From Mobula hypostoma (taxonomy: Eukaryota): a stretch of DNA of 64,000 nucleotides. The stretch is from the NCBI RefSeq assembly GCF_963921235.1, contig NC_086097.1, positions 104,162,001 through 104,226,000 of the forward strand. Reading direction: 5' to 3'. Numbering within the stretch: the first letter of the stretch is position 1; each line of letters begins with the position of its first letter. This document shows positions 1 through 64,000 of this stretch, in pieces. The notes under the pieces are model-generated. The model did not search any database. It worked only from the letters and a program-made list of their open reading frames with translations, and was not told the origin of the DNA. The position numbers and the translations under genes were made by a program.

Positions 1-111
1 GACCTGACCCGGTTCATTACCTAATACTAGATCTAGTATGGCATCCCCCTAGTTGGCCTGTCATTATACTGTGACAGGAATCTGTCCTGGACACACTTAA
101 CAAACTCTGCT

Positions 112-1640
112 TTATTTAGTGATAAATTTAGTGATAATTTTTCAAAACTCGTTAGATTCTGGACTAGTTCCTGAGGATTGGAGGGTGGCTAATGTAACCC
201 CACTTTTTAAAAAAGGAGGGAGAGAGAAACCGGGGAATTATAGGCCGGTTAGCCTAACGTCGGTGGTGGGGAAACTGCTGGAGTCAGTTATCAAGGATGT
301 GATAACAGCACATTTGGAAAGCGGTGAAATGATCGGACAAAGTCAGCATGGATTTGTGAAAGGAAAATCATGTCTGACGAATCTCATAGAATTTTTTGAG
401 GATGTAACTAGTAGAGTGGATAGGGGAGAACCAGTGGATGTGGTATATTTGGATTTTCAAAAGGCTTTTGACAAGGTCCCACATAGGAGATTAGTGTGCA
501 AACTTAAAGCACACGGTATTGGGGGTAAGGTATTGGTGTGGGTGGAGAATTGGTTAGCAGACAGGAAGCAAAGAGTGGGAATAAACGGGACCTTTTCAGA
601 ATGGCAGGCGGTGACTAGTGGGGTACCGCAAGGCTCAGTGCTGGGACCCCAGTTGTTTACAATATATATTAATGACTTGGATGAGGGAATTAAATGCAGC
701 ATCTCCAAGTTTGCGGATGACACGAAGCTGGGTGGCAGTGTTAGCAGTGAGGAGGATGCTAAGAGGATGCAGGGTGACTTGGATAGGTTGGGTGAGTGGG
801 CAAACTCATGGCAGATGCAATTTAATGTGGATAAATGTGAAGTTATCCACTTTGGTGGCAAAAATAGGAAAACAGATTATTATCTGAATGGTGGCCGATT
901 AGGAAAAGGGGAGGTGCAACGAGACCTGGGTGTCATTATACACCAGTCATTGAAAGTGGGCATGCAGGTACAGCAGGCGGTGAAAAAGGCGAACGGTATG
1001 CTGGCATTTATAGCGAGAGGATTCGAGTACAGGAGCAGGGAGGTACTACTGCAGTTGTACAAGGCCTTGGTGAGACCACACCTGGAGTATTGTGTGCAGT
1101 TTTGGTCCCCTAATCTGAGGAAAGACATCTTTGCCATAGAGGGAGTACAAAGAAGGTTCACCAGATTGATTCCTGGGATGGCAGGTCTTTCATATGAAGA
1201 AAGACTGGATGAACTGGGCTTGTACTCGTTGGAATTTAGAAGATTGAGGGGGGATCTGATTGAAACGTATAAGATCCTAAAGGGATTGGACAGGCTAGAT
1301 GCAGGAAGATTGTTCCCGATGTTGGGGAGGTCTAGAACGAGGGGTCACAGTTTGAGGATAGAGGGGAAGCCTTTTAGGACCGAGGTTAGGAAAAACTTCT
1401 TCACACAGAGAGTGGTGAATCTGTGGAATTCTCTGCCACAGCAAACTGTTGAGGCCAGTTCATTAGCTATGTTTAAAAGGAAGTTAGATATGGCCCTTGT
1501 GGCTACAGGGGTCAGGGGGTATGGAGGGAAGGCTGGGTTCTGAGTTGGATGATCAGCCATGATCATAATAAATGGCGGTGCAGGCTCGAAGGGCCGAATG
1601 GCCTACTCCTGCACCTATTTTCTATGTTTCTATGTTTCTA
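112..1640 (+). mobile_element. Young 5'-truncated CR1 LINE
   Basis: Uninterrupted RT frame followed by a 3' UTR ending in (TTCTATGT)n. TGCT occurs at both junctions (108-111, 1641-1644). Confidence 0.95.
119..1543 (+). CDS. CR1 ORF2 C-terminal part, reverse transcriptase (5'-truncated, no true start codon)
   Basis: 474-aa ORF with NYRPVSLTS, YLDFQKAFDKVPH, GVPQGSVLGP, KFADD and LEYCVQFW motifs. Confidence 0.9.
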   Translation: MINLVIIFQNSLDSGLVPEDWRVANVTPLFKKGGREKPGNYRPVSLTSVVGKLLESVIKDVITAHLESGEMIGQSQHGFVKGKSCLTNLIEFFEDVTSRVDRGEPVDVVYLDFQKAFDKVPHRRLVCKLKAHGIGGKVLVWVENWLADRKQRVGINGTFSEWQAVTSGVPQGSVLGPQLFTIYINDLDEGIKCSISKFADDTKLGGSVSSEEDAKRMQGDLDRLGEWANSWQMQFNVDKCEVIHFGGKNRKTDYYLNGGRLGKGEVQRDLGVIIHQSLKVGMQVQQAVKKANGMLAFIARGFEYRSREVLLQLYKALVRPHLEYCVQFWSPNLRKDIFAIEGVQRRFTRLIPGMAGLSYEERLDELGLYSLEFRRLRGDLIETYKILKGLDRLDAGRLFPMLGRSRTRGHSLRIEGKPFRTEVRKNFFTQRVVNLWNSLPQQTVEASSLAMFKRKLDMALVATGVRGYGGKAGF

Positions 1641-1976
1641 TGCTCCGTCTAAACTCTTGGAACTAATCAGGTGCCAATCAATATTAGGGAAGTTAAAGTC
1701 ACCCATGATAACAACCCTGTTATTTTTGCACCTTTCCAAAATCTGCCTCCCAATCTGCTCGGTATCTCTGCTGCTACTAGGGGGCCTATAGAATACTCCC
1801 AATAGAGTAACTTCTCCCTTCCTGTTCCTGACTTCCACCCATACTGACTCAAAAGGGGATCCTGCTACATTACCCACCCTTTCTGTAGCTGTAATAGTAT
1901 CCCTGGCCAGTAATGCCACCCCTCCTCTCCTTTTCCCCCTTCTCTATCCCTTTTAAAACACTGAAATCCAGGAATA

Positions 1977-3536
1977 CAGGTTTCCCCCGCCATCCGAAGG
2001 TAGAGCGTTCCTATGAAACGGTTCGTAAGCGGAAATTTCGTAAAGCGAAGAAGCAATTACCATTTATTTATATGGGAAAATTTTGTGAGTGTTCGCAGAC
2101 CCAAAAATAACCTACCAAATCATGCCAAATAACACATAAAACCTAAAATAACAGGAACATATAGTAAAAGCAGGAATGATATGATAAATACACAGCCTAT
2201 ATAAAGTAGAAATACTTTTACACAATCATTGCCGGCACAGATCCCCGTAGCGAAAATCTCACGCAAGCGCTGTCGGCAGAAAATCTCACGCAAGCGCTGT
2301 TGGCAAAAACACTGCGCAAGCGCTGTCCAGTAATCTTTAAACTATGAAGCTGCCAAATCATACCAAATAACATGTAAAAATACACAGCCTGTATAAAGTA
2401 GAAATAATGTACGTACAGTGTAGTATCACTTACGGGAATCGGGAAGACAGCGAGCACACTGATGATGGTGTGTTAGATTGAGTCGTCGGAGTTTGGGTGA
2501 TGCAGTGGCCCCCCACCCTCCAGGCCGCTGAGCGATACATTGCCGCGAAGAATGCAGGGGTCCAGCGGTAGCCGAGAGGTACACAGCACATCTTTAAGAA
2601 AAAAGCCAAAACAAACATGCTAATTAATTAGATGCCGCCTGTAATTGTTGGCCCAGATCAGTGCCGATTTCCGATTGCGTCGTCTCTGATCTGGGCCGAC
2701 AATTACGTGTTGGCGGCACCTAATTAATTAGCATGTTTATTTCAGCTTTTTTCTTAAAGATGTGATGTGTGCCTCCCGGCTACCTTTGCATTCTCCACGA
2801 ATCGGTATCTGTTCGTGGCCTGGGGGTTGGGGTGGTGGGACACTGGGGTGTCATCTTGTCGCCTGTTTCCAGTAGAGCAGGCAGCTCATCTTCTTCTATC
2901 TCTGCCCGTCTCGATGTCAAAGGTCGAGGTTCGTCGTCTGCTGTGGCTGATGTGGAAGGCTTGCTTGATTGCTGAGCCTCGCGCATTTTTCTATCACACA
3001 GTTCTTTAATAAGGACTCAAACTATCCTGCAAATATCCCCTGAACTGACATACCCTTTCAAAATTAAAGTCGTACTTTATCATTACTCATTCGGTTTCAC
3101 TTGTTATCCTTTTTTCTTCCAATTGCATCAGCTCTTCATCTGTCAATTCTTGGTGATGGGATGCCAAAACCTCTTCAACATCATGTTCATCAGCTTCCAC
3201 AAGCCAAACTCACGTTGTCCTTACTTCGTTCACCATGATCAAAACGCTTAATTATGTCTAGTTTTACCGTAAGTAACACCCTTACGAGCTCTTTCAGGCT
3301 TTTCTGATACTATAGAACTCAACTTGCAAACAGCTGCTCACAGGCACGTGTTAAAGCAAAGCAGTTCCGAATCTGGGGGAGAGTGGCTGCTCGGAGCGCG
3401 CTGCCTTTTATCGCGCGCTGAATTTTTTTTCGTAACAGTGAAAACACCTTCTGAAAGCGAAAATAGGGTACTAATGTAGGTCTTTCGTAACAGTGAGGTT
3501 TCATAAAGCGAACGTTGGAAAAGTGGAGGACTCCTG
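1977..3536 (-). mobile_element. Non-autonomous Tigger/pogo DNA transposon
   Basis: TA|CAGGTTTCCCCCG...GGACTCCTG|TA termini with TA duplication inside a CR1. Minus-strand transposase C-terminal remnants (2780-3210) match the copy at 54271-56522. Confidence 0.88.
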
Positions 3537-4590
3537 TATTGAGACCTGGTGCCAGCCAGGTCTCTGTAATGGCCACTACATCATAATTTCATGTATGTAT
3601 CCAAGCTCTCAGTTCATCACCTTTGTTCCTGATGCTGCTTGCATTGAAGTACATGCTCTTTAGCCCTTCTACCTTACTACCCTTTATTCTGATTCTTTTT
3701 CCTCAAAGTCTCTCTATCTGTTAGATCTGGCTTTATTCCATGCACTTCTTTCACTGCTCTATCGCTTCGGGTCCCACCCCCCTTGCAAATTAGTTTAAAC
3801 CCTCCCAAACTATGCTAGCAAACCTACCTGCAGGGAGTTCAGGTGCAACCCATCCAATCTGTACAGGTCCCACCTTCCCCAGAAGAGATCCCAATGGTCC
3901 AAAAATCTAAAACCCTGCCCCCTGCACCAACTCCTCAGCCATGCATTCAACTGCCATCTCCTCCAATTCTTACCATCACTATCACGTAGCACTGGCAGCA
4001 ATTCTGAGAACGCCACCCTTGAGGTCCTGTTCTTCAGCCTTCTGCCTAGTTCCCGAAACTCACACTTCAGGACCTCATCCCTCTTCCTGCCTATGTCGGT
4101 GGTACCAACATGTATCACGACTTCTGGTTGCTTTCCCTCTCATACCAGGATGTTGTGTACCCGGTCAGAGCCATCCTGGACCCTGGCACCCGGGAGGCAA
4201 CAAACCATGCAGGTGTCCTTGTCACGTCCACAAAATCTCCTGTCTGCTCCCCTGACTATAGAGTCTCCAATGACGACAGCTCTCCTCTTCTCCGTCCCAC
4301 CCTTCTGCACCACAGGGTCAGACTCAGTGCCAGAGGCCCTGCCACCGTGGCTGACACCTGGTCGGTCGTCCCCGCCAACAGTACCCAGGACAGTAAACTT
4401 ATTATTCAAGGGAATGGCTATAGGGGTGCTCTGCACTACCTGTCTACTCACCTTTGCTTTCCCCCTTCTAACTGTCACCCAACAACCTGCTTCCGACAGC
4501 CTAGGTGTGACTACCTCCCTGTAGCTCTCATCTATGATTGCCTCATTCTCCCTTATGAGTCGAAGGTCATCCAGCTGCTGCTCCAGATTC

Positions 4591-5040
4591 CATAGAAACC
4601 ATAGGAAAACTACAGCACAGAAATGGGCCTTTTGGCCCTTCTTGGCTGTGCCGAACCATTTTCTGCCTAGTCCCACTGACCTGCACACGGACCGTATCCC
4701 TCCCTGCACCTCCCATCCATGTATCTGTCCAATTCATTCTTAAATGTTAAAAAAGAACCCGCATTTACCACCTCTCCTGGCAGCTCATTCCACACTCCCG
4801 CCACTCTGTGTGAAGAAGCCCCCCCCCAATGTTCCCTTTAAACTTTTCCCCCTTCACCCTTGACCCATGTCCTCTTATTTTTTCCCCCCCTTGCCTCAGT
4901 GGAAAATGCTTGCTTGCATTCACTCTATCTATACCCATCATAATTTTATATACCTCTATCAAATCTCTCCTCATTCTTCTACGCTCCAGGGAATAAAGTC
5001 CTAACCTATTCAACCTTTCTCTGTAACTCAGTTTCTCAAG
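4591..5040 (-). mobile_element. CR1 LINE 3' end
   Basis: NRLGLYSLERRRMRRDLIEVYKIM peptide and CATAGAAAC-type tail. Confidence 0.85.
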
Positions 5041-6118
5041 TACCTCTTGCAGACTGCATCAGGTTTTCCTCCAGGATTTCCCTGTATTTTGCTGCATTCG
5101 TTTTACCCTCTACCTTCACAAGCCTTCCAGGGACTGCTGCACTGAAGCATCCCCACAACATGATATAGCCATCACCATGCTTCATGGTAGGGATGATGTG
5201 TTTTTGATGATGTGCGGCATTTGGCTTACGCCAAAGACAGCATTAAACCTAATAGCCAAAAAAACTCAATTTTGGTTTCATCAGACCATACAGCTGCCTT
5301 CCACATGCCTTCTGGCAAACTCTAGCCAAGATTTCATGTGTGTTTTTACCCCCAAAAGTGGCTTTCTCTTTGTCACCTTTCCATAAAGCTGTGACTGATG
5401 AGGCACCTGGCAACAGTTGTTGTGTGCGCAGTCTCTCCCATCTTAGCCACTGAAGCTTGTAGCTCCTCCAAGAATGTCATGGGTCACATGGTGGCTTCCC
5501 TCAATAGTTCCCTCCTTGAATGGTCACTCAGTTTTTGAGGACGAACTGTTCTAGGCAGATTTACAGCTGTGCCATATTCTTTCGATTTCTTGATGATTGA
5601 CTTAACTGTCCTCCAAGGAATATTCAGTGACTTGGAAATTTGCTTGTATCCATCTCCTGACTTGTGCTTTTCAATAACCTTTTCATGGAGTTGCTTGGAG
5701 TGTTCTAGTCTTCATGGTGTAGATTTGCCAGGATACTGACTCACCAGCAGTTGGACCTTCCAGATACAGGTGTATTTTTATGAAAGACAATTGAAACACC
5801 TTCCCTGTACACAGGTGATCTCCATTTAACTAATTATGAGACTTCTAAAACCAATTGGCTGCACCAGTGATGATTTGGTGTGTCATATTAAGGGGGAGAG
5901 TGGGTGGGTAAATACTTCTGCAATCAATTATTTTGTGTTTTATATTTGTAATTAATTTAGATCACTTTGTAGAGACCTGTTTTCACTTGGGCATGAAAGA
6001 GTCTTTTTTTGTCGATCAGTGTCAAAAAAAACAAATTAAGTCCACTGTGATTCAATGTTGTAAAACAAAATGTGAAAACATCCAAGTGGGGGGGGGGGAA
6101 TACTTTTTATAGGCACTG
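5041..6118 (-). mobile_element. Tc1 DNA transposon, 5' portion with degenerate transposase
   Basis: Terminus TA|CAGTGCCTATAAAAAGTA on the minus strand. Minus translation KHGDGYIMLWGCFSAAVPGRLVKVEGKTNAAKYREILEENL. Confidence 0.85.
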
Positions 6119-6120
6119 TA

Positions 6121-6310
6121 ACTCCCAGAAAATGATTATTGTGGTTCCTGATGGTCAATTATCCCAATGCCAAGACATGGTAGTAGAAGTTTCTGGTGGT
6201 GAAGTTTTAGACCCAATCATCACAAGGTCCTTCAGCAATGATCTAACTTCCAATAAAGTCAGCCATGGAGATGTTTCCTGCTGGTTGTGCAGTGTTCAGT
6301 TGGCAGGAAT
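6121..6310 (+). mobile_element. Ancient non-LTR RT fragment (CR1/L2-like)
   Basis: QKMIIVVPDGQLSQCQDMVVEVSGGEVLDPII...NDL resembles a decayed GVPQGSVLGP region. Confidence 0.55.
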
Positions 6311-6324
6311 GTTTATTAAACACT

Positions 6325-6510
6325 GGCCCTCTTCACCCCCCCCGCCCCACCCCCCATGCGCCAGCCCTCTCCTCTCCTCCCCCAGCAATGCGCCCGTCCT
6401 CTCCTCCCCACCCCCCCACGCGCCTTTCCTCTCCTCCCCTCCTCCCCCCCCACTCCCCACATGCCGGTTCTCTCCTCTCCTCCCCATGCACCATGGCTCC
6501 CTCCCTCCTT
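6325..6510. repeat. C-rich degenerate minisatellite / low-complexity tract
   Basis: Repeated CTCTCCTCCCC units separated by ATGCG/ACGCG/ATGCC-like spacers. Confidence 0.8.
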
Positions 6511-6630
6511 GGTGATTAGTGATGCAGGAGGCTTTGTTATTGTGCTCGCTGTAAATTGAATCACATGTTTAAAAAGTTGAGGTAAAGTATTATTGTGACT
6601 TGACAGAAAGGCAGGGTAAGTACGATAGAT

Positions 6631-7860
6631 CAGCGGTCCCCAACCACCGGGCCGCGGACCGGTACCGGGCAGCAGAGCATGCGCTACCGGGCTGCGAGCA
6701 AGCGATATGATTTGGTCAGCTGCACCTTTCCTCATTCCCTGTCACGGCCACTGATCAGCCATTACGCATGCGAGGTCATGACCCGCGCGTCATCCGTGTC
6801 AGGTGGGAAGGAGATCAACTCCTTGAGTTTGCAAATGATGACGGGCTGAAAAGTATGTTTGACATAACATCTCTGTCGGCATTTTGGATCAAAGTCAAGG
6901 CTAAATATCCTGAGATAGCCACGAAAGCACTGAAAATGTTGCTTTCATTTCCAACATTTTTCTGCGAAGCGGAGTTTTCTGCAGTGAATGCAACGAAAAC
7001 TAAACTGCGGAATAGACTGGACATAAGGAACCCCCTTCGAGTATCGCTGTCTCCCATCACCCCTCGATAGGACCGTGTTGTCGCAGGGAAACAAGCCCAG
7101 GGCTCCCGCTGATTCAGCGATATTGGTGTGTTGCAATGATTTTATATATTCATACGGGGAAAATATGTGCTGTGCGTTTAATATCCAAATATTACTTAAA
7201 ATGTTATGATGCTATTGACTTATAAATGACCCTATAACAATTGCAGCACGGAAACAGGCGTTCTCTGCCCTTCTAGTCCGTGCCGAATGCTATTCTCACC
7301 TAGTCCCACCGACCTGCACACAGCCCATAGCCTTCCATTCCTTTCCTGTCCATATACCTATCCAATTTTTCTTTAAATGATAATATCGAACCTGCCTCTA
7401 CCACTTCTGCTGGAAGTTTGTTCAACACTTACTTCAAGCTCCCCTGTCCTCCCCTGATAATTGACTTATCACTGTATTCATGCAAGGAAAATATGTGCTC
7501 TGTGTTTAATATTAAATTCGTTAGATAAACCCTTTTAGAAACAAAATTGAGTGAAATTGAAACAAAACACTTATCGCCTATATTCCAGTAGTGATTAACA
7601 CCCCCCCCCCCACGAACAGAATGGCCAAAAAGGATTTGCTGGGCGGGAGGGCGGGGTGGGAATCAGCAGGTCACGACGTGCATGCACACTGGTGCCCGTG
7701 CAAGGCTTCATGGCCATTGTAGTCTTTCTGGGTAAACAACGCATTTGACTGCTACTCTTGTCCGTTGGCAACTCTACCCCAACCCCCCCGGTCGGCCGAT
7801 CAGCAAAAATATTGTCAATATTAAACTGGTCCGCAATGCAAAAAAGGTTGGGGACCCCTG
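6631..7860 (+). mobile_element. Non-autonomous hAT (Charlie/Buster-type) transposon carrying a CR1 3' end
   Basis: TIRs CAGCGGTCCCCAACC / GGTTGGGGACCCCTG. 8-bp TSD CGATAGAT. hAT C-terminal dimerisation-domain fragment FWIKVKAKYPEIATKALKMLLSFPTFFCEAEFS...KTKLRNRLD at 6768-7070. Confidence 0.95.
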
Positions 7861-8342
7861 CGATAGATTTTCACTTTCTGAACAGGAAAATCCACTTCAA
7901 AAGTATAACTGTAATTTGTATTTTAAAACTAAATTCATGTTGTCTGGTTTAAAAAAAACCTGAAGTTTTTCTGCTGGCTACTTTTATTCATGTTGAATTA
8001 ATTCTTCGTTCTGATACAGCAGGGTAGGTAATATATTGTTTCCATGATATGTGGGAGCAGTTGGAGACCACAGTGAACCTTAGCAGTTACGGTTGTATTA
8101 AATGACTGCAGTGGCAAGGGGGGAAAGACTCAAAAAAAAAAAAAGCAAGCAAGCAGCTAATCCTGGAGTATTTTCTGTGTGTATTGGTAGATCAGGCTGC
8201 ATCCAAGTCGAGAGAGTTCATGTTGCAGGTCAGTTCTAATACAAACTGAAAAGGCTGGTCTAGTATTAATGATATGTGAGCAACACACATCAAAGTTGCT
8301 GGTGAACGCAGCAGGCCAGGCAGCATCTCTAGGAAGAGGTAC

Positions 8343-8378
8343 AGTCGACGTTTCAGGCCGAGACCCTTCGTCAGGACT
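8343..8378 (-). ncRNA. Minimal type I hammerhead ribozyme motif (PLE-associated)
   Basis: Minus strand reads AGTC-CTGACGA-AGG gtctcgg CCT-GAAA-CGTC-GACT: stem I AGUC/GACU, core CUGANGA, stem II, GAAA, GUC triplet. Confidence 0.8.
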
Positions 8379-8949
8379 AACTGAAGGAAGAGTTAGTAAG
8401 AGATTTGAAAGTGGGAGGGGGAGGGGAGGGGGAGATCCGAAATGATAGGAGAAGACAGGAGGGGCAGGGATGGAGCCAAGAGCTGGACAGGTGATTGGCA
8501 AAGGGGATATGAGAGGATCATGGGACAGGAGGCCCAGGGAGAAAGATGGGGGTGGGGAGGGAACAGAGGATGGGCAAGGGGTATAGTCAGAGGGACAGAG
8601 GGAGAAAAAGGAGAGTGAGAGAAAGAATGTGTGTATAAAAATAAATAATGGATGGGGTACGAGGGGGAGGTGAGGCATAATAGTCCAGATAGCTGTGAGA
8701 GTCAGTAGGCTTATAGTAGAGTGGTGGTCACTGCTGTGAAGCCTCTTCCGGTGATGCCTACACCGAAGAAGTTTAAATCCTCTCTTCGACAGGAGTTCAG
8801 TGAAACCATTTCTCACTGCTCCCCATCTGTAATTTCTTTGGCTCTTCAACTTTTCGACCACATTTTGACTCAGACTGGCTTCTCCTATCATTTCAGATCT
8901 CCCCCTCCCCCTCCCACTTTCAAATCTCTTACTAACTCTTCCTTCAGTT

Positions 8950-8985
8950 AGTCCTGACGAAGGGTCTCGGCCTGAAATGTCGACT
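8950..8985 (+). ncRNA. Minimal hammerhead motif, variant with C>T in helix III
   Basis: AGTC-CTGACGA-AGG gtctcgg CCT-GAAA-TGTC-GACT. Confidence 0.7.
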
Positions 8986-10071
8986 TTACCTCTTCCTAGA
9001 GATGCTGCCTGGCCTGCTGCGTTCACCAGCAACTTTGATGTGTGTTGCTTGAATTTCCAGCATCTGCAGAATTCCTGTTGTTATTAATGATATATGTTGT
9101 ATTTCATGGCATCAAGAAAATATTGTATTATAGTTATTAGTATCATTCTAAGTGAGTGGATTAAAGTGCCAGAAGATTTTTCAAAGGTATTTAGAGGCAT
9201 GACAGTACTAGATAATGAAATGCAGACATTAACTGACCACTTGTTCATTTTCACAGTTGATGAAGAGGACAAAACATTGATAGTACGAAGAGATCTAAAA
9301 ATCAGTCAGAGGAAGAATCATACTGGATTTGCAGTTTAAAAAAAAGGTGAGGAAAAGGATAACCATTGATCATTTTAATTTTAAGTTAATAGCATAATCT
9401 AAGACTGCTCCCAGAGCACAACAAGAAAAGAATGTAAGCTGATCCGAAAATCAGAATAAACTAGAGACTGGTCAATCTGAATAATCTTTCGTCAGTATCA
9501 GTGTGCTCTAGACTTCATTCCAGGTTGGTCCAACTATAGTTTTGAGGGGCCTGCGTACAGTTTTTGTTGCAATGTTTCCGGGGTTAGTAGTGGAAGCAGG
9601 CAGTTTGGTGCAGTTTGAGGCTTTTAGGATAGATGCATAAATATGAATTGAATGGATAGATATGGATGATGCAGAGGAGGAGTTCATTTAGTCCCAACTA
9701 CCATAATATAAAATAAAATACCAGTACCAGACTGTTCCATGCGTGTTCCATTTAGAAAAACTATGCAGATAGCTAGTTTAAGGAGGACAATGTTCACAGG
9801 AGGAAGCCACTTAAAAGTTTGTGCAGATTAAACTTGACAATGCTAGGGGTTTGGTACGTTTATGTTGAGGGTGCTTAGAGTAATTTCTGTGGCCTAGCGC
9901 TGGCTAGGTCCCAAGGGTGCCAAACTTGCAAGTTGCAACCTTTTGCCAAAAACCCTAATATTATTTTCTTAATTATGAACTTTCAGTTCCTATTTTCACT
10001 GGACACTTGGTTCTCTGCTATTTTCTACCAGGTTTGTATCTTAATTGGAGATCCAACATAGAAACAGGTCA

Positions 10072-10217
10072 CAAACAACAGGAATTCTGCAGATGCTGGA
10101 AATTCAAGCAACACACATCAAAGTTGCTGGTGAACGCAGCAGGCCAGGCAGCATCTCTAGGAAGAGATGCAGTCGACGTTTCAGGCCGAGACCCTTCGTC
10201 CTGACGAAGGGTCTCGG
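10072..10217. mobile_element. 146-bp PLE terminal fragment with fold-back end
   Basis: 14-bp TSD ATAGAAACAGGTCA (10058-10071, 10218-10231) and a perfect 15-bp inverted repeat at 10186-10217. Confidence 0.9.
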
Positions 10218-11107
10218 ATAGAAACAGGTCATTTGGTCCACCAAGTCTCCACCAACTATCAAACAATCCTTTTTACATAAATCCTACCTTGACCCATTTT
10301 CTTCTGAGTGATGTATACAAAGCTTTTGTTTAATTCCTCTAATATTTCCTTTATTCATATTATAAGCTCTCTTCCCTGCATGGAAGCTAACTCTCGGTAC
10401 AGGCATTTGTTAGTGAAATTCGTGTTCTTCAGTTCATCAACACAGCCTTCAGATATTTGAGAAAAAGTGTGTTTAATTGAGCCAAACAACCTAGAAAGGG
10501 TCCATCAGAGGATACCCAATCATCAACTGCCCATTTATATTGATCTTATACTTATCCCATTTGAAATCTAGCACGTGTCTATAGGCGGCAGTTATCCATG
10601 CCCTCTGGCCACCTCTGAGACATTGATCATCCATGACTGGTACTTGAGCAGTATTAACAAAGTTATCTCCACGAGTTCTGCAAGCCAGTGTTAGCTTCCT
10701 GAAACAACAGGGGTGGCCTTGAGGCCTAAATTACACTTGATCAGCTTAATGGCAGACCTTGTAGTTCATCGACCTGACACTGGCCATTTGAAACACATGT
10801 GCTATTCTGAGCTGCTCTTTTGAGACTTGATTCAATGTGAACAAAGGCATTCTATAGATGCATACATGAAAGCAATCAAGAACAGACTCGATAGGCTGAA
10901 TGGCCTAATTCCGTTCCAATGTCTTGCGGTCTATGTCATAAGACTGCTTGCTTCACAATTTCAAACAAACTGCACATCCATTGTGGAGACCATTCTCCTC
11001 ATTGAGCTACTTCAACAATGTTTATTATCTGGTGTTGGTGTGTTCTTGCTATTTCACATCTTTTCTTGTATACCCTCTTGCAGACAACTTCCTGGGACTT
11101 TACTGTA

Positions 11108-12630
11108 AGGTCAAAGTTAAGTTTATTGTCGCAAGCACGTATATGCACAGAAATAACATCGGGTTTATTATCACTGATATGCCATGAAATTTGTTTTTTT
11201 TGTGGCAGTAGTAGTGCAGACGTATTAAATGCTCTGTTACAAAATAAAGTTGCAAAAGATGAATAGCAAGGTGGTGTTCATGAGTTCATGGGCCATTCAA
11301 AAGACTGGACGAGGGAAAGAAATTGTGCTTAAAATATTGAGTGTGAGTCTTCAGTTTCCTGTACCTCCTCTCCAATGGTAGTAATCGAAAGAGGGCATGT
11401 CCCAGATGCTCAAAATCTTTAATGATGGATGCCTCTTTGGCATCTATTGGCAGGGAGGGTTGTTCCTGTGATGGAACTGGCCAAGCCTGGAACCCACAGC
11501 AGCCTCTTGCAGTCCTGTGCATTGGAGCCTCCATACTAAGCTTTGATACATATAATCAGTCAGAATGCTCTCCACCCTACTTCTTTAGAAACCTGCAGGA
11601 GTCTTTGGTGACATTATAAATCGCATCAATTTCCTAATGAAATAGAACCACTGACGTGCTGCCTCCATGATTCGATCAATATGATGGGCCCAGGATAGGT
11701 TCTCTGAGTTGATGAGGACCAGGAACTTGAAACTGCTCACCCTTAAAACCGTTGGCACCTCAGTGAGAACTGGTGTGTGTTCTCATAATTTCCCCTTCCT
11801 AAAGTCCACAATCAATTTCTTGGTATTGCTGAAAGTGAGTGTGGAGTTACTGTTGTGACCCCACTCAAATCAGCCAAACCATCTCTTTCTTGTATGCCTC
11901 CTTGTGGCCATCTGAAATTCTTCCTCCAGCAGCGGTGTCATCGGTGCATTTATAGATGGCATTTGAGCTATCCTAGCCACGCAGTCATGAGTGTAGAGAT
12001 CAGAGACTGGGCTAAGTGTGCATCCTTGAGGTGCATTTGCAATTGTAAATGAGCAGATATTACTGATTGGCACTGATTGTGGTCTCATGATAAATAAGAC
12101 AGGGATCCATTTGTGGAAGTTTATTAGTAATGCGAGGATAATGGTGTTGAACTCCCAAGCTGTAATTGATAAACATTAACTTAAAGTATGTTTTGCTGCT
12201 GTTCAGATGCTCCAAAGCAGAATGGAAAACCAGTAAGCTTGCATCTACTGTAGACCTGGTGTGGAGGTAGACAAATTGTAGCAGGCGACAGTCATTGAGG
12301 CAACCCAATCTGCTCTTCTTGGGTACTTGTATGATTGATGCTCTTTTGAAGCCCATGGGAACCTCCAATAACAGCAGTGAGAGATTGAAGGTATTCTTTA
12401 ATGCTCCAGCCAGTTTGTTGGCACTGGTTTTTAGTACTCTGCCATGTATGCTAACGGAGCCTGATGCCTCTTGAAGGAAGTTCCAACGTCATCTCTGAGA
12501 CGAATCATAGAGTAGGGAGGGTTGTTCCTGTGATGGAGCTGGCTGAGCCTGGAACCCACAGCAGCCTCTTGCAGTCCTGTGCCTTGATACGTATAATCAG
12601 TCAGAATGCTCTCCATCATACATCTTTAAA
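11108..12630 (-). mobile_element. Degenerate Rex1/Babar-type LINE
   Basis: FKRASIIQVPKKSRLGCLNDCR...HTRSTVDA and APQGCTLSP remnants; GTCAAAGTTAAGTTTATTG tail. Confidence 0.8.
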
Positions 12631-12639
12631 AATTTGCAA

Positions 12640-15600
12640 ACCTTCGAGGTTACTTGCAGGTCGGCGAAGCTTGTATAAAAGGAGAGCTTCGTGGGCATTC
12701 AGACATTCTGGAGGCCCAGTCAGCGGAGGGAACAGATCACTGCGAAGTAAATAAAAGTACTCAAGGGGCAAGCAGGATGGCCATTGTTGGGAGTAGACCA
12801 GCGGTGAGAGTAGGAGCATCAGGCTTTGACGAGGAGAAGCCGAGGCCAAAGAAACCGGTTAGAAGGGTTAGTTTTTCCTTTCATTATTGCTGATTTGGTC
12901 TTGGTTGCCCATTGTACAGTGCAGGCAGGATGTCAGATATGGCAGTGGAATGCTCCTCCTGTAGGATGTGGGAATTCATGGAACCTGATAGTCTCCCTGA
13001 TGACTACACCTGCGGGAAGTGCAGCCAACTCCAGCACATGGAAGACCACATGAAGGAGCTGGAGCTGGATGAGCTAAGGATCACCTAGGAGACAGATACG
13101 ACTTTTGAGCAGGTGGTTACAGCCAATATTAGGAAAGTTAAAATCACCCAACGCAGCAACCCTATTATTATCACACCGTTCCAAAATCTGCCTCCCTCTT
13201 TGCTCTTTGATGTCTGTTACTATTGGAGGGTCTGAAAAAAAGCACCCAGTAGAGTTATTGCCATTAGAGTGCAGAATTTGGGGAGCAGATGGGTGAACAC
13301 TGAGAGAGGCAAAGAGAGAAAGGAAGAAGGCAGTGCAGGATTACCCTATGGCCTTTCCCCTCAGTAACAGGGATACTGCTGAGGGGGATGACTTATGTGG
13401 GCAAGGCAGCAGCAGCCAGACCAATAGCATGTGGTTGGCTCTGAGTTTCAGAAGGGTAGGGTGGTCAGCTGGAATAATAGTCGTAGGGAACTTGATAATT
13501 TGGGGGACAGATGGGAGATTCTGTGGCAGCAGAAGAGATGCCAGGATAGTGTGTTGCCTCTCGGGTGCTAGAGTCCAGGATGTCTGAGCGGTTGCAGACT
13601 ATTCTTGAAGGGGAGGATGAGCAGCCACAGGTTGTGGTACATGTTGGTACCAATGACATAGGCAGGAGAGGGGTAGAGGTCCTGTGCAGCAAGTTTAGAG
13701 AGCTAGGAAGGAGGCTGAAGAGCAGGACCTCCAAGGTGGTCATCTCCAGATTACTCCCAGTGCCACGAGCAGGGAGGTCAGAACAGGAAGATGGCACAGA
13801 TGAATGAGTGGTTGAGGAGTGTTTCAAGTTCTTAGATCAATGGAACCTTTACTGAGGGAGGGGTGACCTGTACAAATGGGATGGATTGCACCTAAACTGA
13901 AGGGGAACTATTATCCTGGGAGGGAGGTTTGCTAATGCTATTGGGGAGGGTTTAACCTCGATTTGCGGGGGGGTGTGTGGGAACCAAAGTGAAGAGGCAG
14001 AGGATGGGGTGGGTGGTAGTGAGTTTGTGAGGAAGGATAGGCAGATGATAGACCAAAGAAGCACTCAGCCAGATGGTTTGAGGTGTGTCTTATTTTAATG
14101 CAAGGAGTATCGTAAGCAAGATGGATGAACTTGAAGTGTGGATCAATACGTGGAACTATGACTTTGTGGCCATTACAGAGAGTTGGCTGTCTCGGGCAAG
14201 AAAAAGGACAGGGAGGGAGGCAAAAGAGGTGGTGGAGTGGCACTGCTGATGAGGGATAGTATCACGGCTGCAGAAAAGGAGGAAGTCATGGAGGAATGGT
14301 CTACGGAGTCTCTGTGGGTGGAAGTCAGAAACAGGAAGGGGGCAGGCAATAACTCTACTGGGTGTTTTTTTTTCAGACCCTCCAATAGTAACAGACATCA
14401 AAGAGCAGAGAGGGAGGCAGATTTTGGAACGGTGCGATAATAATAGGGTTGTTGTGTTGGGTGATTTTAACTTTCCTAATATTGGCTGGCATCTCCTTAG
14501 AGTAAGGGATTTAGATGGGGTGGAGTTTGTTAGGTGTGTGCAGGGAAGTTTCCTGATGCAATGTGTAGATAAGCCAACTAGAGGAGAGACTGTACTTGAT
14601 CTGGTATTGGGAAATGAACCTGGTCAGGTGTCAGATCTCTCGGTGGGAGAGTATTTTGGAGTTAGTGATCACAACTCTTAACTCCTTCACCATAGCACTG
14701 AAGAAGTACAGGAGCAGAAAATTTGGGAAGACATCTAATTGGGTAGGAGGAAAAATGATGCTATTAGGCAAAACCTGGGAACATAAATTGGGAGCATATG
14801 TTCTCAGGGAAATGCACGGCAGAAATGTGGCAAATGTTCAGGGAGCATTTCCATGGCGTGCTGCATAAGTATGTTCCGTTAAGGCAGGGAAAGGATGGTA
14901 AGGTAAAAGAACCATGGTATACAAAGGATGTAGAAAATCTAGTTAAGAAGAAAAGAAAAGCTTACGAAAGGTTCAAGCTCTAGAAAATTACAAGGGTGCC
15001 AGGAAGGAACTCAAGATTGAAATTTTAGAGCTAGAAGAGGCCATCACATGGCAAATCACATGGCATTCTACAAGTATGTGAAGAGCAAGAAGGTGAGCCA
15101 TGTGAGAATAGGACCAATCAGGAACGATAGTGGAAACGTGCATCGAGTCGGAAGAGGTACCGGAGGTACTTAACGAGTAATTTGCTTCAGTATTCAGTGA
15201 AAAGGGCCTTGGCAATTGTGGGTATGACTTACAGCAGACTGAAACGCTTGAGTGTACAGACATTAAGAAAGAGGATGTGCTGAAGCTTTTGAAAGGTATT
15301 AAGTTAGACAAGTAGCTGGGACTGGATGAGATGTATCCCAGGCTACCATGGGAAGCGAGAGAGGAGATTGCTGAGCCTCTGGCGATGATCTTTGCATCAT
15401 CAATAGGGATGGGAGAAGTTCCACAGGATTGGAAGGTTGCAAATGTTGTTCACTTGTTCAAGAAAGGGAGTAGACTTAACCCAGGAAATTTTTAGACCAG
15501 TGAGTCTTTTTTTAGTGCTGGGCAAATTGTTGGAGAAGATCCTGAGAGGCAGGATTAATGAGCATTTGGTGAGATGTAACAAAACACATTGATGAAGATA

Positions 15601-16770
15601 GAGCAGTGGATGGATTTCAGTAAGGAATTTGATAAGGTTCCCCATGTAAGGCTCATCCGGAAAGTAAGGAAGCATGGGATCCAAGGAGACCTTGCATTGT
15701 GGACCCAGAACTGGTTTGTCAATAGAAGGCAAAGGGTGGCAGTAGATGGTTTGTATTCTGCATGAAGGTCAGTGACCAGTGGTGTCCACAGAGATCAGTT
15801 CTGGGACCCTTACTCTTTCTGATTTTTATAAATGACTTGATTGAGGAAGTAGAAGGGTGGTTCGTAAGGTTGCTAGTGACACAAAAGGTTGGGAGTGTTG
15901 TGGATAGTCTGGAGGGTTGTCAGAGGTTATAGCAGTACATCGATAGGATGCAGAACTGGCTGAGAAATGGCAGATGGAGTTCAACCTAGGTAAGTGTGAA
16001 GTGGTTCATTTCGGTAGGTCAAATTTGACGACAGAATATAATATGAATGGTAATACTCTTGGCAGTGTGGAGGATCAGTGAGATCTTGGGGTCCGTATCC
16101 ATAGGACACTCAAAACTGCTGCACAGGTTGACAGTGTTGTTAAGAAGGTATGTGTATTGATGGCCTTTATTAACCGTGGGATTGAGTTCAAGAGACGTGA
16201 GGTAATGTTAAAGCTATATTAAACCTTAGATAGACCCCACTTGGAGCATTGTGTTCAGTTCTGATCACCTCACTACAGGAAGGATGTGGATACTATAGAG
16301 AGGTTGTAGAGGAGATTTACAAGGATGTTGCCTGGATTGGAGAGCATGCCTTATGAGAATAGGTTGAGTGAACTTGGCCTTTACTGCTTGGAGTGATGAA
16401 GGATGAGAGATGACCTGTTAGAGGTGTATAAGATGATGAGGGGTATTGATCGTGTAGATAGCCGGGGCTGAAATGACTAACATGAGGGGATGTAGTTTTA
16501 AGGTGCTTAGAAGTAGATACAAGGGGATATCAGAGGTAAGTGTTCTTTTTTACACAGAGTGGTGGGTGTGTGGAATGCACTGCCAGCAACAGTAGTAAAG
16601 GCAGACACAATAAGGTCTTATAAGAGACTCTTAGATAGGTACATGGAGCTTAGAAAATTAGAGGGCTATGTGGTAGGGAAATTCTAGGCAGTTTCCAGAG
16701 TGTTACTTGGTCGGTACAACATTGTGGGCGGAAGGGCCTGTAATATGCTGTAGATTTATCTGTTGTATAT
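12640..16770 (+). mobile_element. Near full-length degenerate CR1 LINE
   Basis: ORF1 Cys motif (ECSSCRMWE...YTCGKCSQL), VVVHVGTNDIG esterase part, endonuclease VVLGDFNFPNI and decayed RT through to the 3' end. Confidence 0.88.
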
Positions 16771-17518
16771 TCTTAGCCACATGCTGTGGAAATACACACA
16801 GGTTCTCTTTTCCAAATTGTGAATAAAAGGCATTGGGTTCATTGGGGAGTGAAGTATCACTACCATTTATGCTGTTAGGTTTCATCTTAAAGGAAGAAAT
16901 GGCATGCAAACCCTGCACAGCTGACGGGCATCCAATTGTGTCAGTAACTTCACACACAGAATTACCTTTTTGCTTTTGTGATGACCTTTCATATGTCTTA
17001 CTTGGATTACTATCAGTTTCAGAATCATTGGTCTTGAACGTTATGGTTGAAGGTTCAGCAGCTGTTCACCTTCCCCACCCAGAAGGAGCATGAGATAACC
17101 ATGCACCTGTGGGACCCACGTGCCCATTGTAGACGTCCTCATCTTTCTGGCTTGTTTTGTTGAGGGAGCTTGGCTTTCCAGTATTTGCAGATTTTCTCTT
17201 GTTAGTGACTCACCATTCTTGATGATTTGCTGCTAAAGGATTCCAGGCTCGTCATTCCTGCTTCTATGCATGTCAAAGACATCAGTCAAACCCACCAAGG
17301 ACATCAAGGCATTGAAAATTATCATCTAAGAGCAAAGGAATCCATGTGGTGTTCTGATTTGAACACATAGCTGGGAGATTATGTAAAACAGTGTGAAGCA
17401 TGAAGAAAACTACACAGAAGCCATGCTGAACCTCTCTGTCCCACGAAATCCCAGGATTTCCATGGCAAATTGCAGACAGAGACATTTTCGAGCTGAAAAG
17501 AGACAAATATCTTCTCAC

Positions 17519-19278
17519 AACCAAGAGAAAATCTACAGCTGTAGGAAATCCAAGCAGTGTGCACAAAATGCTGGAGGAACTCAGCAGGCCAGGAAAGGAG
17601 TACAGTAGATATTTCTGACAGGAGAGGACCGAAGGCCATGGAAGAAAGAAAAGGGAGAGGAGCACCAGAGGGAGCTGATTGTCAGGCAAGGTGAGAGAGG
17701 GAAATGGGAATGGTGGGGGGGGGAACATTACCAGAAGTTTGAGAAATTGATGTTCATGCCATCAGGTTGGAGGCTACCCAGATGGAATATAAGGTATTGC
17801 TCCTCCAACCTGAGTGTGGCATCAAAGAGAGAGTAGGGGAGGCTATAGACTGGCATGTCAGAATGGGAAGTGGAATTAAAATGCGTGGCCATTGGGAGAT
17901 GCTGTTTCTTCTGGTGCTCAGCAAAGTGGTTTCCCAATCTGCATCAGGTCTCACTGATATTCAGGAGGCCACACTGGAAGCACCAGACATAGTCAATGAC
18001 CCCAACAGACTCTCAGGTGAGGTGTCACCTCACCTGGAAGGGCTGTTTGGGTCCTGAATGGTAGTGAGGGAAGAAGTGTTGCAAGTGTAGCACTTTTCCG
18101 CTTGTAAGGATGAGTTCCAAGAGGGAGATTAGTGGGGAGGGACAAATGGGCAAAGGAGTCACATAGGGAGTGATCCCTGCAGAAAGTTGGGGGGTGGAGG
18201 GAAAGATGTGCTTGGTAGTGAGATCCAATTGGAGATGGCGGAAGGTGTAGAGAATTATGTGCTGGACACGGAGGCTGGTGGGGTGGTAGGTGAGGACAAG
18301 AGGTACACTATCCATGGTGGGGTGGCGGGAGGATGGGGTGAGGGCAGATGTGCATGAAATGGAAGAGATGTGGTTGAGGGCAACATTGATGGTGGAGGAA
18401 GGGAAGCCCCTTTCTTTGAAGGAGGAGGACATCTGATTAGTTCTAGAATGGAAAGCCTCATCCTGAAAGCAGATGCAATGGAGGCAGAGGAATTGAGAGA
18501 AAGGGATGGCATTTTTGTAAGTAACAGGGTGGGAAGTGGTATAGTCCAGATGGCTGTGAGAGTCAGTGGGTTTACAATAGAAGTTAGTAGATAAGCTGTC
18601 TCCAGAGATAGAAAGATTGAGAAAGGGGAAAGTGGTGTTGGAAATGGATCAGGTAAATTTGAGGGCAGGGTGGAAGTTGGAGGCAAAGTGGATGAAGTCA
18701 GTGAGTTCAGGAAGCAGTACCTGTGCAATCGTTGATGTAGGATAGGAAAAGTTGGGGACTGATACCAGTGTCGTTTTAGAACATAGACTGTTCCACATAG
18801 CCAACAAAGAGGTAGGTATAGCTAGAACCCATGACTACACCTTTTGTTTGAAGGAAAATTATTGAGAGTGAGGACAAGTTTTACAAGACAAAGGAGAGTG
18901 GTTGTGGGGTGGAACTAGTTGGATTTGGTGTCCAGAAAGAAACGGAGAGCTTTGAGGCCCTCCTGATGGGGGATGGAGGGTATATAGCATCTGGGCATCC
19001 ATAGTGGGGGCCAGGGAACTTGAAATCTTTGAAAAGATCAAGAGCGTGTGAAGTGACATGGGTGTAGGTAGGAAGGGACTGAACCAGGAGGAATAAAACT
19101 GAGTCAAGATATACAGATGCAGGTTCAGTGGGGCAGAAACAATGGGTCTACCTGAACAGGTAGGTTTGTGGATCTTGGGTAGGAGGTAGAACTGGGAGGT
19201 GGGGGGTGAGGGAACTATGAGGTTGGTGGCAGTGGATGAGAGATCCCTGCAGTTAATAAGATCGGTGATGGTGTACTT
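17519..19278 (-). mobile_element. Penelope-like element, degenerate RT plus GIY-YIG endonuclease
   Basis: MSSSFKERGFP...VPLVLTYHP and HFNSTSH...RLEEQYLIFHLGSLQPDGMNINFSNF peptides; TTCTCAC on both flanks. Confidence 0.88.
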
Positions 19279-19313
19279 TTCTCACTGTGGATTATGACTC
19301 ATGGAATGCTCAG

Positions 19314-19706
19314 AGTGTTGGACAATGTCTAGTAACATGAGGAAATGAATTGTAGCAGCAGAGATATGGTTTTTGAGGAGGATGCAAAGAATATCATGGA
19401 CGAAACGAATATTTAACGAGGATGTCATGAACAGAGCAAACACAAAAAGAGAAATGTATGAGGTCATGAAAAGGCAACATAACTTCATTGGACATGTGAT
19501 TAGGAAAGAGGAGTTAGAAGGCATGGTAATTATGGGAAAGATTGAAGGGAAAAAAGCAAGAGGAAGACAAAGACAAATGATGATGGAGACAGCAGCCAGA
19601 GAACTGGAAATGAATACCAATGAATTGATCCACTTGACCCGAAACAGGAGTGTGTGGGCCATGGCAGTCAAAGCTCAAACTGGGCATGGCACCTGATGAT
19701 GATGAT
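19314..19706 (+). mobile_element. RTE-clade LINE 3' end
   Basis: RRMQRISWTKRIFNEDV...GKIEGKKARGRQR peptide, (TGA)n tail, 10-bp TSD GAATGCTCAG. Confidence 0.88.
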
Positions 19707-20184
19707 GAATGCTCAGGTTGTCCAAGCTGTCCTGTGCGTCCCCAGCAACACCTGAAAGCTGGATTCGCTTGCCATGGAATACCAGAGATTTGTGTCAGTC
19801 AATGGTCCACAGTTTAGCTGCTCAGAATAAAAAGCCTTGTCTGGTGTTTGAACATGGAACCCCTAGCAGTCTGTTAAAACAGACAAGCTATATTGTATCT
19901 GTTATTGCAGATACAATAGGGACTTTTAAGAGACTCATAGATAGGTACATGGAGCTTGGAAAAATAGAGGGCTGTACACTTGGGAAATTCTAGGTAGCTT
20001 CTAGAGTAGGTTACATGGTCGGCACAACATTGTGGGGTGAAGGGCCTGTAATGTCGATTTCTATGTTTCAGTCTATGGTACCCACAGAAAGATGGAGAAG
20101 CAAGAAAGAGCAGTGCAAACTAAAGGGTCTCTTACTGAAGATGTCCTGGGTATTTTGTATGTTAGTACCCAAGATGGCGCTGAC

Positions 20185-21110
20185 TAGGTTTACAACCTCC
20201 TGCAGCTTCTTTCAGTCCTGTGCAGTAAGGCCCCCCCCCCACCCCCATACCAGACAGTGATGCAGCCTGTCAGAATGCTCCTCTCTACGGTACATTTATA
20301 GAAGTTTTTGAGTGTATTTGTTGATATACCAAATCCCTTCAAACTCCTAATGAAGGTATTTCTTGCTGCCTTTATCACTGCATCGATATGTTGGGACCAA
20401 GATAGGTCCTCAGAGATCTTGACAGCCAGGAACTTGAAACTACTCACCCTCTGAGGTCCTTTAACATCTGCCGGACGATGCTGAGGATGTTCTACAAGTC
20501 TGTGGTGGCCAGTGCTATCATGTTTGCTGTTGTGCGCTGGGGCAGCAGGCTGAGGGTAGCAGACACCAACAGAATCAACAAACTCATCTGTAAGGCCAGT
20601 GATGTTGTGGGGATGGAACTGGACTCTCTGATGGTGGTGTCTGAAAAGAGGATGCTGTCTAAGTTGCATGCCATCTTGGACAATGTTTCGCATCCACTAC
20701 ATAATGTACTGGGTGGGCAGAGGAGTACATTCAGCCAGAGACTCATTCCACCGAGATGCAACACAGAGCGTCATAGGAAGTCATTCCTGCCTGTGGCCAT
20801 CAAACTTTACAACTCCTCCCTTGGAGGGTCAGACACCCTGAGCCAATAGGCTGGTCCTGGACTTATTTCCTGGCATAATTTACATATTAGTATTTAACTA
20901 TGTATGTTTCTATTACTATTTATTATTTATGGTGCAACTGTAACGAAAACCAACTTCCCCCGGGATCAATAAAGTATGACTATGACTATGACTCTCCACT
21001 TCTGATCCCTCTATGAGAATTGGTGTGTGTTCTGGAAGTCCACAATCAGCGATTTCATCTTACTGACGTTGAGTGCAAGGTTGTTGCTGAGACACTACTC
21101 CAGTAGTTGT
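20185..21110 (-). mobile_element. Rex1-type LINE fragment (minus) interrupted by a plus-strand Rex1-type 3' end
   Basis: SSFKFLAVKISEDLSWSQHID...SILTGCITVWYG peptide; sequence resumes after about 20993. Confidence 0.78.
20450..20993 (+). mobile_element. Rex1/Babar-type LINE 3' end
   Basis: MFYKSVVASAIMFAVVRWG...SHPLH...SFLPVAIKLYN peptide; AATAAA followed by (GACTAT)n tail. Confidence 0.85.
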
Positions 21111-21625
21111 GGTCAGAGCATCATAAGATGAAATCAAGCAGAGCAGGCGGGCGCTCATGCACCTTCAAAGTTCACAAAAAGTAGAGAAGGAAATAGAGTG
21201 GCCTGATCGTTATGATGAGCCTGAGGTGGACTCACCTGTTCAAGAATTTCCATCCACTCCAACACTTCCAGGAGCCTATCAGGTAGTTTATCTGTCCCAC
21301 CACAGAGATGTACTTCATAGCCAAATAGCTTAGGGCAAGTAACTGAAGAGGCAGAATAACCTACTCAGTGTGCTGGAGTGTTCAGGTAGTCAATCCTGAC
21401 CTCCATTAGATCTAGTGTTTTTTTTAAAAGAAGAATTCTAATGATGAAAACATTTCATAAAATTAGACACTTTTTTAAAATAAAGGAATTGGTGGAAAAA
21501 AGGAGGGAAACAAAGACAATTTAAAAGCAAAGAAAAAGTTATAATATTGGCAATTACTTTTATGTAAGGAGCCTAACTTGCATGTCATGGATGAAGTGAA
21601 CTAAATCGCTCAATTTCAGTTACTA

Positions 21626-22786
21626 CTAGACAACGGGGTGACTGTTGGGGCACCCTTTGAGAGAAGGATAGTGAAGTCTGCTGTGACCAGAATGAATATT
21701 AAATTTTCCTGAATGCTATTGGTATCGCTTCACTTTGGAAATTGAAGAAAACCTCAGTTTATTAAAGAAGAACAACACGTAGCAAGGCAAATATAGCTCC
21801 TCCTCGTCTAACAAAGGACACTTTTGATGGCATCATTTCTGGTTGATCTGCCACCCTTGTGCCTGTCGTCATTCTGGAGACGTGCAGTCCTTTCATTTGC
21901 TGTCTCTTCAATTCTTCTGCTGTTTGTTCTTTGCCTCTGATCCTGGAGACATGCATTTCTCAGCTCTTTTGTCTCTTCATCTCTCCTTCTCTGCCAGTTG
22001 TTGTCATTTTTGAGACGTGCATGCCTCTCCTCCTCTGTCTCCTCTTCTCTCATTTTTTTTTATCCTGACTCTTTAATCCTGGAGTCGTACGGCCCTGGCC
22101 TCATCCAATTCTTGTTCTCTCCCTCTCCTTGCCGCTTCCCGACGATGTTTGGCGTCATAATATCCCCCTTCTCTTTCCACGCGGCATAATTAGGCCGACC
22201 ATATTTTCTTTACCCGAATGCTGGGATAGTAACACCGCAGCCTCCAGGATGCTGATTATTCCTGATGATGTGGTTGGCGCTCTCCTAAATGGACGTGATG
22301 TAGTCAACGCTGTCCTTTGACTGCAGCAAAGGGTTTGATGGGTGTCTCGAAGTACGTCATTACGATAAGATTTAATTATCTCTTATTGATGGGTTTCAGT
22401 TTGATCTGTCCTAATCCTGCACATGCTGATGGTGATCAGCAGAAAGTGACCGCTCGAAATAGAGCTGCCCTGCCCTTTTGCTCCGGTTGGTGTTGCTGCT
22501 GTGAGCATCGTGAGTCGCTTCTGAGACTGGCCGTGTGCATGCGTCATGGTCTGGTGTCGCGGTTTCCATCATGGCTGACATCGACTCTCGGGTGAAAGTG
22601 GGTTTGTTGATTTTGGAGAGTGAGCAATTTTAAATGAATATGTAACCCTGAACTTTGTCTGCATTCTGTAAATTAGCGCACTTTAAGTCGATTTAGCCAA
22701 AAATAGTGCCACTGTAATGCACTGTTTGCGCTAATTGGAGGTCACAAACAGACAAACAGAGCATGAGAGTTTTAGTAGTATATAGA
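21626..22786 (-). mobile_element. Non-autonomous Helitron
   Basis: Minus strand reads A|TCTATATACTACTAAAA ... GTCTAG|T with no TSD. Subterminal GGGTG/CACCC hairpin (21636-21655) and CTGTTTGT repeats near the 5' end. Confidence 0.85.
21808..22187 (-). pseudogene. Helitron N-terminal STPR-like repeat coding remnant
   Basis: MPRGKRRG start, then repeats EETEEERHARL / EETKELRNACL / EETANERTARL; one stop and a frameshift at a T-run near 22055. Confidence 0.65.
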
Positions 22787-23008
22787 TAATTCCAATATAG
22801 TTCTTTGGACAAGAAGTACAGACCTAGCTTTTTACTTTCAAGAAGGGGAGATGTTGTGGTAGTTAATAGTGTTATTCGTATGCCACTCAGTTAGCCACTC
22901 CCACATGGGAGGAGTTCTCATACTGTACAAGCAGGATTATTAATAAAGTTCAGATGAATATCCTGCATGCTGGTATCTGGGTGTGTTCTGCACTATCTCA
23001 ATATCGAG

Positions 23009-24150
23009 CACAGCAGTCTGTGTGGTAGTGAATTCCACAGATTCATCACCTGGCTGAAGAAAATTTTCCTCATGTATGTTCGAAATAGATGTCCCTCCAT
23101 TCTGAGGCAATGCCCTCTGGTCCTAGAACCCCCCAACTATTGGAAATATCCTCTACCCATCCACTCTATCAGCCTTTCAGTGTTCAATAGGTACCTAAAC
23201 TCCAGTGAATACAGGCCCAGAGCCAGCAACCACTCCTCGTATGTTAACCATTTAATTCCTGAGTTTATTCTCGTGAACCTCCTCTGGACCTTCTCCAATG
23301 TCGGCACACCTTAGATGAGAACCGCAAAACTGCTCAGAATATCCAAGTGCTGTCTGACTCATGCTTTCTAACACTGGAGCATTACTTCCTTGACGTTCTA
23401 TTCTAGTTCTCTCAAAATGAATGTTAACATTGCATTTGACTTCCTTACCACTGACTGAATATGCAAGTTAACCTTTATGCAATCTTTCATGAGGAGTCCC
23501 AAATTCCTTTGCATCTCTGATTTTTGAATTATCTAGGCCTTTATTCCTTCTACCAAAGTACATGACCATGCACTATACTATATCCATCTTCCATTTCTTT
23601 GCCCATTCTCGCAATCTGTCCAAGTCCTTCAGCAGGTTCCATTCTTCCTCAACCCTACCTGCCCCTGCACCTGTTGTATTGTCTGCAAACTTGGCCGCAA
23701 AGCCATCAATTCTACCATCCATCAGCGTTGACATATAACATGAAAAGAAGCAACCCTTGCAGAGCACCATTTGTCACCGGCAGTCAACCAGAGTAGGGGC
23801 CCTTTATTCTGACCCTTTGCCTTCTGCCAGTCAGCCAATCTATCTATGCTAGTATCTTTCCTGTAATACCGTGGGCTCTTAACTTGTTAAGCAGCCTCAT
23901 GTACGGCACCTTGTCACAGGCCTTCTGAAAGTCCCAAGTAAACAACATCCACTGATTCTCTTTTGTCTATCCTGTCTGTTATTTCCTCAAAGAATTCCAA
24001 TAGAATTCCCCTTAAGGAACCCATGTGGACTGGGGCCTACTTTATCAAGTGCCTCCAAGTACCCTGAAAACTCATCCTTAATAATAGACTCCAACATCAA
24101 CACTGAGGTCAGGCTAACTGGCCTGTAACTTCCTTTCTTCTGGCTGCCTC
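23009..24150 (-). mobile_element. Degenerate CR1 LINE
   Basis: YRPVSLTS and KFADNT remnants on the minus strand. Confidence 0.8.
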
Positions 24151-26108
24151 CAGCTTTGGTGTGAACTGTGATCATTACTGTTAATTGGAAGTTTGATGTG
24201 CTATTTGCTGTGGTCAGTTATGTCAAGTTATTTAGGTTTGTATTTAGGTTTCCGTAGTAGTGCTGTAGCAGTTATTTTAAAACAAACCAAAACAGCTGAG
24301 AGACTAAGCCAGGAGATTAACACTGTATGACATGCTTTCATATAACAAAGTTCCAAAGTTAGTAAAAGTACTTTTGATCCTTTATTACAAACCATCAAAG
24401 ATGAATAATCTTGTAGCGAGGGGGGAAAAGCTAACAAAACTAAATTAGCGATATAACATTCAAATTAGCGAAGTAACAAATTTAGCAGTCAAACTAACAT
24501 ATTTAAGTGCAGTTAGTGATCAAGTCAGCATTCCAATAATGTCCCAATCAGTGACCTTATTAGTGTAACGAAGCAGTCAAATAAATTTATATTCTATATG
24601 AATTTAAGCATACTAAATAGTGTTCCAATTATTGATTGAATAGTGTAACTAATTAGCCTATTTAAGTGGTCGAATATCATTCCAATTTACTGTGAACAAA
24701 AAAAAATCATTCCCAGCCACCTGTAACTCTCAACTGGACTAAACAAAACAACTAACAAAATGAGAATATGTCAGTATACTCATTGCTTCTTCCATGCTCC
24801 AATCTAATTGACAGAAAATAGATACTTGGCTCCAATGAATAGAAAATAGATACATTGCTCCTACAAGTACCATGAATGAGATTTTGCTGTCAAATTTTCC
24901 AGAATGTTGGTACCTCATTGATATTGATGTTATGTCAGCAATGTTATCATGTGCTCTATTTGTGGAATTGTCTCAACATACCTGTCGTTTTATACAACCA
25001 TATAACCATATAACAATTACAGCACAGAAACAGGCCATTCTTGGCCCTTCTAGTCCATGCCAAACTTTTACTCTTACCTAGTAGCACCGACCTGCACTCA
25101 GCCCATAACCCTTCATTCCTTTCCTGTCCATATAACTATCCAATTTAACTTTAAATGACAACATCAAATCTGCCTCAACCACTTCTGCTGGAAGCTCGTT
25201 CCACACAGCTACCACTCTCTGAGTAAAGAAGGTCCCCCTCATGTTACCCCTAAACTTTTGCCTTTTAACTCTCAACTCATGTCCTCTTGTTTGAATCTCC
25301 CCCACTCTCAATGGAAAAAAGCCTATCCACGTCAACTCTATCTATCCCCCTCATAATTTTAAATACCTCTATCAAGTCCCCCCTCAACCTTCTACGCTCC
25401 AAAGAATAAAGACCCAACTTGTTCAACCTTTCTCTGTAACTTAGACGATGAAACCCAGTTAACATTCCAGTAAATATTCTCTGTACTCTCTCGATTTTGT
25501 TGACATCTTTCCTATAATTCGGTGACCAGAACTATACACAATACTCCAAATTTGGCCTTACCAATGCCTTATACAATTTCAACATTACATCCCAACTCCT
25601 ATACTCAATGCTCTGATTAATAAAGACCAGCAAACCAAAAGCTTTCTTCACCACCCTGTCCACATGAGATTTCACCTTCAGGGAACTATGCACCATTATT
25701 CCTTGATCCCTCTGTTCTACTGCATTCTTCAATGCCCTACCATTTAACATGTATGTCCTATTTTGATTAGTCCTACCAAAATGTAGCACCTCACATTTAT
25801 CAGCATTAAACTGCATCTGCCATCTTTCAGCCCACTCTTCTAACTGGCCTAAGTCACCATGCAAGCTTTGAAAACCTACTTCATTATCCACAAATCCACC
25901 TATCTTAGTATCATCTGTATACTGACTCATCCAATTTACCACCCCATCATCCAGATCATTAACATGTATGACAAACAACATTGGACCCAGTACAGATCCT
26001 TGAGGCACACCGCTACACACCGTCCTCCAATCTGACAAACAGTTATCCACCACTACTCTCTGGCGTCTCCCATCCAACCACTGCTGAATCCATTTTACTA
26101 CTTCAATA

Positions 26109-26789
26109 GTAAAGGAGGAGGCGAAGATGGCGACGCGACGCAGCGCACGAGGCCGCTCCAGAATGATATCTGTATTTGTTGAGTAGGGTACCATGCACAA
26201 TTCTGATTTGATGGAGATGGACGTGAGAGCGTGGAGGAACATCTGGAGAAACTTCTGAAGTGCCTGCTTCGCTGCTGCTGTTACTGTGTGGTCCAGAATC
26301 TCTGGAGGAGTAGGCCTCTGAGTCCTCAGCTTTGCTTGTTTTGGTGGCTGGGTCGAGGTCGAAGGCGCTCAGCAGAGAATGGCATTCGGGAGGCTGTATC
26401 GGAGGGGCTGGTCGGAGGCTCGAAGTTTTCAGACAGACTCAGTCGGCTGTGGTCGGGTGCTTCCAATGCATCAGCAGTTGTCAGTTGTCGGTGCCTAGAG
26501 GTTTATGGCAGGGGAGTTTCTCCCTTTTTGCCGCCTGCTATCGGGGACTATAGAAATTGATCGGGACTTGAGACTTTTTTTTTACCGTGCCCATGGTCTG
26601 TTCTTTCTCAAATTATGGTATTGTTTTGCACTGCTGTAACTATATATGTTATAATTATGTGGGTTTGTCAGTGTTAGTCTTTGGTTTATCCTGTTTTTGT
26701 GTGATATCACTCTGGAGAAACATTGTATCATTTCTTAATGCATGCATTTCTAAATGACAATAAATGAGGACTGAGTGTCCTCATAATCT
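26109..26789 (+). mobile_element. Non-coding non-autonomous retroelement, copy 1
   Basis: AAGATGGCG near the 5' end; AATAAA plus ATAATCTAAT tail; colinear with 41217-41886. Confidence 0.8.
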
Positions 26790-27447
26790 AATATTAATAC
26801 CTAACAAATGAACCTTCCTAACTAACCTTCTGTGTGGGACCTTGTCAAAGGCCTTGCTGAAGTCAATATAGACAACATCCACCGCTTTACCCTCGTCAAC
26901 TTTCCTAGTAACCTCTTCAAAATATTCAGTAAGATTTGTCAACCATGACTTTCCACGCACAAATCCATGTTGACTGTTCCTAATCGGACCCTGTCTATCC
27001 AGATAATTATATATACCATCTGTAAGAATACTTTCCATCAATTTACCCACCAGTGACGTCAAACTCACAGGCCGATAATTGCCAGGTTTACTCTTAGAAC
27101 CCTTTTTAAACAATGGAACAACATGAGCAATACGCCAATCCTCCAGCGCCATTCCTGTTTCTAATGACATTTGAAATATTTCTGTCAGAACCCCTGCTAT
27201 TTCCACACTAACTTCCTTCAAGGTCCTAGAGAATATCCTGTCAGGACCCGGAGACTTATCCACTTTTATATTCCTTAAAAGCGCCAGTACTTCCTCTTCT
27301 TTAATCATCATAGTTTCCATAACCACCCTACTTGTTTCCCTTACACAATTCAATATCCTTCTCCTTAGTGAATATCAAAGAAAAGAAATTGTTCAAAATC
27401 TCCCCCATCTCTTTTGGCTCATAGCCGTCCACTCTGATTCTCTAAGG

Positions 27448-28616
27448 CAGGGGTCCCCAACCTTTTTCGCACTGCGGACCGGTTTCAAATTGACAATATT
27501 CTTGTGGACTGGCCGACCGGGGGAGGGGGGTGTAGGGTTGCCAACGGATGAGAGTAGCTGTCGAATATGCTGGGTTTACCCCGAGAAAGACTACAATGAC
27601 CGTGAAGCCTTGCACGGGCACCAGCGCACATGCGTGTACGGTTTTTTTCTACAAATCGTTTTTGGCGAATCTGTTCAGAGGGATGGAGGCGGGGTGTTAA
27701 TCACGGCTGGAATATCGGTGATAAGTGGCTAATACACTCAATTTCCTTTCTAGAAGGGTTTATCTAACGAATCTGATGTTAAACACACGGCGTATATTTT
27801 CCTCGCATAAATATAGTGATAAGTCAATTATCAGGGGAGCTTGAAGTAAGTGTTGAACGAACTTCCAGTAGAAGTGGTAGAAGCAGGTTCGATATTATCA
27901 TTTAAAGAAAAATTGGATAGCTATATGGACAGGAAAGAAATGGAGGGTTATGGGCTGAGTGCAGGTCAGTGGGACTAGGTGAGAGTAGCGTTCCGCACGG
28001 ACTAGAAGGGCTAAGATGGCCTGTTTCCATGCTGTAATTGTTATATGGTTATATATGTCAATAGCATCATAACATTTTAAGTAACGTTTGGATATTAAAC
28101 ACGCAGCGCATATTTTCCCCATATGAACATATAAAATCATTGCAACACACCAATATCGCTGAATCAGTGGGAGCCCTGGGCTTGTTTTCCTGCAAAAAGA
28201 CGGTCCGATCGAGGGGTGATGGGAGGCAGCGATACCCGAACGGGGTTCCTTGTGTCCAGTCTATTTCGCAAATCAATTTTCGTTGCATTCATTGCAGAGA
28301 TGTGTTGGGAATGGAAGCAACGTTTTCAGTGCCTTCGTGGCTATCTCAGGATTTTTAGCCTTGACTTTGATCCAGAATGCCGGCAGAGATGTTATGTCAA
28401 ACATACTTTCCAGCCTGCCGTCATTTGCAAGCTCGAGGAGTTGATCTCCTTCCCACGCTGACATGGATGACGCGCGGGTAATGACTTCGCATGCGTAATG
28501 GCTTAACAGTGGACGTGACAGGGAATGAGGAAAGGTGCAGCTGACTCCTATCACCAAATCATATCACTTCCTCGTGGCCCGGTACCGGTCCACGGCCCGG
28601 TGGTTGGGGACCGCTG
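27448..28616 (-). mobile_element. Non-autonomous hAT (Charlie/Buster-type), second copy carrying the same CR1 3' end
   Basis: TIRs CAGGGGTCCCCAACC / GGTTGGGGACCGCTG; 8-bp TSD CTCTAAGG; dimerisation-domain fragment at 28273-28557. Confidence 0.95.
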
Positions 28617-28636
28617 CTCTAAGGGACCAATTTTAT

Positions 28637-29672
28637 CATAGAAACATAGAAAATAGGTGCAGGAGTAGGCCATTCGGCCCTTCGAGCCTGCACCGCCATT
28701 TTTTATGATCATGGCTGATCATCCAACTCAGAACCCTGCCCCAGCCTTCCCTCCATACCCCCTGACCCCCGTAGCCACAAGGGCCATATCTAACTCCCTC
28801 TTAAATATAGCCAATGAACTGGCCTCAACTGTTTCCTGTGGCAGAGAATTCCACAGATTCACCACTCTCTGTGTGAAGAAGTTTTTCCTAATCTCGGTCC
28901 TAAAAGGCTTCCCCTTTATCCTCAAACTGTGGCCCCTCGTTCTGGACTTCCCCAACATCGGGAACAGTCTTCCTGCATCTAGCCTGTCCAATCCCTTTAG
29001 GATTTTATACGTTTCAATCAGATCCCCCCGCAATCTTCTAAATTCCAACGAGTACAAGCCCAGTTCATCCAGTCTTTCTTCATATGAAAGTCCTGCCATC
29101 CCAGGAATCAATCTGGTGAACCTTCTTTGTACTCCCTCTATGGCAAGGATTCCTTTCCTCGGATTAGGGGACCAAAACTGCACACAATACTCCAGGTGTG
29201 GTCTCACCAAGGCCTTGTACAACTGCAGTAGTGTCTCCCTGCTCCTGTACTCGAATCCTCTCGCTATAAATGCCAGCATACCATTCGCCTTTTTCACCGC
29301 CTGCTGTACCTGCATGCCCACTTTCAATGACTGGTGTATAATGACACCCAGGTCTCGTTGCACCTCCCCTTTTCCTAATCGGCCACTATTCACATAATAA
29401 TCTGTTTTCCTATTTTTGCCACCAAAGTGGATAACTTCACATTTATCCACATTAAATTGCATCTGCCATGAATTTGCCCATTCACCCAACCTATCCAAGT
29501 CACCCTGCATCCTCTTAGCATCCTCCTCACAGTTAACACTGCCACCCAGCTTCGTGTCATCCGCAAACTTGGAGATGCTGCATTTAATTCCCTCATCCAA
29601 GTCATTAATATATATATTGTAAACAACTGGGGTCCCAGCACTGAGCCTTGCGGTACCCCACTAGTCACCGCC
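28637..29672 (-). mobile_element. Young 5'-truncated CR1 LINE, same subfamily as 112-1640
   Basis: Open 290-aa RT C-terminal frame (28728-29600) nearly identical to the 119-1543 protein; CATAGAAA tail. Confidence 0.95.
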
Positions 29673-30227
29673 CTCACTATCCTTTTGCTATTAATACAAA
29701 ATTAAAAACTTTAAAAAAAAACAGATTGCCCTATTCACAATTTTGCAGTTGTCGGAAACATAAAGTAAAGAAGTTATGGTTCCATCTTTGGTATCTATTC
29801 AATACACATACACTGTGATTTATTTATTTATTTTTCTTCTAGATTATGTATTGCATTGAACTGCTTCTGCTAAGTTAACTAATTTCATGATACATGCTGG
29901 TGATAATAAACCTGATTCTTAACTGAGCTGGAGAAAAGCATGCAACGATAATAGATGGTCCAGAATATATACTTCACAGATGATACAGTGAAAACATTAT
30001 GTACTGAAGCCTGTATAAACTTCGATCATTTTCAATGAAGTCTTTGTAGAATGATGGCACCAGCATCAGAAGTCAGCCTGACATGAGAGGTGTAAAGAGA
30101 ACCTCTAATTGCTACGGAAATGTTTGTGTTTCTGTTTTGTACAATGCTTAATGAAGGGATCAGCATGTTTTTACTTTCATGTAGGCCCATAAATAGAAAT
30201 TTCATTCATACCAAATGACCTAGCATA

Positions 30228-30418
30228 CAGCGCCTATAAAACGTAATCACCTCCTTGGAAGTTTTCATGTTTTATTGTTTTACAACATTGAATCACAGTG
30301 GATTGAATTTGGCTTTTTAAAAAAATCCTTATTGACAGAAAAAGACTCCTTCGTGTCAGTGAAAACAGATCTGCACAAAGTGAGATCAAAGGGGTGTGAA
30401 TACTTTTTGTAGGCACTA
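30228..30418. mobile_element. Tc1-derived miniature element
   Basis: TA|CAGCGCCTATAAAA ... TTTTTGTAGGCACTA|TA; the body matches the terminal region of the Tc1 at 5955-6118. Confidence 0.8.
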
Positions 30419-30664
30419 TAGCTGTATGTCTTGCCTAATTTGGGGCAGAGCTCTTTCTTGAATGAAATAGAGCAGAATGAATGAGACCATTAGCCCTGTT
30501 GTGACTACCTGCTCTTGGAAGAGTTAAGTATTTAGTCCCAACCATGCTTGTTGACATGGTTCTGCAATGTTTTACTTTAAATATTTGTCCAGTTATCTTT
30601 TGAAGGTTATTAGGGCACTACATTTTCAATCATAAGTATTTTGTTTTCATGTTACTTCTGAATT

Positions 30665-31575
30665 TTATCTGTTATTAGGATCACTGGTATATGTTGTGAA
30701 ATTTGTTTTGCAGCAGCAGTACTTTGTAATACATCATTAAAAAACTATAAAATAGAATAAGGAGTATATATATAAAGATAAATTAGTAGTGGAAAATGAG
30801 AGGGAAGAATGTGAGTTGTGTTCATGGGTTCATTGTCTTCAGGCCCTTACCACCACCTTGATGGTAACGAGGAGAAGAGGTCATGTCCTGGGTGACGGGT
30901 GTCCTTAAATGATGGATGCTGCCTTCTTGAGGCATTGCCTTTTGAAGGCTACCTGGATGCTGAGGAGGCTAGTGCTCATGATGGAGCTGCCTGAGTTCCA
31001 ACCCTGTGCAGTGACCCATCCATACCAGACAGTGATGCAATGAATACTCTCCATGGTACAGCTGCAGAAATTTCTGAGTGTCTTTGGTGACATACCAATT
31101 TTCTTCAAACTCCTGATGAGATACAGCCACTATCGTGCCTTCTTTGTAATTGCTTTAATTTGTTGAGCCCAAGATACATCCTTGGTGATGCTGACACCCA
31201 GGAACTTGAAACTGCTCACCTTTTCTACTTCTGATCCCTCAATGAGGACTGGTGTGTGTTCTCCCAACTTCCTCTTTCTGAAGTTGACAAAGAATTTCTT
31301 GGTCTTACTATGTTGAGTGCAAGGTTGTCTTTGTGACACCTCTTGCTCCTGTATGCCTCCTAGTCACCATCTGAAATTTTGCCAACAGTCATGTAGTCGC
31401 CAAATTTATAAATGGTATTTGAGCTGTGCCTACCCAAACAATTATGGGTATAGAAAGAGTAGAGCAGTGGTCTAAGCACACGTCTTTGAGGTGTGCCAGT
31501 GTTGATTGTCAGCAAGGAGGAAATGTTATTTCCAATCTGCACTGACTGTGGTTTTCCAGTGAGTAAGTAAAGGAT
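30665..31575 (-). mobile_element. Degenerate Rex1-type LINE
   Basis: INTGTPQRRVLRPLLYSFYTHNC and SSFKFLGVSITKD remnants. Confidence 0.8.
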
Positions 31576-31895
31576 GCTGTGGCATGACCTGAAGAAGGCT
31601 GCTCATGTAAGGTATAGCAGAAATATTGATGAACTGAAACAATTCTGTATGGAGGATTAGTCTAAAATTCCTCCTAGCCATTGTACAAGTCTGATCAACA
31701 GCTACAGGAAATATTTGGTGGAGTTTCTACCAGTTATTAAAAACAAGGGTCCCTAGCCTAGACCATGAACGATTCAACAATGTGTTCAATACAGATACCA
31801 GAAGTACAATTGTTTGTGTGATTAGTTTGAGCAGACTGTGTTTGTGTGTATTGTGACTTAGATGAAGATCAAACCACACTTTGAGTAATTAATGC
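31575..31895 (+). mobile_element. Tc1 transposase C-terminal fragment
   Basis: LWHDLKKAAH...NIDELKQFCMED*SKIPPSHCTSLINSYRKYL. Confidence 0.75.
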
Positions 31896-32499
31896 CATGT
31901 ATATACAGTATTAGTGACCTGGATGAAAATGTGGATTCACAGACAATACAAAGGTCGCCAAAAGATACAGACGAGTATAGTTCAGTTACAGGTATGGGAA
32001 GAGAAATGATGGTGTTTCATCTAACCAGGTGAAAGATCAAGGTGTTGTACCTTGGGAGATGATACACAGTTAATGGCAGGACCCTAAACAACATTGATGT
32101 ACAGAGGGATCTTGGGGTCCACGTCCATAGCTCCCTGATAGCAAATAAACAGATTACTAAGATAGTAAAGGTGGTGTTTGGCATGTTTGTCTTTATTATT
32201 TGAGGTGTTGAGTTCAAGGGAAGTTATGTTGCAGCTTTATTAAACTCAGGGTAGACTGCATCTGGAGTATTACATTCAGTTCTGGTCACTCCATTATAGG
32301 AAGGATATCGAGGCTTTGGAGAGGATGCTGAACAGGTAGATGCTGCAAGGGTTCAGGTTCAAATTTATTTATCACATATACATCAAAACATACAATGAAA
32401 TGTGATGTTTGCATTAATAACCAACACAGCCCAAGTATGTGCTGGGGCAGTCCACAAGTGTCACCGCATCTTCAGGTGCCAACGTATTGTTGATTTTTG

Positions 32500-33139
32500 T
32501 TGTTCTACTCAACATCGTGACACACTAAGTTTTAAGATGGCACTGGTGAAGCTCAGTGACTAAATACTGGTGGCCAATGAAACAAAGAAAACAACTAAAT
32601 ACAACTAAATGTTAATCACATTTTTATTGATAAATGATCACTGCAAACCTCAGCCTTTAACTTCCCTTTGGACCTGGAGGTAATTTGATGCAGTTGCACC
32701 TAGGTGAGACGCTGGGGCCATTGCTGGCAGTGAGTAAAGTTCATAGGTTTGGTTAATTGAATTGGAAAGGTCGGCTACAGGCTGAATCGAGGCAGCAGGG
32801 TCCAGGCCCCGGAGCGTGTCGAAGCAAGTGAATGTGTGGACGATGGTTTAAGCGACGGGCCAGATTGAAAAGGTCAAGGTGTCACAGCCCAAGGCGAGGG
32901 ACGGACCGGTTCAGCTCACTGCTCCGAGGTGTTTATTCAGCTCTGCACTGAACTGACGGTCTGGTAGGGCTCTCTTTTGTTGACTTCAGTTCTGAATGGT
33001 ATTTGCTTGTTTTTTTCACTCTGCACATTGGGTGTTTGTCTTTACTAATGGGTTCTTTTGGGTTTCTTTGTTTTGTAGCTGCCTGTAAGTAGGCCTATCT
33101 CAAGGTTGTATAATGTATACATACTTTGAACTTTGAACT
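32500..33139 (+). mobile_element. Non-coding non-autonomous retroelement with Rex1-like tail
   Basis: AAGATGGC at 32534 and (CTTTGAA)n tail; no coding capacity seen. Confidence 0.6.
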
Positions 33140-33701
33140 ATAGCAAAACAACAACAGTAAATTCAACCCCTTTCCCACTCTTTCACCCACTCTCACACAC
33201 ACAGGCCTCTGACCACCAGTCTTCAGCCCTGGACTCTCAGATGTTGGGCCTCAAACCTCCAGTTCCTGGCTCAGACTTGCAGAACACTGAGCTCTGGACA
33301 CGCTCACCCACGGACTTCAACTTTTGGGCCTCTATCGTAGCTGGTGGTCCATTTTCCCATCCTGCTTATGAATTTCCTCTCACTCATCAATGTTCTGCTT
33401 TTATAAGGCTGACCGATGACCCATGGCATGTTGATGTCCAAGAGTGAAATACTCAGACAATGGCTATGTGCATTTACAGATGCTGTCACATGTGATCTGG
33501 AGAGTCTCAGGGATCCTTGGTACCAATCAATGTTCCACTCTGAGGAGCTTATTCACTACTCACATAATCAAGAAAACTCGGACTTCTTTTCTAATCTACA
33601 CATTCCAGTCAACTACAATTTTAAAAGTAATTATTTTTAAACAAATTTTACATTGTCAACTGAACCACTCTCACTCATTTTCAAGGAAAAAAAAGTGATC
33701 T

Positions 33702-33897
33702 TGTGGCGACCCACTTTCTGACACCCACGAACCGGCTGACGAAACAGCGCGCGCAGGCAGAGGGCCGGCAGCAAAAAGGGCGGGGAACGGGAAGGCTTTA
33801 AAGCGGGCCGCGAAGTTTGAATAAACCTCTTTCATCGCAACTCCAACTCACCGACTCCGTGTGGTTATTCTAGCGCTGTGTGTAGCACATCGCTACA
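33702..33897 (+). repeat. 5' LTR (196 bp)
   Basis: TGTGGCGA...TCGCTACA with AATAAA; direct repeat of 37708-37902. Confidence 0.97.
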
Positions 33898-33899
33898 AT

Positions 33900-33913
33900 T
33901 GGTGACCCCGACG
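33900..33913 (+). promoter_or_regulatory. Primer-binding site, tRNA-Trp
   Basis: TGGTGACCCCGACG is complementary to the vertebrate tRNA-Trp 3' end (...CGTCGGGGTCACCA). Confidence 0.88.
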
Positions 33914-33937
33914 GCCCAAACGATATTTGGACCAGAG

Positions 33938-36900
33938 ATGACAGACGCTGCATCTGTTCACGCAGTTTCGTTAGAACTGCCAAGCTTCTGGACACTGCGA
34001 CCCCATTTATGGTTCGAACAAGCAGAAGCACAATTCCACATTCGGCAGATAACCTCGGAGTCCACTCGCTACTACTACGTGCTGAGCTCCCTCGACCAGG
34101 AGACTGCTGCACAAGTTGAGGAGTTTATACAGTCGCCCCCAGAGGACGGCAAATACACAGCATTCAAAACCCTGCTCATAAGGACTTCCGGACTCTCACG
34201 GCGCGAACGAGCACGCCGCTTAATGCACCTGGATGGTTTGGGAGACAGGCCGCCGTCAGCATTAATGAACGAGATGCTGGCCCTGGCTGAAGGACACAAA
34301 CCCTGCCTCATGTTTGAGCAGGCGTTCCTAGAGCAACTGCCCGAGGACATATGACTGCTGCTGTCCGACGCAGATTTCAGCAAACCCCGGGAGGTGGCGG
34401 CCCGAGCAGATGTGCTGTGGAAGGCCAGGAAAGAGAGAGGGGCATCCGTCGCACAGATCACCAAGCCGCGTGCCCAACGACAGGCCAGACCGGGCCCGGC
34501 GGCAGAGCCTACAAAACCCGGCGACGGGAGTGAGGAGCCCAACGAACAATGGTGTTTCTACCACCAGCGGTGGGGCACGGAGGCCTGCCGCTGCAGACCG
34601 CCCTGCAAATTCCCGGGAAACGCCAAGGCCCAGCCGCTGCCGATCGCTACGGCGACTGGCCATCAGGACAGCCTCCTGTACGTCTGGGACAAACAGTCGG
34701 GACGCCGCTTTTTGGTCGACACCGGAGCGGAGATCAGCGTCTTACCTCCAACGAGTTACGACACCCGCAACAGAGAACCGGGACCCATCCTGAGGGCCGC
34801 TAATGGCAACACAATACGAACCTACGGCACCCGCACGGTGCGGCTACAGTTCAGCTCCAGCCGGTTCACGTGGGACTTCACACTGGCCGCCGTGGCCCAA
34901 CCACTGCTGGGGGCAGATTTTCTACGAGCCCACAGCCTGCTGGTTGACTTGCAAGGGAAGCGATTAGTCCACGCCAAGACTTTTCAAACGTTCTCCCTGG
35001 GTGAAGCACAGTTGCCAGCCCCACACCTGGACTCCATCACGCTGTCTGACGATGAATTCACCAGGGTCCTGGCGGATTTCCCATCAGTACTGACACCGCA
35101 GTTCACGGCAGCCATGCCCAGACACGGAGTACAGCACCACATCCCGACCCAGGGACCACCCCTCCACGCCCGTGCTCGATGGCTTCCCCCGGACAAGCTC
35201 CGACTGGCGAAGGAGGAGTTCAAGAAGATGGAGGAATTAGGGATCATACGACGGTCCGACAGCCCATGGGCCTCCCCCTTTCACATGGTGCCCAAGGCAA
35301 CGGGGGGGGCTGGAGACCATGCGGTGACTACCGCAGACTGAATGAGGCTACAACGCCAGACCGCTGCCCTGTGCCGCACATTCAAGACTTCGCAGCAAAC
35401 CTACACGGCGCAAGGATCTTTTCCAAGGTAGACCTCGTCCGGGGATACCATCAAATCCCTGTACATCCGGACGACATCCCCAAAACAGCACTTATCACCC
35501 CGTTCGGACTTTTGGAATTCCTCCGAATGCCGTTTGGTCTAAAGAACGCCGCACAGACTTTCCAGCGGCTAATGGACGCGGTGGGACGCGACCTGGACTT
35601 TGCATTCATCTATTTGGACGACATCCTCATAGCCAGCAGTAGTCGGCAGGAGCATCTGTCCCACCTCCGCCAGCCCTACTCCCGCCTGAGTGAATTCGGC
35701 CTTACAATCAATCCAGCCAAATGCCAGTTCGGACTCGACACCATCGACTTGCTGGGCCACAGGATTACTAAAGACGGGGCAACCCCGCTGCCCGCCAAGG
35801 TAGGCGCGGTCCGCCACTTCCCCCGACCCAACACAATCAAAGGCTTGCAGGAATTCGTGGGTATGGTGAATTTCTACCACCGTTTCCTCCCCTCAGCAGC
35901 CCGAACCATGCGCCCCTTGTTCACTCTAATGTCGGGTAAGGGCAAGGACATTACCTGGAACGAAGAGGCCGCAACCGCTTTCGTTAAAACCAAAGAAGCC
36001 TTGGCAAACGCCGCGATGCTAGTGCACCCCAGAACGGACGTTCCTACTGCCCTCACGGTGGACGCATCCAACACAGCAGTCGGTGGAGTGCTGGAACAAC
36101 TCATCGAGGGTCGCTGGCAACCCCTGGCGTTCTTCAGCAAACACCTACGACCACCCGAACTCAAATACAGTGCTTTCGACCGGGAGCTATTGGCACTATA
36201 CCTGGCAATCCAGCATTTCAGGTACTTCTTAGAAGGTAGGCCCTTCACCGCGTTCACAGACCACAAACTGCTTACCTTTGCGTTCACTAAGGTGTCCGAC
36301 CCCTGGTCGTCCCGCCAGCAGCGACATCTGTCCTACATCTCCGAGTACACGACGGACATCCGGTATGTCTCTGGAAAGAACAATGTCGTGGCAGACGCAC
36401 TTTCCAGACCTACCATACAGGCCCTGTCCCAGGGGGTGGACTATGCAGTGCTGGCAGAGGCACAGCAGGCAGACGCTGAGATCCTCAGTTACAGGACTGC
36501 AGTCTCCGGTTTACAGCTCCAAGACCTCCCCGTAGGCCCAGGTGAGAGGACCCTACTATGTGACGTAGCTACTGGCCAACCCCGCCCTGTCGTCCCAGCA
36601 GCCTGGCGCCGGCGGGTGTTCGAATCCATTCACAACTTAGTGCACCCCTCCATCAGGACAACTGTCCGGCTGGTCTCCAACAGGTTCGTGTGGCATGGAC
36701 TTCATAAACAGGTCAGTGAATGGGCCAAAACGTGTATGCAGTGCCAAACGGCCAAGGTGCAGCGGCACACCAAGGCTCCACCGCAGCGGTTCGAACCCAC
36801 CCGCCGGAGGTTCGACCACATCCATGTGGATATCGTGGGGCCCCTGCCAGTGTCACGAGGAGCGCGGTACCTCCTAACTATGATAGACCGGTTCACCAGA

Positions 36901-37806
36901 TGGCCAGAGGCAGTCCCGCTCAGCGACACCACCTCCGAATCCTGCGCCCGAGCACTGATCGCAACCTGGGTAGCACGCTTTGGAGTACCGGCCCACATTA
37001 CCTCCGACAGGGGCGCCCAGTTCACCTCCAGCCTGTGGTCGGCTATGGCCAGACTTTTAGGAACACAGTTACGCCACACAACTGCCTACCACCCACAGTC
37101 GAACGGACTAGTGGAGCGCTTCCACTGTCACCTGAAATCGGCTCTCATGGCCCGCCTGGAGGGGCCTAACTGGGTGGACGAACTTCCCTGGGTCCTGCTC
37201 GGAATCCGCACGGCGCCCAAAGAGGATCTACACACCTCGTCGGCAGAGTTGGTGTACGGCGCGCCCCTGGTTGTCCCAGGAGAGTTCATACCAGCCCCAA
37301 GGGGGCAAGAGGAAGAGCCCACAGCAGTCCTGAACAGACTATGGGAGAGGCTCGGTAACCTGGCCCCCATACCCACTTCACAGCACGGACAGAGCCCGAC
37401 CTGCGTACCCAAAGACCTGCAGAACTGTAAGTTTCTTTTTGTACGACGGGGCGGACACCGGGCACCGCTGCAGCGGCCCTACGAGGGACCGTTTAAGGTG
37501 ATCAGCAACAACAGGTCCACGTTTGTGCTGGACATTGGGGGGAGAGAGGAGGTTTTCACGGTGGACCGACTCAAACTGGCCCATGTGGACTTGGCGCAAC
37601 CGGTCCAGGCTCAGGCATTGCGGCGCAGGGGCAGACCTCCCAAACAGAGGCCGATCCAGACTGTGGACATTGGGGGAGGTATCGCCGGTTCTGGGGGGGG
37701 GGGGTTATGTGGCGACCCACTTTCTGACACCCACGAACCGGCTGACGAAACAGCACGCGTAGGCAGAGGGCCGGCAGCAAAAAGGGCGGGAACGGGAAGG
37801 CTTTAA
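33938..37806 (+). pseudogene. Gag-Pol polyprotein with one in-frame stop (34352-34354) and one frameshift (G-run near 35305)
   Basis: Gag LPSFW..P.LWFEQAEAQF; CHCC knuckle CFYHQRWGTEACRCRPPC; protease LVDTGA; RT YLDD; RNase H TVDAS; integrase H..H..C..C, HVDIVGP, SDRG, VERFH and GPF module. Confidence 0.95.
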
Positions 37807-37902
37807 AGCGGGCCGCGAAGTTTGAATAAACCTCTTTCATCGCAACTCCAACTCACCGACTCCGTGTGGTTATTCTAGCGCTGTGTGTAGCACATCGCTA
37901 CA
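37708..37902 (+). repeat. 3' LTR (195 bp)
   Basis: Differs from the 5' LTR by two transitions and one G indel; preceded by a G-run PPT. Confidence 0.97.
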
Positions 37903-38317
37903 ATCTCATCATTTCACATTCTGCAGTGTCTCACATCTGCATGTTTCAAGGCATCAAGGACTCTATAAATCATGGATTAGAGGGGTATTTGCTATAAGGA
38001 GTGGTTAGTCAAACTTGGGTCGCTTTTGCTGGAGAGGCAGAGGCTGAGGGGAAGACCTGATCAAGGTTTAAGATTATGAGGGGCATAAATAGAGCAGACA
38101 GCCTGAATCTTTTTCCAAGTCTAAATATCTAATACAACAGGCCATGAAATTAAGATGAAAGATGGTAAATTCAAAGGAGGTGTGCAGTGTAAGTATTTTT
38201 TTTATACAATGAGTTCATTGAATGTACTGCCAGAGTGGTAGTGGTTGCAAATGCAATAGAAGCATTTAAGAGGCTCTTGCATAGTCACATGAACGTGCAG
38301 AGAATGGAGGAATATGG

Positions 38318-39153
38318 ATAAATACTTTATTGATCCCAAACGAAATTACAGTGCCACAGTAGCATTACAAGTTCACAAATCTACAAATATTAGGAGGGAA
38401 GTAGAAAGAATAAAAATAAGTTACCACAAACAGGAGGGGGTCATTACTTACCTGGCTATAGGTTGACTCATTATAGAACCTATTGGCCGAGGGTAAGAAT
38501 GACTTCATGGAGTGCTCTTTGGAGCTGCGCAGTTTTCTTAGTCTATTACTAAAAATGCTCTTCTGTTCAGCCAAGGTGGCACACAGAGGGTGAGGCAGAA
38601 ACATTGCCCAGATTTGACAAGATTTTCCATCTTTGTTCTACCACAGCCTCCAGTGCGTCCAGTTTGACTCCTATAAAAGAACCAGCCTTTCTAATCAGTT
38701 TATTGAGCCTGCTTGTATCACCCGAGTTGATGCCATTTCCCCAGCACACCACCACATAAAAGATTGTATTGGCGACAACAGACTGATAGAACGTGTGAAG
38801 GAGAGGCCTGCATACTCCAAAGACCTCAGTCCCCTCAAGAAGTAGAGGTGACTCTGGCTCTTCTTGTACACAGCCTCTGTGTTGGTCCTCCACTCAAGTC
38901 TGCCATCCAGGTGCACCCCCAGGTACTTGTAAGCCCTCACTGCACCTACATCCTCACCATCAATAGTAACAGGGAGCAGTGCAGGCTTAGTCCTCCTAAA
39001 GTCCATCACCATCTCTTTTGTCTTACTGATGTTGAGCTGCAGATGATTCAGCTTGCACCATTTGACAAAGTCTTCCACCAGGGGCCTGTATTCATCCTCC
39101 TGTCCTCCCTTTACACACCCAACTATTGCTGAGCCATCAGAGAATTTCTGCAG
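38318..39153 (-). mobile_element. Rex1/Babar-type LINE 3' part inserted in a CR1 3' end (37970-39270)
   Basis: FVKWCKLNHLQLNISKTKEMVMDFRR...YKYLGVHLD peptide. Confidence 0.88.
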
Positions 39154-40164
39154 AAATTGTGCAGGCAGAATGGATTAGTGTAGTTCGGTATTTAATTACT
39201 GGTTCAATTATTTTGGCACAGCATTCTGGGCCAAAGACCTAGTTCCTATGCTGTACTGATTTATGTACGTTTCTCTTAACTCTGTTTTGGAATCCCACAA
39301 ATAAGTTTATCAAACAGTTTTGGTCACAGTCATCCGTCCCTTCTCATTCTTGACTTCTCTGCAGCCTCGGAAACCACTCGTCTCCGGTACTGATTCCCTC
39401 AAGCATGTACATGGATTGCATTTGTTTGGTTTCATTATACACTGTCCCTTTGAGCCAGAGAAGTGTATGTACTGTGGTCGATGAAATTCCCAAGAATGAA
39501 TTGGTCTCTTTATCACAGCGGCATTGCTGCCTCTTGCCATTATTAAGACTGTGTCAATCTCCGTACGTTAAGGGATGGCACCCAACTCTTCCTCTACATC
39601 CACTGGCATCTCCATTTGTCTGGTGCTTTGATTATTTGTTTGTCCACGGGTTGAGCTGGGTTGTAATTTAATATTGGTAATATTGAAGCTTTTGTCATGG
39701 ATCTGCTATGTGAATTATGTTTGGTTATCAATGGAAGCACGCCACTGCAATTGTCTGAGACTGAACCAGCCTCTTTGTAACTTTTATTCATGCTAATCTA
39801 TCTATGCTATCCATGCTACAACAGATCCACAGTAGATTCAATCTCACTGGCTCTCCATTTGATCTTGGATCACCTGGACAGTAGCAATACCTACGTCAAG
39901 CTGCTGTTTCCGTCTCCAACTAGATCCTTGACTTCCTCATCAGAAGTCCACAATCTGTCTGGATCAGAAGTAATATCTGCTACTCTCTTGAGGCAAATTA
40001 AGGTGGATTCCCCAAAACCTGATAAGGCATCCCTTGGACCTTGTGGGAGGCTGGTACAGAAATTGCTGGGCTGTCAGAGAACTGGAGGATAGCTAATGTA
40101 AATGATAGGCCGGTGAACCTGACATCAATGGTAAGTGATTGGAAGGCACTGTATTCTAATGGAC

Positions 40165-40345
40165 CATTTATCTATGTGCCACCAGTTACCCACCAATTTA
40201 ACCCTTGCTGCACACGGGACTATTTGCTTTGACCAGTTAACCTTTACCCGGTATGTGTTTGGACTGTAAGAGGAAACTGGAGCACCCAACCGTTTACATG
40301 GAAGACATGCAAACTCCTTGCAGATAACATCAGAGTTGAGCTGCA
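40165..40345 (-). mobile_element. V-SINE-like remnant
   Basis: Minus strand GGAGTTTGCATGTCTTCC...GGGTGCTCCAGTTTCCTCTTACAGTCCAAACAC resembles the conserved V-SINE central domain. Confidence 0.65.
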
Positions 40346-41216
40346 AATTTTGACTTTCTTTGCTCCTGCCAGATTTATAAATTCACTATCTGCTCTATAT
40401 TGACAAATACTAAAGCTGTAGGCACCTTAGCTGTATATGTATGCTTAAGACTTTTGCACAGTGCTGTAAGTTGTGAAATTTCTTCTTTTGTAGCAGCAGT
40501 ACATGCAATATATAAAAAATACTATAACAATCAGAAATAAGTAAATGAATGCAAAAAGAGCAAAAAATCTGAGGTAGTGTTTGTGGGCTTTAAAGAAATC
40601 ATTGAATCAAGTTTGCTGTTGTGTCACTACTCAACCAGCTGATGTATCTCACTCCCATACACCTTATTACCATCTGAGATTCTGCCGACAACAGTGGTGT
40701 TATTGGCAGATTTTTAGATAGTGGTTTGAGCTATGCCTAGCCACACAGTCATGAGTGCAGAGAGAGAAAAGCAATGGCCTAAGCATGCATACTTTGTCAG
40801 TGAGTATTCATAGTCAAATAGTCATACAATATTATAGCATAGAATTAGGCCTTTCAATCTATCTAGTCCATGCCAAATTATTATTTTGTCTTGTCCCATT
40901 GACCTGAACCTGGACCATAGCTCTTCTTTACCCCTTCCATCCATGTACGTATCCAAGTTCCACTTAAATGTTGAAATTGAACCCACATCTGCAATTTCTG
41001 CTGGCAGCTCAATCATACTCTCACCACCTTGAGTGAAGATCCTCCTCGTGGTCTCCTTAAACATTTCATCTTTCACCCTCATCACATGACCTCCAGTTCT
41101 AGCTCACCCAACCTCAGGAAAAAATAACTTCGTATACTTCTATCAAATCTTTCCTCTTCCTCTGGTATCGAAGGTAATAAAGTCCGAATCTATTCAACAT
41201 TTGCTGATAACTCAGG

Positions 41217-41886
41217 AGTAAAGTACTAACTGGGAGGAGAAGATGGCAGTGTGACACAGCTTGCAGTGGCCACTCTGGTGAATGATATCTGTTATTTGTC
41301 AAGTAGGGTGCCGTGCACAATCCTGATTTGATGGAGACAGACATGAGAACACGGAGGAACATCTGTGAAGCTTCTGAAATGCCTGCTTCGCTGCCGCTGT
41401 TACTGTGTGATCCAGAATCTCCGGAGGGGAAGGCCCCGAGTCCCCGGTTTTGCTTGTGGCTCGGTGGCCGGGGCGGGGTTGAAGCGCTCGGCAGAGGTGG
41501 TGCTCGGTGTCAGGGAGCTGGTCGGAGGCTCTAAGTTTTCAGACAGACTCAGAGTCGGCTGCGGTCGGGTGCTTCCAATGCATCGGCAAATTTGCGGTGC
41601 ATGGAGGCAGGGAGAGTTTCTCCCTTCTACCGTCTGCGTGAGATGATGGGGCTATCGGGACTTGAGACTTTTTTTACCGTGCCCATAGCCTGCTCTTTAT
41701 CAAATTAGGGTATTGCTTTGCACTGTTGTAACTATATGTTATAATTATGTGGTTTTCTCAGTTTTAGTCTTGGTTTGTCCTGTGTTTCTGTGATATCTTT
41801 TTGGAGCAATATTGTATCATTTTTTAATGCATGCATTTCTAAATGACAATAAACGAGGACTGAGTGTCCTCATAATCTAATCTAAT
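41217..41886 (+). mobile_element. Non-coding non-autonomous retroelement, copy 2
   Basis: Colinear with 26109-26789; (TAATC)n tail. Confidence 0.8.
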
Positions 41887-41952
41887 CCAACCTATTAAAT
41901 TTTTCTTTGTAACTCTAGTCCTCCAGACTTGGCAACATTCCTTATAAACTTC

Positions 41953-42056
41953 AACAAACAACAGGAATTCTGCAGATGCTGGAAATTCAAGCAACACACA
42001 TAAAAGTTGCTGGTGAACGCAGCAGGCCAGGCAGCATCTCTAGGAAGAGGTGCAGT
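41953..42056 (-). mobile_element. PLE terminal fragment truncated at the hammerhead
   Basis: Same AACAACAGGAATTCTGCAGATGCTGG... terminus as at 10072 and 46579. Confidence 0.85.
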
Positions 42057-42694
42057 TTGTACTTTCTCTGTACTCTTTCAACTTTATTTACATCTTTCCT
42101 GTAGACCAAACCTGAACACAATACTCCAAATTAAGCCGCACCATCATATACAACTTGAACATAACATCTTATCTCCTGTATTTATCACTTTGATTTATGA
42201 AGGCCAACGTGCCAAAAGCTTTCTTTACGACCCTATCTACCTGTGACACTACTTTCAATGAATTATGGACCTGTATTCCCAGATCCCTTTGTTCTAACAC
42301 ATTCATCAGTGCCTTGCCATTCACTGTAAAAGGCCTACCCTGAATGGTCCTACCAAAGTGCAACACCTTTCACTTGTCTGCATTAAATTCCTTCTGCCAT
42401 TTTTCCAGCTCATCCACATCCCTCTGCAAACCATGATTGTCTTCCTCATTGTCCAGCATACCCCCCAATCTCGTTGTCATCCACAGATTTGCTGATCCAG
42501 TTAACACATTATCATCCAGATCATTGCTATAGGTGACAAACAACAATGGGCCCAGCACCGATTCCTGCGGCACTCCACTAGTCGCAGGTCTCCAGTAAGA
42601 GATGCACCCATCTACTGCCACTCTCTGGCTTCTTCCACAAAGCCATTGCCTAATCCAATTTGCAAACTCTCTCTCTGCTCCGCGTTGACAAATA

Positions 42695-42761
42695 CAGTAC
42701 TGCGCTAAAGTCTTGGGCACTCTAGCTATATATATGTGCCTAAGACTTTAGCACAGTATTG
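42695..42761. mobile_element. 67-bp Tc1-type hairpin MITE embedded in a Rex1 3' UTR fragment
   Basis: TA|CAGTACTGCGCTAAAGTCTTGGGCAC ... GTGCCTAAGACTTTAGCACAGTATTG inverted repeat. Confidence 0.75.
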
Positions 42762-43945
42762 CAAGTTGTGAAATTTGTTCTTTTGTAGCAGCAGTACAGT
42801 GCAATATATAAAAAATACTATAAGTAACAATCAGAAAGAAATAAATGAGTGACTGAATGCCGAGCAACTGAACCTTCTTGACCAACCTCCCATGTAGGAC
42901 CTTGTCAAATGCCTTGCTAAAGTCTATGTAGACAACATCCACTGCCTCGCCTTCATCCACTTTCCTGGTAATTTCCTCAAAAAATTCTATAAGATTAATT
43001 TGACATGACTTGCCACACACAAAGCCATGCTGAGTATCCTTAATCAGTCCATGACCATCCAAATACTTGTATATCCAGTCCCTTAGAATACCTTCCAATA
43101 ACTTTCCCACCACTGACTCACAGTCAGGCTCACTGGCCTATAGTTTCCAGGTTTGTGTTAAGAGCCTTTCTTAAACAGCAGAACATTATTGGCTATCCTC
43201 CATTTCTCCAATACCTCTCCTGTCTCTAAGGATGATTTAAATACCTCTGCTAGGGCCCCAGCAATTTCCAGTAGGGACTGAGGGGACACCTTGTCGTCCC
43301 TGGGGATTTATCCACCTTGACTTCTCTCAGGACAGCAAACACTTCCTCTGTGTAGTGTCCATGAAGTGGATGCCACTTTGCCTCATTTCTGTAGTCTCTG
43401 TGTCCATTTCCTGAGTAAATACAAATGCAAGAAAATTACTTAAGATCTCTCTCATCTCTTTTGGCTCCACACCTGGGTTACCATTGTGATCTACCAGAGG
43501 AACAATTTTGTCTCTTGCGATCCTTTTGCTCTTAATATATCCGTAGAATTCCTTAGGATTCTATTTTACCTTCTCTAAGTGTTCTCTTGCATTTCTTGTA
43601 CTCTTTAAGCACCTCATTTGTTCCTACTTGCCTATACCTGTTATGCACCTCCTTTTCTTTTTAACCAGGGCCTCAATATCTCTTGAAAAACAAGATTCCC
43701 TACACTTGTTTTCTTTACCTTTTATTCTGACAGACACATACAAGCTTTGTACTCTCAAAATTTCACTTTTTAAGGCCTCCCACTTTACCAAAACACCTTT
43801 GCCAGCAAACAGCCTAAAACAATCCATGCTTGCCAGATCATTTCTGATACCATCAAAATTGAGAATCCAATTCTAATTTAGAATCCAACCCACAGACCAG
43901 ACCTATCTTTTTGCATATTTACTTTGAAACTAATGCCATTGTGAT

Positions 43946-44469
43946 ACCTCTTTAGCATCACAACCTGGTACTCCAGCTGCAGTGCTGTCGACAAAAAAGC
44001 CTTGCAGAGGGTGGTTAGGGGAGAAGAGAAGGTTATTGGGGTCTCCCTACCTTCTGTCCAAGACCTCTTTGGGAGTTGATGCCTCCCGAAGACACGGTAC
44101 ATCATTAAAGACCCCTCACACCCTCGCCCTGAACTGTTTGTTCTTCTGCCATCAGGCAAACGTTACAGGAGCATTAAAACTAAAACCACTAGGTTACTAA
44201 ACAGCTTCCTCCCACAGGCAGTCAGCTGCTAAATAGCTGCTCTACCTGACTCTGCTTTGGACACTTTTAATTTGCTCTGGACAATTATAACTTGATTTTA
44301 ACTGACATGTGGCTGTTGTGTTTTACTATTTATTGTTATGTTTATTATTTAGTGTTGCGTTTGTTATGTTATGATTGCACTGCTCCTGGGAAACGCTGTC
44401 TCGTTCTGCCCTGCAGAGCTGATATATGGTTAGAATGACAATAAAAGTTTTTTGATTCTTGAATCTTGA
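43946..44469 (+). mobile_element. Rex1-type LINE 3' end
   Basis: (TCTTGAA)n tail; 8-bp TSD ATTGTGAT; HP...LLPSGKRYRSIKTKTTRLLNSF peptide. Confidence 0.85.
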
Positions 44470-46094
44470 ATTGTGATCACTTGCTTAAAAGTGTTCCCTT
44501 CCACAAACTTATGTCACCTGCCCTGTCTCATTCCCCAACAGTGGATCAAATGTCACAGACTTTGTCATTGGAACTTCAAAGTACTGATTAAGAACACATT
44601 TGACAAACTCTATCCCATCTAGTCCTTTTACAGTATGGAAGTCTCAGTCAATGTGTAGAAAGTTAAAATCACCTACCATAACAACCTATGTTTCTTGCAA
44701 CAGATCTGTTGGCTTTGAGGCCTCAAGGCTGCAGGTTACAGATTATAAACTGCACCCCCAGCATTTCATGTGTGAAGTTGGGGAATAGCAGCAATTACAG
44801 AATTTTGGAATTCCACTCTGGAAACTGCAGTTGATACTTTGACAATTAAATTTATCCACCTGAGACTTAAGATGTTTCTAACCAAAGCAATTAATTAGAA
44901 GTAGCAGTTGTATGGAGAAGGTAACAATATGCACTCCTGGAATGCGGCAACAGGTGTGCATTGCTGAACAACCTGTTCGGTTGAAGATGCCATAGATTGC
45001 AGATACTATCTGTGTGAAGAACTAGTGACACCTGTGGAGGGAAATGAATTGTAGACATCTGAAGTTGAAAGGTCCTGATAGAATTCCATCCAAAACCTTG
45101 TTGTGTCATTTTTTTCTCCAAGATGCTGCTTGATCTACTGAGTTCCTCCAGATTGTTTGACCCCTCTTCCTTTGTCCCCAGTTCAGCTCAACATTGTTGC
45201 TTCTCCGATCCTTTGTTGTTCTCCTTTAGGTTACATTGCATTGAACAGATGTGTATACTCCCTTTCATTGTAGGTTTCATTTTGTTCAGTGCTGACCACC
45301 CCTGTTTGGAGATTTATGATTAGCCTTCAACTGCCTTAGCTCATTTGTCATGTGGCACTTGCTGTGCTTGCCTGATTTGAACCGCCGATAACTTGTTTAT
45401 GCAGGTTTGAAGTGGGATTTTATTTGTATTTTGCTCAAAGCTTATGACAAATACTGAAGCAATCAGTTTTGCAGTAGTCAGGGGAGTGGGAAGAAACTTC
45501 TTGTCAAAGATCTTTCAGAATAAAGAAATAACATCTGTACCATAAGGAGTGAACAGCTTGCATTTCTGTTTCTTACAGCTTTAAAATATTTCAATATTTA
45601 GTGCATTGTAATATAAGAAGTGTAATTCTAATAGTTTAATTAGAATTAAGTCTGTTCCATTTAATACATAATGCAAATAAATTCAAGATTGTCAGGCATT
45701 TGACACTTTTTAAATCTTAGTTAACGAGAAAGATTAAATGAGTTGTGAAGAAAATGTGCTGCTTTAGATCAAAAATATTGCAAGTAAAGTTTGGATTGGA
45801 AGATAACAAATGAAACAATCTGTTAAATTAATGTATTTCAGTTTTTTTTAAGTTTGAAGTTTTTGAAGAGGTGACCGAAAGTGCTTCTGAGGGCAGCCTG
45901 ATAAATGTGGTCTATGTGGACTTCAGCACGGCCTTTGACAAGTTACCACGTAATAGGCTGGTCCGGAAGGTTAGATCACATGGAATTCAGGACAAGATAG
46001 GCAATTGGATACAAAATTGACTCAATGATAGGAGACAGAGGGTGGTGGTAGATGCTTGTTTTTCAGAATGAAGTCCTGTGACCAGTGTCATGCT

Positions 46095-46295
46095 CAAACA
46101 AGAGAAAATCTGCAGCTGCTGGAAATCCAAGTAACACACACAAAACGCTGGAGAAACTCAGCAGGCTAGGCAGCACCTATCGAAAAGAGTAAAGTCAATG
46201 TTTCGGACTGAAGGGTCTTGGTCTGGAATGTCGACTTTACTCTTTTCTATAAATGCTACCTGGCCTGCAGAGTTCCTCCAGCATTTTGTGTGTGT
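46095..46295. mobile_element. 201-bp palindromic PLE-derived element (second PLE subfamily)
   Basis: 16-bp TSD TGACCAGTGTCATGCT (46079-46094, 46296-46311); arms are imperfect inverted copies. Confidence 0.88.
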
Positions 46296-46578
46296 TGACC
46301 AGTGTCATGCTGTTGGATTTGGCACTGGGTCCAATACTATTCATCTATATCAGCAATTTGGATGAGAATGCAGATGGCATGGTCAGTAAATTTGTAGATG
46401 ACGCTAAAATTGGTGGTGTCCTGAATGTTGAAGAAGGTAATCTTGATTAACTGTGGAATTGTTAACTGTAGAGAATCAAACTTTAGAGTTTAATTCAGGT
46501 AAATGTGAGATGTTGCATTTTGGTAAGACAGACCAAAGGATTGGTTAGTAGATGGTAGCAAGGGATGCAGGTATGTAA

Positions 46579-47004
46579 ACAACAGGAATTCTGCAGATGC
46601 TGGAAATTCAAGCAACACACATCAAAATTGCTGGTGAACGCAGCAGGCCAGGCAGCATCTCTAGGAAGAGGTACAGTCGACGTTTCAGGCCGAGACCCTT
46701 CGTCAGGACTAACTGAAGGAAGAGTTAGTAAGAGATTTGAATGTGGGAGGGGGCGGGGGAGATCCAAAATGATAGGAGAAGACAGGAGGGGGAGGGATGG
46801 AGCCAAGAGCTGGACAGGTGATTGGCAAAGGGGATATGAGAGGATCATGGGACAGGAGGTCTGGGGAGAAAGACGGGGGTGGGGGGGAACCCAGAGGATG
46901 GGCAAGGGGTATAGTCAGAGGGACAGAGGGAGAAAAAGGAGAGTGAGAGAAAGAATGTGTGTATAAAAATAAATAATGGATGGGATACGAGGGGGAAGTG
47001 GGGC
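46579..47004 (-). mobile_element. PLE terminal repeat (about 430 bp)
   Basis: Nearly identical to 8279-8680; GGTATGTAA on both flanks. Confidence 0.88.
46675..46710 (-). ncRNA. Minimal type I hammerhead ribozyme motif
   Basis: Identical to 8343-8378: AGTC-CTGACGA-AGG gtctcgg CCT-GAAA-CGTC-GACT. Confidence 0.8.
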
Positions 47005-47134
47005 GGTATGTAATTGGTTGAAAGTGGTGACACGTGCATGGTGATGAAGCATTTGGTGTGCTTACCTTCCTCATTCAAGATATTGAGTAAGGTGTTAGGA
47101 CATGATTTTACAGTTGTATAAGACATTGGTATTA

Positions 47135-50100
47135 AAGTTCAAAATAAAATTTATTATTAGAGTATACATGACACCACATACAACCCCAAGATTCATTTTC
47201 TGTGGGCATACTTAGCAAATCTATAGAATAGTAATTGTAATCTGTGAACATCAGGAATGGTTAACTGTAAACAAACTGTGCAAATGCCGGTATAAATAAA
47301 TAGCAATAAGTAACAAGCATGAAATAACAATACAACAGAGTCCTTAAATGAGTGTAGCTGTCCCCTTTTGTACAAGAGCCTGACGGCTGAAGGGTAGTAA
47401 CTGATCTTGAATCTGATGATAGTCCTAAGGCACCTGTACCTTCTACCTGATGGGAGCAACGAGAAAAGAGCATGGCCTGGGTGGTGAGAATCTTTAATAG
47501 ATGCTGTTTTTGTATGGGAATATTTCATGTAGATGTGCTGAATGGTTGGGAGGGTTTTACCCGTGATGTACTGAGCCGAATCCACTACCTTTTGTAGGAT
47601 TTTCCGCTCAAAGGCATTGGTGTTCCCATAAGAGACAGTAAACTTTCTACCTCACATCTATGGAAGTTTTCCAAGGCTTTTGATGACATGCTGAACCTCC
47701 GCAGACTCCTGAGAAAGGAGAGGCGCTGTTGTCTTTTCTCTGCAATTATATTTGTGTGATAGGTCCTCTGAGATAGTGACACCCAGGAATTTAAAGTTAC
47801 TGACCCTCTCCACCTCTGCTGCTCCTACGATTGCTGGCTCATGGACCTCTGGTTTCCCTCACCTGAAGTCTACAATCTTTTCCTTGGTCTTATTGACATT
47901 GAATGAGAGGTTGTTATTACACCACTCAGCCAAGTTTTCAATCTCCATCTTGTATGTTGGTTCATCACCTCCTTTGGTATAGCCCATAGCAGTGGTGTCG
48001 TCAGCAAACTTGTATATGGTGCTGGGGCTATACTTAGCCACCCAGTCATAGGTGTAAAGTGAGTAGAGTAGGGGGCTAAACACACATCCTGTGGTGCTCC
48101 CATCCTGATGGAGATTGTGGAGGAGATGTTTTTGCCAATCTGAAATGACCGGGGTCTACAAGTGAGGAAATCCGGGATCCAATTGCACAAGGAGGTGTTG
48201 AGGTCCAGGTCTTGGACTTTACTGGTTAGTCTTAAAGGAATTAATGGCGTTAAATGCCAAGTTATAATCAATCAAGAGCATCCTGATGTACGCATCTTTG
48301 CTCTCCAGATGTTCCAGAGTTGTGTGAAGAACCAACAAGATAGCATCTGCTGTTGACCTGTTGTTTTGGTAGACGAAATGGAGCGGATCCAAGTCACCAT
48401 TCAGACAGGAGTTGATATGCTTCAACACCAGCCTCTCAAAATACCATCACCATGGATCCATAAGAGCATAAGACATAGGAGCAGAATTAGGCCATTAAGC
48501 CCATCAAGTCTGCTCTGCCATTCCATCATGGCTGATCTCAGAACCCACTCAATCCCATGCACCTGCCTTCTCGCCATATCCTTTGATGTCCTGACTGATC
48601 AGGAAACTATGTACTTAAATATACCCACAGACTTGGCCTCCACTGCAGAGCATTCCACAGATTCACAACTCTCTGGCTAAAACAATTTCTTCTTATCTTT
48701 GTTCTAAAAGGTCGCCCCCTCAATTTCAAAGCTGTGCCTTCTAGTTCTGGATGTTCCTACCATAGGAAACATCCTCTCCACATCCACCATATCTAGTCCT
48801 TTTTCAACATTCGGTAGGTTTCAATGAGATCCCCCCGCATTCTTCTAAATTCCGGTGAGTACAGGCTCAAAGCTGCCAGAAGCTTCTCATATGTTAATCC
48901 CTTCATTCCTGGAATCCCCTCTTGTAAACCTTCTCTGAACTCTCTCCAATGACAACACATCCTTTCTGAGATATGGGGCCCAAAACTGTCGAGAATACTC
49001 CAAGTGCAGCCTGACTAGTGTCTTATAAAGCCTCAGCATTATCTCCTTGCTTTTATATTATATTCCCCTTGAAGTAAATGCCAATATTGCAATTGCCTTC
49101 TTTACCACAGGCTCAATCAGTAAATTAACCTTCTGAGAGTCTTGCACAAGGACTCCTAAGTCCTTTTGCACCTCTGATGTTTGAACCTTCTCCCCATTTA
49201 GATAAGAGTCCACACGTTTTTCCTTTTACCAAAATGCATTATCATACATTTCCCAACACTGTTTTCCATCTGCTGCTTTTTTGCCCATTCTTCCAATTTG
49301 TCCAAGTCCTGCTACAGTTGCGTTGTCTCCTCAGCACTACCAACCCCTCCACGTATCTTTGTATCCTCTGCAAACTTTGCCACAAAGCCATCAATTTCAT
49401 TGCCCAAATCATTGACAAACAATGTGAAATGTAGCAGTTCTAATATTCACCCCTGAGGAACACCACTAGTCATTGGCAGGCAGCTAGAAAAGGCCCCTTT
49501 TATTCCCACTCGCTGCCTCCTGCCTGTCAGCCATTCCTCTATCCATGCTAGTATCTTTTCTGTAATGCCGTAGGATTTTATCGTGTTAAGCAGCCTCATG
49601 TGTGGCACCTTATCAAATGCTTTGGAAAATGCAAGTAAATGACATCCTCTGTCTCTCCGTTGTCCACCCTTCTTCTTATTTCCTCGAAGAACTCTTAAGT
49701 GATATGTTAGGCCAGATTTCCTTTACAGAAACCCTGCTGACTTTGACTTATTTTATCATTAGTCTCCAAGTACTCCAAGTGGATGTAGGTGCCACTGGGT
49801 GATGGTCATTTAGACAGGTTACCATGTTCTTCTTGGGCCTGCTGGAAGCAGGTGGGTACACCAGCAAGTTGGTAGGCACAGGTCTTATGTACTCGGCCAG
49901 GTACTACATCTGGACTGGATACCTTCCTTGGATTCATCTTTTTGAAGGCAGCCCACATGTCCTCTCCAGGGGATCATCAGGGGACATGGGGGTGCACGAT
50001 GGTTCCTCCCGGTTCTGATAATCAAAGTGAGCATAGAAGGCATTGAGCTCATTTGGAAGCAAAGTTTTGCTGTCCCCTAAGTCGTAAGATTTAGCTTTGT

Positions 50101-51425
50101 AGGAGGTTTTGGCATTTAAACCCTGCCACGGCTGTCAAGCATCCCTCGTTGATTCTAGTCTAGTCTGGAATCTCCACTTTGCCCGAGAGATGGCTTTCCG
50201 GAGATTGTATGTGCACCTCGTAGCATCCTTGATCTGGCTGTCAGCAGATTCCGGATTTCATTGTTCATCAGGGCTTCTGATTGGGGAAAACCGTGAATGT
50301 TTCTGTGGGGACATAGTCATCCACAGCTGTTTCAATAAAGTCTGTAATGACCCTGGTATAGTCACTGAGGCACTCAGATGGGTTCTTGAACACGGCTTAG
50401 TCCACTGACTCAAGGCAATCCTGTAACCATTCCTCAGCCTCTCGCGTCCACCTCTTGGTTGTCTTGCTCTCTGGAGCCTTGTTCTTTAGGCTCTGTCTGT
50501 ATGGAGGTAGCAGGAGTACAGTCAAATTGTCCGACTTGCCAAAATGCAGTCTCAGGAAAGATTGATTGGCATTCCTTATTGTAGTGTAGCAATGGTCCAG
50601 TGTGTTGGGACCTCTAGTGGAACAGGTTACATGTTGGTGATAATTGGGTAGGGTTTTCTTCAAACAGGCCCGGTTAAAATCACCAATTATAATTTGAAAT
50701 GCATCAGGATGGGCTGTTTCTTGCCTGCAGACAACATTGTGCAGTTTTGTGAGTGCTTGCTTATAATTGGCCACTGGTGGTATATAATCTGTGGTCAGGA
50801 TTATAGATAAGAACTCCCGATGCGAATAGAATAGTCTACATTTAATCGTTAGGTGTTCTAAGTCAGGGGAACAAGAGGTCAACATAACCCCAAGGTCCAT
50901 TCTCCAATGAGAATTGACGAAAAAGCACATGCCGCCACCTTTTCTCCTTACCAGAATTCAAGGTTCGCTCCATTCTGAAAATCATAAAACCTTCTAATCG
51001 GATAGCTGTGTTCGCTGTTAACCAATTCTCAATGCAACAGACAATTGAGATCAGCCTCATCTGTCTCTGATACAGCAGCATGGCCCTGAGATCATCAACC
51101 TTATTTTGCAGTGACTGTACATTTGCTATCAGGATAGTAGGCAGAGGTGGCCCCATCCCTCTGTGCTTCAGCCTGGTTTCAATCCCACCTCTCCGACTGC
51201 ATTTTTGGCATTGGTGTTGACCTTCAAAGGTGCTACACTTAGCTGCTCCGCATTTAACTGTCAAACGTGAGATCTGAAGATCATTAATTTAATTTGGTAG
51301 TCCATTGTTAAGAGGAAATTTGCATGCTGTGAATTGCAGCAGAAGTCATTTGGGAGTATATTAAGAGGAAAACTGGTACAAATTCCTGTAGTGCACAGCC
51401 ACCAATGTACACTGGCGCCATCTAC
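47135..51425 (-). mobile_element. Near full-length degenerate Rex1/Babar LINE interrupted by a CR1
   Basis: LPTILIANVQSLQNKVDDL, IIGDFNRACL...TLDHCYT (endonuclease) and IYKFADDTT (RT); AGATGGCG at the 5' end. Confidence 0.85.
48455..49775 (-). mobile_element. Degenerate CR1 LINE 3' part
   Basis: CATAAGA-type tail and decayed RT, similar to 60570-63495. Confidence 0.8.
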
Positions 51426-54270
51426 CTTTTTATAAATTGAAGTAAATTTTACTTTGACTATTTAAAAGATATTTAGAGAGATGCATGGAGTCAACTGTGT
51501 CAAGCAGGCAAATAGCAAAGTTAGTCACCAGATTGGCATGGCCTAGTTGGGCCAAAGGATTTGTTTCTGTGCTATATAGCTCTTATGTCTCTATAAATAA
51601 TCTCTTCAAGCTTTTGTAGTGGTGGAATAAAAAAAGTCACCAAGCGTCAACTAAGTAAATAAAGGAAGGAAGATGCAGGATCAGGAGATGTGCTGTAGCT
51701 ACATGATGTGGGAGCTGGTGGACCCCACTGTGGTTCCTGGTGACCACATCTGCAGCAAGTGTTGGCTGCTTGAGGAACTCAAGCTGATAATCTGGAATCT
51801 GAGCTTCAGACACTGTGGCACATCAGGGAGGGGAAGTGTTACCTGGCACTCTGTTTCAGGAGGTAGGCGCATCCATTAGATTAGCTGCCTCAAATTCAGT
51901 GTGTGGTTAGGGACAAGAGGGTGTGACTGTGAGTGAGGCAGGTAGTGGGATCCAAGAGAATGCTGGAGTAACCTCAGCCCATGAACTTGTCCAGCAGGTC
52001 TGAGATTCTTACTCCCTGTGTGGGGCTATAGGAAGGATGAGCAACTTCACTGTGGCACCATGGTTCAGAGAGCCATTCAAGAGGGGAGGGAGAGAAGAGA
52101 AATGTAGTGGTAATTGGGGATAGTGTAGTCCGGGGAATAGACAGAATTCCCTGTCGCGAGGATAGAGTGTCCCAAAAGTGGTGTTGCCTGCCTGGTGCCT
52201 GGGTTCAGGACATTTTATCTGACCTGGAGAGGAATTTACAGTGGGAGGGGAAAGATCCAGTTGTCGTGGGTATCAACAACATAGGTAGAACGAGGAAAGA
52301 GATTCTGCTGAGGGATTTTGAGTAGCCAGGGACTAAGTTTAAAAAAGCAGAACCAAAAAGGTAGAAATCTCTGGATTACTACCTGAGCCACCTGCAAATT
52401 GGCACAGGGTTAAGAGGATTAGAGAGTTAAATGTGTGGCTCAAGGATTGGTGTGGGAGAAGTGGGTATGAATTCATGGGAAACTGGTACCAGTACTGGGG
52501 AAGGAGGGAGCTGTTCCACTGGGATGGGCTCCACCTGAACGATGATGGGACTTGGATCTTGGCAAATTGCATAACTAGGGTTGTGGATAGGATCTTAAAC
52601 AAAATAGCAGGGGGGTAGGTTCAACAGTTTGGAGAAGAATGGATAAATTGAAAGAGAAAAGTGTAGATAAAGATAAAGTAAAAGCAAAAGTTTAAAAAAT
52701 AGACAAGTAAGGGTTGAGTGCAGAAAAGTCAAGTGCATAAAAGACAAAGATTACTAGATTTTAAAGGGCACTTTATCTGAATGCCTATAGTATTTGTTAA
52801 CAAGGTCAGTGTACTTGTGGCACAAATCAAGATAAAGGGATATGATTTAGTGGTCGTTACAAAAATGTGGTTGCAGGGTGGAAAGGATTGGGAATTAAAT
52901 ATTCAAAGATATCAGGTAATGCGGAAGGGTAGGTAAGAAGGTAAGGGAGGTGGGTAGCACTCAATTAAGGATGAGATCAGGGTGATAGTGAGAGACGATA
53001 TAAGATCTAAGGAGCAGAATGTTGAATCCATCTGAGTAGACATTAGGGATACTAATGGAGGGAAAAATTACTGGTTGGAGTTGTTTGTCGGCCACAAATA
53101 ATAACATTACAGTGGCACAGACAATAAACCGAAAAATGTCTGAAGCATGTACAAGTGGAACAGCAGTTATCGTGGCAGACTTTAACTTGCACATAGGTTG
53201 GGTGAACCAGGTTGGTTGAGGCAGTCTTGAGGAATTCATAGAATGCATTCATGATAGCTTTCTTGAACAGCATGTTATTGAACCGACAAGAGAACATGCT
53301 GTCTTGGATCTGGTCCTGTGCAATGAGACAGATAAAATTAACAATCTTGTAGTTAGGGATCCTCTTGGAAAGAGTGATCACAGTATGATTTAGTTTCTCA
53401 TACAAATTGAGTGTGCAATAGTTCAGTCTAAACTAGTGTATTGTGCCTAAACAATGGACACTGCAGTGGGATGGGGGAGGAGATGGATAGGGTAAACTGG
53501 GAACACAGGCTATATGGTGGGACAGTTGAGGGACATTGGAAGACTTTCAAAGAGATTTTTCATGGTGCTCAAAAAAAATATATTCCAGTTGAAAGTAAGG
53601 ACAATAAGGGTGGGGAGAGCCAGCCGTGGATAACTAAGAAAATAAAAGAAGGCATCAAACTAAAAATTTGTGCATATAAAGTTGCCAAGAATAGTGGGAA
53701 ATTGGAAGATTGGGAAAATTTTAAAAAGCAACGAAGAACCATTAAGTAAGCAATAAAGAAAGGGAAGCTAGATTATGAAAATAAACTAGCGCAATATAGA
53801 AAAACGGATAGGATGTTTTTATAGTTATATAAAGTAGAAAAGGGCAGCCAAAGTGAACATGGGTCCCTTGGAGGACGAGAAGGGGGAATTGGTATTGGGT
53901 AATGAAGCCTTGAACGACTGTTTTGTGTTGGTTGTCACGTTGAAGAGAGATGTTATGGATGCAATGGCAGGTGAGGACCTCCAATACAGTAGCTATCACT
54001 AAAGAGAAAGTGCTGAGCTAACTTGTGGGCCTAAAGACAGACAAGTCTCCTGGTCCTGATGGAATGCATCCCAGGGTACTAAAAGAAATGACGGAAATTA
54101 TATCTGAGGCTTTGGTGATAATTTACCAAAATTCTCTGGACTCTGTGCAAGTCCCGGTAGATTGAAAGATGTCGAATGTCATGCCACTGTTCAAAAAAGG
54201 ATGTAGACAAAAGGCAGTTAACTATAAGCCAGTTAGTTTAACATCTGTAGTTGGGAAAATGCTTAAAGCT

Positions 54271-56522
54271 ATCCAAAGGTAGAGTGTTCCAATGAAACGG
54301 TTCGTAAGCCGAAATGTCGTCAAGTGAAGAAGCAATTACCATTTATTAATATGGGAAAAATTTTTGAGCGTTTCCAGACCCAAAAAATAACCTACCAAAT
54401 CATGCCAAATAACACTTAAAACCTAAAATAACAGTAACATATAGTAAAAGCAGGAATGATATGATAAATACACAGCCTATATGAAGTAATCATTGAAGCA
54501 CTGTCTAGCGCAGCAAAAATCTCACGCATGCGCTCTCGGCAGAAGCACTCTCTCCACTAACCTTTAAGGTATGAGGCTGCCAAATCATACCAAATAACAA
54601 ATCATACTAAATAACACAAAAATACACAACCTATATAAAGTAGAAATAATGTATGTACAGTGTAGTTTCACTTATGGGAATCGGGACGGTGTGTTAGGCT
54701 GAGTCGCTGGAAATTGGGGTGGTGGGAGATAGAGGAGACTGGGGTGTCATCTCATCATAGTCTATTTTCAATAGGGCAGCCAGGTCATCATCTTCTATGT
54801 CTCACTGCCTTGATGTCGAAGGTCGAGGTTGGTCATCTGCTGTGGCTGATGTGCAAGGCTTGAAAAATGACAGTATACTTGACTGCTGAGCCTCGCGCAT
54901 TTTTCTGTCATACAGTTCTTTGTAAGCACTCAAAACATCCTGCAAACCTGCCTTAAACCTACGTGCCCTTTCAAAATTAAAAGTCATACTTTTCTGCAAT
55001 CATTGCAGCGCTGTCAATCGCAGCGAAAATCTCATGCTACTGCTTCACGTTCAGTCCCTGGATGACTTCATTTTCGCTACTGTGTTTGGTTTCAATTGTT
55101 ATCCTTTCCTCTTGCAATTGCATCAGCTCTTCATCTGTCAATTTCTGGTCATGGGATGCCAAAACCTCTTCAACATCATTTTCATCAACTTCCACAAACC
55201 CAGCCTCCTTAGCCAAGCTCACTATTGTCGTATTTATTGTTGATGGTTCGAAGCCTTTAAAATCGTTCACTGCTTTGGGACATAGTTTCCTCCAAACGCC
55301 ATTTCTCATCGAGACAGTTAGCCTATCAAGAGCATCTCCAGTGTTGGCGATTGCCAGTTTTATATTGTAGTCTTTCCAGATCTCTTGCAAAGATGCTTCG
55401 GAGTTGCCCTCTCTGTCAATAGCACTTACAATAAAATGCATCACATTTTGTGTGTAGTAAGCCTTAATTGTGGCTATTAGGCCTTGGTCACACGGCTGCA
55501 GCAACGATGTCGTATTCGGTGGTAAGAACGCAACACAAATGTTACTGCCATACTCGGTAATGGCAGGCGGATGAGCAGCACAATTATCGACAATCACAAG
55601 ACACCTGTTATCAAGGTTATTTTCTCTATAATATTTTTCAACAAAAGGACTAACGTATCTGCTCATGTACTCAGAAAAAAGCACTTGGGTGTTCCAACTG
55701 CTTGGATGTGAACGAAACACAACGGGAAGTGTTTTCTTATCAACGCCTTTAAGTGCCCACGGATTTTCTGAATGGTACACTAGTAGAGGCTTAAGGACAG
55801 CGTCACCAGTGGCGTTAATAATAGGCGTCGCCTCTGATCTGGGCTGACATTTACGTGCTGGGTGGCACCTAACTAATTAGCTTGTTTGTTTTGGCTTTTT
55901 TCTTAAAGATGTGCTGGGTGCATCCCGGCTGCCGCTGTACCTCTGCATGCTTCACGGATCGGTATCGGGTCACTGCCTGGAGGGTGGGGGCCACTGCACC
56001 ACCCAAACCTCCAATGACTCAGCCTAACACACCATCATCAGTGTGCTCAATGTCTTCCCAATTCCTGTAAGTGATACTACACTGTACATACATTATTTCT
56101 ACTTTATATAGGCTGTGTATTTTTAGGTGGTATTTGGTATGATTTGGCAGCTTCATAGCTTAAAGGTTACTGGAGAGCGCTTGCGCCGTGTTTTTGCCGA
56201 AAGTGCTTGCGCTGTGTTTCTGCCGAGAGCGCTTGCGTGAGATTTTCGCTATGGAGAACAGTGCGGGCAATGATTGTAGATAAGTATTTCTACTTTAAAT
56301 AGGCTGTGTATGTATCATATCATTCCTGCTTTTACTATATGTTACTGTTATTTTAGGTTTTATGTGTTACTTGGCACGATTTGGTAGGTTATTTTTGGAT
56401 CTGCGAACGCTCACAAATTTTTTCCATAAAAATAAATGGTAATTGCTTCTTCGCTTTACGACCTTCCGGCTTACGAACCATTTCATAGGAACGCTCTACC
56501 TTCAGATGGCGAGGGAAACCTG
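54271..56522 (-). mobile_element. Tigger/pogo derivative with long inverted ends
   Basis: Right end GGGAAACCTG|TA. The left end is the inverted copy of the same terminus lacking its first ~15 bp. Confidence 0.88.
55037..55810 (-). pseudogene. Tigger transposase DDE domain fragment (no DNA-binding N-terminus)
   Basis: KPLLVYHSENP.ALKG, LVIVDNCAAHP, FLPPNTTSLLQPCDQGLIATIKAYY. Confidence 0.9.
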
Positions 56523-57536
56523 TACAACAGTACAGTCAGTATAGCTCAGAAATACCATTGTGTCAGCGTGAATTAATCAGTCTGATGGAAGAAGCTATCC
56601 CGGAGCCTGTTGGTCCTGGCTGTAAAGCTGCGGTACGATTTTCCAGATGCTAGCAGCTGGAACAGTTTGTGGTTGGGGTGACTTGGGTCCCCGATCATCC
56701 TTGGGACCCTTTTTACGCACCTGTCATTGTAAATGTCCTGACTAGTGGGAAGTTCACAGCCACAGATGTGCTTGGCTGTCCGCACCACTCTCTGCAGAGT
56801 CCTGCAATTGAGGGAAGTATAGTTCCCATACTAGGCAGTGATATAGCCAGTCAGAATGCTCTCAATTGTGCCCCCTGTAGAAAGACCTTAGGATTTGGGG
56901 GACCATACCAAACCTCTTCAGTCGTCTGACGTGAAAGAGGCACTGTTGTGATTTGAAATAAATTGTATGTACAGTAAGATATACAACAGTACAGTCAATA
57001 TAGCTTAGAAATACCATTGTGTCAGCGTGAATTAATCAGTCTGATGAAAGAAGCTATGTACAGACCATGTGAGGTCCTTGGTGATGTGTATACTGAGGAA
57101 CTTAAAGCTGTTCACCCTCTCAATTCCAGATCCATAAGATGTCAATAGGGCTGAGCCTGTCTCCGTCTCTCCTGAAGTCCATAACCAGCTCCTTTGTTTT
57201 TGCGACATTGAGGGAAAGGTTGCTTTCTTGACACCACTGTTACAGGGTGATGACTTCTTCTCTGTAGGCTGCCTCATTATTATTTGAGATAAGGCCAATT
57301 AATGTAGTATTGTCTGCAAATTTGGAGCTGTGGGTGGTGACACAGCCATGGTATACAGAGAGTAAAGGAGGGGGCTTAGGATACAGTCCTGGGGTGCTCC
57401 TATGTTGAGGGGCAGAGGTGAAGAAGCCTACTCTTGCCACCTGCCGTCGATCTGACAGGAAGTCCAAGATCCAACTGCACAAGGCAGGGTGAAGGCTGAG
57501 GTCTCTGAGCTTCTTGTCAAGCCTGGAGGGAATTAT
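56523..57536 (-). mobile_element. Rex1-type LINE 3' part with an internal duplication
   Basis: LCSWILDFLSDRRQ, KFADNTTLIGLI and SFKFLSIHITKDLTW remnants. Confidence 0.82.
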
Positions 57537-58744
57537 GAGGAACAGGTGGATGTTATTTACTTGGATTTCCAGAAGATGTTCGATAAGGTGCCACATAAAA
57601 GACTTACCATAAGATAAAGATACATAGAATTGGAGGTGATGTATTAGCATGGATAGAGGATTGGTTAACTAATAGAAAGCAGAGAGTTGGGATACATGGG
57701 TGTTTCTCTGGTTGGCAATCAGTGGTGAGTGGTGTGCCGCAGGGGTCGGTGCTGGGCCCGCAACTGTTCACGATATACATTAACGATCTAGAAGAGAGGA
57801 CCGAGTGTAGTGTATCTAATTTTGCTGATGACACTAAATTGAGTGGAAAAGCAAATTGTGCAAAGGATATGGAGAGCCTGCAGAGAGATATAGATAAGGT
57901 AAGTGAGTGGGCAAGGGTCTGGCAGATGGAGTACAATGTTGGTAAATGCAAGTCATCCACTTTGGAAGGAAAAATGGAAGAGTGGATTATTATTTCAATG
58001 GTAAAACTGCAGCATGCTTCTGTGCAGAAGGACTTGGGAGTGCTTGTGCATGAATTGCAAAAGGTTGGTTTGCAGGTGCAGCAGGCTATCAAGAAGGCAA
58101 ATGAGATGTTGACTTTCATTGCTAGGGGAATTGAATTTAAGAGTAGGGAGGTATTGCTGCAACTTTATAGGGTACTGGTGAGGCTGCATCTGGAGTACTG
58201 AATGCGGTTCAGATCTTTTTATTTGAGGAAGGATACACTGGCTTTGGAGGCGTGCAGAGGAGGTTCACCAGGTTGATTTCAGAGATGAGGGGATAAGATT
58301 ATGAGGAGGGATTGAGTCACCTGGGACTACTTGCTGGAATTCAGAAGGATGAGAGGAGATCTTACAGAAACATATATTTTGAAAGGGATAAGATAGAGGC
58401 AGAAAAGTTGTTTCCTCTGGTAGGTGAGACTAGAACTAAGGGACATAGCCTCAAGATTCAGGGGAGTAAAGTTAGGATGGAGATGAGGAGGAACTGCTTT
58501 TCCCAAAGAGTGGTGAATCTGTGGAATTCTCTGCCCAGTGAAGCAGTGGAAGCTACCTCAGTAAATATATTTAAGACAAGGTTGGATAGATTTTTGAATA
58601 GTAGGGGAATTGAGGATTATGTGGAAAAGGCAGGTGAGTGGAGATGAGTCCATGGTCAGTCATGATCTTATTCAATGCCGAATCAGACTCAGTTAGCCGG
58701 ATGGCCTACTCCTGCTCCTATTAATTATGTTCTTATGTTCTTCA

Positions 58745-59255
58745 GTTGGTTCCCTTACCTTAGAAAGAATGTGCTGAAACTGGAGAGGGTTCAAAGGAAG
58801 TTCACCATGATTCCAGGAATTAATGGCTTGTCATTGAAGAGCATTTGATGGCACTGGAATTCAGAAGAATGAGGAGTGACCACATTGAAACCTATCGAAT
58901 GGTGAAAGGCCTTGATAGAGTGGATGTGAAGAGAATGTTTTCTGTGGTGGGAGAGTCTAAGACCAGAGGACACACCCTTAGAATAGAGGGGCATCTTTTT
59001 AAAACAAATGCGGAATTTCTTTAGCCAAAAAGTGATGAATCTGTGGAATTCTTTGCCACAGGCATCTGTGGAGGCAAAATATTTATGTATATTTAAGGTA
59101 GAGATTGATAAATTCTTGACTGGCCAGGGCATGAAGGGATATGGAGAGAAGGCAGGAGATTGGGGCTGAGATGAATATTGGATCAGTCATGATAAAATGG
59201 CAGAGCAGACATGATGGGCCAAATGGCCTAATTTTGCTCCTATACTTGTGGTCTA
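58745..59255 (+). mobile_element. CR1 3' end
   Basis: Decayed LERVQRKFT...NLWNSLPQ segment plus CR1 3' UTR. Confidence 0.78.
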
Positions 59256-60569
59256 AAGTGCTTTCATGAAGCAGGTTCTTAAAGGAGTTGATCATTTCTA
59301 GTATCCTTTGTATTGTCCAAGCACTTGTACTCATTCCAACAGATAAAATTTACAAGATGCTTTCCATTGAGTTTTGAAAGGATATAAATGCTCCCTGAAC
59401 AGCGAAACGCTTCTTGCAATAGACACAATGGATTTTCTGTCTTGGCTTCCTTCCAAGATCCACAATCTGACTCTGGAGGTACACGCTTCTGAAATTCTAA
59501 CATCATCAGCATTTCTTTAAGATCACACAAATATGACCTGTCTACCAAATGGAGGGCTGCATACATCCTCATAAAACTCCTTTGAACCCGTCAAAACTGC
59601 TATGTCCTTCCTGTAATGCAGCAACTAGAAACACTTTATACTGGTTGCCACATTATGATGTCATAGGATCTCTTACATCCCTGATGGAGTAAATGAAGCT
59701 TCATTTGATAGCTTATCCAAAAGAAAGACCCACCTACATTGCATTGCTCCACTTTGAGTGGAGTGGAATTGAAACCCATAAACAACTAACAGTGAGGAAG
59801 TGTGCTGTCAACTATATACTCAGTCCTTCCTTAAACAATATTTTTGCTATCATGGGGCAACTTAGTTATCTATTCTTTGGCACAGATGTTTTTTTTGTGG
59901 TGACATGTAAGAAGCCCTTTTTTAAGATAGCTATTTTAAAATATCCTGTTGACCTTTGATCTTTGCTTTGTGTTGTAGCCCCAAGTGAATTGGCACCACC
60001 TGTGGTCTGTGGTAGTGGTGAGAGGTTTTATGGCATGAGCATCTGAAATATATCAGCAGCAATTAGTTTAAGATGAAGATGATGTTTTTATACATTTATT
60101 CTTTGCGGCAATCTAGAAGAAAATAATGACTAGACTATACAATGCTGTTAACAGTTTGGGGGCAGTTGGTGGAAAATATTATTGTATTAAATCAGTCATT
60201 TTGTAATGCATTCATTTAGGTGGATGGTGTGTTTTCAAGTTGTGATTATAACTCTGAATGCAGTGTTTCCATGACAACATGCTCAAAATACAACAAATGG
60301 AAAACATCAATTGGCTGCTCACTGCTCTCTAGAATCAAGTCACGGTGGTCCAGTGCTTCAAGCTCATCTTGTGCTCAATCTTCATGTCTCTTGTGACCAA
60401 AAACTTTCTTGAATTCACTTGGCAACTGACCCTCAACAGCACAGAGAAATCAAAATTATGCAGTTTTCTAGGCAAAGAATTTTTTTTCTGAACTCTGTTT
60501 TAGATTGGAACCCTAACCAGAGAAACATCGACTTTTCAAGTCTCTTTAAAAATTTAAGTTTTAAAGAGC

Positions 60570-63495
60570 AAGACCATAAGACACAAGAGCAGAATTAGGC
60601 CATTCAGCCCATTGAGTCTGCTCTGCCATTCCATCATGGCTGATTCCACACCCACTCAACTCCATACACCTGCCCTTTCGCCATATCCTTTGATGCCCTG
60701 ACCGATCGGATAATGATCGACTTCCGCCTTAAATATAACCACGGACTTGGCCTCCACTACATTCGGCAGATTTACTGCTCTCTAGTTAAAAAGAAATCTT
60801 CCATACCTATGTTCTAAAAAGTTGCCCCTCAGTTTTGAAGCTGTACCCTCTAGTACTGAATACCCCCACCATAAAAAACATTCCTCTCTCCACATCCACC
60901 CTATCTAGTCCTTTCAACATTCGGTAGGTTTCAATGAGATCCCCTTCTCACCCCAACCACACCCCTCCCCCGCATTCTTTTAAATTCCAGCGAGTATAGG
61001 CCCAAAGCTGTCAAACGCTCCTCATGTGTTAACCCCTTCATTGCCTCGTGGTCCTCCTCTGGACTCTCTCCACATTCTTTCTGAGATACAGGGCCCAAAA
61101 CTGTTGACAATACTCCAAATATGGCCTGACCAGTGTCTTATAAGGGCTCAGAATTATCTCCTTGTTTTTATATTTTATTCCCATTTTAAATAAATACCAA
61201 CATTGCATAGACACAGACTCTTTACCACAGACTCAACCTGTAAATTAACCTTCTGGGAGTCTTGCATGAGGACTCCTAAGTCCCACTGTATCTCAATGTT
61301 TGAACCATCTCCAATTTAGATAATAGTTCGCACTATTGTTCCTTTTGCCAGAGTGCATTATTGTACATTTCCCAACATTGTATTCCATCTGCCACTTTTT
61401 GCCCATTCTACCAATTTGTCTAAGTCCTGCTGTAATCACATTACTTTCTCAGCACTACCTACCCCTCTACCTATCTTCATATCACTCTCAAACTTCGCCA
61501 CAAAGCCATCAATTTCATTACCTAAATCAGAGACAAACAATGTGAAAGGCAGTGATCCCAATACTGACCCCTGAGGAACCCCACTGGTCACTGGCAGCTA
61601 ACCAGAAAAGGCTCCTTTTATTCCCATTCGCTGCCTATGCCTGTCAGCCATTCTGCTATCCATGCCTGTGTCTTTCCTGTAATGTGAAAGGATTTTATCT
61701 TGTTAAGCAGCCACATGATTTACAAATCCAAGTAAATGACATCATCTGCCTCTCCTTTGTCCACCTACTTGTTACTTCCTCAAAGGACACTAACATATTT
61801 GTCAGGTTGACTTATTTTATCATTAGTCTCCAAGAACCTTGAGCCCTCATCCTTAATAATAGACTCCCAACATTTTACCAACCACTGAGGTTAGGCTAAC
61901 TGGTCTATAATTTCCTTTATTTTGCATTCCTCTCTTTTTAAAGAGTGGAGTGACATTTGAAATTTTTCAGTCCTCTGGGACAATGTCAGAATCAAGTGAT
62001 TCTTCAGAGATCATGACCAATGCATCCATTATCTCCTCAGCAACCTGTCTCAGGACTCCGGGATTTAGATAATCTGGTCCAGGTGACTTATCACCTTGAG
62101 ACCTTTGAGTTTGCCTAGCACTTTTTCCTTTGTAATAACAATGGCACTCACGCCTGCTCACTGACCTCTGGCACATTGCTAGTGTCTTCCACATTGAAGA
62201 CTGATTCAATGTACCCATTATTCATTTGCCATTTCTTTGTCCCCATTACTACCTTACCATCATAATTTTCCAGTGATCCAATATCAACTCTCACACTTTT
62301 TTACTCTTTATATAACTGAAAAAACTTTTGGTATCCTGCTTCATATTATTGGCTAGTCTGCCCTCATATTTAATCTTTTCCCTTCTTATTGCTTTTTTAG
62401 TTATCTTTTGTTGGATCTTAAGTTGCCAATCATCCAACTTCCCAATCACTCTTGCTACCTTGTATGAACTTTCCTTGGCTTTTATGCAGTCAACTTCCCT
62501 TGTCAGCCATGGTTGCCTTCCCTACCATTTGAGAACTTCTTCCTCTGTGGGACATATCTATTCCCAGATATGTGAACTATTCCCAGAAACTTGGCCGGCT
62601 TTGCTCTGCTATCATCCCTGCCAATATCATCCTCCAATGCACCTGGGCAAACTCTTCTCTCATGCCTCTGTAAATCCCCTTATTCCATTGTAATACTGAT
62701 GCATGTGATATATGCTTCTCCCTCTCAAACTACAGTATGAACTCAATCATATTATGGATCATTGCCTCCTGAGGGTTCCTTTACGTTAAGCTCTGTAATG
62801 AGATCTGAGTTATTACACAACACCCAATCTAAGATAGTCTTTCTTCGAGTCGGCTGAAGTACAAGCTGCTCTGAAAAGCCATCTCATAGGCGTTCAACAA
62901 AGTCCCTCTTTTGCGATCCGTCACCAACCTGATTTTTCGCAATCCCCTTGCATATTGAAATCCCCCTTACAATTGTGTCATTACCCTTATTACAGGCCCT
63001 TTCCAGGTCCCTTTGCAATCTTAACCTCACATCTTGGCTACTGGTTGGAGGTTTCTTAACTCCACCCAGAAAGACACAACTTTCTCTGACCCTATGTCAC
63101 CTCTTTCTAAGTTGTAATTCCTTCTCTTACAAACAGAGCAACACCACCGCCTATGTCTTCCTGCCTATCTTTTAATACAAAGTATATCCTTTGATGTTAA
63201 GCTCCCGACTATGGCCTTCTTTCAGCCACAACTCGGTGATGCCCACAATGCCATACCGACCAATCTCTATTTGCGCCATGAGTTCGTCCACCTTATTCCG
63301 AATGCTACGTGCATTTAATTACAACACCTTCAGTCCTGCATTCTTCGCCCTTTTGAATTTTGCCTTTGTGGTACGACTTAGCTCTTTACTCTGTCTGCAA
63401 TTGTACACAATCATTGGCTTGTCCTTCCTTACATTCATGTTACATCCATCATCAGCTTGTAAACCTGCTGGCTCATCCTCAGCTCTATCATCCTC
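60570..63495 (-). mobile_element. Degenerate CR1 LINE (ORF2)
   Basis: DKSPGPDYLNPGVLRQVAEEI and LKVLxLNARSIRNKVDEL remnants; CATAAGA tail. Confidence 0.85.
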
Positions 63496-64000
63496 TAATT
63501 CACCTGTTATTCCTCTAAACTCCAGCAGAGCCTCCTTCCTAAGAATCTTTTGGGCGTGCAGTTGCCTCATCCCTGCCACAAACTTATCTTCCTCTAAATA
63601 GAGAGGCCCAACTTGTACAACTAATTGCAACAAGGTGGTAGACAAGGAAAAAGTCAAAATTTCATTTGCCATCCAAGTTACTTGCTGAACCAGCATGTTA
63701 ACTTTAGAGATTCATGTCCAAAGTCATGCAGGTGCCTTGCTTTTGTTTATGTAAGGTGAATACTTTAATTTCCCACGTTATATTCCATCTGCTATACCCT
63801 TTGGCCTATCTATATCCTGCAGGAGCCCCACTGGATCCTCATCACCCATGGCCAGCTAGTCTTCTGAAAATTGATGTATTAAGTATCACCCTATTATCCA
63901 AATCATTAATATCTGTGACATCTCACTGGTCACATGCTTCCAATCTGAAAGAAACTTGTTAAGAATGTATGGTGGGACAGGGCAATGAATATTAAAATTG

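Follow-up and report, generated by a model that had tools for sequence, protein, structure and literature searches.

Main findings

We found that the 146-bp palindromic stub at positions 10072–10217 of the window (the whole stretch of 64,000 nucleotides of Mobula hypostoma DNA that was analysed) is a real, ordinary and dead insertion of a Penelope-like element (PLE) with a known architecture. In our preferred reading, to which we assign a probability of about two in three, it is a head-to-head insertion in which two cDNAs, one primed by each strand of a staggered target cut, were copied from one short RNA, ran off its end and were joined via microhomology. A map of insertion ends across the family, the make-up of the recurrent junction and copies that record template jumps bear on this reading and on its alternatives.

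The 146-bp insertion and its parent element

The insertion is bounded by identical 14-bp repeats, outside which the bases differ on both sides. Its right end forms a perfect 15-bp stem (10186–10200 paired with 10203–10217) around a CT centre, the next pair being a G/A mismatch; the centre corresponds to C3-U4 of the CUGACGA core of a hammerhead ribozyme, read on the plus strand, with some 25 nt between it and the predicted cut site. A preliminary description of this DNA had reported a perfect 14-bp target site duplication (TSD), the 15-bp stem, the CT centre and a strand switch inside the core, and all were as described; its recognition of a PLE terminus was likewise borne out by the identity of the long arm to parent-type copies (Table 1). 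Neither strand of the stub holds a complete ribozyme, and the part present at 10175–10200 is without the stem I 5' strand, C3 and U4. We also considered whether the TSD might complete a hammerhead on the plus strand, and rejected this, as stems I and II are unable to pair. A contig from a second organism (run X6, about 97% identity) spans the hairpin, the right TSD and the flank, with 16 differing letters over 10180–10796, none of them listed in 10180–10277; it reaches only 21 letters left of the centre, the bridging rule being 31 letters. This coverage argues against an assembly artefact. No contig bridging an empty target site was found among the runs aligned to the locus. When TSD lengths were tabulated for the family, the mode was 14 nt (37 of 117 TSDs of at least 9 nt), and the intact TSD of modal length suggests that the stub represents a primary event.

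On sequence grounds, we assign the parent to the young EN+ Penelope-like elements with reverse transcriptase (RT) and GIY-YIG domains and a Neptune-type linker. A 36-nt motif from its 3' end has 30,109 exact matches in the genome. The open frame of 641 aa in copy L156 matched RVT_1 (E-value 9e-5) and GIY-YIG (E-value 6e-4), both below the curated Pfam cut-offs, in the order RT then C-terminal GIY-YIG; a DKG motif is visible, and a CX4CX2C Zn-finger-like linker, a feature of the Neptune clade, lies ahead of the GIY-YIG region. Partial tandems forming pLTRs were present in L172 and L179, with a unit of about 3.5 kb, and in 46 of 70 copies whose tail runs on into the ORF. The hammerhead was read from 46675–46712 (minus strand), where the core boxes, an extra base after A9, a palindromic CG at 15.2/16.2 and a 4-bp Helix I together make up a minimal type I motif; in most young copies, the partner of G10.1 is U in place of C. 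An Rfam search gave no hammerhead at gathering level and, by E-value, chance matches only, and minimum-energy folding of the motif gave a structure other than a hammerhead (z −0.56). Immediately 5' of stem I (46709–46730, minus strand) there are a branch-point-like TACTAAC, pyrimidines and two AG dinucleotides; this arrangement resembles the intron end at Helix I of D. virilis Penelope (PMC4209133).

Element positions are numbered from the first A of the tail motif (window position 10074) and rise toward the 5' end of the element. On this sense-strand map, the predicted cut site falls at 102/101, core C3-A9 at 129–123 and the stem I 5' strand at 130–133.

Table 1. Coordinates of the insertion, its parts and related copies in the window.
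Feature	Position	Strand	Remarks
Left TSD copy	10058–10071		14 bp, the family mode
Long arm (PLE pLTR 3' end, element positions about −1 to 127)	10072–10200	sense on −	95–96% identity to parent-type copies at 46577 and 9082
One-sided "tail", on one arm only	10072–10109	−	Placed by second-arm starts; loose ends 10072–10073 and 10106–10109 in independent runs
Predicted hammerhead cut site GUC^	10174–10175	−	Motif read from sequence; strand switch not here; no end enrichment
3' part of minimal hammerhead (G5-A9, stem II, GAAA, stem III)	10175–10200	−	Placed by sequence
GTC microhomology common to both arms	10198–10200	+	From the parent's imperfect palindrome GTC-AG-GAC
CT centre (C3-U4)	10201–10202	+	AG instead in about half of sister copies
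Short arm (element positions 127 to 113 in sense)	10203–10217	+	15 nt, shortest of 53 exact-junction copies
Right TSD copy	10218–10231		14 bp; GAAAC in register with element sequence expected beyond the short arm
Two-arm copy	8279–9082		Tail-bearing arm apparently jumps to about 160 nt downstream of the tail (by eye against L179)
Single-arm stub	41954–42056	−	Ends at position 100, one base short of the cut-RNA end (101)
Older-subfamily two-arm insertion	46095–46296		79% identity; asymmetric junction; 15-bp TSD 46080–46094 / 46297–46311
Parent-type 5'-truncated copy with complete hammerhead motif	46575–47004	−	Core 46706–46700; cut site 46679/46678

Two further copies, placed at 41953–42056 and 46095–46295 in the preliminary description, had been said to stop or invert at the ribozyme as well. 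The former does end near the cut site, but no TSD was found for it (best shared word 6 nt); the latter is indeed a two-arm insertion with a TSD, but it belongs to an older subfamily and has a different, asymmetric junction. Inverted-pair ends of an older subfamily (74–81% identity to the young family) also occur at 17168–17593. A different repeat is present at 662–1634 and 28637–29615, in copies 97–98% identical, oppositely oriented and 27 kb apart.

Insertion arms often end at the 5' edge of the hammerhead

The end map comprises 184 copies sampled by their 3' end alone, two pairs of which have a common insertion. Its first part draws on the first 100 matches listed for contig C1, of which 98 were kept (in the other two the exact motif was absent from the fetched stretch), and its second part comprises 86 of 90 loci obtained with three flank-prefixed patterns after removal of 4 duplicates; the map covers young, tail-bearing copies on contigs C1 and C2 only. 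Inner-end positions are uncertain by 1–3 nt owing to microhomology, and enrichment is given relative to the rate over positions 46–95.

Head-to-head two-arm copies accounted for 97 of the 184, single-arm copies for 73, and 14 ran past the fetched DNA. Inner ends were concentrated at 121–138, the interval of the core and the stem I 5' strand (90 of 267 ends, an 11.9-fold excess), and most strongly at 131–133 (33 ends, 27-fold); smaller clusters were seen at 146–148 (9 ends) and 159–161 (5 ends). The hotspot at 121–138 was 10-fold with first arms alone, and single-arm copies contributed 20 ends to it. That breakpoints would be non-uniform near the ribozyme had thus been foreseen correctly in the preliminary description. 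Its proposal that the ribozyme site defines the ends was not supported for the GUC cut site: the interval 96–106 contained 7 of the 267 inner ends against 6.1 expected (1.1-fold), none of them from single-arm copies. At 99–104 there was a slight excess of 2.1-fold (p 0.05), made up of 7 ends that all belong to two-arm copies.

In 100 of the 184 insertions the arms did not exceed 150 nt, and the lengths of the two arms were coupled: both were within this limit in 61 copies, neither in 31 and only one in 5 (Fisher p 1e-19). Arms start at two places, the tail and a second site about 35 nt inside; the second arm started at 28–47 in 72 of the 85 two-arm copies with a readable outer end, and at 28–45 in 14 of 19 pairs of long arms. 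In 53 of the 97 two-arm copies, the second arm extended deeper inward than the first. Single-arm ends at 118–161 (n=34) had no shared upstream exon beyond them, and many adjoined the TSD directly. At the starts of short arms, a general correspondence of the target with the RNA was not established, with 5 of 10 positions matching at 10072–10217 and 1–7 of 10 elsewhere in a comparison confounded by subfamily differences. Long, near-spacer-free palindromes also persist in this genome, such as the head-to-head arms of 0.6–2.3 kb and about 97% identity in L156, L157 and L081. In L041, a fold-back copy precedes short direct repeats, whose unit of about 80 nt bears the ribozyme.

The junction appears to be remade

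The exact junction of the stub had 404 matches in the genome, a neighbouring junction 198 and the uninterrupted parent 40,818, so that the exact junction amounts to about 1% of the read-through count; 3 of the 184 copies sampled by their 3' end carried it. Read relative to the arm with the tail, the centre was CT in 13, AG in 16 and complex in one of the first 30 loci with the exact junction. Among 53 exact-junction copies parsed for their anatomy, the short arm varied from 15 to 95 nt (83–95 nt in 38), and the TSD was 13–15 nt long in 38. Alleles at four diagnostic sites, compared between the arms of 55 copies, agreed in 149 of 155 comparisons, the chance expectation being 45–71%, and the exact junction was found on at least 10 haplotypes with the arms matching within each copy. 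Identity of arm alleles could partly reflect gene conversion between arms. In L036 the arms of one insertion came from different subfamilies at three diagnostic sites. Where both ends lay at 115–150, 20 distinct junction strings were seen among 23 parsable pairs, the exact junction of the stub being one of the 20.

Because the junction lies on at least 10 haplotypes, with matching alleles in the two arms and a CT:AG ratio of 13:16, it looks remade at each insertion; these sequence comparisons suggest that it was created anew many times rather than inherited from one source. The recurrence of identical junctions anticipated in the preliminary description was therefore found, in 404 copies, but the propagating family that it was thought to indicate was not, given the haplotypes and the two centres. 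A miniature inverted-repeat transposable element (MITE) was rejected on the same grounds and for its short arm of variable length, as opposed to the fixed ends, uniform length and single master of a MITE. A non-LTR retrozyme was also rejected, the stub being a single inverted unit with a split motif as opposed to direct tandems of complete hammerheads.

Template jumps point to short linear RNAs

The tail continues into the ORF in 396 copies, and we examined 70 of these; 46 of the 70 were of the full-length type, 21 contained jumps and 3 were other. In a jump copy, the sequence passes from the tail to a stop, restarts 69–744 nt downstream of the tail and traverses the tail again. The first stop was at 133–153 in 12 of the 21 jump copies, and none of the 21 stopped at 101. 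The identical base was reused as a stop in six of them (positions 133, 134, 135, 144, 153 and 87); in L301, for example, the stop at 135 was used on four passes. A stop that varies between copies, yet repeats within a copy, is the pattern expected if a linear RNA physically ends there at its 5' side. This observation, pointing to short linear RNAs that would start 133–153 nt above the tail as templates, is accompanied by initiator-consensus +1 bases at 133, 148 and 161, which match the three clusters of ends, and by 14 of 31 ends at 139–200 falling 0–2 nt short of an initiator site (p 4e-5, post hoc). The 5' ends of the short RNAs plausibly lie at these initiator motifs, although position 148 also fits a branch point (TACTAAC in the subfamily found in the window, then pyrimidines and AG). 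In a search confined to contigs, no run listed as containing the sequence was on record as RNA, and four aligned runs gave no start or end calls. RNAs with these 5' ends extend across an uncleaved ribozyme into the ORF, and would therefore derive from the upstream pLTR. The upstream pLTR ended at 132–154 in only 4 of the 44 full-length copies that could be measured; long insertions would thus come mostly from RNAs starting further up, and a single fixed start is insufficient for the family.

L301 (G000:C2:157815900-157818600) is a direct tandem of a 310-nt unit that begins 175 nt downstream of the tail and reaches position 135; the tandem was entered at position 36 and left at 58. It looks like the product of repeated end-to-end jumping or of a small RNA circle, and a tandem of this type is a possible route to retrozyme-like arrays without cutting at the ribozyme site. 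In L271, L272, L276 and L292, as well as at 8728–8876 of the window, jumps landed 156–164 nt downstream of the tail, which suggests that the RNA has a favoured 3' end or that a third start site exists.

A model of insertion and its alternatives

Parent identity, TSD, two-arm anatomy, end distribution, coupling of alleles and lengths, and junction counts are observed, and from them we infer the remaining steps as follows. A target cut staggered by about 14 nt would leave two 3' ends; one would prime at the end of the tail, and the second in most cases some 35 nt further in. At 10072–10217, the long arm would be the first cDNA, begun at the end of the tail, and the short arm the second, primed unusually far inside; this abnormal priming at 113 was perhaps aided by a 5-nt in-register match between target and RNA, which is suggestive only. 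The template would be a linear, uncleaved RNA that starts 133–153 nt above the tail in the upstream pLTR, probably at a transcription start, and continues into the ORF. Both cDNAs would run off the 5' end of this RNA at the front edge of the hammerhead. Those ending at 132–133 would finish in GTC-AG-GAC, two such ends may pair and be joined via the 3-base microhomology, and which strand retains the two central bases would be a toss-up, giving CT or AG. GTC-AG-GAC self-pairs at 6 of 8 positions, which would explain why this junction is the commonest of those counted and why CT and AG are evenly split. The ribozyme would then mark the junction because stem I begins at the RNA start and its sequence supplies the microhomology, and not through cleavage. 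The use of one RNA per insertion is not universal, as L036 demonstrates. For the family as a whole, we lean slightly toward the combined account, in which two-strand priming on a 14-nt stagger with one RNA is joined by run-off, in about half of the insertions, from uncleaved transcripts starting at the first hammerhead base, and by jumps from 5' to 3' ends.

A peak at 132–133 that coincides with the stem I 5' strand might also arise if RT stalled at the 5' edge of a folded or protein-bound hammerhead on an ordinary long RNA and the stalled ends were joined. One subfamily has a predicted 7-bp hairpin immediately upstream, and the scarcity of full-length copies beginning at the peak fits as well. 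However, a stall would be expected on entering the structure, and ends show no excess near position 98, where this would happen; the 40,818 arms noted above read through, independent stalls would not couple the arms in the 61/5/31 pattern, and the repeated stop of jump copies differs between molecules over the six positions listed above. We consider stalling unlikely. Fold-back and self-priming of a single cDNA, or later loss of the centre from a longer palindrome, would account for arms that are nearly always allele-identical, and we judge it improbable all the same: snap-back of a cDNA ending GTC-AG-GAC could yield the AG-centred class, and some junctions do pair positions 130–133 with 98–101 (L114), yet snap-back of the tail strand yields AG, while CT is found in the 10072–10217 copy and in 13 of 29. 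The first arm always bears the tail and the second is deeper in 53 of 97, so that neither simply copies the other; the hotspot is also seen in single-arm copies, and the two subfamilies in L036 do not fit a single cDNA.

The branch-point-like motif, pyrimidines and AG immediately 5' of stem I raise the question of splicing, with an intron whose end directly precedes stem I (acceptor AG at 136 or 132, branch A at 148) and lariat or mis-spliced RNAs as templates. The Penelope intron of D. virilis ends at the 5' end of Helix I according to the available text of PMC4209133, and ends become fewer after 148. Since no common upstream exon followed the 34 single-arm ends at 118–161, ends at 153 and 159–161 lie above the branch point, and no splice joint was seen among the 15 joints listed (166 further joints lie beyond these), we regard splicing as very unlikely. 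The idea that ribozyme cleavage sets the ends and that the palindromes propagate as a MITE-like family seems to us the most improbable explanation of all. The 404 identical junctions, the single-arm stub ending one base from the cut site and the weak excess at 99–104 are what it can draw upon; against them stand the lack of excess at 96–106 and of any stop at 101 in the 21 jump copies, at least 10 haplotypes, two centres, short arms of 15–95 nt, a neighbouring junction with 198 copies, and a copy at 10072–10217 that is without a complete ribozyme on either strand.

Relation to known systems and implications

In LINE-1 twin priming, both target strands prime and the cDNAs join via microhomology, the arms copying different parts of the RNA; in contrast, the arms of the Mobula family copy the same RNA stretch, hence the palindrome. 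The preliminary description had put the stub forward as a candidate for an under-described system, which the literature does not support as regards its architecture: an adjacent inverted 5'-truncated copy, a one-sided tail of 30–40 bp and palindromes at the junction have been published for EN+ PLEs (PMC8557442, PMC3846280). Like these units, the Mobula family has an ORF with RT then GIY-YIG, partial tandems, a head-to-head copy, a tail on one arm, junction palindromes and TSDs. Its TSDs are 13–15 nt long versus 8–10 in the Adineta examples of PMC3846280 and, as compared with published EN+ PLEs to the extent of their available descriptions, the arms are no longer than 150 nt in 100 of 184 insertions and the mapped ends peak at stem I. 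Palindromes of Adineta Penelope were interpreted in 2013 as products of self-priming (PMC3846280), whereas the Mobula data favour two primed cDNAs. Among the titles and abstract openings searched, the subscription literature being mostly outside reach, we found no publication that locates insertion ends at the ribozyme's 5' edge; the architecture is already published, and the base-level end map was not found in print.

In vitro, the protein of Poseidon PAc from Anolis cuts and extends both target strands, starts at two neighbouring internal sites that delimit the tail, and does not depend on ribozyme cleavage (PMC11167929). The available text of the same study reports no RNA reads ending at the cut site and leaves later insertion steps unvalidated; the genomic copies of Mobula, by comparison, record run-off points, end joining and template jumps. 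The CX4CX2C linker of the Mobula ORF is of Neptune type according to PMC8557442, as opposed to the Poseidon PAc. The pLTR of Penelope contains an internal promoter (PMC2377424). Minimal type I hammerheads of metazoan PLEs have been described, with opposite-strand pairs 100–700 bp apart noted among them (PMC4209133), and the Mobula motif resembles these hammerheads in its core boxes, extra base after A9, CG at 15.2/16.2 and 4-bp Helix I. It differs in the G10.1-U pair of most young copies, and the stub is without a complete motif. Non-LTR retrozymes, as described in the accessible part of bioRxiv 10.64898/2026.07.22.740005, are similarly short, non-coding, PLE-derived and hammerhead-bearing, but they are direct tandems with a complete ribozyme per unit, whereas the Mobula stub is an inverted one-off.

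The origin of the inverted repeats, tails and tandems of PLEs and the role of the hammerhead remain open questions (PMC8557442, PMC11167929). If the combined account is true, it would explain the inverted repeat, the tail and small tandems in vivo without ribozyme cleavage, and the genome would hold tens of thousands of frozen insertion intermediates. The family gives base-level predictions: two priming sites, a stagger of 13–15 nt, RNA 5' ends at 133, 148 and 161, a cut site that is unused and a centre that is a toss-up, and the existing in vitro system could test these predictions. For annotators, palindromes of this kind should not be taken for MITEs. The stub itself is inert, and its family carries a useful mechanistic record of PLE insertion.
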